64,000 nt of DNA from Octopus vulgaris (taxonomy: Eukaryota). Below the pieces are notes generated by a model. That model ran no database searches and was not told where the DNA came from. It worked only from the letters and a program-made list of their open reading frames with translations. This document shows, one piece after another, positions 1-64,000 of this stretch. The position numbers were made by a program, and so were the translations under genes. Location of the stretch: positions 60,388,001 through 60,452,000 of the forward strand of contig OX597832.1 of assembly GCA_951406725.2 (NCBI GenBank), in the 5' to 3' direction. The stretch's first letter is position 1, and each line of letters begins with the position of its first letter.

Positions 1-217
1 TCTATTTTCCTATTAGCATTTAACCGAATGCTCAGAATTTCTAATTGACTTGGGGATAGCAGAGAAACATATGTAGGTTTTTTTTTAATTCCTTTTGAGC
101 TTTGCAACTTATAATCAATTAATTTGTATTGTAATGTTTTTAAGGGAAATTTTTCAACACTTTTTAACATACAAATAAATTTTTCATTCATCCAATTCTC
201 TCCATTTTCTTTTCTTC

Positions 218-1352
<1,135 letters not shown>

Positions 1353-1749
1353 CATACTGTGTGGGTAAAAGAAAAAACTGTCTTTGATCCAACACCAGAT
1401 GACGAAGTAAATAGTGAAACATCTTGATGTCCCGGAAGTTGTGGTAGTATTCCATACTACATATCTCTATGTAGTATATATGAAGCCCGTTTCGCGGGTT
1501 TTTTTTTTCTAATTCACACTGATCTACAGTCGGAGCACAATTTACTTGATGAGCCACTGGGTACTCTCAGGGTTTAAATATTGCACTGTCTAAGCTTATG
1601 CACATGTATCTTCATTATGTGTGTATGGGTATACGTGTGCGGGCGACTGTACGTATATATTGATGTTTGTTCTCTTCTAACTTTAAGTTTTTGATATCTT
1701 CCAGTAAGGGAGAAGCCGGTTTCTAACAAAGATAAAAAAAACCCATCGT

Positions 1750-2190
1750 TTAAATGTATACTGCAAATAAAATGTCACATTTTGAACATTTTGAAAAATC
1801 TTGCATATTTCTACTCTTCAATTTACACATTGTATTTGTAATGTCCGTGTTAGCTGGTTGATTTCTTTTTCTGTAAAATGCTAGATTTTCCAGACCGTTA
1901 GAAATATACTCACAAAATCTAACAACACTATTTATTATTTGTATAAATTTGAATTTATAATCTGGGTAGAGAAACCGGAGGCTTCGAAGTAGTTGTCCGT
2001 ACTTCGAATACCTCTCTTTGATTTTCATCAGCAGATCTGCTGAACTCCATGACGGGGAATACTCATTCTTGTCTGATCGGTTTCTAATGTAGAATTTGGC
2101 TGAAGATTTTATGGCAATGTTCCGCCAATATTTCTTGTGTTGATGTTTATTTATGCATTCAGCAATGTACTTTGTTCATGCGTAGGCCAA
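1750..2190 (-). mobile_element. Degenerate 3' fragment of an RLE-type (R4/Dong/R2-like) non-LTR retrotransposon
   Basis: The peptide KIKERYSKYGQLLRSLRFLYPDYKFKFIQII, with upstream YWRNIAIKSS..NR, resembles the C-terminal restriction-like endonuclease region (K..KY..L). It is frameshifted. Confidence 0.6.
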
Positions 2191-2888
2191 CAATTTATGG
2201 GGATAATATAAGTCGATGTAATCGACTTATACTATCCCCATAAATTGTTACTTTTTGTATCGACCCCGAAAAAATGAAAGGCAAAGTCGACTTCAGAATA
2301 TAAACTTGGAAGAAAAGCCACAAAGCACTTTTTCCGGCATGGTAACGATTCTGCCTGCTCGCTGCTTTCAACCGATTTATATTCACGTACGAAATAAACA
2401 AGGAAGAGAATCAAGAGGTAACACGGTGCGTTTTAACCGCAGTGTGTAGCACCGCATTATACACTTCGCTCTTCTTGTTGCTCTCGCTGTCAAAAATGCT
2501 GTGATCCAATGATAAAAGAACATTGTTAGTTTGCTGGTGTACGACCAAGTCCGTGGTAAGGACGTGAGCGAAGTTGACCAACTGGTATTTTCTGTATCGA
2601 CTCCGAAAGAATGAATGGCAAAGTTGGCCTCGGCAGCATTTGACCAATCCCATTTTCAACAATTCTTCTTACTGTCACTAACTATTATTTGTGCTACCAC
2701 AAAACCTTTCATCCTTTCCGGGTCGATAAATTAAGTACCAGTGAGACACTGAAGTCGATGTAATCGACTTATCCCCTCCCACAAATTTCAGTCTTTGTGC
2801 CTATAGTATAAAGGATTATTTGTGTAACCACCAACGAAAGATCGCCTTCATTTTTTGATAATTTAATCTTATATCTCTTCATTTTATT

Positions 2889-3262
2889 TATTACCTCCGC
2901 CTTAGCGAAGGCGGGGGTATTGTTTTCAGTCGTGTTTGTTTGTTTGTTTGTCCGTGGGCGAGATATCTCAAGAACCACTGGATGGATTCGGATGAAACTT
3001 TCAGGGACGTTTGGCTTCGTGACTGGTACGAACTGATGAGATTTTGGGACTGATCCAGAACCGGACAAGGATTCTGAATTATTTTTTTCTGTTGTTTCAC
3101 TTAATTTTTGAGAGCGGTCGGGTTCACTTTTAGTATTCTCGTTTGTGAGAGCAGTCGAGTTTATTTCAGATATTCTCATTTTAAAAATCATCTCTGGCTA
3201 ATCGTTGAGAAGACGTTGGTGTTGCCTTGGCGGAGGCTTGCACTCTCTGAGTGCTCTTGGTT
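2889..3262 (+). mobile_element. Non-autonomous Helentron-associated (HINE/DINE-1-like) element
   Basis: Sub-terminal inverted repeats CCTCCGCC (about 2894) and GGCGGAGG (3229-3236), a (GTTT)n tract near the 5' end, a 3' hairpin GCACTC-TCT-GAGTGC (3240-3254), and T-rich flanks. Confidence 0.75.
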
Positions 3263-3438
3263 TTTCTTCTAATCAATTAATCTTTTCGGGCTCAAATGAA
3301 GTTTTTATTTATATTTTGTAAATCAAAAAGCAAATAAAGAACCGCCGCCATCTCGTTACAGCTGCCGTAGTGTTAGTAGTAAGGGTAAAAGTTTAATTTC
3401 GAGCAGACTGGTTATTGCTTTGTGCATCGACAACAATC

Positions 3439-3818
3439 GTGGCACTCCGTCGGTTACGACGACGAGGGTTCCAGTTGATCCGATCAACGGAACAGCTTGC
3501 TCGTGAAATTGACGTTCAAGTGGCTGAGCACTTCACAGACACGTGTACCCCTTAACGTAGTTCTCGGGAAGATTCAGTGTGACACAGTGTGACGAGGCTG
3601 TCCCTTTGAAATACAGGTACAACAGAAACAGGAAGATAGAGTGAGAGAAAGTTGTGGTGAAAAAGTACAGCAGGGTTCTCCACCCACCCACTGCCGGAGC
3701 CTCGTGGAGCTTTAGGTGTTTTCGCTCAATAAACACTCTCAAAGCCCGATCTGGGAATCGAAACCGCGATCCTACGACCGCGAGTCCACTGCTCTAACCA
3801 CTGGGCCATTGTGCCTCC
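3439..3818 (-). mobile_element. Full-length tRNA-derived SINE (family B)
   Basis: Minus-strand head GGAGGCACAATGGCCCAGTGGTTAG..GGTTTCGATTCCC with A/B boxes. Related copies at 4800-5083, 5694-6000 and 35033-35372; fragments at about 29720 and about 36292. Confidence 0.9.
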
Positions 3819-3899
3819 TCATCAAAAACAATGGTAATAATATATTCCTGAAAAGTTGGGTTGCTGTGGGGCTTGGAATAAAATGATGATTCGGTCATA

Positions 3900-4125
3900 G
3901 GATCTCAGTAAAAGGAAATATCCTGAAAGATCTTAGTTGAAAGATTTTAGCTAAAGGGCATTATTCGAGGGACCTTTGTCAAAGGAGCTTAGGTGAGGGG
4001 TTTTTTTTTGTCGGAAAGTGCTTGTCTTGGAACCTTAGTAGAAGGAACTTAATGGAAGAAACTTTGACGAAGAGGTTTCCTGAAGGATCTTGGTTAGAGA
4101 AACCGAAGCCAAAAGACATTAGTGG
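3900..4125. repeat. Ancient degenerate 14-bp minisatellite
   Basis: Units such as GGATCTCAGTAAAA, AGATCTTAGTTGAA, GGACCTTTGTCAAA, GGAGCTTAGGTGAG and GAACCTTAGTAGAA; about 15 units. Confidence 0.7.
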
Positions 4126-4166
4126 TAATTTATGGACAAACTTTTATATTTAGTGCCAATGGATTA

Positions 4167-4208
<42 letters not shown>

Positions 4209-4210
4209 AG

Positions 4211-4312
4211 AATACACAGCACGTATCTAGCCCACGGCAACATGAGTCTCAATATACTGTGGAAGCCATTTTACTTCGGATCATACACACATGGCACTGT
4301 TAATCTCCTAAG
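4211..4312 (+). CDS. Candidate internal coding exon of an unidentified plus-strand gene
   Basis: Acceptor (GT)n-gcgtgtag| and strong donor AAG|GTAAGA, 102 nt. Only phase 2 is open: RIHSTYLAHGNMSLNILWKPFYFGSYTHGTVNLLR. The composition is protein-like but the family is not recognised. Confidence 0.55.
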
Positions 4313-4579
4313 GTAAGATATGAATGTTCTAATCTATCATTTCACCGTCTATTTATTTATTCTTTTATTTATTTATTTATCTTTAAATGGCGATTTATAA
4401 CCTAGAGATGTAATATATAGAGTGGAAAACCAAAGTGAATGTAAGAAACGAATTGAAGTGGGAAATACAGTAAGATAAGATCAGTGACTGGAGATTAGAA
4501 CATTGCTGTTGCGGTGAAACCCCAGGGCGGCACTGTTACAGCAGACTTGATCAAAGATGAAGTAGTCTTGATGTGCGAA

Positions 4580-4610
<31 letters not shown>

Positions 4611-4799
4611 ATTTTGTTATTGCTGTTGTTGTTACTGCTGTTGCTGTTGTTGTGGTTGTTGTTGTTGTCAAACCCGAGCTCAGCTCAGCTCCGCTACACT
4701 AAACCTACGATCAAAGACGGTGTGAACTTGGTATGTGTGTGTGTGTGTGTGTCGTTGTTCTTGTTGATGTTTCTGTAAGGTTCAGGCTCAGCTCTGATA

Positions 4800-5083
4800 C
4801 AATGTCTGTTCCTTCTCGAGCCATGCCTGGCTCATAAGGGCCGGTGTCCCGGTTTCCTTGACGGGACGCCGGTCCGTTGCAGGTGAGCTGCAAGATGCAG
4901 GAGGAAAGAGTGAGAGAAAGTTGTGACGAAAGAGTCAGCAGAATTTACGCCATTACCTTCTGCCGGAGCCGCGTGGAGCTTAGGCGTTTCGCTCATAAAC
5001 ACACACATCGCCCGATCTGAGATTCGAACCCGCGATCCCTCGACCGCGAGTCTGCTGCTCTAACCACTAGGTCATGTGCCTCC
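4800..5083 (-). mobile_element. tRNA-derived SINE with a family-B head and a different 3' tail
   Basis: It shares the head and the CCTAAGCTCCACG..CTTTCTCTCACTCT body with 3439-3818. The 3' part is unrelated. Confidence 0.8.
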
Positions 5084-5693
5084 TCTGATACAATACAAGC
5101 ATGATAAAATGAAAACTCCACCTTGGTCTGTGCGCCGTAGTCGTTGTCGTGATCGCTGTTGTTGTTGTTGTTGTTGTTGTTGTTGTCGTGGTGGTGGTGG
5201 TGGTGGTGGTGGTGGTTGTGGTGGTAGTAGTAGTAGCGGTGGCGGTGATAGTTGTTGAGGTGGTGGTGGTGGTGGTGGTGGTGGTGGTGGTGGAGGTGGT
5301 GCTAGTAGTGGTGGTGCTAGTGTTTGAGGTGGTGGTAGTGGAGATGGTGCTAGTGGTGAAGACGGTAGTGGTGGTGGCGGTGGTCACAGCTCATTTCTGA
5401 TACAGTAGACATAATCAAAGGTAGCGTGCCCTTAGTTTGTGTGTGTGTGTTCTTGTTGTTGCTGTTGATGTTGTTACACCGAAGCTCAGCCCTCGTCAAA
5501 TGCATTCCAGCCGTGACCGTTTCGTATCTTATTTTTTATATGTAGAACTTCCTTTTCTTATGAAGGTGATGTGTTGCTTGAGGGAATTTTGGCTGCTATT
5601 TCTAACAGATCGAGTAACGCTGTAATGGCTTCTTCGTTAATATCGAATACGAGCCGTTGCAGTTATTTAGCCCCTTACGTAATCTCAAATCTT

Positions 5694-6000
5694 GAAGGCA
5701 CGTGGCTAAATGGTTAGGGTTTTCAGTTCACGATCGTATGGTCGGGAGTTCGATTCCCAGCGACGCGTTGTGTCCTTGAGTAAGACATTTTATTTTACGT
5801 TTATTTCCACTCAGCTGGTAAAAATGAGTAGTATCTGTATTTCAAAGGGGCCAGCTTGTGTCACACTCTGTGTCACACTGGATCTCCCTGAAAACTAAGT
5901 TAAGGGCACACATGTCTGTGGAGTACTCAGTCACTTGCACGTTAATTTCACGAGCAGGTTGTTCCGTTGATCGGATCAAGTGGGAAACTCTTCGTCGTAA
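5694..6000 (+). mobile_element. tRNA-derived SINE with a family-B tail
   Basis: Head GGCACGTGGCTAAATGGTTAG..GAGTTCGATTCCC. The 3' half matches 3439-3620 in inverted orientation. Confidence 0.85.
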
Positions 6001-6939
6001 ACAGCAGATCTATGTTGGAAGGCTTTCCAGCCGTGACTATCTCAACTCTTTTCAGATATCTAACGCAATATTTTGCTGTGAAAATTTCCATTATTTTAAC
6101 GATGGTTGGACTCCTCTTGCTGCTGCTGCTGATGATGATGATGATGCTGATGATTATGATTATGATGATGGTGATGATGATAATGATGATGATGATGATG
6201 ATGATGATGCTGTTGCTGCTGCTGATAATGATGATCGTGTTGATGCTCTTACTGATGCTGCTCTTGCTGCTGCTGTTGTTGTTCTTGTTGATGATGATGA
6301 TGATGAGGAGGAGGAGTAGGAGCACGACGACGACGACGACGATGATGTTGATACTGCAGTTGATGTTGCCTCTGTTGTTGCTTCAGCTGTTGTTGTTGCT
6401 GCTGTTGTTGCTGTGGTGGTGGTGGTGGTGGTGGTGGTGGTTTAATCCTCGGTCAAGCCTTACCGAGCAGAACTATGACCAATAGCAGTGATCATCAGAT
6501 CCTTTTCTGGGTGTCTGGCCCCACATTATCTGACGTGACTGTACACTTTTCTGCCAGTTGATGGCAGACCGTTATTTCGATGAGATTTTAGCTATCATTT
6601 CTAGTAAATTTAACAACCACATAAATGTATCCTCGTTGCTCCACTTGGGTCGCTGTAAGCTTACCTTTCAACCATTGGCGATTTCTAGAATCTTGACCTC
6701 TGTTATGATTATCTAACTGTGACACAATGTCATACATAAATGTTTGGGACGGGATATTAAAGAAGGGACGCTTTCGAGTTACTCAACCCGGTATTATTAC
6801 TGGTATATACTTCATCAGACCAGGAGATATGGAAGTCCAGTCGACACAAAAGAGATTTGGAATCGGATCATAGAGGTACTCAACTAAAGCCTGAAAAATT
6901 TTCGGCTAAAAATTTCGGAAAAAAAGAAACCACTCTATA

Positions 6940-7316
6940 GTAGGAAATTTGCTTCGCAATCACTTGGTCCCGAGTTCAGTCTCACTGCGTGGCACCTTGG
7001 TAAGTGTCTTCTACTGTAACCTCGGGCTGACCAAAGCCTTGCGAGTGGGTTTGGCAAACAGAAACTGAAAGAATCCCGGTATGTGTGTGCGTTTGTGCGT
7101 GTGTGTTTGCCCTCCGCTACAGCTTGATAACGGGTGTCGGTGTGTTTACGTCTCCGTAACTTAGTGTTTCGGCAAAAGAGACCGATAGAGTGAGTACCAG
7201 GCTTAAGAAAGAAAATCCAGCACTGGGATCGATTCTTTCGACTAAAACAATTCTCCAAAGCGGGTGCCACAGCATGGTCGCCGTCTAATTATTGAAACAA
7301 GTGAAAAATATAAGAT

Positions 7317-7318
<2 letters not shown>
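6940..7318 (+). mobile_element. tRNA-derived SINE with a CORE-like domain (family C)
   Basis: GTGGCACCTTGGTAAGTGTCTTCTACT..GCCTTGCGAGTGG body. Copies at 10888-11335 and 19052-19432; decayed copies at about 18790, 25676, 29845, 37790, 39143, 40130 and 41030. Confidence 0.85.
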
Positions 7319-7365
<47 letters not shown>

Positions 7366-7614
7366 GTATGTATATATGTATGTATACATATTGAAGGTGC
7401 AGAATAAGCTGATGCAACGTGAAAAAAGGAGAATAAGGAAAAAACACACACAAGCCAAAAAAGAAACACAAAACAAAACAACTAAGTTATATCAGAGATC
7501 ACAGCAAATGTTGAATTTTGATCTTGAATTTATTCACTCAATTTTTCTTTTCTCTAATTAAACGAGGTTTATTATTATTATAGTATTTTCATTATTATTA
7601 TTATTATTATTATA

Positions 7615-7680
<66 letters not shown>

Positions 7681-7734
7681 GTAGAATTTCAAATTTTTGC
7701 GTTCGTTTTTGTTTCAAGTTAAAGAATCATACAG

Positions 7735-7763
7735 AAGGAACTTTGGTCTGTTTTATAAGACAG
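7735..7763 (+). CDS. Candidate 29-nt exon of the same plus-strand gene
   Basis: T-rich tract, then catacag|, with donor CAG|GTATAT. In frame after the 4211-4312 exon it gives (R)RNFGLFYKT(G). An alternative AG lies at 7717-7718. Confidence 0.35.
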
Positions 7764-8246
7764 GTATATATCTTTTTTTTATATATTTCATTTTTCATTT
7801 TTTTTATTTTTTTATTTTTTTATTTTTTGGTAAGGAACCACAAGAGAAAAATCCAAAATAACGAAAATGATTAGAAAAACAACACAGCAAACATTATTAG
7901 TTTTATTTTTGACTAGACACATTCTTATAATATACATTTTGTATATTTTATATAGTATTATATATTTACATATTTATATAATATATATTTGAATATCATA
8001 TATACTATATATTTGATTATCATGTACATATATATATGTTATATATGAATAGATTATATATATATTTTATATACATATAAATATAATATTTATATATTGT
8101 GTATATTTTATACATTATATATACAATATATATAATATATATGATATATTGTATATACAAGTATATATATACAGGCATGTGATGTATAAAATATATATAT
8201 ACACACATATATATCATATATATCATATACATCTATACAACATATT

Positions 8247-8291
<45 letters not shown>

Positions 8292-8334
8292 TACGTACAT
8301 ATTCTACAATATATATCATATATCTGATATATAC

Positions 8335-8374
<40 letters not shown>

Positions 8375-8494
8375 CACATATATATATATGTATATCGTAA
8401 AGGAGATTGTGAACAGGATAACAGGAAGATATAACACCATATACAGGACATACATACATACGTATACATATACATATACATATACAGGACATAC

Positions 8495-8580
<86 letters not shown>

Positions 8581-10014
8581 CCGAAGAACAATAACTGTGT
8601 CAGCTTCAAAGAAATAAAGGGAAATCGCAACTGAATCGCGACTTCCATATCTCAGGAACCCATTCTCAGTACTGTAGTACTCAATACTTTTTACGTAGTG
8701 GTGATAATGTTTTCAATGTTGTTGCTGCTATTGTGGTGATTTATTCTATAGAAACAGGTTTTTCCTACGCAAAGGAAAGGGCAGAACTGAATGGAATCGA
8801 CCTTGATATTCTACTAATACTTCGTTTATTGATCCTGCCTCTTTTTTTTTTTTAAGTACTCCGCCTCGAAAATTCAAAGACCTAATCTTCGGTGGGTTTT
8901 TTTGTTTTTTTTTTCTTTGGTGTATTTACTAAATAATTCTTCCTTACATTCACTCAAGGACATAGATTTAGACAGGAAACAGGACAGATCGATGTAGTCG
9001 ATGGAATCCCAGCTGCAGATGATGGCGACCGCTTAACTCGTGCTTAACTAGTCTCGTAGAAATGAATGTAAAGTCGCCCTCGATAAGACTTCTTTTCAAA
9101 GAAAACTCTGAAAATTGGAAACTAAATATTAGAATGTCAATACAGTCCGGCCGGTTCTCTATTACCGTGTTTTTTTTTTCTCTTTTCTTTTATGAATTCT
9201 TCAATATTTGTAAAGAATGACGATTGTATCGAGAGGATGGAAGAGTGTTCAGTACGCTTTGATACTAAATTTGGTATCAGACACGAAATGGTTGTCATGT
9301 GGATTCACACAATTTCCTTTACGAATGCATGTCTATGGCGATCTCCGTTAACTCCTTCTCACAATTCAACATTGCGACTTGCAACGTTTCAATTCACGAA
9401 TCAATCAATTTCATCTCACTTACGCTGCTAAAGACTGTAAATGCATGAACATCACAGCATCCCCTTTTACTGTCTCTTATGTCATCTCATCAAACGAAGG
9501 CTGCTACTTTTATTAGTGATATGATATGTCATGTTAGTGTGATCACACGTTTTCCAAATAATAAATAATAAATATTTTCAACATGGATTTGAAATCTGCT
9601 TGTCATGGCCTTGATTCGAGCTGGGGTGCAAGCCTTGTTCTTGGTTGTATGGAACCACAGAGATAAAAAAGAATCCCATTAACAGAAAGAGGAAAAATGG
9701 ATATTGTACTCTTCATGATTTTCCAAAGTGTCAACATTTTACATAAGAAAAAGTTAACTTTAACTGAGAATCGAAACCAGGTCTTTGCGGATGCCAGTCG
9801 AAGAGAACTTAGTAATTTACTTTATAAAACTTACTACAGGATTGTTTCCTTTCAGGTTAGTTTCTTTTTGGACTAAAGCACATCTGGTAGTTTGACAATC
9901 CTGATAATATGACAATCCTGATAATATGACAACGTGAACCTCGACTGAAATCAAATCGAGAACTTGGAGAGATGTTACTAAACATTGTCTGTCACTCTAC
10001 CAATGGCTTCAACT

Positions 10015-10220
10015 TTTGGCACAAGGCCAGCAATTTCAAGGGAGGGAGGTAAGTCGATTACATCGACCACAGTGCTCAATTGGTACTTATTTTATCGGCC
10101 TCGAAAGGACGAAAGGTAAAGTCGACCTCGGCAGGACTTCAACAAAGAACGTAAAGACGGACGAAATGCGACTTAGCATTTTGTCCGGCCTGCTAATGTT
10201 TCAGTCAGTTCGCCGCCGAG
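10015..10220 (-). mobile_element. tRNA-derived SINE (family A, Nin/Deu-like central motif)
   Basis: Matches the family consensus GGCGAGCTGGCAGAATCGTTAG..GCCTTTCATCCTTTCGGGGTCGATAAAATAAGTACCAG seen in many copies in the window. Confidence 0.85.
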
Positions 10221-10887
10221 GAATGTGTTACTGTTGCTTAAGTAAACGATTGATTTGAATTTAATACTCTATTGGTTCTTATTTTATCGATCCTGGAACA
10301 ATCAAACACAAATTCAAGCCCCAGGGTCATGATGAAAAACAAAATCATTTCAACGTGATTCGAATTCATAACATAGAGGGATAGATCTGCTGCCTCTGCT
10401 ATTCTACCATCTTCGAACTGCTTCGTTATAGATGGTAATTCCATACTGGATTCCATCAAGTCTGCTAAGGTCTGTTATAGAATATGTCGAAGATAACACT
10501 AGTGGCGGGTGGGGGGAGGCATTGAAGGAATTGTGATGTAAATATACACATAAATAAATATATCTAGTGATCAATAAAGGCCAGATCTTGAGTCGAGTCT
10601 AATCGTGATTGAAAATCTTGACGTCTACTTGTCGTTCAATCATCGGAAAATTGTATCGGTAATGTCTAGAATCCAATACCACTGACGGTTGGTTTTAACG
10701 CTACAACAATCGATTTCTCGTCACTTGATACACAATCAAGAAATTTTTTTAAAGAATAGATGTGAATTGATCTTCGAACGATACTGATTTAATCAAATCT
10801 AGACACGAAAGAGATGGGGTGGAGGTAAAGGTATAAAATAGCTCTGTTCACAAGGATCGTAACACCTTAATAATCGTCCGCTGCCCT

Positions 10888-11064
10888 AGGCATGGCGGCG
10901 TGGTTAAGAACCTCACTTTACGACCACATGGATTCGGTTTCGGTCCCGCTGCGTGACAACTTGGACAAGGGTTTTCCATTATAGCCTCAAATTGACCAGT
11001 GCCTTGTCAGTTTGGTAGACGGAAACTGTCTGGAAGACTGTCATATATGCACATATATTTGTGA

Positions 11065-11140
<76 letters not shown>

Positions 11141-11335
11141 GTGTTTGACAATACCCTCCTCCACTTGACAACTGGTTTACGCCCCCGTAACTTAACAGTT
11201 CGTTAAAAAGACACCGATAGAATAAAGACCAAACTACCTTAATATTGGGGTTGATTTGTTCGACTAAAACCCTTCAAGGCCGTGCCCCACCACGGCCGCA
11301 GTCTAATGGATGAAAGAAGTAATAGATAAAAGATA
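10888..11335 (+). mobile_element. SINE, family C
   Basis: Colinear with 6940-7318 and 19052-19432, with an internal (GA)n/(GACA)n tract. Confidence 0.8.
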
Positions 11336-12082
11336 CTGTTTTTGTTGAAATGTTTTACACCGTCACATTTTATTATATTATACACACAAGGTTTGACTGT
11401 TATACACGAGGATTCACAGTCAATTGAATCAACCACAGTATATTACTGGTACATGATTCTCATTTTATTGACTACTGTCTTAAAGGGAAAATAAATTAAG
11501 TGTGGTCGTTGACGGAACTGGACGCATACATTAGCTTATCGAAATTAAAATTTTTTAAGGCATTCATGTAGTAACATCGTCTGATGATATTTCATCTGTT
11601 TGCTATTATCTCTGGACAAATTCTGGTGTGTGAGACATCGGCAGTGACCTGTTGATAAGTAGTGAGTGAATGAGAAACCAGCCTGGACAACCACAAACTG
11701 AGAACATCCCAGAACTGAGCATGGTGGCAAGTCAGGGAGATCCCAACCTCAGGGATAATTTGTTTGGAGTAGTTCGTTTGCCGCAAAGAAGAGGAGGAGG
11801 AGAGGAAGAAGAGAAGAGGAGAGCTAGAGAAGAAGAGAGGAGGGGAGAAGGTGCTGAGAAGGCGAAGGAGAGAAGAAGTGAAGGAGAAGAGGAAGAGAGG
11901 AGGAGGAAGAGAAGGAAGAGCAAAAGTAGAACAGGCGGAGGAGGAATCTATCTTTCAAAAATCCACTTTCATGAAGGCATCATAATATTGGTCTCATTGA
12001 ATTAAGCACCAAGATCCTCCAGTAGAGAGAGAAAGAGAGAAGGGGAAGGAAGAAGGGGATATATATATATGCGCACACACAT

Positions 12083-12136
<54 letters not shown>

Positions 12137-12972
12137 GTATACATATAGAATTTTCACGCGTGTATAGATATGAAAATATATATGTATGTCTAAGTGTGTT
12201 TGTAAATATGTACACACATGTATTTAAACACACACACACCACACATTTTGTGTTTTGCTGCCCTTGTGGCTAAAACAAAGACCGGACAGAAAGAATGGTC
12301 AAACTGGACAAGGGATAAATCGATACAATTGACGCCAGTGCTTGACAGGTACTTCATTTTATCGGCCCCGGAAGGACGAAAAGCTAAGTTGAACTTGGCA
12401 GGTATTTGAACTCAGAACATAAAATAATATCAGAAAGCATTTTTAGCAACATTCTTACGATTCTGCCAGCGCGCCGCCCTTCTTCTGAAAGCAAAGTAAT
12501 ATTGGTTTTCTGTTCGGCAAGGCACTAAAGCCATATATTTTGAGAACTGGTAAGGGGCAACATTCATGCCTTTTCCGGTGGTGTTAATAATTGTTTGATT
12601 AAAAAGAAACCAACAAACGAAACAATTTTGAAGTTTCCTCTAACAAGGAGCGAAAGCGCGTGGTTTTGTGGATAGAGTGTTGTCCTCAAGATCGCAAGAT
12701 CGTCGTTTCGATTCCTTATCGGGTGGTGCATTGTATTCATGAGCAAAACCCTTTAAGATGTACCAGTCCACTTAGCTGTCAATGGTCCTCCTACCGACTG
12801 GCGTCCTGTTCAGTGAGAGTGCTGCGACCTCGCTCACTTATACGCCTAGGACTCGAGTCAATAATGTCCAGACATTAATGATTGATGACTTACTGGGAGT
12901 CGATCGCTTGCTCATAATTACCGGCTAATTTTTGAGACACTGATTTCTCTTTCGTGTTTTTCCTTCGTCTAG

Positions 12973-13000
12973 GTACGGAGAACTGAATATAGTTAGCTAA
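12973..13000 (+). CDS. Candidate terminal exon (coding part) of the plus-strand gene
   Basis: Very strong pyrimidine tract tttctctttcgtgtttttccttcgtctag|. It reads GTEN* (phase 1, TGA at 12984-12986) or RYGELNIVS* (phase 2, TAA at 12998-13000). About 1.1 kb of SINE-free sequence follows, with AATAAA near 14114. Confidence 0.4.
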
Positions 13001-13425
13001 TGTAAAAACAGGACCTTGTGATGTTCATTGGTGATGAAGTTTTGCTGGATGCCCAAAGTACCCCCACCCCAAATTTTTGGGAGTTCTCTTGTGATCCTAA
13101 TTACCGAGTCTTTGCGTATAAAATATGGGTGTTTGAGATTTTTTTCTGTCGCACTTTTATAGCATTAGAACAACTTGTTTTTAACAAACCTGGGTGGGAG
13201 AGAAAGGTGAAAAAAATTCGGCGTATTTCGAACCCGGAAGGAATGTGAATCAATGTAAATGAATGCTGCGCTTTGTTTGTTACTTTGCTGCCCTCGGCCA
13301 TTTCCTCACAGTAATTACTAACTTCTTGAGTTAATACTTTCGGTATTGGTATATTTTGTCTAAGTACGAGTCCTATATTTTGAAAAGAAGATATAAATGT
13401 GAAGTTGTGGCATTTACGCATTTCT

Positions 13426-13467
<42 letters not shown>

Positions 13468-13739
13468 TCGCCCCGAACCCCCCCCCCGCTACCCCACACC
13501 CACCCTACCCCCGTGGCAATTGGTGATGCAATGAAATATCAATATTCCTCTTGCCAAAATTTTAAGGCCTCTACGTTGTCCGTCTCTCGGTCGTTTCGAC
13601 TATCTCACCGTTTTACTCTCGGATAATAATGATAATAATAATAATAATAAAACAAGGAAACAAAAAGAAAAACGGAATGGTTTCTTTAGGCACAATGTCA
13701 CAGATTTCCAGAAGATAAAGGAACGAGACACTTTGTGTA

Positions 13740-13788
<49 letters not shown>

Positions 13789-13992
13789 GTGTGAAACTCA
13801 TATTTTTCTCAATGAAACCAACGGTGTAAATGAAATTGTAAACTACCATGACTAGCGACCGAAGCTAAATAACGGACTCTACTTGAGACTACGCTCTCTT
13901 GACTGCGAGAAATGACAATAATTTGCTTTGACTAGGCACTTTCAGACCAACATTTTTATAGGGACTATACGTGTGTCTGTGAATTGTGTGTA

Positions 13993-14024
<32 letters not shown>

Positions 14025-14184
14025 ACGGTAGTTATTGAATCTAGTATATAGATAGGTGTGACAGTCAAAACACAGCTTCCGGCTGGATTTCCTAAATTCT
14101 ATATAAAAGAAAGAAATAAAACACTTGAAACCGGCGTCTTATAGTTCTTGTTATTCCACACCCTTTTACAAAATTAATAATGGT

Positions 14185-14405
14185 AATAATCCTTACTATT
14201 AAAGGCACAAGGCCTGAACTTTGGTGGGTGGGGACTGGTTGAATACATCGACCCCAGTGTTTCACTGGTACTTAATTTATCGACCCCGAAAGGATAAAAG
14301 GCAAAGACGACCTCAGCGGAATTTGAACTCAGAACGTAAAGAGGGATGAAATGTCGCTAAGCATTTTACCCAGCATGCTAACGATTCTGCCAGCTCGCCG
14401 CCTTT
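14185..14405 (-). mobile_element. SINE, family A, full length, followed by decayed copies to about 14945
   Basis: Near-consensus copy with an (AAT)n tail. Confidence 0.9.
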
Positions 14406-14999
14406 ACATGCCGTCTAAATAATGGTTTCTGATATAAGCACAAGTCCAGCAATTTTGAAGGGAGTTGGTAGACAAATATGTACGATCCCCAAGAGGGGTG
14501 AAAGGCAATGACAATTCCAATGAGATTCGAACCTAGAACTTAACGAAATAAACAACAATAATGATTAATACATAGGCACAGCTTGACTCTTTGGGGTGTG
14601 GATGCTTCGAGTCGACTAGATTGACTCTTACGAATAGATAACTCGAATTTATTTTATTAACCCCAGGAGGGTTAGAAATTAAGTTTTGAATTCAGAACAT
14701 AACCAATAATAATAATAATAATAATAATAATTCATAACATATGCACAAGGCCACAACTGGGAGTTTGCGGGAGATGGGTGGGGTGGGGTGGGGGGTTACC
14801 GAGATGTCCACGATATTGATCCAAGTACTTATTACATTTCGAGAAAAGACCCAGAATGATGAAAAACAAACTTGACACTCGGGGTTAGATTCGAACCCAA
14901 TACCACGAAGGAATTTCATCAATCGCTCTATCCATTCGGCCAATCAATTGTGACACGAGTGACAAAGCCACAAACTTTGGGGAGAGGATAGAGTGTATA

Positions 15000-15037
<38 letters not shown>

Positions 15038-15715
15038 TGTGTATATATATATGTGTGTGTGTGCATATACATACATACATGCATGCATATAGATAGATAG
15101 ATATGTACACACATATGTGTGCGTGTGTATATATATATATATACATATCTGTATCTAATTAGAGAGAAATAGTAAGAGAGAGAGAGAGAAAACAAAAGAG
15201 AAGAGGTGGAAGAGAGAGAAGGAGGGAGAGAGAGTGGGTGTATACACGGAAGTAAAAAGCAGAGAGGGTAATATTCATACGATTTTCATTTGTTTTTCGA
15301 AGCCTTAACTTGAAGCTTTTTGACGGAGCTGCTCCGATTGAATATTCAATCACACACACACACACACACGTACTTAATTAGTGTGTATGCGCATGAAGTT
15401 AACCAGTAAGGTGCGTGCGCGTGACAATTACGTCATTTGTAATACAGCATGCATTCGTTATTGACCCGTTCACCTAACAAGTAACATTGCTTAAACACAC
15501 ACACACACACACATTCAGAGCAATTGTCCTCTATTCAGTACTGGACACGTGACAATTCTCAGCCGATTCACTGACCTGAGTGGATTTTGTCATAGTCATT
15601 AAAGCCTTTTGTGGGAACCACTCATTGTGGGGGTTGAGTCTGTTCCGTGGTTATCACTAAGTCGCTTCTGCACTTTCATCCACCCTCCATTGTGTGCGTG
15701 TAATGTGTGTAATGT

Positions 15716-15760
<45 letters not shown>

Positions 15761-15853
15761 TTCATATATCTTTTAAATTCGTTTACAGAAACATTTTGAA
15801 TACGCATATGCTCATATGTATGTATATATGTATAAACATATGTAGGTATATGA

Positions 15854-15941
<88 letters not shown>

Positions 15942-16423
15942 AGAGAGAGAGAGCACTCGTATGTGTTCGAACATGACGTTTTAGTCAAGAGCGCCCATCA
16001 ATAGCGTCATTAGCGCCAAACCCGGTGCTGGGATAAACATCTCTTATAAAGAAGCTGTCACGTTCTGACCACCACCTCTGGATCTCCTGAGACACAGAAA
16101 GAACCACATCGGACAGCGGAAAAATAACAGAGAACAGAGTAGAACGTGTCCACGTCTCTAAACTGCATCATTATGATCATAAACCATCATTGAATGTCAC
16201 ATCACTTTCAACTGGAGATGGCATATCCAGAGCTGTACAACCATAGTTCAAATCTTCTCAACCCATCCATCCATTTTCTCTGCCCATTAATCCTATAAGG
16301 GTCGTGGGTTGGGGCAGAGTGTTCAGAAACCTCTTCTATAAGATCCTAACAGTAGCGACTGTCTTTATACTTTCCAACTGGATTCTCTAGCGTCACTAGC
16401 TGAGACTGTGTATTGGTGTCAAA

Positions 16424-16630
16424 TTTTGGCACAAGGCCAGCAATTTCGAGGCAGGGTGTAAGTCGACTACATTGACCCCAATGTTCAACTGGTACCTATT
16501 TTATCGACCCCGAAAGGATAAAAGATAAAGTCGACCTCGGTGGAATTTGAACTCAGATCGTAAAGACGGACGAAATGTCGCTAAGTTTTTCGCCCGGCGT
16601 GCCACCGATTCTCTTAGCTCACCGCCTTGA
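16424..16630 (-). mobile_element. SINE, family A
   Basis: Near-consensus copy. Confidence 0.88.
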
Positions 16631-17028
16631 GACTATGAATATTATCCAACCATCTGGTTCTTGGTCTTCCCGTAAGTCTTCTGTCGGTTGGCTCGACTTG
16701 AAGGATCCGCCTTGTGATTCTTCGTTTGTGACATTTCCATCATACGTCCGTAGAACTGGAGCCGTTATCTCTGGATGCAGAGAAATAAAACGTCGACCTA
16801 GCCAGACTTCCTGGTCTCCGAGCTACGAACCCAGTCGAATAACGTTACCCCAGAGATCTTTCGAAGGACATACTTTTAGAATCATGTCATTCGTCTTAAT
16901 AATTCATAGAGGTCTACTTGGTGGCACCCGACACCAAGTGGAGGTGACGGTGGTAGCGGCACCGGCGGCGGCAGCAATAGCGGCGGTGGCGGTGCTGAAC
17001 AACCAATAATGACTCCGTTCGATCATAT

Positions 17029-17470
17029 TCTTCTTCTTCTTAATCCTTTTTGCCCCTTGTGGAGCATAGGGCTTCAACAGTTGTTTTCCACTTTTTGCGG
17101 TCATTGGTGTGTTTCTTGGCTGCTTCCCATGTCAGGCCGGTGGTCCTAAGCTCGTCCAAAATGCTCTGCTTGGGGCGTCCTCGCTTCCTTTTCCCCTGCG
17201 GGTTCCAGTCAAGTGCTTATGGTGTCACATTTGAGGGTTCTTTCCGCAGTGTGTATCCGATCCATCTCCATTTCCTTCGTCTAATCTGAACATGTATGGA
17301 CTCTTGGTTGGCTCTTTCCCACAGGTCAGTGTTTGGCACTCTGTCGAACCACTTCAGATGGAGGATCTGCCGGAGACATTTGTTGATGAAGGTCTGGATC
17401 TTCTTGTAGTTGCTGCAGGTGGCTCTCCATGTTTCAGAGCCAAACAAAAGCACAGATTTTGGGTAAAAGT
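17029..17470 (-). mobile_element. 5'-truncated RTE-clade LINE fragment
   Basis: LLFGSETW..KIQTFINKCLRQIL..W.DRVPNTDLW..IRRRKWRWIGYTLRK, then frameshifted LDWNPQGKRKRGRPK, with a (GAA)n tail at about 17029-17040. Confidence 0.9.
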
Positions 17471-17959
17471 CCGATCATATACAGACACAGATATAGGAGG
17501 AGGAGGATGAGGCTTGGTCACTTCCAGCACTTATCTGAAATCTTTCTTGTGTTAGTTTGAAGTCTTAAAGGGGACGAAAACAACAGGAACCAAATCCGAC
17601 CCCAGTTTTTAATTCTACATTTACGAATGGAACCATTCCGGTTCGACTTTTAATTTCAGAATTGATTCAGTAACTTTGGTGGGTATCTATATCAAAACTT
17701 CTGGTACTTTTTTTTCAACTGCTGAAGGATGAAGGCAACAGAATGCCAAGGATCATTAGCGCGACCATCAACGGATCCGGTCCAGCTTATGGTCAGATTA
17801 CATCCCGAACTCTGAAAGCAAATTTCAGTTTTGCACTTTTCAGTCTGGTGTTTAACAATCCGCTCCAGATTAGTTAGATTCTAAGACAAACAAATTCTCT
17901 TCAGCACCACCGTGATGAAGCATTTTGTTATTCGGTGCCGAAAGTAGCAAAAGATAGCA

Positions 17960-17992
17960 TAATGTGCGTATGTGTGTGTCTATATGTGTGTG

Positions 17993-18023
<31 letters not shown>

Positions 18024-18088
18024 AAAATTAGACCCATCTGTTACGCTCAGGCCATCTATCTCTCATGTCTATCTATCTATCTCTATCT

Positions 18089-18121
<33 letters not shown>

Positions 18122-18225
18122 ATATGTGTCTATATGTGTGTGTGTGTGTATGTGTGTGTAAAATTGATCTTAGACCCATCTGTTGCGCTCAGCTAATCTA
18201 TCTCTCATGTCTGTCTATGTATGTA
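17960..18225. repeat. Tandem duplication of a microsatellite-flanked unit
   Basis: TTAGACCCATCTGTT.CGCTCAG...ATCTATCTCTCATGTCT occurs at about 18028 and about 18170. Confidence 0.85.
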
Positions 18226-18317
18226 TGTATGTATGTATGTATGTATGTATGTATGTATGTATGTATGTATGTATCTATATATCTATCTCTTTCTCTCACT
18301 CTCTCTCTACATGTGTA

Positions 18318-18351
<34 letters not shown>

Positions 18352-19051
18352 TGTCTGTCTGTCTGTCTGTCTGTGTGTATACGACACACTTAAGTTTCCA
18401 TTAGTCGTTGGCTAATTTTGGATTTTTGGATATTTTTGGCTGCTACAGGAATTGTGGATTGCCTAACAATAGCGAACTGCTCTCCATCGATGCATTCCTT
18501 GCTGTGGTGATAGATTACAGAAATATCTGATTTGCATCGTTCTGTACAGCCATAAATACATACATATATGCACTTATGTATATACACATACATCGCTACA
18601 TAGATATACATATATATACACATATATACACACACACAGACATATGTAAATGTATATAGAACAACTAGATTCGTTGAATTGGTATGGAATAGAGTATTCC
18701 ACAGACATGCGTACCTCCGATGTAATTCTCCAGAGGAACTAGCGTGTTTGTCTAACAAAGCTGCAACTTTGAATTATGGATGTAATTCATCCTACAGGCT
18801 TCCATACAGTTTCTATTTACTCTGCTTCATTCACAAGGGTTGGGTCGCACCAAGGATATAAAAATGACACTGGATCAAGATGCCAAGCCCCGGAATCGAA
18901 ACCAGGGTCTCAAGACTGAGAGACAAACTTCTTAGGAATTAACTTGAGTATTCTGTACATACGCATAAGCATACGTGCATATATGTGTGTTTGTAATAAG
19001 AAAATGACCGCATGTATATAATATACAACACCAAAATGAACACACATATAC

Positions 19052-19432
19052 AGGTGTAGGCGTGGCTGTGTGGTAAGAAGCGTGTTTCCCAACTACATGG
19101 TTCCGGCTTCAGTCCCACTTCGTGGCACCTTTGATGAGTGTCTTCTACTCTAGCCTCGGGATGACCAAGGCCTTGTGAGTGGATTTGGTAGACAGAAACT
19201 GAAAGAAGCCCGTCGTATATATATATATTTGTGTGTGTGTTTATCCCCCGCTCCCCCATCACTTGACAACCAATGTTGATGTGTTTACGCTCCCGTAATT
19301 TAGCGGTCCAGTAAAAGACACCAACAGAAGATGTACTAGGCTTACAAAGAACAAGTCCTGGGGTCGACTTGTTCAACTAAAGGCAGAGATCCAGCATGGT
19401 CGCAGACACATGCTGAAACAAATAAAGGAATA
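19052..19432 (+). mobile_element. SINE, family C (best-preserved copy)
   Basis: Head GGCGTGGCTGTGTGGTAAGAAG..TTCAGTCCC, then GGCACCTTTGATGAGTGTCTTCTAC and the shared 3' tail. Confidence 0.88.
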
Positions 19433-20645
19433 CAAATTGCTGCATGTATGTGTGTATATATAAAAATATATATATATATACATATGCATACGTATATAAA
19501 TAATATAGATATACATACATGTATGCATGTATATGCATATATATATGTGTGTGTATGTCTGTGTATATATGCGAGAATATGCACGTATGCATGCAGTTTC
19601 ATCCCCACGCACTACCGGCAATATTTTACGGGTTCCTAAAGTGAATATTCCCTTCTACTCTAGACACAAGGCCCGAAATTTTTGCGGAAGAGACCAATCG
19701 ATTATATCGAACCCAGTACGCAACTGGTACTTAATTTATCGATCCCAAAAGGATGAAAGGCAAAGTCTACCTCGGCAGAATTTGTCCTGAAGGGAATAAA
19801 TATTAACTGTATTATTCTCACCAGTTATATAGTGACTAGCAAATGTCTTTGGAATTGTTCCCCAAATCTCTTACTATCTTATAAAGGAATTTCATAGATC
19901 AATACAGGAATTATGGGGAGGCACAGAGTTGATTTTCGTTATGCTTCCTGGAATCTAGCTCCTACTTTGATAAAGAAGATACAAAGGTATATAAAATGAG
20001 CTCCCTAAACAACAATATAATGAGGTGTGTGTGTGTGAAATAAGTGAGTGAGTGAGAACAAAGAGCTCTGTGATACAGAGGGGAATTAGAGAGGTACCAT
20101 GATAAAGTAAGTAATGTGGATTAAGAATCAGTGACTGTGCTGAGAGTGACAGAAAAAAGATTAAGTAATTATAAAATGATAAATAGACAGGAGAAAGATC
20201 CAGGAACTATGAAAGAGAGGTAGAGGGGCTAGTCAATAGGTGGCCAGCAGTTATGATATGCAGTCAAGGAAAAGTAATTGACAGAAGGATAAACAGTGTA
20301 AGAGATGAGAGAGGGAAACAATACAGTGTTCATTCTATACTAAAGAATGAGAATTAGAGAGGAGACTTGATAAAATAAAAGTGTAGAAAATGTGCAAATT
20401 ATAAAGATAGAGGAAAGAAACTTGTGTATGATATTAAAGTGTGTGTGAATGTGTGTCTGTGCATGTGTGTCTGTGCATGTGTGTGTATGTTTGTCTACAT
20501 ATGTTGATAGGAGGATGCTAAAAAAAGACAAGAGGTGAGGTAGAGTTTGACAGAGAGGAAAAGTGGCAGGAAACTAAGAAACAATTGTAACGAATCATTA
20601 AAGATGTGTTAAAAATTTCCTTTGTCTCCTTCTTATCATTTCATG

Positions 20646-20677
<32 letters not shown>

Positions 20678-21500
20678 CAGGGGGAAAGGAAGATAAGATA
20701 TAAGGTTGTATAAGATTCAGAATAATGAGAGAGAGAGAGATAGTAAAGATGTAGAGTAGCCAAACAAATGAAGCCTTTCTCAGACTGATCGATTTTCAAA
20801 ATACAGAGAGGAGAAGAAGTAGTGAATTAGAGTCAATCTTCAAAGTCAATCCTAAAAGTAAATGCTTAAAATAAATCCTTAAAGTGAAGAGAAAGGCTAC
20901 AAAACAACAACAACAACCAATGAAATAGAGGAAAGTCTTGAAATAATATATATATATATGTGCATATACATATTAATGCATATGTGACAGGCTCAGTAAT
21001 TGCTGTGAAATTTTCTCTTTACATGAAAGCAATGGTAGCCTTGTTAATCCATAAATGAAGTATGCGTGTGTGTGCGTGTGTGTAGAATATATAATTAAAT
21101 ATATATATATATATATGTATGTATAATGTTAATGCATTATATATATTCTATATATATATATATATTATAGCATATACATAATATATATACAATATTTAAT
21201 TCATAATATACTGTATATAATGTAAACAACATATATAATGTACATAACAAATGCATATTATACACAAAGTATAAAATGTATATATAATATACAGAGTACT
21301 TACATATACTAATATGTATATATAATGTACATAAAATATGCAATATATACAATATACATAATACATATTGATATATATAACATACATACATATACATACA
21401 CACACAGACACACATATATATGATATCTATAATATACATATATTATGTATGTAACTTATGCAATATATATGATATATGTATACATATATATAATATACTA

Positions 21501-21539
<39 letters not shown>

Positions 21540-21557
21540 CATATACATATGTATCAG

Positions 21558-21589
<32 letters not shown>

Positions 21590-21601
21590 CATATGTATCA
21601 G

Positions 21602-21635
<34 letters not shown>

Positions 21636-21646
21636 CATATGCATCA

Positions 21647-21681
<35 letters not shown>

Positions 21682-22043
21682 TATGTATCAGTATATATAT
21701 ATATATATGCATAGATACTACATATATATGAAGTGTATTATAATCATATTAATATTATATCTATATTATATTTTATTAATTTTCTATGTAAAACAATGTC
21801 TCCATTAATTTACAGTAAGAGATAAATTAATACAAGATGACCTGAAACACAAGGCCACATCACATGGAGTGGAGCTCGGTCAGACTTGATCCAAATCAAC
21901 CTACACCACAACTTCACGGTTAAATTAGTTTATCTATCCTGGAATCAAGTATACACTAAATGTATTAACAGCTTATTTCTCAAATGTCTCTTTTCTTTAG
22001 TTTTATAAAGTAACTTTCAGTCTTCTTATCTCTAAGTTTAATG

Positions 22044-22214
22044 CAGTCATGGACAAACTGCAGACCATCAGCCGTATGTGATCCATGGGAATTTCTGAAT
22101 GGAAGGCCTAACAAAAATTACCTTGAATTTTTTCTAGTAGTGTAGTCCACCTTATGCGGAGCCATGTCTCACATGGCTTGTTCCGACTTCACAAAAAAAG
22201 GTTACAAGTGCCTA
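22044..22214. mobile_element. Decayed hAT/Charlie-type MITE
   Basis: Left end CAGTCATGGACAAACTGCAGACC..GCCGTATGTGATCC and right end AAAAAAGGTTACAAGTGCCTA resemble Charlie-type termini. Confidence 0.6.
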
Positions 22215-22561
22215 GTTAAGTATATCAGACTGAAAAATTTGATGTTCCTAATAATGATAAAAACAGTGAAAAAGAAAAAAAAGAAACCTTTTCTATTAGA
22301 AATAATACAAAAAATAAAAAAATAAAATAATTCCATTCTGTCTGTTTAAAGACTGAATAATGAAACTATAAAATAAGTAATTAAAAAAATATTATATTCA
22401 ATTTGGTTTGTCTGTAATTGGTTGTTTTCACCAAATCTATCATCATTTGATTTTTTTACTTTTTTCGAAAATCTTTTATACAGAATTAATCAAGAAATTA
22501 CACACACACATATAAAAGAAGATAGCAGTAATAATAATAATAATTAATTCGTTTATTTTAA

Positions 22562-22774
22562 ATAAGGGCAGCTTAGGAGAGGTGGGATGAGTCGATTACA
22601 TCAACCCCAGTGCATAACTGGTACTTATTTGATTGACCCTGAAAGGATGACAGGCAAAGTCGACCTCGGTGGGATTTGAACTCAGAACATAGCGATAAAC
22701 AAAATACCACTAAGCATTTCACTAAGTGTGCTAACGATTCTGCTAGCTCGCCATCTTAAAGAATCATAGTAATG

Positions 22775-22818
<44 letters not shown>

Positions 22819-23033
22819 CCTTTTTATTATAGGCACAAGGCCAGAAATTTGGGGGAGGTGATGAGATGATTACATCGACACCAGTACTCAACTGGTATTT
22901 AATTTATCAACCCCGAAAGGATGAAAGGTAAAGTCAACCTAGGCAGAATTTGAACTCAGAGCATAGTGATGGGCAAAATACCGCTAAGCATTTCACCTGG
23001 CATGCTAACAATTCCGCCAGCTCACCACCTTAT

Positions 23034-23079
<46 letters not shown>

Positions 23080-23428
23080 GTTATTTTATTGAGCCCCAAA
23101 AGGATGAAAGGCAAAGTCGACCTTGGAAATGAAGCTCAGAGCATAAAGGCAAATTTTGCATGGCACGCTAATAATTCCGCCAGCTCTCCACCTTAAAAAT
23201 AATAATAATAATCTTTTCTATTATAGATACATAGTCTGAAATTTTGTGGGAAAGGGGTTAATTGATTACATCGACCCCAGCAGGAAAATGGTACTTAGTA
23301 CATTGATCCTAAAAGGATGAAAGACAAAGTCCACCTCTGCGGCATTTGAACTCTGAAGATCAAGATGGAAGAAGTGTTGCTAAGCATACTCTCCAGTGCG
23401 CTAACGATTCTGAAAGCTTGCTGCCTTA
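22562..23428 (-). mobile_element. Head-to-tail array of four family-A SINEs
   Basis: Copies at about 22562-22759, 22818-23030, 23080-23195 (truncated) and 23212-23428, separated by (AAT)n. Confidence 0.92.
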
Positions 23429-24415
23429 ATAATATTAATATTAATATTAATGAGATAGGTTTAATAAACAAGAGACAGGAAGAAAAGTAGACAGAGAAAA
23501 ACAAATGTCAAAATAAAGTTGGAGAAAAAAAAAATGGAAGAAAAGCAGAAGATAAGGCAGACATATTGAAATTTTCTGGTTTTTTTTTGTTTTTTTACAA
23601 AAAATATACACAAAGTAAAATTAAAGATGTAATTTATTCCTGATTTATTTAAATTTTGTTTGTTTTGTTTTCATTTTGTATTTTACTGATTCTTTTTTTT
23701 TTGTTGTTAGCCATCATAGTAAAGACACAAGAATGGAGAAAGAGAGAGAGAGATAGAGAGAGGGAGAGAGAGAGAGAGGAACATGGAGTGTGACAAAGAG
23801 AGAAGACAGTGAAGATTTACATGTTTTATTTTTACATTAAAGAGAAAAATAGTTTGAGGGTATTTTGAATAAGTGATGTTCATGCATTTTCCTCACAATT
23901 GCCAGAAGTTGTTAAATATAGCTGAGAGATTAAATTTAGAAAGGAAACAAAATGGTGAAACCATCAATGAAGAACTGGAACCAATAATTACAGAAATTCA
24001 ATTCCCAAAGGAATCTTACCTCTTGCTTAGCATTCCTCCCCAATGATGGCAGAAGACAGTAAAACAATAATATATTCTAGGGGTATGAAATAAAGGGGGA
24101 TTTCTGAGTGAGAGGAAAGAGCTGAATTAGAGAAAGGATAGAAGAAAACAAACACTATTAAAGGAATAGGAGGAATATGTGTGCTACTGTTTCCTGAGGA
24201 GAACTTCCAGAAATATGGTGTGAGCATACATATACATATATAAATACAAACATACATACATATACGCATGTATCTGTATATTAATTGAAGTTTACAGTAT
24301 AATATATCCATTATAGCTGATCTTATCAATTAGTTTCACACTAAGGGTTCAACAGTGTTAGATAACAGTCCGATTATATAACCCTGTGCTCATCAGAGGC
24401 AGCCATATACATACA

Positions 24416-24449
<34 letters not shown>

Positions 24450-24852
24450 CATACATCCATACATATATATATATAAATTTATGTGTAAATACACACACAC
24501 ACATGTATATATAAATTTATGTAAAAATATATACATACATATATATACACACATGTATATATAAATTTATGTAAAAATATATACATACATATATATATAT
24601 ATACACACATATATATATACACATATATACGTATATGTAAATATACATATATATAAATATATAGACACTTATATATAGACACACATATATATATATATAT
24701 ACATATACATAAATATGTATATACATACACACATATATATACATAATTATATATATGTACTTTTACATACACACTATATAGATATACATATCATCATCAT
24801 CATCTATATATATATATGTACGTATACATATATATACATATACACACACGTG

Positions 24853-24907
<55 letters not shown>

Positions 24908-25071
24908 ACACAATGTTATAGGAAGCTTATTACTCCACAGTATACACTTCTGTAAGGCTTTGTCAGTGGAAGAGCTCCACATGTATCTGTGTAAATTATT
25001 TGGCATGTGAATCTATACTATAAGTATTGTTAAGTAAACATCATATATACATATATATGTAAATATATGTA

Positions 25072-25151
<80 letters not shown>

Positions 25152-25795
25152 AAGATAGACAGAGAGGAATTTATGTGGTGTTTATATAGAAATGTATATT
25201 GTGTGCATGTGTATTTATAACTGGGAGTTAATGTTTAATAAAACAGTAAAGGCTTTTAAGGATACATTTGGAGAACCCGTCATTGAGACTTAAAGAGTAT
25301 GCTCTCTCGGGGTGATGTATTCTGATTCCATCTCTTCTCACCCTTTTTTCCACCTGACCATCTTTGATACATCTTTGAGTATCAGACACCATTTTTAGCA
25401 AACTTTTTTAAAGGCTTGAAAACGTGTCCTTACATATATATATATACATATATGTACGTATGTTTGTGTGTGTATATGTATATAGGTGTCTGTGTGCATA
25501 TATACATAAGTGCGTGTGTGTGTATATATGAAAGCATATATATATATATATGTGTGTGTGTAAATATACACAAGTTCAGACACCCCACAACTATGTATAT
25601 GTATGCATATGTATGTATATATAAGTTATATATGTATGTGTGTGCGTGTATATATATATAGATATATACATATCTTTTATCTTTTACTTGTTTCAGTCAT
25701 TGGACTGTGGCCATGCTGGGGCACCACCTTGAATTTTTAGTCGAATGAATCACCCTCAGTACTTATGTTTGAAGCCTGATACTTATTCTAAATAT

Positions 25796-25870
<75 letters not shown>

Positions 25871-26349
25871 CATATATATATTTATATATATATGCACACA
25901 TATGTACATAACTTACATAGGTTCCTTGCTATTTTGGTTCCATGGCACCACTTGGAGATGCTTTTTAAATCATATTTTATGACACTGTATCCTGCTCTAG
26001 AATGGAGTTGTTGTTGGCCAAAATATATCTTGGAGTTTGGTTGGCTTGTCTGGAATTTGTCTAGGTACCATTTAAATGTATGAAATATTTTCATTGATTT
26101 CTCGCAGGATGATTTTGAGTAAATTAGGACTGTTTGACATAAATGCACGTTGCAATATTATGTGCTGTAAGTTCAATTCTTAAAAGGGATGTATGGTGCA
26201 AGGACCTAGTCTTGGGTGATTTGATAATTTGATGCCACCATCATTTGATCAATACTTCCAAATTGTAAAAATAGTATAATGCACCTGCTGGATTTGGAGA
26301 GAATAGAATTCAAGATCTTTGAAATCAGCCCAATAATCATCTGAGCTGA

Positions 26350-26575
26350 TTAACTCTTTAACATTTGAACTGGCCATATTCAGCCGAAATATTCTACTTG
26401 ATTTATGTTTAAACTGGCCACTCTGGCCTCGCACACCTACCTTATAAATGTCATTCTAAAAATAAACTATCAATCATCAAAATCTTGAAGCCACAAGATA
26501 ATGCATTATTAATTCAAAACAATATGAAGAAACAATGATTTGATTTGACAAAATAATCTGAATACTGGTGGGGGA
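26350..26575. mobile_element. Decayed TTAA-type (piggyBac-like) MITE
   Basis: It starts TTAACTCTTTAACATTTGAAC, resembling TTAACCCTTT termini. The right end is degenerate. Confidence 0.45.
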
Positions 26576-26720
26576 TCAAGTTCTTGTAATGTCTTGTCTT
26601 GTAGATGGAAACCACAGCAAATAGTAGTATTCAAGGTGAGACCAACACTGAAGGATGATGGCATCAGGATCTTTCTCTCTCTCTCTCTTGCTCTTTCTTT
26701 ATATATGTATATATATATTT

Positions 26721-26925
26721 ATGAAAATTTAGCAGAAGTTACAGAGTGAGTCAAGATCCAAGAGTTTTGTGCATTGGCACTTAATAAAGTAGTCACAAAC
26801 CTTCAGCCTGTGAGTTTATAGAGCTAAACTTAGAAGCCATCGACCTGTGGCTACTTTGATTAATGCCAACACATGAAACTATCAGGCATTGAGTCAACTG
26901 ATTACTTCTGCTGCTAAACTTTCAT
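26721..26925. repeat. About 205-bp imperfect palindrome (foldback element)
   Basis: The left arm ATGAAAATTTAGCAGAAGT..TTGGCACTTAATAAAGTAGTCACA pairs with the right arm TGTGGCTACTTTGATTAATGCCAA..ACTTCTGCTGCTAAACTTTCAT. Confidence 0.85.
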
Positions 26926-26984
26926 TAAAAAATACATATACTCATTTTTTGAATTCTATTTTTCCTGTTTCCACCAACATACCT

Positions 26985-27033
<49 letters not shown>

Positions 27034-27378
27034 TAAACAGATATATACAGGTTTGCCAGATAAAATGTGTTCGTCTTTTTCTCCATTTATTCTGATCCTT
27101 TCCAATATTATTTGAATTACCGGAAAAAAATATTTTAATATTTCAATTGTAGAGTTTTAAAGCATCTTTTTTCTTTCCTTTCGTAACACTGTTCTTCTGC
27201 AACAGCTACTGCTTATTTTTTTTAAAATTTAAATATAATTATACCATTTTCAGACATTAGATGATTGAAAACAATTAAAAATATATAAAAAGAAATAAAA
27301 AGCGAACAAGTTTATCTGACAACATAATATATCAAACATACATACATATACATACATATATATATGTGTATGAGTATG

Positions 27379-27424
<46 letters not shown>

Positions 27425-27999
27425 AAGATATCTACACATATGCCAGTATGCCATTTGTATAAACACACACACACACACACATGGTTTCTATATTTCTATA
27501 AGACTAATACTAATCAAATTTAGAGTACTCTACTAAATTGATGAAGAGACTATATATATCTAAAGTTATAAAATACAGTGGAACTCACTACTCTGAGCTT
27601 TTGGATGGGAAAATTTATCAGAAAAATTTAAAATCTTTTTTTGTGTTTACATACATATGCACACACACACACACATATGTATATCTATCTATCTATCTAT
27701 CTATCTATATCTATCTACCTATCTATCTATCTATAGATAGGTGTATAGGTAGATATACCTCTAAAAGTTCAAGAGATATATGACTATTTTTAGTCATGCT
27801 AATACCACACAAAAGAACAATTTTGGTTGAATTTATACTATACTCAGATGATATCCATCCAACAGTTAAATTTGACCCTGATGAAGCAGGACTGGTAATT
27901 AGCACCAAGATGCACAATTTGCAGTGTGCATCAGCTTGCAGCAGAAATGTGCATGTGTTGTAACAAAGACAGACGTGACTAACTATATAAGAAAACTTG

Positions 28000-28184
28000 G
28001 TGAGTCAACAAGGCTACCACTGGTTTCATGCAGAGAGAAATTTCCCAGCAATGACCAAGCCTTCCATCTTGAAGAAGAAGAATGCCTTCAAGATGCAGAC
28101 AAGAATGAACATCCATGAGACAGGTTTGAGAATTGCTTAGAAATTTCTCTGCGTATGAAACCAATGGTAGCCTTGTTAACCCAC
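28000..28184. mobile_element. MITE with about 60-bp terminal inverted repeats
   Basis: AACAAGGCTACCACTGGTTTCATGCAGAGAGAAATTTC pairs with GAAATTTCTCTGCGTATGAAACCAATGGTAGCCTTGTT. A solo arm of the same family lies at about 20985-21055. Confidence 0.85.
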
Positions 28185-28191
28185 AAATATA

Positions 28192-28227
<36 letters not shown>

Positions 28228-30365
28228 GTGTGTGTGTGTATGTATGTATGTCATGTACAGTTGCCAGTCTATTTAGCCAAAACATCACAAGTGAATGTGA
28301 TAACAGAACACACACAAGCCTATAAATGTATTTCTGTTATTTTCATTGCACGAAATAAGTCATTCTTTTCATTGCAATGAGGGAAGTAAAAGAGAAGAGT
28401 ATCTGATAAGGAGACTCCTATAAGAATAAGACACAAGGAGAAGGGAGAGGAGAAAAGGATGTATGGACGAAATTCATTGCATAATAAAATAACTACATAT
28501 AATACAAACACACACATATATATATACACACACACATATATACATACATATAAAATTAGTCAGTTGTCCTTAAGTGTGATAAAAAGAGCACTCTAAAGGG
28601 AAAATTTTAGCAGTTATATATCATGGGATATAGCCAGACAGAAAGTTACTATCAATTTCATGCCTATTATTGCACTAGGTTATACAGGCAACATATAAGA
28701 CCTCCTGACCAGAGGTACATAACTTCCTTACTAATGAAGGTAAATACTGACCAAGGCTGTATTTTTACCTCTATTAGAAAGAAGTTTTGTGCCTCTTGGC
28801 CAGCAGCTTTGATGAGTTGTCTATATTGTAAGTGCGATAGTTGGTGTGAAAACATTTGTGACTGGCCATAACCAAGGATGTACTATTCAACTACATAATA
28901 TATATATATATATATTGGTGATGCCCTTTCAGTGTACCAATGTACAACTAGCCAGAACATGTCGAGGATATCTCAGTATGTGTAGTAGGATATTTTTCTA
29001 CCCCAAGCACCTGAAGTGACGGAGCCTGCATTGATTGATGTAATGCAATTAGATGCACAATATCCACTGGGACAGATTCAGGATGTATCAAAATACATTG
29101 TCGTGCGGAATAAAGATTCGTTCTAAATCCATCTTCTGCTTCTTTTTTCAACTATAAACTCAACAAACACTGAGGATTTCCTGATGTAGATCCATCGAAA
29201 ATTATATCGTTATTGTAGATGACATTAGGTAGCCCAAATGGTGAATATGCTTTGATCGGCATATCAATAGGCAAATACCCAAAGTCCAAGTAGTTACATA
29301 CATACATACACACACACATATATATATATGCATCATCATCATCATTGTTTAACAGGAGTCAGCCAGGTAGAAGCCTGCATTTTGACAGGATTTTGACAAC
29401 TGGATGCCTTTCCTAGCACCAACCATTGAACTGGTGAAGTCAGTTTTGGCAAGGTTTTTATCGCTGGATGCCCTTCCAAATGTCACTTTACTGTGTGAAC
29501 TGGATGCTTTTTAAGTAGCACCAGCACTGACAGGGTCACCAAGTACCTTGCAAGACAAAAAGATCTTTTGAGAGGGATATATACATATATATATATATAT
29601 ACATGGCACTGTGTATACTTCTATTGAATGCTTACAAGTTAATGGAGGTGTTCTACCACATTATGGAATGAAAATATCGGAGATCCCTGTTGTTCAAGGT
29701 TGAAGATACAGTTGTTTGATCCACTGAATGACCCGCTCCTAAATTAAGTGGTTGAGTATTCTTCAGACGTGTCCCCTTAATGTAATTCTCAGGCACAATC
29801 AGTGTGACTCAGTGAGTTACAAGGCTATACAACCCACTTGACAGGATTCCTACAGTTTCTATCTCTGCAATTTCATTCACAATGTATATAGTTTGGTGTG
29901 AGTCAACAGAAAGTGGCATTTGCCCAAGATGTTATGAAGAGAATTCAAACCTAGGCCCTTGTGCCTGTAGAGCAAGAATCATAACCATGCAGCCATATGC
30001 ACATACAAGAATAAAAATAGAAAACCCTACTCAAAGATTCTTTTCACACACGCTCACATAGATTGAGGAGATAATTATAATCTTGGCTGTTGCTTCATTA
30101 GCACATCATACAGGATCCTCATTAGCACAGCATTCCAGAATCAAAAGGAGATCTGTAAAATTTTGACTAATATTGCTGGGAGCACTATGTCACTCCAAGA
30201 TAAGATCCAGAAGGCTTAATATAAGCCCCGCAGAGTGAATAATAAAAGCAAAAATTCAAATTAGGAAAGGAGAAGTCAAACTGACATTACAAGTGTTTCC
30301 TTAAACAGACGACATCATTTATTCCATATCTCATACAGTGTTATGTAGTTCATACAATGTTGTGT

Positions 30366-30535
30366 AACATGTACCAAAATATATGAAAATATGTAATAGT
30401 AATCCTATAGTCAGTCCATTTCCTCAGCTGTTGTAATTTTATTTTATTGGTCAATTGTGCCTTGAAATCATGACATCTGAGGAAGCGAATGGACAATAGG
30501 ATTATTATTACATATTTCCATATATCATGGCATGT
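30366..30535. repeat. About 165-bp imperfect palindrome (foldback element)
   Basis: ATATATGAAAATATGTAATAGTAATCCTAT..TTCCTCAG pairs with CTGAGGAA..ATAGGATTATTATTACATATTTCCATATAT, with a short loop. Confidence 0.85.
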
Positions 30536-32086
30536 GTGTTTTAGTCTTCACAGCAACTGGCTATTGCCATACATGAATACTATCTTCAAAAAGTAACAAT
30601 TTCATCATATATATATATATATGTGTGCGTGTGTGTGTGTATGTGTGAGTGTATATATATATATATATATATATGCATGTATGATATTGTAGATAATTTC
30701 ATATATATATATATATATGTATACATATACATATATATAATGTATATATAATACATATATATATATACATATAATACATATATATATATACATACATATA
30801 ATACATACATATATATACATACATATATAATACATATATATATATACATATATAATACATGTAAAAATACAAATATAATACATATATATAATACATATAT
30901 ATATTATATACATATAATATATATATGTATTATGTATTGTATATATGTATTATGTATTGTATATATGTATTATATATGTATATAATACATATACACATAT
31001 ATATATTATTTATATATTTATTATATATATAATATATTATGTTATATATATATATTATACATGTATATGTGATTACATTGATGAGCTTTTATATATTAGC
31101 CACATCACTCCCTTTTCTTTTAATTCTGTTTTAACTAGTTTTAAAACTGAGCAGTTAAGGGATGACGATGATGAGGAAGGGAACGAAGAGCAATTAAGTC
31201 AACATCATTAATATCATTACATATGTGACTTCGTATCAACACAGCAGCTGGCTGACTCTTCTTTCTAGCAAAGGAAGTCATTCTTTGTGTTCCTTGTGTG
31301 GCTAGTTGTTAGTTTGTTGTCTCATGGGGTGGGTCACACCTTCAATGATTTTCCCCTCATGATTTAATATTTTGTTTTATTAATTAATATTTGTGTAAAC
31401 AACAAATATCAATTATATTTACAAGACACATTGATAGCTCATGGTTGACCCTAGAACCGTCGAGTAATAATTTATAGACTGATAGGCATTGGAAGGTGAG
31501 TGGTGAGGGCCATGTGGGACGAGGCAAAGAATGAGGACAGGATCAAGAAAAGTCAATATTGGTAAAATTTTAGTTTCTTTTAGATTTGCTTTTTTCTGTA
31601 TGTTTATATTTGTTTCTCATTTTTTTTTATAGGGGGATTTTTTTTTTTTGGAGAAGGAAACAAGAAAAAAAATCGACAAAATTTTTTTTGATTTTTTTTT
31701 GTATAATTCTCCTAAAGAGTATTCAACCGAAGATGACAGACAATCATTTATATAAAGTTGGGAATCAGTGGTGGGTGGGTAATTCAGGGTATATATAAGG
31801 TTATCACCATGGTAGTCGGAGTATTTGGAGACGGAGGGGGATGAAGTTGTTTTTGTTGCACCTTGTGGGGGTAAAAATGAAAAAGAGCAAAGGCATTTAA
31901 GGTGGAGGGGTGGGGGAAGATAAATATCAGAAAATGGGAGACAAATAATTTCATGTAGTGAGACTGTATATAAATAATATATCACCTGATATCATCATCA
32001 TCATAATCATCATCGTCGTTGTTATCATTGTGGCAAAGATTATTAGATATTTTTGTTTTGTATGATATGATTTTGTCATGTTTTTC

Positions 32087-32183
<97 letters not shown>

Positions 32184-32242
32184 CATATTATATATATATA
32201 TATTATATTATATATATATACATATTATATATATATACATAT

Positions 32243-32289
<47 letters not shown>

Positions 32290-32296
32290 ATGTATG

Positions 32297-32332
<36 letters not shown>

Positions 32333-33400
32333 CTGTATTTTTAAATCTTGTCTTCACACACAAATTTATATCTGGAAGGCTTTTTGAGTTATGTGTGTGT
32401 GTTTGTGTGTGTGTGTTGCTGTTGTTGTGTAAGTGTGTTTGTATGTGTGTAGTGGTGTGAGTATTTGTGTATTGTGTGAGTATGCAAGTCAGGTTACTGA
32501 GATTAGATATATGTATAGTTAGTGTTCAAAATTTGGGGATGGAGGGCAGGTAACTTTTAAGCAACGATACAAATAGAAAAGAACCCTAACAACTCTTATT
32601 TGTTGCGTAAGGGTTGCGTTAAATCAAATGACAGATAATATGGAGAGAGAGAGAGAGAGACAGACAGAGAAGGAGAGAGAAGTATGGGAGTGAGATAAGG
32701 AGAGAGATAGGGGAATGAGAGAGAGAGAGAGAGAAGAACAGAGGTAAAAGTTGAGAGAAATACATAAAAACAAGAAAGACATGCGAAAAGGGGATTTTAA
32801 GACGTAGTGTGCTGGTAGTTATTTGTTTGTTTGGATTTTATAAATAAAAATCTATATAGCTCTACCCCACCCCTCCAAATGATCATGATTAAAATATGAA
32901 CAAATAAATAAATGGTTAAGTCGAGGTATGTCAAAACGGAAAAAAAATTTTTTAATTGTTGAAAGATTCATTTTAATTAATATTATTATTAATATTACTG
33001 ATGATGATAATATTTATTATTATTGTTATTCTTATTTTTGTGTTCCACCATACTTCAAAGAGGAAAAAAAAAACACGGAAAGACAAAGACTAACATACAA
33101 CAGGTTCTATTGATAAATATTTTTTCTCTTAGTCTTAAGAGGCCTTCTTTAAGATAAAAGTTTTTCTTTACAAGAAATTTGTGTTTTCCACACTTTTTTC
33201 GCTAGCAGTTTGTTGTTTTTTTGTTAGTAGTTGTATTTAATTATTCATATTTTGTGGGTGTTGTTTGGTGTTGTAGGGAGGGGGTGGGTGGTGGTGGCAT
33301 TTTCTTTAAAAGAATTTTTTTTGTCATTTTACGAAGAAAGGAAAGAAACATAGGGCTGACAATTAAATAAAAATGGTAGATTTAAAAGTAATCAGTAACT

Positions 33401-33450
<50 letters not shown>

Positions 33451-33473
33451 CAGATATAGATAGATATATAGAT

Positions 33474-33527
<54 letters not shown>

Positions 33528-34310
33528 GTGCAATTGAGAAAAAAAACAAAATTTATGAGAGCAAAGCTAGACTGATTTAGGGCAGATAAAAAAGGAGAGA
33601 GGAAGGGACACAGGGAGGTGGGGGAGGAATAAATAAGGAAAAGACACAAGAAATTCGAATTAAAACAAAAAAAACTACCTAAAGAATTGCTTCACCACAC
33701 GAGAAGAAGTGGTTGGATTTAATTAGGGAAAGACAGAAAATGAAGAGGATTAGTTTAAAGTTATTTTTTAAAAAGAAATTCTATATTGAGCAAAACAAAA
33801 AGAAAAAGAATGAATGTATTGGATACAAAAAAAATATTTTAAAAACATCAAATGAAATTATAATGTGGTGTCTCTGAGGTTCAAACTGTAAAAAATATCT
33901 GAAAAGAGCTAAATGCTATTCTAAACTGCATCTGGTGAAGTTACACAATAATATTAAATATATATATATATTGGTATATAGTAGGCGCTGTATACTACAG
34001 ATATGTTATATACATATAGTATGTAGTATACTAAATAATTATCATAAAAATAGGGATCAAAATATATATTATACATATATAATATGTACACAATATACAG
34101 AAATATGTACATAGGCATACATGTCAATGTATGCGCATATATATATCGACACACAAGAACACATTTATGAGTACACATATATTTACCTGTGTGACAAGTT
34201 TACATACATATATATATACACACATAAATATGTACAGATACATATGTAGATAGACAGACAGACAGATAAAACAGATACAGTATATATATATATATACATA
34301 CATATATATA

Positions 34311-34345
<35 letters not shown>

Positions 34346-34412
34346 GCATACATACACACAAGTTATATATATATTTCATGGACTGAGAAGTTCAAAATGA
34401 GCCATGGCGAAT

Positions 34413-34448
<36 letters not shown>

Positions 34449-34996
34449 ACATATATATATATATCATGTGTATATGAATGTGTACATATACATCACATTC
34501 ATATATATATATATTTATATACATAGACACACACACATATATACAAACATACATAGTATATACATATACTTCTAAAATTGTATATATGTCATATATACTT
34601 ATAACATTTTATACATGGTTGTGTAAGCCTATGTCATAGATATATATATATATATACGTGTGTGTGCAATATATATACACACACACACACACATATATAT
34701 ATTTCTTTTTTCAGAATAGATTTTAGACATATTCAATATATACATATGCAACAAATAATCTATCTATCAATATATATATATATATATATATACACACACT
34801 ATACATTCATATATGTATACATGGTGTATGCACAGGTATATGATTCAGTATGGATGCTCTTTACAATCTTTTACCAATACATTGAACAAACATCATAAAT
34901 ATCATGCACACACACACACATACAACTTATATATTACATATGTATTATATCACACTACAGATGTTATTGGTTTGCATATTTTATTTGTTATACAAC

Positions 34997-35032
<36 letters not shown>

Positions 35033-35035
<3 letters not shown>

Positions 35036-35372
35036 GCACTCCATTGGCTACGACCACGAGGCTTCCAGTTGATCCGATCAACGGAACAGCCTGCTCGTGA
35101 AATTAACATGCAAATGGCTGAGCACTCCACAGACTCGTGTACCTTTAATGTAGTTCTCAGGGAGATCCAGTGTGACACAGAGTGTGACAAAGCTGGCCCT
35201 TTGAAATACAGGTACAACAGGAACAGGGAGAAAGAGTACAGCAGGGTTCTCCACTCACCCACTGCCCCAGCTTTGTGGAGCTTTAAGTGTTTTCATTCAA
35301 TAAATACTTACAATGTCCAGGCTGGGAATTGAAACTGCAAGTCTACTGCCCTAACCACTGGGCCATTGCACC
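35033..35372 (-). mobile_element. SINE, family B, CpG-decayed copy
   Basis: Colinear with 3439-3818, with many CG to TG/CA changes. Confidence 0.9.
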
Positions 35373-36186
35373 TAAACACACACACACATGTTTCATTCAG
35401 GTTTACGTCTATTCTTCCATGCAATCATGGGTTTGATGAATATATTTTTGAGCCATTGTTTTACAGTTGGGTATCTTTTTCGCCATTCGTCCTTACATGT
35501 ATTTCCAGAAAGAAACATTTTATTTCACTAATCTTTGAGGTTGCAAACCTAGCTGAAAATCCAATGAGTGATGACAGTGTCTTCACCATTATTGATACCT
35601 CGAGTGATTTTTGAAGTACTAATTTAATCAATACGCACACACACACACGTACATATTTATAGAATGAGCTTCGTTTAGTATTGTCTTCCAAATATATTTA
35701 CAATGCTTCTGTTAGCCTGCAGCAATACTACAAGTCAGTTGCTTCAAGTACCATGCAGGACTGAAACTATATGATCTGAAAGCAAACTGATTCTCCACAC
35801 AGATTTAATGTTTTATCCAAGTATTTTCTCTTATTCCATAGCTCATCTGTATAGAAGAGGCTTTGAATTAGTGAAAGCATAGCTTCTTTGCGAAAAACAT
35901 CAAATCTTTAAAATATAACAATTTTCTTTGTTTTTCTCTTTGACACAGAGAGATTCCTCTTTGAATTTCTGGTCTCCTTGATCTTTGAAATATTTTCCTA
36001 CATACTTCATATGCAAACATATATATCATGTATATGTAGTGAAGAATTTCAGTTTGATTAGGTAACTTGCTGAGTGAGGAAGACACATGGATATGTTCGT
36101 TCTCTTTACAGCTTTTTGGAAAAACTTTATGGAATATTTAGCCTAGGGGATTGGAAGCTAACAGATGGTAATGATATAAATAAGAC

Positions 36187-36723
36187 TAATCTTTTGTGTA
36201 ACCATATTTCTATTCAAAATACACTGTCTTTGTTTCAATAAATTTTGAAAATGGTAAAGAATTCCATAAAATAACTTTGTCAATATTAACCGGCACTCTG
36301 TCAATGTTCCAGATGATCTGATCAACAGAACAGCCTACTCCTGAAATTAACAAGTGATTGAGCACTCCACAGGCATTTTTGACAAGGTACTACATAAATT
36401 ATATATGTATTTCATATACCTGTGACAAGGTACTACTCATTACAGGCACTACTTATTTTTGACAGCTGAGTAGACTGGAACAACATGAAATAAAGTATCT
36501 TGCTCAAGATCACAATGTACTTTGCATTTTGAACTTGTAACACCTTATTATCACGAGTCAAAATACCCTAACCATTAAACTACATGCCTTCATTTATCTG
36601 TTATTAAGCTGGTGTTTGGAACATGAATTAACATTAGACTTTGATAGGTTTTAATTTAGATAATCTAAAACAGCACCACAGAGCTAGAGACAGTCTGCCT
36701 TAGGTTGGTATCAAAAAGGTTAT
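36187..36723. mobile_element. TTAA-type MITE interrupted by nested SINE fragments (about 36290-36595)
   Basis: Ends TAATCTTTTGTGTAACCA and TTGGTATCAAAAAGGTTA are loosely inverted. The interior carries a family-B tail and a decayed tRNA-head SINE. Confidence 0.5.
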
Positions 36724-37059
36724 TCATCTCCTGGCTATGGTCAGTATTTGTAATAAATCTCTGGCGATTAATGTGTGTACAATAGACAAACTTTAGTTTT
36801 AGTGCAACTGCAATGTCATATGCAGATAGCTGCACACCTGTTATATTAGACTAGATGTAGAGTATTTACCTGGCTAGTAGTAACATTTAAAAATATAATA
36901 GATTAATCACTATTAATCTTAAAAGATACATTATTAAGCAAGGTTATAATGCAAACAAGATTAATTTAACAATTTCAATATAGACGAGATTTACTCAATG
37001 ATATATTTAGGTTTGGAGTTATTTCAAACTAAGTAGAAAATTGATTGGATAATAAACTA

Positions 37060-37280
37060 TTGTTTTCTACTCTAGGCACAAGGCCTGAAATTTTGGGGAA
37101 GGGGAGTGCAGGCGATTAAATTGACCCCAGTATGCAACTGGAACTTAATTTACTAACTCTGAAAGGATGAAAGGCAAAGTCGACCTTGGCGGAATTTGAA
37201 CTCAGACTGTATAAAGACAGATGAAACACCACTTAGCATTTCATTTGTCGTGCTAATGTTTCTACCTGCTCGCTGCCTTT
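37060..37280 (-). mobile_element. SINE, family A, with an apparent target-site duplication
   Basis: Consensus match. Flanked by ATAATAAACTATTGTT (about 37049) and ATAACAAACTATTGTT (about 37285). Confidence 0.88.
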
Positions 37281-40259
37281 ATTGATAACAAACTATTGTT
37301 AATATTTGGTGCATGCTCAGCTTAACGAAGCTAATTAAAGAATGTAGATTTGTATTTTCTCTCTATTTCACTTCCAATGACCTTTCCCATTTTGGTGCTG
37401 TACTTCCCTTTGTGAGTTCAGGTTTGAAGAACAGTTCTTTTCATATGAAAGTTTGAAGGTACCTATGAATGGTTGAAAAATTAACTCATGATGATCCTTT
37501 CCATTTAACCCCTTATTTTAAAGCACAAGTGGCTTGTCCTCGTGAATGAACATAAATTTATAATGTTTTATTTATCATTAACATTTTGATGTCCACTTTT
37601 CTATTCTTGCTTGGGTTGGATGGAGTTTCAGACAGATTTTCTGCATTTGGATACCGTTCCTGTCAAATCTCATCAGTTTCTTAACAAGGTTTTCTCCACT
37701 GCCATTTATGAAGAATATCAGAAATGCTGGACGTTGCTCATATGACTACCATATGATACAAACATACACGTGTATTACATATATGATGGCCATCTTTCAA
37801 ATCTACTCACAAGGCTTTAATCAGCTTGGGATATAGTAGATGACACTTGCCCAAGGTGCCATGTCGTAGGACTGAACCCAGAACCATGTGACTGGGAAGC
37901 AAACATCTTAAACCACACAGCCAAATCTGCATCCTTACCTTGTCTTAAGCTATTCATATTATTTGTACAAGTTTATACAGGTTAATTGTAGGTTTTAGTT
38001 TCTCATAGTATGTTTTATTTATGGTTGCTATCTAATTTGTGAACATTTTAACATCTGATGCGTAACACACCATGTTCTCGTACAAGCAATGTCAGTTTGA
38101 TAGAGAGACTCTGCTAATGTACAACACAAATATTCGATCTCTATAAACAAAGAATCTGTACAGGTTTTCCAGCAAGGAAAAGCAGAATTGTCTTTCTCAA
38201 ACCCAAGAAACAACCCAGAAGATCTGAGTTCTAAAGTCGATACAGAAATAATTACTATCAATTTTATTTTCTATTGTATGTAATGTTTTAAGATTTTAAG
38301 CTGTTACGATTTATAGTTCAAGTACAAACATTTTTGCTAGGAAATTTTCAAATGGCATCAAATTATACTTTTTAAGGCAGTTTGTAACCATGGAAAGCAA
38401 TGAACTTGCTTCAGGGTGTCCAAATCATGTTCACATTGAACTACGCAACTCATATGGGAAGCTCTCTGGTTGGTTGTCATAAATATGTCTGCACTGAAAC
38501 ATTAAGACTTCTACGCATTTTTAGACTTCAGTAGAGTTTTTGTTCTTATTTACCTGGAATACTATAGGTTCTTGACTTATTTGGTTCCTTGGAAACGTAT
38601 AGTGAAAGGGATAAAAATGTTTTTTTAACAGAAATATAGTGTTTTGTAAGTAGTTATACATAAGATTGGAAAGCCATTATATGGCAGATATACAGCACAT
38701 ACATACACATTATATATTACAAACATATTATTTATAACATATATACATTATATATAGCATATGTATATAAGCTATAATATGTATATAATGTATATTATTT
38801 AATATAAATAATCATATTTTAAGAGTATACTGTATATAACTATATATGAAATTTTATATAATTATTCTGCTCCAGTTTTGGCTTGGTTTCTACAGCTGGA
38901 TGCCTTTCCAGTCACTTTACTGAGTGTACTGGGTGCTTTTTCCATGAACATTGTATGTATATAATATGCTCAATAATATATTATGTTCTATATATGTAAC
39001 ACATATACATATGTATGCACATATATGCATGTGTACATATTTTTATATATGACATTCTATATACTGTAATACAAACAACGGATAAACGTGTGTGTATTTA
39101 TCATGTTTTAAAAACAAATGAATATTTCAAAATATACATGCAAAGCTGGCTGTATGGACAAGAAGTTTTTCCCAATCAGACCGTTTTGGGTTCAGTCCCA
39201 CTTAGCGACACTATGGAGCAAGTGTCATTTTCCATAGCCTTTACAATGGTTTTGGTAATCAACAAAGACTCATTTCTAAGTGTGAGTATGTATTCATGTC
39301 TCCTCCTTAACATCACAATAAGCCAAACTGTCATACAAGTTGTGACTCATTTGCAATCATGTCTAACCACTGTGCTGTTCATGCTCAAAGACTACAGGAA
39401 ATATAAAATTAGAAACTGGTGACGTTTGGCAACAAGGCGGGCATTGTTGTAGAAAACCTGCTCATTGTATTGTCTGTCCCACGCAAGCATGGAAAAGTAG
39501 CCATTGAAATATGGAAAGTATTGTATAAGATTTATAATACATTTCATATTCGTTTTTCACTGTTTGTATCAGTTGGGTGAATATGCAGAGGTTTAGTTTT
39601 ACAGCTGCAGGCCCTTACAGGTGCTAACTGTTATCTGTTTTTCAAGTAAAGGATCTCTTACTTTACTCAGCTTCGATGAAACTGTGACTGGATGATGTGT
39701 TGACATTAGACACCGACTTCATCACCACTTTTGAAGAAACTATCACAGATGTAAACAAACATGCATTTATCATCACCACATGTCCATTCTACTTTTCTAT
39801 TCATTCTTGATTAGATCAGAAGGTATGTTGGGGCAGTGTTTACTAAGTAAGTTACTGCTCCAGATGCCAAACCTTACCCATTTCCAAACAATGCAATAAT
39901 CTCATAGTTGGACGAATAACAAACAACCTGGAAATGGTTATACAGAGAATTGGAAACAAGACACCACAGGAATGAGTTTTTTTTGTTTACAAAGATTGTA
40001 CAATATGTCAAGATGAGTCAGAAAACCTAGATGTGGTTCTCTGGTTGACTACAAATTACATTGTCTAACACTATCAGCAAGGGTAATGCTAACAACCAGA
40101 GAATACATTTAACCGTGAGAGGTAATATGATAGGTTTCTTTCAGTTTCCATCTAGCAAATTCACTTGCAAGGCTCGAGTCAACTTAATGCTAAAGACACT
40201 TGCTCAAGGTGCCATGTAATGAAACTTAACCTGAAACATATGTATGAATATATGTATCC

Positions 40260-40294
<35 letters not shown>

Positions 40295-40700
40295 AGTGTA
40301 TATGTATGTGTCTACATACACCTGAGTGTGATTCTACAGCTGCATGCTTTTCCTGTTGCCAAATTTCACTTCATACAAAGCTAAATAATTTCTTTGTGAC
40401 AGAACCGGCTTCCATGAACGACTGGAAATGTAACAACAACTGTGTACTGGAGTCATTTGTTTAAATCTACCACACAATGTCATGAGAAAGAGGCATAGAC
40501 ACACAAATACACTATATATATATACTGTTTCCCATGCTGGCATAGGTCAGATGATTAGACAGGACCTGGCAAACCACAGGGCTGCATCGAGCCCCAATGC
40601 CAGCTATGGCTTCTTTTGACTGGATGTCCTTCCTAATACCAATCATTTTACAGTGTATGTGTGTGTGTATATATATATGTATATATATATATATATGAGT

Positions 40701-40960
40701 CAAAATCAAAATCAAATCGATCAACATCAATGGAAATTGTAACCAGTGCCGATGGCATGTAAGAGAACCATCCGAACATGGCCATTGCCAGCGCCGCCCC
40801 GACTGGCCTCCGTGCCGGTGGCACGTAAAATGCACTATCCGATTGTGGCCGTTGCCAGCCTCGTGTGGCCCTGTGCCAGTGGCGCAGCCTTCTGGCTTCC
40901 CAGACCCCAGTTGAACCGTCCAACCCATGCTAGCATGGAAAATGGACGTTAAACGATGAT
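40701..40960 (+). mobile_element. Retroposon fragment with internal tandem units and an RTE-like (GAT)n tail
   Basis: Repeated GGCACGTAAAA..CATCCGA..GTGGCC.TTGCCAGC units, ending CCAACCCATGCTAGCATGGAAAATGGACGTTAAACGATGAT. An inverted relative lies at 40525-40655; others at about 29340, 37570 and 63390. Confidence 0.75.
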
Positions 40961-40978
40961 ATATATATGTCTGTGTAG

Positions 40979-41020
<42 letters not shown>

Positions 41021-41137
41021 GTATGTAGCTTCTTTCAGTTTCTGTCAACAAAATTCACGCACGACTAGTTGGCTGCCCAAGTTATACCATATTTGTGTCA
41101 TAGATCTCAAAACCACTTAGAAAACAAACTCCTAAAC

Positions 41138-41172
<35 letters not shown>

Positions 41173-41812
41173 GAAGGCCTTAGTCTTTTAACTCTTTTCA
41201 TTTTGTTATTTTTCATCCTGAAACCTATGATGACACCAAATTTTGAAGGAGATGAAAAACAAAGACAAAAACAAAAGGAAAAAGAAAATGAGAAAAGTAA
41301 AATAAGAAATTTTATGACTGAGCCAGGAAAAAAAAAAGAAACGGGTTTGTAGGAATAATTTAGTAAATATTAAAATGAATATAGATACATAATAAAACAC
41401 ATACACTATGCAAACATATATATATACACATATGTATACATTTATGCGTATATGGCATATATACACACACATAAATGTATGCATATACATATATGTATAT
41501 AGACACATGAGCATTATTCATACATATATACATATACGTACAAATATATATATATACATATATACACACGAATGAATGTATACATACATATATGTGTAAA
41601 TAAACCCAGAAAGATATGTAATCAAAGAAAAAAACATTTGATTTCTATCTTCTCTTCATCATAAAATATGGTGTAGTCAGATTGGTAGGGGTAGGAAGGT
41701 GGGGAAGGCTTACGTGTGCTACATGTGTATACACGTCATATATATATATCACACGTTATATATATGTCATATATATATATACATATATATCTCACACGTC
41801 ATATATATATCA

Positions 41813-41854
<42 letters not shown>

Positions 41855-43144
41855 AGCAAGAGAAATGAGAGAGAGAGAGAGCAAGAAGGTATGAATGATG
41901 TGGTAAATAATCAGCGATATGATTAGGTATACTTATGTTCCCTATGGGTTTCATTTTCTTTTGTCCTTAAAACTGAACGGAAATGAAGGATTAGTTTCAT
42001 GTATTAAACCAGTATTCTATTTACAAATTAATAACAAAACTTGTCTCAGATACTTTTTTCTGCTTTTTTTTTTGTTTTTTTTTTTTTTGTTTCTCTGTTC
42101 AAATATAGTGCTTCGAACAAAAATATTTTTAAAAATATAATATATATATATATTTTGATATATATTATATGTATATATGTGTGTGTATATATATACATAT
42201 AGATATGTATATATATATCACAAAAGACCATGTGTTTATTTTTTTTTTTTAATTTTCATCTGTTTGCAAATATTTTTTTTTCCTTAAATTCTAATGTCCA
42301 TTGTCATTATTTTGTTTGTTTGTTTTGTTTGCTTCTTTGCTTCCACTGTAATAATAATAATAATAATTACCAAAAAGAAAAAAAAAATGATAATGATTAA
42401 CTTTTTCTTTTGTTTTTCAAAAAAATAGTCCCACAAAAACAAATCATTATCCTCCAGCTTGTACAATTGGAATGAGGCCAATTAAAATCGTTTCGACAAT
42501 GAACCAAAATGGCCACCATGTAATATCAGCGTTACGTGAGAAAGGGAGACAATTTAAATCTTAAAACACAATCTTTTGGTTATGGTATGTATCCATTTTT
42601 ATTTATTTATTTCTGAATGTATGTAAAAATAAATAATATTAACTGAAAAGGTTAGTGATGTAGGGAGGGGACATGTGTACAAAACAAACAAAAACGACTT
42701 AACCATCATCACCGGACTAATCAATACGAAGGCTGATTCAAAATATTTGTTGGGTTTCATTTTGGTTTTTGAAAGTTGTTGGTTTTTTTTTTTTTGTTTT
42801 TCTTGGTTAACGCTTGATACGGCTGGTTGGTATTTTGGTGAATTGTTATGTTTTGAGTATTTTTGTTTTGCTTTTGGAACAAATTTATCTCCAGATCAAG
42901 AAGAAGGTGAAAGAAAGAGAAATTGATAACACAATGGAGGGAAGAAGGGAGGGAATGGGAACTTGATACAAAAAAAAAATTTGAAACGAAAAAGACGGAG
43001 ATGGGTGCGGGGCAGGAGAAATTGATAAATGAAAATATAAAAATAAATAAATTATAAATAAAAAAAGATAAGTAAAAAAAAATATTTCGTGCAGAAACTG
43101 GTGTAGGCAAATTCTTAAGGGGATAAACTAAAAAAAAACAAACA

Positions 43145-43188
<44 letters not shown>

Positions 43189-45489
43189 GGCATAAAGCGT
43201 CGCAAGCGGCGAATCAAAGAATTGTAGCTGACTGTTAGCATTAAAGGAGCGTTCTTCAAATGTTCTGATTAAAGACTACACCCTTTATGTATCGGTAGGT
43301 ATTGAACTGTTTCTTTTTGTTTGATGCCAAAATGACATTGGGTTGGAAGAAAATTGTTGACTTTGAAATTATTTAGGTCTTTTTATTCTAACATCAATTA
43401 TTAGTAGTTAATAGTACTAACATTATTATTACTATAGGCCTTTGTAAATACATTAACCAAACCACAAGACTCACAAATTGACTATCATAACTGATGATGA
43501 TAATAATAAGTACATAATGTGTTTTTGAATCGGTGGGAACTTTTTTTTCTTTCTTTTGTAAGTTTTTGATGTAGTTTCAAATTCAGTATACGAGGCTGAC
43601 AGTTGGGTGAATATACAATAAATATTACAGATGGTCAGAGAAATAAAATGGTTGTTTGATGCTAGTATAATTTTTGGAAATTATCTGAACTTACTTTTAG
43701 TTTCATGTCTTATTTACCGAATATCAATCTTTATTTTTTTGAATGGTTTCAGCAACAACCAAATCAGGCCTCAGTACTACCTTCAAGGATTTGAGTCAGT
43801 TATATTGATCATCTGCTTCCAATATACATATATATATATTTCAGTCTAGTACCTATTTTTTTTATCAATCTCTACTTGCTGAACTGCTGCTACATAGTGA
43901 TTTGCAGATATTTTAAGAGATGTTACATACAGCAGAAGGAAGGAAGATGATTTTGAAGGAATTAGTTAAAAACTGTGAAACCACTTTTTATATAGTTAGA
44001 TGTATTAACTACACAACATTTTGGATTTAGTTGAATTGGATTTATAAAGTTTCAAATTCAGAAGGACACAATACATGCAACGAATGAAATTTTTTTAAAT
44101 TTCTTAAAATGTTTGTTTACCATTTTTTCTTTCTTTTTTTTTATATCCTTTTGTAATTTCATATTATCTTATATATCATTTACATACGAATACAGAAACT
44201 ATTCTCAAAGTTTTATTCATGTTTTTAAAATCAACAGGTCTTTACGCCATTCAGTTTGAATTGAGCATGTTAAATAAGAGAGGTAGAGAGAAAGTTAAAG
44301 GGGAGAATATCAAGACATTTATTAGTGTTACTTTAGATAATGAATAGGTGGGTATTTTGAATTATTTAGTGCGGTAGGATACCTTTTTATTAAACAGTAG
44401 CAATGTATGGATTGTTTTAATTTTACTATTGTAAATTCACATCAGACCATGATAACTAATGTGTTTTTCTTTTCTCTCTCGTTTTTCCTTCTTTACTTCT
44501 AAGCTTGGTATGTTTATTTGGCATCTTTAAAGTAGATAAACCAAAATACTCAACAATCAGAATTTGTTAATTAGCGTTCATAATATCATTTCCAACTTTG
44601 GATTTATACAATAAGTCAGATCTAGTTTGACAGGGACAAGGGTGGGTGGGGGGAGTGATATTGATTGCATTTAACTGGGCAAAAGGACTGTTTTGTTTTA
44701 CATTTAGTTTTCAAATTTATCATAATTTGTTTTTTTTTTTGTTTTTATTTTTTAAAGAGAAACCAGTATATCACTGGGGCTAATTTTTATTTTATTGACC
44801 CCGTAGGAGTGAAACGTAAAAGTCAACCTCTGCCAGATTTGAGCTAAGAATATCGGAGAGTTTTAGTGATAGGATGCTGTAAGGTGGAGGAGTAATATTG
44901 GCATCTTCCTGCAAAGAAAGTCATTTCAGTGCCTCAACCATCATCCCGTTCAAAGCAGATAGCAACCGACAAAATGATGAGAAACCCCAGTAAACTGGGG
45001 AAAGGTGAGAGCAAGAAAAGGCAGGTGGAGGGAAATATAAGTGGTTTGTAATGACAAAAATATTAACAAATAGAAACATGCAAATGGAATAAGCATAATG
45101 CTGTGAGACAGGTTTCTTTTCTTTCTTTTAAATTTAATTAAAAAAAAAATTTTTTAGTGTTTTAAGTATTATTATTGTTATTATTATTCTTAGGCTGTTT
45201 AAAATTCAACATCCTGGTCACACAGGCTTAGCTGGCAGAAAATACATACACGCACACACAATTTTATACACATATGCTTACACGCCCACAGAATTAGATA
45301 GAGAGTGAGTGAGAGCAATACAAGCTCACATGTTTCAACAGAAAAAAAAAAGAACAATAAAAGTCACAATAAACATTTAAAGCAAAAGCAGAAGCAGATA
45401 AGCAGCAATAGTGGCGGAATGCATAAAAACAACAAATGATAGCATTAAAACATTGATGGCATCATCTGGACGACACATCCTTAACAACC

Positions 45490-45826
45490 AATAAGAAACT
45501 TGGTCTACCAGTTTATTTATTTATTTATTTATTTCTTATTTTTTTTAAATATATATTTTTCTTTTACTTGTATATATATATTTTTTTTGGATTTTTCATA
45601 TTTTTTTCATTTTACTTCTAAGATATAACTAAGACATGCAAAATTACAAGCAATGTTAAAAAAAAAAAATAAAAGACTGTCTGGTTATCCAGCTTTTTTT
45701 TTTGCTTTTTTTTTTAGACTGTAACAAAATCACCAAGGGTGACAGGACTTCAACCAGCACAATGAAATGATATATCAGCAAAAAGATTCACTAAACTTCA
45801 ATATATATATATATATATATGTATAC

Positions 45827-45857
<31 letters not shown>

Positions 45858-45928
45858 CATATATATGTATATATATTTATATATATGTATATACATATAT
45901 GTATATATATTTATATATATGTATATAC

Positions 45929-45959
<31 letters not shown>

Positions 45960-48440
45960 CACACACACATACATATATATATACACACATATGATATATA
46001 AAGTAATATATATTGGATATAGCATTATATAATGCAATACATATTATCTAATATACCATACAACTTATATATATACATACATATACATATATATATATAT
46101 TATAACATACAACTAACTTATATATAAATTATACATACATTATTATATAACTTATATATAAATTATACATACATATTATATATATTATATATATAAATAC
46201 ATACATTATATATATATGGATGGATGGATGGATGGGTGTGTGTTTTATATTTGATATACTCCATACCCAACAACTTAAAAAAAAATACCTTTTTTTTTTA
46301 ACCTTTGTATTTTTTACTTTCCCCAATGTAATCCAATGTTAGCTTTCACCAAATCAGGCTGACTTGTCAAAAGAAAAAAAATAGGAGGGGAGGGCAAGGG
46401 GAATCAGTTAAATCTAAAGAGCCAATTAATTTGTTTTTAATTTCAAATTAGTTTCGTCAGGTTTTTTCTTATTTTTTTCTTTCTTTTTTTTTTTTTCTTT
46501 TTACAACACAACAACTCTTAATACCATAGAAGTCTCATTTTTCGGACAGATAGAAAAATCTGTGAGGGACAATACCTGGATTTTTTTTTTCCATTTCTCA
46601 TTATAGGTACTTTTCTAAAAAAAAAAAGGGATTTTTATGGGATGGTGAGGGGTTGGGAGTTGAAAGGAAGATAAACGTTAAGAAAAACAATCTTTTAACA
46701 AATAGACTACCTGACTTCAAATAAGAAGAAATTGTTAATATTTTTTTTAATTTAAAAAAAAATTTTTTTTTCCATATTTTTTGTGTGAGTGGCACGTCAA
46801 TGATTGGATCTCGCAATAGGAAAATTAATATTAATATTAATATTAATAATAATAATAACCATAACAATTATAATGACAAAAGAAACTACAGAAATCAACT
46901 AGATGAAATAAACTAGACAAATGTGTCCGTATAATATACATGTGTGTGTGTATACACACACACACATGTATATATACATGTATATGTATATAAATTACTA
47001 ACAACAGCTACAACTGAAGTAAAGTAAATGAACAAACATTAAAAATAAACAATTGAAAGAAAATAAGATGGACCTTAACCTTACTGTAATTCCCAATGTA
47101 ATTTTACACATGAATATACAAGGAAAAATACACATTTACATGCTAGCACAAAACATACATGTATATTGTGTTTTTTTATGCGAGAATGTGCATATAAAGA
47201 TATATACACACACATATAAATATATACATGAACTGATGTCATCAACCCTGATGATCAATTGATATACATATATATATATATACACACATATATATGACAG
47301 CACATGTAGTAGTCAAATTAAATGCTTCACTAGAATTTATGCATTACATAATTTTAAGTGCAACAGAAATGAATGTTGATGACCAACTTGCAAAGTAGTT
47401 TCTTTAATCAATCACGACCAAAATTAATTTACTATGCCTGGTCTTCTACTAATTCAAGAATGGACCAATGAGAGAGCATCTACATGATTGCTTGACTGAC
47501 AGAAATTGCAGCCAAATCTCCCTCAAATCAAACCCTGCCATCTTCAACAAGGACACATTAGATGCAGTCTTAGATGCCTCTAGATTGATAGGATGGTCAT
47601 AGCTGGAATGTCCTTGAACATAGTATTTACTTAATCAAGGTTGATTTGGGGTGATTTAAGACTAACAGAATAAAGAACTACTCCCTCAAAGAAAAAAAAA
47701 ATGAAAAGAAGAAATGGTCAAAGAGGTGTTGGAATATCTCTAATCCCTCTGAACCCTTTTAACACCATGATAAATGGAATATAAACCAAAAATCTCCAAC
47801 AGGAACTTATAAACCTACTCTGAGAAATGCTGAACAAATCTGAAGACTTAAAAAAAACTTTCTCTCATTTTAGACAAAAAATATAAATAAACAAACGAAG
47901 GATGATACCTTATTAATATTTAAACTAAGAGGGTTTCCTCTAGAGAAAATAGTTAAAAATAATTTGAGCACTTAAATCCAACCCTTAAATCCCTAAAAAA
48001 TTATGCAAATTAATAACAAGATGAAGGCTGGTTAAACAAGTTTGGGTTGTTGTGTATTGTGATTTTTTTGTTGTTTTGTTGTCACTTTTCTTTTTAAAGT
48101 ATATATTTAGATTGATGAAAACTACATTTTAAGGGCTTAAAATAAGCAGTTGCACAAAGCTGACATTATTTGGAAAAAAGGGGATTGAGACATAAAAAAA
48201 AAGTCATTTCACAATGCAGGCAGAAAAAAAGCAAGAAGAGGTTAAAAAAGACAAAAAAAAAAAAATGATTAAAAAAATAAAACACAGGTTGAAGTTCCTG
48301 GGGCTTGCTTGTTTTATAGGAAGGAGCTGCTGCTGATGCTGCTGGAAAAGGGTTGCTTTTTTTTTTTTGGTGTGGCCAGTTGAGTTTGAATGCCCAACAC
48401 ACAAGCGAAGCAAATGTTATGCAGGCTTTTTGCTAAGATG

Positions 48441-48478
<38 letters not shown>

Positions 48479-48575
48479 GTAAAATTAATAAATAAATGAA
48501 AAAAAAGTAAAAATACCAACCAAAAACAGTGAAAAGTATCTTTTTTCTGTTGTGAAATTTTTCAATAAAAAAGTA

Positions 48576-48622
<47 letters not shown>

Positions 48623-49331
48623 TTTATAAAAACAAAAGAAGTAAAAAAAGACCATCGGATTGAAATTCTTTCGATGACAGGGTTTCACCCCAAACTAAAA
48701 CAGTGTTTTCATTTTTCGTTTTTTTTCTTTGATAACAATGTATATATAATACAAGAAATAAACAAAAAAACAATTTAAAAAAAAAAGAAATTTCTGTTGT
48801 TTCTTAATATTTATGGATTATTATTATTATTTCTTTCGTTTTTTTTTTAATCTTTCTTTCTGTACCACATGGTTTCTTCTTCCGACCAGCAAAAAATGAG
48901 GGGAGGGGGTTCGCCCCACGCCAAAAAAGAAAAAGATTTAAACAACAGGACATAACAAAAAAAAAAAAATTAAAATGTAATAAAACATAAAAAATATGAA
49001 AACAAAAATGTTTCAAAATATTTTTGAGAAAAAAATGACGACGTTTACACTAATTAACTAGAGACTGACTCTGGCGTTATCTCTGCCCAAAATGTTGGTG
49101 AATTTAGAATTTAGTGTGAAATGAGGGATGGAAAAAAAAATAACCCTCAATAATAAAATCAGCATTAGAATTATTGGTTTCTTTTGGTTAAGGGCAAGGC
49201 CCGTATATAATATTTCCTTTTCTTTTAAGTAGAGGGGAAAATCAGACGTTAAGACGTCCATAACCTTTCCATTGGGAGGATGGTAACATTAGCGGTGTAA
49301 GCAAAGTGAAATAAATGACTTCAACCGAGAA
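45490..49331 (-). other. Putative long 3' UTR of muscleblind, with candidate poly(A) signals near 45512-45535
   Basis: U-rich on the minus strand and almost free of SINEs. Overlapping AATAAA motifs on the minus strand (plus strand tttatttatttattt) are followed by GU/U-rich sequence. The end point is inferred. Confidence 0.4.
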
Positions 49332-49429
49332 TCAAAACCGGGTCGCAGTTTCGGTTCTCTGGGAGGGTACCACTTGTTCTGCATTATGGCACTCGCCACA
49401 ATTAGCATGACAATTATTTTGTAGGTCGT
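49332..49429 (-). CDS. Candidate last coding exon of an alternative muscleblind C-terminus
   Basis: Acceptor ttattttacctattgtccag|. Phase 1 reads DDLQNNCHANCGECHNAEQVVPSQRTETATRF* (TGA at 49332-49334). It is followed by kilobases of U-rich, SINE-poor sequence. Confidence 0.5.
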
Positions 49430-49749
49430 CTGGACAATAGGTAAAATAAATTTTCAAAAATAGAAAATAGATAAAAAGAGGGTGAGCAAGCACCAGACTC
49501 TTTTATTTTTGTTCTGTTTTTTTTTTTTTCCATTTTAATTAAGAAGGAATGATGTTAACTTGTAGTGATTTGGAGTAGGATAATGGTATAAGAAAAGACA
49601 GGAAGAAGTTTTCATGAATCGTTTTGGAACAAGACTGAAGATCATAAACAGTGGAACAAGAAAGAATGGAAGATAAAAGCAAATACTGAGAAAGAGATGA
49701 AGAAAAGAAACAGAAGACAGAAGATAAAAGAGAGCTGAAACAGATTCAC

Positions 49750-49809
49750 CTCTCTCCAAAATAATGCTTCCTTCAATGGGCATGATGCCTGTAGACTTCA
49801 TAGGGGCAA
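49750..49809 (-). CDS. Candidate 60-nt phase-1 symmetric exon of the muscleblind locus
   Basis: Acceptor catctctattcag| and donor GAG|GTGAAT. Only phase 1 is open across the exon: xAPMKSTGIMPIEGSIILER. It splices in frame to the exon starting at 49429. Confidence 0.5.
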
Positions 49810-51059
49810 CTGAATAGAGATGTTCTTGTAGTGCCTGTGTCCGTCTCATTGGCATTAGAAATGTGGATAGTACATACAAAGTCATCCACAAGAAAAAAGA
49901 GAAAATGGTGATTAGAGACCATCAGAGAGAGAGAGAGAGACAGAGAATAGAGAATCTTTACAGAAATTTGAAAGTACTGAGATAGCAATCAAAACATTGA
50001 AACGCAGATAATTATTTGAAAAATGAGGAATAAACAACGAACACAGTTCACAGCCAAGAGTGAAGGTTTTCTGGCAAGTGTGTTAATTTAGGAAGTCATT
50101 GCAAGATGAAAATGAAGAACAGTTTCAAAACCAGACTAGAGGATGTATGGCCCATCTCTCTCTCCTTCTATCTATTATTCCAGTTAACTTACATTGTTAA
50201 GCATGAGAATTAAGGAAAGGACAGAATAACTGTTTGGAATCATAAATCAAGTTATGTATATATACGAGTATACATACACACATATATACATATGCACAAA
50301 TTCATATTTATACAAAAAGAAAATAGAATAACACAAACTGACATATAATAATAATAATAATAATAATAATAAGAGAAAGAAAAAAGGAAAATGAAGAGGT
50401 GGGTAAGTGGATATATTTTTCTTACCACAAACCCGACAATAAGATTAAGATTTGGACGATTCATCTGGGCAAGACGGAGAATTTGTTGGTTTTATGTATT
50501 GCAAACCAACATAATGTAAGTCTTGATAACAAAAATCCCATTGGAGATAAGGGCTGTGAAGTTTATCAACACATGAAAACAATACTACTATACATTACTA
50601 TTACTACTGTTACTATGGACATTGCTTGTTGTTGTTGTTGTTGTAACCACCTTCGTTATGTAGCTGAGGGCAGGAAATTATTAGGATGTAAGAGCATCCA
50701 GTTGCTATTTTGAATAAGTAATGTTCTAAATGTATTGTTAGTGTGGCTTTTGTTCTGTGACAATGAAACAAAGCCATAGGAGTCCATTCAGGTATGCAGA
50801 GGGGTTTAGCATGTATGAACGAGGGCACACGTCTGAGTGCATACGCATGCGGATACAATGCACCACTTTAATAATTGGCTGGTGTGAAGTGTACTTTAGA
50901 ATGGAAGTAGATATCTTCCATATTACATCCTACAAGTCTGGTTACTGTTTCAGTGAGCTCTGACTGAGCATACCTAAGATCAAAGGCATCTCAGCCATGA
51001 CCATCTTTTCATTTCCAGACATTGTGTGTGTATATGTATATATATGTATATATATATAT

Positions 51060-51180
51060 TGGCCTGCTCGCTTAGCCAGTGGGGTGGCGTCATTCGAAGG
51101 CTAAAACAATGCGAACGCATTGTGACCAGCGATGTGTAACTACATCTGATGGACTGGTCGGTCACGTGATCACGTGATAT
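51060..51180. repeat. Short GC-richer element embedded in a (TA)n microsatellite
   Basis: Sharp boundaries within a TA tract. It ends in the palindrome TCACGTGATCACGTGA. Confidence 0.6.
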
Positions 51181-51181
51181 A

Positions 51182-51234
<53 letters not shown>

Positions 51235-51709
51235 GTATGTATTTATGTATGTATAGGAATACATTAGCCAATACAACCCACCATTTTCGTCTTTTTCGCA
51301 AGAGTGTACAGTATAATTTGAGAGATTTGCTGCAATCACTAGCAGGTCAAGCAACCACATATAGGTCGCTTTCATTGGCTTGTCCCATTAGTTTGATTAT
51401 GGGGACAAGTGGTAACATACTCTCTTTTTTCATTTCAATAGGGGATGGGGACCATGAAAAAAAAAAAAGAAAAAGTGAAGATTGGCTGTTTTAGGGATGC
51501 AATCGAAATATATACAATTTTTTTCCCAGAAATATTTCTTTTGCAAGGCATTGCAAGGAACATCACCAAACAAGAGAGGTGAGCCAATCTGATTCTAGCC
51601 CCACCAAGAAAATAGTTGCAGACTTCTTAAGAAAGACTGACATACATAGAAACATACATACATACATTATATATGCACATAAATTACATATATATATATA
51701 AATATATGA

Positions 51710-51740
<31 letters not shown>

Positions 51741-52359
51741 CGTACATACATTACATACACATATATATAGATGTATATATCAGGTCGTATATTTCCTCCT
51801 TCCTGATTTATTCATTTAGTCTTGGTGCAAGTGTGAAGTTCGCTATAATTCATCATAAATAAATTTTGGGCGGAAAACTATTCACAATCATACAATGAAT
51901 TTATTACTTATTATCATTATTACAGATATTCAAAAATGTCTCCTTTAAAGTAAAATATTTTCACGTTCAAAAATTTAAACCAATTCTTACTCATAACGAA
52001 GAATTCATATACAATGTGATGTTGACAACAACACTGCAGTATCTTTTATATATATATATATATTATATATATACATATAATTATATATGTGCTATATATA
52101 CACAGACTGAAAGAGAGTAAAGTGTGACTAAATATAAAGATTACATACAATAAAACTTCACTTATTTTACTCATTATAAACTTAAGACTTCCCACACAAA
52201 CATGCACAAAAATTTTTTCTTACTCTCAAAACTAAGACATCAACAACAAAACTACTACAATATTTTTCGTTTCTTTTTTTCCATGCTTTTTGCGTTTTTT
52301 TGTTTGTATTTCTTTTTTTACAAAAATGATGTCTGCGAGCAAAAAGAAAAATGCCTCAC

Positions 52360-52398
52360 TCCTATTTTTCACGGCAGTCCTTGGGCTTGATGTGGGGC
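52360..52398 (-). CDS. Candidate 39-nt phase-1 symmetric cassette exon of the muscleblind locus
   Basis: Weak acceptor gttttgaataag| and donor GGA|GTGAGG. Open in phase 1 as xPTSSPRTAVKNR. It is preceded by a YGCY cluster and is locally CpG-retaining in otherwise AT-rich DNA. Confidence 0.4.
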
Positions 52399-53463
52399 CT
52401 TATTCAAAACAGAACAGGACGGCAGCGCAAACAGCAAGGGCGGTTGAAATATGACAACCCGAATGTTAAGGACACAAATTAATGATGCTGAACTACCCCC
52501 TCCCCACCACCATTGGAAACAACTGGACATAAAAATATGGTTCGAAATAGTTCTAGAACCATCGGTACATGGCAGTCCACAGCAGTAAACCTTGAGTTAT
52601 GTGAGCGAGTTTCTTGTGTGTTGGGTATATATACATATACACACATAACATTGTTTTTGAATTCAAAAATGTGCTTGTGGTAGAAGTATGTTATATGATT
52701 GTGTGTGTGTGTGTATGTGTGTGTGAGAGAGAGAGAGAGAGAGTCTGTATGCAGTAACCTAAGAAACATTGGGGGTTATACATCTCAGACTAGATGTATA
52801 AACATTCTTAGCCATGTATATTGTATGAATTTGCAACACTTGTACCAAAGTGTTCACCCAGATAGATGTGTGTGTGTATGTGTGTGAGAGAGAGAGGGAG
52901 AGAGAGAATTTGTGTAAGAGTAATTGTGATGAAAAAAAAATGGATTAGGATAGAAAGAATGAACTAGAATCAGTCAAACAAGAATAACTTCATACCAGTT
53001 TTGGGAATAGGGCATTGTTTTTTTTTAAAGTCTTTATCACAACTAGGCACAGAGGATCTTACTACAAATATGTCTCAGATATACATATATATATATATAT
53101 ATATATCAGACAGAAGAGAGGAGTGAAATGAAGGAGAGTGACAGTGAGAAATATTTCATTCAATTAAATTAATGGTTTTACACTTAACCATTATGTATTA
53201 GAACAAAAGACAAAAACTTGAAAGAGATTAAATTTGATTTTAAAGACAAAGTAGAGAGAAAGGTAGAAAGACAAAAAATAGGAAGTAAAAAATCGCAGGG
53301 GAAGTAGAGACAGAAAGAAAACATTAATCCTTACAATACAGGCTGTTTTTATAAACTGAGGTGGGGTGGGGTGGATTCTCACAAGGTTTTATTCTCTTTT
53401 ATTGAGCTTTGTGGCGACAATAAATGAAATTTCAAATCGGAATCAATCCTCAGCACTACTCAC

Positions 53464-53507
53464 ACACAGCACATATTAAAGAAGAAAGCTGGGAATGTCA
53501 ACCCCAC
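53464..53507 (-). CDS. Candidate alternative (terminal or poison) exon of the muscleblind locus
   Basis: Acceptor ttttggtcattacag| and donor TGT|GTGAGT, 44 nt. Phase 1 reads xGVDIPSFLL*. Phase 0 reads VGLTFPAFFFNMCC up to the donor. Support is splice signals only. Confidence 0.35.
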
Positions 53508-53683
53508 CTGTAATGACCAAAATATGTTGAATAGTTTTAAATGACATGGTGAGAGAGAGAGAGAGAGGGAGAGAGGAGATGGAGGGAGACATTGTGTAAC
53601 TGTCAGAGACAGAAGAGATACACACAAAAAATAGAAAAAAAAATGGGGTTGGAAAGGTGCAGAGATAACGCCCGGCCACAACG

Positions 53684-53717
<34 letters not shown>

Positions 53718-54774
53718 TATACATATACACACACATATATATATACACATATATATATATTCTACTGTCTACGATAACTACTACAGTTTGGATGTTGAGT
53801 AAAAATATCACAAATGCTATCATATGGTGAAGTTATTATCTAATACAAGATTAACACCACAGACGATGCCATCATGTTTTTTTTTTATAATGGCTCGTTT
53901 AAAATTTTATTAATATCATATTTTTTTGTTTGTTTTCAAATTTTTTTTTCAAAGATTTTAGGTTAAATTTTATAATTATTTGAAATTTTTTTTTTTTTGA
54001 AATTATTTTTTTCCTTTCACTTTTTGAAATTGGAAGGTTTGTCCTTTGTCAAATTCAAAAAAATATTAAATATCATCATTGTCTGAAATTTCCAATAGTT
54101 TCCAACCATGATTTTGAATTCCCCCATAATTTCTAAAATGAAAAAAAAAAGACAAAAAATAGTCTTAAAAATTATTTAGAAAAAAAACCCACTTTTTTTT
54201 CAAAAAATCAAATACACTTTTCAATTTCTTTTATGCATAATTATACATTCATATAAATATGTATGTTTATGTGTGTGTGTTTATGAATGCATGTGTGTTT
54301 ATATATACATATATATACATATACGTACATACACCAACATGCATGCAAACACATTAACCATACATGCATATATATATACAAATACATTTGTATATGTTGT
54401 ATGCACACATGCATATATATATATGCATGCAGGCACATACACACACATAGATGCATACAAACATTTAAATTTACATTTATGTACACACAAAAAGTACATG
54501 TGCATTTATATATATACACAAACACACACATGTATGTACAAGATTATATATATATATATATATATAAATACATACACACATATACATATATACATACACA
54601 CATATATAAAATATACATATGTATGTATTAGGAAGATGAAGTATAGAAAGAAGGGAAAATGCTTCTTACACACCTTTGACCTATTAAAGGTTTATGCAGT
54701 TTTAAAAAAATGAAACAACAAAAAAATATACTGCCCCCCCCACCCACCAAAACAAACTATAATAATAATAATAA

Positions 54775-55005
54775 TTTCTAATACAGGCACAAAGGCCGAG
54801 CCTTGTGAGTGGGGGCAGAAGAGTTTAGTTGATTAAATCAACCCCAGTACTTGACTGGTACTTTATTTCATTGACCCTCACCGGAGAGTTGAAAGGCAAA
54901 GTTGGCCTTGCCGGGATTTGAACAGAGAACCTAAAGAGTTGAAACTGAATACCGAAAAGTATTTTGTTTCGGCATTCTAATAAGTCTGCCAATCCACCAT
55001 CTTTA
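54775..55005 (-). mobile_element. SINE, family A (older copy); further decayed copies at about 55665, 58500, 60960 and 61150
   Basis: GGCACAAAGGCC..ATCAACCCCAGTACTTGACTGGTAC..GAAAGGCAAAG..ATTTGAAC, flanked by (AAT)n. Confidence 0.8.
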
Positions 55006-55548
55006 ATAATAATAATAATAATAAATCATAACATCACTCCAATATCAAGGTGGGCTTCTTTCTTGTGTATGTGTGTGCATGTGTGTGTGTGTGTATTTTA
55101 CTTCTTTTTATCAAGTTTCTGTGAAGAATTTGGATGGTTTCTGAACCAAGATGAATGAATAGATTTTTTAAACACCAAACAATTGTTTTAGTACAACTGA
55201 AATAAAGACCACCAGGAGAATATTTATATATTTATACACCCATGCATTTATACAGACACACATATGTGTATATGTATATAGAAATATATATATATATGCA
55301 CACACATAAAACACACACACAGATTTTTGTGATTTGTTTTCTTCTTTGTTTCATTGTCTCTCTTTTTTTTCATTTTTTTTTGTTTGCTTTTGTTGTTGTG
55401 GTTGTTGTTATTGTCTTTTCAAGCTCAATTTGCTGGCAATAATGAAGGAATTAACGACATACAAAAACAAAAGTATAAAATATTAAAAAAAAACAATACT
55501 TCTTAAAATGCCCCACACCAAAAAATTAAAGAGAATATACATACATAC

Positions 55549-55603
<55 letters not shown>

Positions 55604-56668
55604 TACATACATACACACACACACACACAAATCTCCAGCTTATAATAATAATGATAACAATAATTCTTACATAGGTGAAAGGCCAGAAATTTTGTGAGTG
55701 GGGTAGAAATCAGGAAAGTTAGCTGATTAAATTAATCCTTAGTATTTGACTGGTATCAAATTTTATGTACCATAGTAGAATGAAAGGCAAAGTTATCTTT
55801 GGTGGGATTTGATGAGTGATCGTAAGTAAACACCACAAGGCATTTCCTTTTGACTGAGACTATTTGTTGAATCTTCCACTCTACCATAATAATAATAATA
55901 ATAATAATGATAATTGTTTGTTTTTTTTTTAAAAAAGGTAGGTGTGTAATTTTCAGAATTGATTATTACTGAAATAAAAGTACATAGAGGAAAAGAAGAT
56001 GTGGAGGCGTTCATGTGTCTTTTTTGTAAGTAAGTTGAGTAAATACCCTCCCAACCACCCAAAGGTGGGCATTAGCAATGAACAATGGAGAGGGAAGTGA
56101 TTCTTTTCTTCTCAATCAGCCAAGTGTTGAAACAAGGAGGGAGAACAAAGCTGGATACCTTGATGGCCAATATGAGAAACCCTTAGCGAGTGTGAGGCAT
56201 GCAAAGGGATGCCCTTGTTAGCCAACACCCCTATCATTTCACTAGCCCTTCACACAGACATATACCATTTGCTATGATCCTTATGATGATATTGTCGATG
56301 ATGATGATGATGATAATTATATTTATTACCTCTCAATAGAGCTACAAATTTAAGGTGACATGGTGGTGGAGGCTAGTTGAATAAGAATCTGTGGCATTAA
56401 TGCCTTCATCATGATTACTACAGGATTAATTTGGTTCAAAAACGTATTCATGAGGATAATAATAATGATGATGATGATGTTTGCAACATATATGGCATAT
56501 GGCCAACTATTTTAAAATGGGGAGCAGAGTCCAGCCCCAGTATATGACAGCTACTTATTATAACAGTTTCTAGAAGGATGACCAGCTAAGTCAGACCCAG
56601 CTGGAAGAAACTCACTGCTGCAATAATGGTTTTCTAACACACACACACACACACACAAATATGTGAGA

Positions 56669-56724
<56 letters not shown>

Positions 56725-57025
56725 AAACACACATACATATATGTATACATAAACATGTATACACACACACATATATATATAAACACATACAACAGTAAGC
56801 TAAAAGAACAATGTCATTAGGGTAGTGGGATGGAGATTGGGACTAAAGACCCAAAGGTTGAGCAGTAAAGAAGAAAAAATATATATTTAGCTTGATTCAA
56901 GGTAATCTAAACATTGATAAATTGGTTTTAGAAGTGTACACTTTCATATGAATAGAAGGAAAATACACGTGTGTGTATGCATGTATATATATATATATGT
57001 ATGTACATATATATGAATATGTATG

Positions 57026-57057
<32 letters not shown>

Positions 57058-57459
57058 TGCATACATACATGCATGCATGCACAATCATGCATGTGTGTAT
57101 TTTAGAATGGATGTCAAGTGTGTGCCACATTGATGGACGGAGGAATATATATGGATGTCTGTGTAATTCCTGTAAATATCTGAAAGAAATGGTCTTAAGG
57201 TAATAATAACAATAATAATAATTATCAGCATTATTATTATCACCATCATCATCATTATTAATATTATTATCATCATTATATAGTTAGCAGTTTGAATATA
57301 AGGGTTTTATCATTATTATAAATGAAGATATCATTATTTGTGATATAATTCCAAGTTATGCATGAGTTTAGAGTTTAGTAAAAATGGGGATTTTTTCCAT
57401 ATGTGCCTCACATGACAAACATTTCAAAGCTAGAGAGAAAACAGAACATAGATAGTGTG

Positions 57460-57503
<44 letters not shown>

Positions 57504-60500
57504 TAGAGAGGGGGAGAGAGAGTAGGAAGAATAAAGGTAAGGAGGAAAAGAGAGAATAAAAGGGGTGAGAAGGGATAGAATGGTATAAAGAAAAAATGTA
57601 TTAAGGAAACAAAAAAAAGGAATACTTTTCATTTACTTTCTTTTTTAATTAGGTTTTTTTGTCTTTTATTATTTAAAAAAAACAATATATTTCCATGGAT
57701 AAAGGAGGGAAAGAAACTGGTAGGTTTGCAAAATCTGTACAGTTTTAGTGCACAGCTGTCACCCAGTGTATGTGTGTGTGCATGTGTGTATGTGTGTGTG
57801 TGTGAGTGCATGCACATACATGCATATATCTATATATATATGTAATTTGAGGATTTTAATTATCCATCAGATATAATAAATTTATATGTCCAATAAAAAA
57901 CAAAATTTTAAATAATTAAAAATAAAGTTTTTTGAGATGAAAGTGGGGTGGGGAAGATTAATTTAGGCCTGGGATAGGAAGAGATTAGAGTTGTGTCTGT
58001 GTTTTCCCTACAGCCTTTTACAACAGTTATTCATTATTATTATTATTACTATTATCATTATTATTATTATAATTACTGTTTTTGATTTTTTAATTTTTCA
58101 AATTTATTTTTTTTTTACAAACAAGAGACTGGAGAGTGATAAAGGTATTGCCATCACATTTCACCTGCTGGCAACTCCCAAGTACCATTATATATATATA
58201 TATATATATACATGTGTATATATGTATATATACATATGTCTATTTATTTATGGATGGCTAAAATAGTAACTTTACAGAATACACAAGATAAAGAACAAGA
58301 GCCAGAACAATAACAACAATGACAACAACAACAACAACAAAAAGATTGTAAAACAAAAGAAGAAAAACAGCAACTAAATTGTTTTTTTCTTTCAAGTTTT
58401 CAAAGAGTGAGTACATTTTCTCATTTAAAAGTACATCTTATGTTTCCATTGCTCACAATGGCTCAAAGTCCACAGGTTTGAAACTGATTCAGTTGGTTAG
58501 AGGCAACCCAGTGAGTAACTTGGTACAGTTTTTTTAAAATCAACCACTGAACATATATGTAAAGCAAATTTATTCCAACCATGATTTGAACTCATGCAGA
58601 ATGCCACCAGAGAAGAGAGACGAAAAAATAAAATACATTAAGGCATTTTATTAAGTCCTTCAGTCCACTGGCTCTGCTAGTCCATCATTTTACTTTCATC
58701 ACATATGATGATGATGATGATGATGATGAGGCTGAAGTGAGGGATGGGTGGGAAATTAAAGGATTTATGGAGAAAAGAAAGTTAGTCTAATGGAGACTAT
58801 TGTGATGATGGTGGTGGTAGGTGTAGTGGTAAAAATACTTCTTTGAGCTCTCAAGATCAAGTTTTTATTGAGAGCCAACAACTTCAACGGTGGGGACTGT
58901 GGAGTCATGACCTGAAAATCAAATTAACCAGCTTCTCCAGACAAATATTCTAATTTAAAACAGATTTTTTTTTCTGAACCAATGTTAGTGGTTGGTTGTA
59001 TCAATCAAGAGCATGTGTAACTTTATGGATACATACTCTTATGTCCACACACATATATGTGTGTTTTCTATGGAGATTTAAGTTCTTTGCAGAATTGAAG
59101 CTGGTTAGTGTCAAAGTGTTTAAGTCAAGACAACTTAGGGAATTGGTGAATGTGTGTGTCAGTGTCTCCATATACATATGTATCAATATACTCACAGTTG
59201 TGTAACGAATGCATGTTCATTTTAGTATACTCGTGTGTATTTTGATTCCTCTTTATGTAAAGTGCTTTTGTATGTCATATGTACATGTGATTGTGAGCAT
59301 ATGTTCATTCTGAGAAACTCAATTGAAGAATTTCTAGAATGTTTTAGAATTCTTCACTGTATCATGAAATCAATTGGGTTTGGAGGATGTACATACATTA
59401 TGCATGTATGTAGTTTTGTATGTGTGTAGACATACATACTTAAGAGCTACCAATACATGACTTGATAAATAAGATGATAGGGCTATCATCTTTAAACATC
59501 ACTGGTTTGCACCTTGGTCATGTCACCATGCCAATGGGCAAGGTATATAACACTGCATGAACTGTCACACAGACCAAACTTGTAAGAAAATAGTTACCAC
59601 AGAATAAGGTAGAAACAGACAGCTTTAAGTAGTGGTAGCATTGTGTAACAGAGGAGTGTTTCACATATTTGTAAAGTTGACTTAAAAAACTCATTCCTAG
59701 GGGTAGAGTGCAGCTTGGACAGTGAAGCAACTCTGGTAAATTCACTAGCCCTAGATACATACAAAAACATGACAAAAAGAAGTCTTCAGCAGTGTTCCAA
59801 TGATATATAACTCACTATATGTAATTAACAGGGACGAGTTAAATATGGATAATGAAAGACATCTGCTACAACTGGTGGTCAGGTTAACCTACAACTTATA
59901 GGGTTCCTTCATTGGCTCTAGTTATCCCCATTATTGGGGTATTTTTCTTTGTGGCATTTTGTTTTTGTTTTGTTATTTCCCATTTACACCATTTAGTTTT
60001 ACAAGTTCTAATGTAAACCCTCAGTGTTGTGCCCTTTCCTTCGTATTGTCCTGTTTTCGATCCTTTATGGGTAATGAGCTATTGTTATAACAGTCAGAAT
60101 GAATTGCCTATATTCTCCCCTAAAAGTATGTAAGTCTGTGCCTAAGTTAGAAATCATTAGACCTACTGTCACTAACCAAATAATCATGTGTGTGAAAATT
60201 GCACACACACACACACACAGAGCAGAATTCTGAATTGAGAAGAATGCATCTCAAATATACAAACCACAAACTCACACAATCAGTGACATCATTGTAATTG
60301 TTCATTTATAACCTACATCCCTCTATGTAACAAAAAAAAAAAAACCATCCACAGAGACACACACTTGTGGACACTCATATATATATACACATATGATTGC
60401 AATCAGTTACAACTGGTGTTAAACAATGAATGAAATAACATAAATATCATAATTTAAGAAATGAAAACCTGGATAGTTTTAAAGAAAATGTACTTTATAA

Positions 60501-62314
60501 CAAATATACACAATCAACCCAAGAAAATATATACTTAGGTTCATATATAAATATGTGTGTGTAGAGAGAGAAAGAGAGAGAGGAGAGAGATTTTTCTATT
60601 AAAGAATTTTTGTATGTGAAATTTGATAAATTAAAAACAAATTTATTTATTTCTGTTTTCTTTTGCTTAATTTGCTGTTGTGTGAAACACATGTTTTACA
60701 GTTATTGAACATAAAAAAAATGGACTCTTCAATAATTTAGCATGCATTACATGTGAGTATGTGTGTGTGTGCATATGTTTGCAAACAACTGTGTAAATGT
60801 ATGGCTGTCTTAGAACTTGGACAAGGAATCTTTTTTTTGTGTGTGTGTGTAGTGAGAAGAAATTAAGATAGAGTTTGTATTCTGGAAAAGAAGTTGGAAG
60901 GAGCAGCAAAGGGTCAGAGGTATGAGAACAAAATCCTGGAGATGAATAAACAAAAGATCATAATTATTTTCTTATATAGGCACAGGACCATAATCTGAAG
61001 AAGTGGAGGCCCGGTACTTGACTTACATTTAAGTGATCTTGAGGAGGATCACATGGCCAAGTTGACATCGGCAGCATTTTAAGTAAGAATTTAAGAAGCC
61101 AGAAACAAATAGCACTGCTTTAATGATTCTGGCAATCCACGAATGCGGAAAGCCTCAAATTTTGGGGGGCTTATGGACAAACCTTCTTAACTTCATCATG
61201 ACAAGGTACTCTATTTTACCAAATCCAAAAGGAAGAAAGGCTAAAATCGACCACAGTAGCAGGATCTGAACTCAGAATGAGGAGGAGAAACAACAACTAA
61301 CTACTTATACTAAGAATAATAATAATAGTGAAAACAACCTAAATTTGAACAAAATTTAATCTTTTATTTAAAAAAAAATGTACTCAAACTTATAACTATT
61401 TAAGTTCAAGAAGTTTACAGATATCAGATGTTAGGATTAAGTTTCACTAAATTCACATTTTCTCTTAATAAACAAACCTAATTTTAACTATGCATATACA
61501 CATATACGAGTGTGAGTGTGTGTGTGTCTATATACATACATACACAATATATATATATTGAGTGGGTAGCTTTCAATTCTACGAAGCTCTGATGCAATTC
61601 CATTCATTTCACTAAGTCACTGAAACCTACTGCCCCCACCCCATCTACTGACTATGATCCAGTCAACTATCCAATAACTCACTGCCATTGACCAGCTACA
61701 ATGTTTTTCATTTTTAACTGCTCCAATGCACCAACTAAACCCCAAACATCAACAACAACAACCTTCGTAGACGGAAATAGATATTGTGTGTGTGTGTGGA
61801 TATATGCATGTGCCCATGCCTTTGTGTAAGTGTGGGTATGTATGATGAACATGTGTATATAAATATATATTTATACACGCATACATATATTTAGATAGAT
61901 ATATATGTACATTGCACACACAAATACGCAACCAAACATAAAAATCTTTACAAGTCTGTGTGCATGTGCATAACCGGGCGCACTTTTGTATATCTTATTT
62001 CTGTGCAAATGTACATGTGTGTGTGTGTGTGTGTGTGAGGGAGGGAGAGAGTAATTGAACTTGACAGGCAGGGGTATGCATGTATGTGTTTGTGTGTATA
62101 AATTCAAATAGCATAAGAAATAAGTACAACCCACCAGCACTACCATCATCATCATCAATATCACCAACACCTCCTTCATCATAATCATCATCATCATCAC
62201 TACCACCATCATCATCATCATCATGGTGGATTGAATGAGAAAAAAAATGTCAGGGCTTTAATATTTATTTTTTCTCCTAATTTTTTTTTTCAAGTTTTGT
62301 TTGGGGTGTTGGAG

Positions 62315-62389
<75 letters not shown>

Positions 62390-63152
62390 TCACACACACA
62401 TACACATATTTTGTTCAGTTTTTTTTTTCTTTCTTTTTTAACTTCATCTTCTTTTTTCATCATCTTCTATCAGTTCCTTTAAATGATTGGCCGGATAAAA
62501 AGATATCATTATCATCATCATTAATACGAATTGTTGCCGTTGTTGTTCTTGTAGTAGTAGTAGTAGTAGTAGTAGTAGTAATAGTAGTTGCTGTAGTAGC
62601 AGTAGTAGTAGTAGTAGTAGGCTATGTTGTAGTACTCATCCCACCCGCCCCACCCTGTCAGTCATGTAAGACTATTATTAGTACTACTATTACTACTACT
62701 ACTACTACTAACTTCTATTACTGCTACTACTGCAACTATTAGTACTGCTACATTGATTGAGCCTATTTCTTTTTTTCTTTTTTTTTTTCTTAATCCCCAT
62801 TTCACATAGACAGACATGTAGATAGATAAATTGATAGATACTTAGATAGATAGACAGATAGAAAGATAGAGAATGAGAAAGTAAGAGAGTCTAGAATGAT
62901 CAGTGTAGGCTCCCCACTAAAAATAATAATAATAATAGTAATAATAATAATAATAATCTTGTAGTGATGCAATAAAACAAAGACGACAATAACAACAACA
63001 CTGTCCACCGAAGTAATAACAGTAAGAGTAGTAGTAGTAGTAGTTGTAGTTGTAATAGTGGTTGTAGATGTAGTTGTAATAGAAGTAGTAGAAAGTTGCT
63101 GTAGTAGTAGTAGTAGTAGTAGTAGGTCGGCTGCTGCTGCTGCTGCTGCTTC

Positions 63153-63289
63153 TCAAGTGGTCAAGTTGGGAGCAGCAAGGGCTGATAATATAACAGGGAT
63201 GTGATAGTATTTGCACAGGTGTCTTCGGCACTTCCCCTTAACTGAATCACGGCACACAGTCACCTTGCCCTCCGTCACTTCAACATAAT
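63153..63289 (-). CDS. mbl: Muscleblind/MBNL-family terminal coding exon encoding a CCCH zinc finger (ZnF4-like, second finger of the second tandem pair)
   Basis: The minus strand reads ttttttttcactttcag|AT TAT GTT GAA..., a strong acceptor in phase 1. It translates to xYVEVTEGKVTVCRDSVKGKCRRHLCKYYHIPVILSALAAPNLTT* (TGA at 63153-63155). The C-X7-C-X4-C-X3-H spacing and the VTVC..KGKC..CKYYH context match MBNL ZnF2/ZnF4. Upstream exons lie beyond the window end. Confidence 0.92.
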
Positions 63290-63665
63290 CTGAAAGTGAA
63301 AAAAAAAAAACGAAAAATAGAAAAAGAAGATAAAAATAAAAATTAATGAAAATAAAGGTAATAAAAACAATGAAGAATTATCATCATTGTCATTTTAATG
63401 TCTGCTTTTCCATGCTCACCTAGTTTGGATGGAATTTGCTGCGGCAAATTTTCCACAACCAGATGACCTTCCTGTTGCCAACCCTCACCTTGTTTCCAAG
63501 TAAGGTAATATTTCCTCATGACCAGATATGTCGTGGTGTGCAGGAAACAAAGAACACTATTTGTGTAATCTTCTGGCTTACAACTGTCATACATTGTCAA
63601 AGCAAAGAGACAAGCATGCATGCATGCACACATGTATGTACACGACAGGCTTCTTTCAGTTTACA

Positions 63666-63996
63666 CAAGTGATTCCCAACTGGGGCCCTTTTAAGAATTG
63701 TGGGGTCCATGCAATAAAATAGTAAATTGGGGATCCACATTAGTATTTTAAGAACCCCTAAAAAATTTTCCTTTAGATATATGTATTAGTCTGTATTGCA
63801 AGAAACAACTGGGTTTCTTTCTCTAACATTTTACATAGTTCAACCTACACAAGTTAATGTGTGAAATACAAAATAAAAATTTTGAAAGAATTTTCTATTA
63901 AACTAGTTTTTAAACATTGAATAACTATGGGGGTTTCACCAGAATAAAATAGTAATCAAAGGGGTCCATAGGTAAAAAATGCTTGAGAGCCCTTTG
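63666..63996. mobile_element. hAT/Charlie-type non-autonomous element in a muscleblind intron
   Basis: Termini CAAGTGATTCCCAAC and GCTTGAGAGCCCTTTG, with repeated subterminal GGGGTCCA motifs. Confidence 0.65.
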
Positions 63997-64000
63997 GTTT

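What the first reader, a model, noticed from the sequence alone, without database searches (positions are those of the whole stretch)
63153..63289. Hidden Muscleblind zinc-finger exon missed by the ORF track
Seen: a clean phase-1 acceptor, a CX7CX4CX3H peptide, and a stop 15 codons after the His. Known: this spacing is that of MBNL ZnF2/ZnF4, and Drosophila mbl makes isoforms with one or two tandem finger pairs through alternative 3' exons. Inference: this exon ends the four-finger isoform of a cephalopod muscleblind. MBNL is a major neural and muscle splicing and polyadenylation regulator, so this frames how the downstream sequence should be read.
Basis: partly seen in the sequence, partly recalled or inferred. 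Interest (0 to 1): 0.7.

Follow-up and report, generated by a model that had tools for sequence, protein, structure and literature searches.

The report
Muscleblind's sixth zinc finger exon
This is the spliced last coding exon of a mollusc muscleblind gene; it encodes the sixth zinc finger, part of a third, likely RNA-binding pair that many animals carry and jawed vertebrates likely lost, so it is ordinary for an invertebrate.

Summary
The exon is real. Acceptor, CX7CX4CX3H motif and stop are as described, and contigs of 4 of 4 public runs join it across a 3,256-nt GT-AG intron to an exon just beyond the window. It is muscleblind, but not ZnF4. The gene's true ZnF3/4 exon lies 73 kb upstream; the spliced partner is a CX7CX4CX3H finger, and a nine-exon model gives 448 aa with six fingers. 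The window finger is ZnF6, second finger of a third tandem pair that forms its own clade (100/99). That pair is in database proteins of sponges, corals, protostomes, echinoderms, hemichordates, amphioxus, tunicates, lampreys and hagfish, and in 0 of 72 jawed-vertebrate-type rows examined. The fly counterpart is likely published as an atypical 'second' pair (MblF, MBL-O/P). Skipping a 113-nt upstream exon would turn this exon into 3' UTR (not tested in RNA). This scan noted the third pair before, on the neighbouring part of this gene and in an arthropod. Ordinary exon; the ancestral three-pair design and its likely loss in jawed vertebrates is the only notable point.

The parts
63153..63289 (-). 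Coding part of the last coding exon (E9): end of the inter-finger linker, ZnF6, 15 codons, TGA
63201..63254 (-). ZnF6, C-x7-C-x4-C-x3-H; residues 416-433 of the 448-aa model
63290..63342 (-). 3' splice site: polypyrimidine tract (45 of 50) and CAG
   Evidence: used in 4 of 4 runs
63290..64000 (-). In-window part of the 3,256-nt GT-AG intron between the ZnF5 and ZnF6 exons. The rest of the gene lies beyond the window's end on G000:C19, minus strand: E8 (ZnF5, 85 nt) 60454546-60454630; E7 (113 nt, frame-setting) 60466072-60466184; E6 60497645-60497786; E5 60504571-60504639; E4 (ZnF3 and ZnF4, 243 nt) 60524044-60524286; E3 60543792-60543983; E2 (rest of ZnF2) 60578881-60579057; E1 coding part (ZnF1, start of ZnF2) 60632606-60632794
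   Evidence: only the E8-E9 junction was laid with RNA contigs
62264..63152 (-). Likely 3' UTR, microsatellite-rich; first AATAAA at 62269-62264; true 3' end not determined
   Evidence: contigs run on past 63140

Best explanation
This is the spliced last coding exon of a mollusc muscleblind gene, and it encodes the sixth zinc finger, which is predicted to fold with the fifth finger from the exon 3.3 kb upstream into a third tandem module that likely binds RNA. Shown: the exon, its splice to the ZnF5 exon, and its place in the pair-3 clade. Inferred from homology and reading phase: the nine-exon, 448-aa, six-finger protein over 182 kb. Predicted: an MBNL-type tandem fold, and contact with GC steps through the aromatic residue two places after the third Cys (the position of human Tyr236) and a conserved Arg two places after the second Cys. 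Inferred: the exon is translated when the 113-nt exon E7 is included; when E7 is skipped the protein stops inside the ZnF5 exon and this exon is 3' UTR, as with fly MBL-C versus MBL-O/P.
For: Splice joint in 4 of 4 runs laid, loose end mapped uniquely to the ZnF5 exon. Nine exons found by tblastn with other species' proteins join with GT-AG at all 8 introns into one frame with one stop and six fingers. Tree of 75 finger pairs from 27 proteins: pair 3 is one clade (100/99) holding this gene's last pair; its pairs 1 and 2 fall with other pairs 1 and 2. Exon alone: 68.8 bits for ZnF6 against 47.8 and 46.0. A model of a close relative's pair (P0015, 80% identical over the exon; mean pLDDT 74) matches MBNL tandem domains in all 9 Foldseek hits at E up to 0.001, best rmsd 1.3-1.5 A. 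In ZnF6, Arg at C2+2 is kept in 23 of 23 and Tyr/Phe at C3+2 in 23 of 23; Phe202 and Tyr236 intercalate at the GC step in human MBNL1 (PMC9780971, passages). Frame test of skipped forms; fly precedent (PMC9352392, passages).
Against: Only one junction was tested with RNA; the other seven, and any transcript carrying all six fingers, rest on homology. The runs are contigs whose RNA status is the tool's guess. The tree has 62 columns and the tool warns of long branches meeting at the root of the three clades; pair 2 is weakly supported (85/44). The fold was predicted for a relative, and the predictor has likely seen MBNL structures. ZnF6 lacks the aromatic at C1+3 found in most ZnF4 (Ala in 18 of 23, Ser here; human Tyr224), though ZnF2 lacks it too (Ser in 22 of 26). 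No RNA-binding data for any third pair turned up in my searches. The protein ends 15 residues after the finger, so the long helix that follows ZnF2 and is proposed to give specificity (PMC5888374, passages) is probably absent.
Confidence: 0.88

Rival explanations
1. One reading: the exon is ZnF4 and ends a vertebrate-like four-finger isoform, spliced to a ZnF3 exon.
For: Same Cys/His spacing as ZnF4; best solved-structure matches are human ZnF3/4 constructs, but the PDB matches hold no third pair to compete.
Against: ZnF3 and ZnF4 are one exon 73 kb upstream; the RNA joint goes to a CX7CX4CX3H exon; profile and tree place it in pair 3.
Confidence: 0.02
2. The exon is spliced but is mostly or only 3' UTR in this animal, because E7 is usually skipped and the protein stops in the ZnF5 exon; the six-finger form is rare.
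For: Skipping E7 gives an intact short tail, with the stop 50 nt before the last junction. In fly heads the short form is about half of transcripts and dominates the brain (PMC9352392).
Against: The peptide is 61-85% identical to database proteins across phyla, which needs selection on the protein. This rival is about abundance and is compatible with the best explanation in weaker form.
Confidence: 0.07
3. The third pair is folded and conserved but serves protein contact or dimerisation rather than RNA binding.
For: Distinct sequence clade, no aromatic at C1+3, no following long helix. Protein contacts were once proposed for human ZnF4 (mentioned in PMC9780971).
Against: Both positions tied to base stacking are kept in 23 of 23 sixth fingers; the finger is rich in Arg and Lys; the predicted fold is the RNA-binding tandem fold.
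Confidence: 0.12
4. A non-muscleblind CCCH gene, a detached fragment or a processed copy.
For: The Pfam family hit is named for ZAP-like fingers; a different intronless CCCH gene on C8 shows that look-alikes exist.
Against: Every name among the 38 hits is muscleblind or an uncharacterised/C3H1 label, apart from one spider entry with a toxin-style name; collinear exons on one strand; real intron removed; no second close copy in the genome search.
Confidence: 0.01

Closest known systems
Six-finger muscleblind gene models of invertebrates (e.g. Mercenaria P0003, Centruroides P0001, Branchiostoma P0119, Ciona P0088)
   Same: Three tandem pairs in the same order; C-terminal pair CX7CX4CX3H twice; in most the protein ends shortly after ZnF6; 74-77% identity over the exon for the clam and scorpion.
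   Different: Only lineage-level substitutions. Hemichordate and echinoderm models show two alternative versions of ZnF6; one was found here.
Drosophila MblF / MBL-O/P divergent finger pair
   Same: A D. simulans mbl isoform (P0234) has pair 1 plus a pair that groups with this one. Irion 2012 describes a MblF pair only 32% identical to vertebrate pair 2 (PMC3315501); Pamudurti 2022 describes an exon whose inclusion shifts the frame and adds two fingers (PMC9352392). Equating these published pairs with pair 3 is my inference; I did not have the D. melanogaster sequences.
   Different: Those papers count it as a second pair and describe fly proteins with at most two pairs; here all three pairs fit one reading frame.
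Human MBNL1-3 ZnF2 and ZnF4
   Same: Spacing, fold, stacking positions.
   Different: Paralogous finger, not the orthologue. 72 of 72 jawed-vertebrate-type rows have pairs 1 and 2 only, and in four aligned examples the C-terminus matches the stretch just before ZnF5 in lamprey and amphioxus.

Membership tests
Muscleblind/MBNL | CCCH fingers of type CX7CX4-6CX3H arranged as tandem pairs (PMC5888374) | tested here: met
   Six fingers in three pairs in the model; the last two joined by RNA contigs
Muscleblind/MBNL | Best sequence matches are muscleblind proteins | tested here: met
Muscleblind/MBNL | Motifs flanking pair 1 (RD/KWL or LEV box; KxQL/NGR; PMC5041496) | tested here: met
   WLTLEV before ZnF1 and QL..NGR after ZnF2 in exons E1 and E2
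Muscleblind/MBNL | Gene layout: pair 1 split by a very large intron, pair 2 in one exon (PMC3315501) | tested here: met
   53.5-kb intron inside pair 1; 243-nt single exon for pair 2
Muscleblind/MBNL | Binds YGCY RNA and regulates splicing | not testable with these tools
   Only residue conservation and a predicted fold
MBNL ZnF4 (second finger of pair 2) | Preceded by a CX7CX6CX3H ZnF3 in the same exon | tested here: not met
   Partner is CX7CX4CX3H in a separate exon
MBNL ZnF4 (second finger of pair 2) | Met at C1+1 (26 of 26 ZnF4 in my set) and grouping with pair 2 | tested here: not met
   Arg at C1+1; groups with pair 3
Third tandem pair (ZnF5/6) | Two CX7CX4CX3H fingers at the C-terminus, after pairs 1 and 2, forming their own clade | tested here: met

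The most novel reading that the evidence does not exclude
Three tandem pairs is the ancestral animal muscleblind design (third pair in two sponges, corals, all large bilaterian groups sampled, lampreys and hagfish), switched on and off by a frame-setting exon, and jawed vertebrates lost ZnF5/6 from MBNL1, 2 and 3 while keeping the exon in front of it as their C-terminal tail. Human MBNL would then be the reduced form, and pair 3 an unstudied RNA-binding module with its own specificity. A green-algal protein with three pairs hints that the design is older than animals.
Probability: 0.6. Interest if true: 0.5.

Novelty: new member of a known kind. Interest (0 to 1): 0.3.

Why it matters
For annotation it fixes the 3' end of this gene and the numbering of its fingers. 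More widely, the reviews and papers I saw describe MBNL as having one or two pairs. If three pairs is ancestral, comparisons of invertebrate and human MBNL (myotonic dystrophy models in flies, cross-species splicing assays) have been matching non-orthologous pairs in some isoforms, and a natural third module is available for RNA-specificity tests. The exon itself is not surprising: automatic gene models of many invertebrates already contain it.

Tried and rejected
ZnF4 reading: rejected (see rivals). Second finger-bearing last exon downstream in the window: none by motif scan, tblastn or genome search (the output was cut in the middle). Autoregulatory YGCY cluster in the 3' UTR: none; 1 sense against 12 antisense in the first kb, and no consistent excess over 12 kb. 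Rfam: 0 matches in the window. No RNA holder listed on record as RNA; the runs laid are guessed RNA. Only the E8-E9 junction has RNA data, so E7 and E4 skipping stay untested; upstream contig lengths (1,450-1,466 nt in two runs against 1,210 modelled coding nt) do not tell the isoforms apart. ESM Atlas: all hits under 0.9, leads only. C8 locus: intronless three-finger CCCH gene, not a muscleblind paralogue by layout; 'ZC3H10-like' is recalled, not tested. Literature: nine searches listed no paper that describes a third MBNL pair or its loss in jawed vertebrates; the library lacks most subscription papers, and Figure 1A and Supplementary Figure 1 of PMC5041496, which may show a six-finger Ciona protein, could not be seen (one search gave labels only; one supplementary file was not searched). 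Rows left out: the second tree dropped nine taxa of the first; one spider entry with a misleading name (P0024) was left out of all counts; of the 150 rows, 20 were looked up by name.

Full report
Observation. On the minus strand a pyrimidine-rich tract (45 of 50 bases) ends in CAG at 63290; the exon starts at 63289 in phase 1, encodes C-x7-C-x4-C-x3-H at 63254-63201, then 15 codons and TGA at 63155-63153. It is the only such motif in the window. The bare motif appears in 6 of 100 local shuffles, so the case rests on homology and splicing: Pfam PF22628 at E 8e-12, six MBNL constructs at E 8e-10 to 7e-8 among 8 PDB matches, and 38 database proteins, muscleblind wherever the name is informative except one oddly named spider entry.

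Splicing. Contigs of 4 of 4 runs laid, from 4 studies, match 63140-63290 with no difference and then continue with the same foreign letters. These occur once in the 254 kb examined, at the end of an 85-nt exon 3,256 nt upstream that ends in a GT donor in phase 1. The one-base overlap at 63290 is the G shared by the donor exon end and the AG. The runs are contigs and 'RNA' is the tool's guess, but exact removal of a GT-AG intron, with no second close copy of the exon in the genome search, is best read as spliced RNA.

Which finger. The window is G000:C19:60388001-60452000. A clam muscleblind finds seven stretches on the same strand of C19. With tblastn and boundary reading nine exons over 182 kb join with GT-AG at all 8 introns into 448 aa with one stop and six fingers: ZnF1/2 split by a 53.5-kb intron, ZnF3/4 in one 243-nt exon 73 kb upstream of the window exon, ZnF5 in the 85-nt exon, ZnF6 in the window. 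Further optional exons may exist. In a tree of 75 pairs from 27 proteins the third pairs form one clade (100/99) that holds this gene's last pair; pair 1 is 97/94, pair 2 only 85/44; the alignment has 62 columns and the tool warns of long branches at the root. The exon alone scores 68.8 bits against sixth fingers (21 sequences), 47.8 against ZnF4 and 46.0 against ZnF2 (25 each), own sequences excluded.

How it likely works. A model of a close relative's pair (P0015; 46-row alignment; mean pLDDT 74, 79-88 over the fingers) matches MBNL tandem domains in all 9 Foldseek hits at E up to 0.001, rmsd 1.3-1.5 A for the best; this is expected from sequence likeness and is not independent proof. Human Phe202 and Tyr236 intercalate at the GC step (PMC9780971, passages); by counting from Met222 and Tyr224 in that paper, Tyr236 is two places after the third Cys, where ZnF6 has Tyr or Phe in 23 of 23. 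Arg two places after the second Cys is also 23 of 23; its role in stacking on G is recalled, not from a call. At C1+3 ZnF6 has a small residue like ZnF2, not the aromatic of most ZnF4. Human pairs 1 and 2 differ in specificity (PMC5888374, passages), so a third pair may too. RNA binding by pair 3 is inferred, not shown.

Coding or UTR. I checked the frames: skipping the 113-nt exon E7 shifts the ZnF5 exon into a short tail and stops 50 nt before the last junction, giving 348 aa with four fingers and leaving the window exon as 3' UTR; skipping the ZnF3/4 exon keeps the frame and gives 367 aa with pairs 1+3. Neither skip was tested in RNA. In flies, inclusion of exon AE3 changes the frame and adds two fingers (MBL-O/P, mainly outside the brain) while exclusion gives MBL-C (brain), and the last exon is shared (PMC9352392, passages).

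Distribution. Of 146 rows that are not jawed-vertebrate type, 56 have pairs 1+2+3, 44 have 1+3, 9 have 2+3, 11 only 3, 18 have 1+2, 8 other; two searches were aimed at pair 3, and many rows are isoforms of one species, so these are not frequencies. Pair 3 is in named proteins of molluscs, a bryozoan, chelicerates, insects, a barnacle, tapeworms, Trichinella, echinoderms, hemichordates, amphioxus, tunicates, two lampreys and a hagfish, in corals, and in the sponges Oscarella (99 against 61 bits) and, weakly, Sycon (65 against 55). All 72 jawed-vertebrate-type rows (70 named, 2 assigned by likeness; from the best 120 of 3,264 hits, mostly MBNL2 and MBNL3, one MBNL1) have pairs 1+2 only; their C-termini reach at most 15 bits on the pair-3 profile, and in four aligned examples they match lamprey and amphioxus up to the point where ZnF5 begins. 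None of the 87 hits to a pair-3 query is named from a jawed vertebrate. This points to loss in the jawed-vertebrate stem, but rests on protein models, not on genomes, and most of the 150 rows of the profile search stayed unnamed (20 looked up). Green-algal and early land-plant proteins also have three pairs; the last pair of a Closterium protein sits at the base of the pair-3 clade (98/94) on a long branch with an unsettled bootstrap: a lead only.

What is known. Irion 2012 (PMC3315501; abstract, introduction, first results, passages) says one pair in invertebrates and two in vertebrates, adds an internal exon for the vertebrate-like second pair in insects, and mentions the weaker MblF pair (32% identity). 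A D. simulans isoform with pairs 1+3 (P0234) makes it likely that MblF's pair is pair 3. Oddo 2016 (PMC5041496; sections 14 and 20, passages) used a Ciona protein and says that finger number varies; a Ciona database isoform has six fingers, so six fingers may already be drawn in its figure, which I could not see. A 2025 review (PMC11837677, passages) and the planarian paper (PMC4978528, passages) speak of two pairs or one. Nine searches listed no paper on a third pair or its loss. This scan had the third pair twice before.

Verdict. Observation confirmed; interpretation partly supported. A real, spliced last coding exon of a normal invertebrate muscleblind, encoding ZnF6. New member of a known kind; interest 0.3, carried by the evolutionary reading rather than by the exon.

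Noticed in passing
G000:C19:60454546-60454630 (exon E8, beyond the window): In the E7-skipped form the stop codon ends exactly 50 nt before the last exon junction, at the edge of the 50-55 nt rule for nonsense-mediated decay (rule recalled). Whether that distance is conserved was not checked.
   Followed up: partly
proteins P0106/P0125, P0121/P0122, P0007: Hemichordate and echinoderm models carry two alternative versions of ZnF6 after the same ZnF5, suggesting a duplicated last exon in Ambulacraria.
   Followed up: no
proteins P0134-P0148 (amphioxus), P0238 (hagfish): Isoform models that keep ZnF5 but leave without ZnF6, giving five fingers. Hagfish models P0390 and P0391 run on for about 400 more residues and are named as another zinc-finger protein; possibly fused models.
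   Followed up: no
protein P0126 (Lethenteron): A second kind of six-finger lamprey protein with pairs 1+1+2, an independent duplication of pair 1.
   Followed up: no
proteins P0231, P0232, P0254, P0258: Green algae, a lycophyte and a fern have CCCH proteins with three MBNL-like tandem pairs.
   Followed up: partly
L032:3981-5414 (G000:C8, minus strand): Intronless 477-codon open frame with three CCCH fingers; a different CCCH gene, not a muscleblind copy.
   Followed up: partly
window 63130-63150 and 62930-63125: Seven AGC units directly after the stop, then long CTA/TTA microsatellites in the likely 3' UTR. No YGCY excess on the sense strand.
   Followed up: partly
protein P0024 (hit list): A 120-aa spider database entry with a toxin-style name matches the exon at 67% and carries the same Pfam family; likely a mislabelled muscleblind fragment.
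   Followed up: no
window 1-62000: No Rfam match; the 31 open frames of 120 aa or more in the window are mostly simple-repeat translations; a few (1750-2175, 2769-3197, 16551-17009) look less repetitive and were not searched.
   Followed up: no
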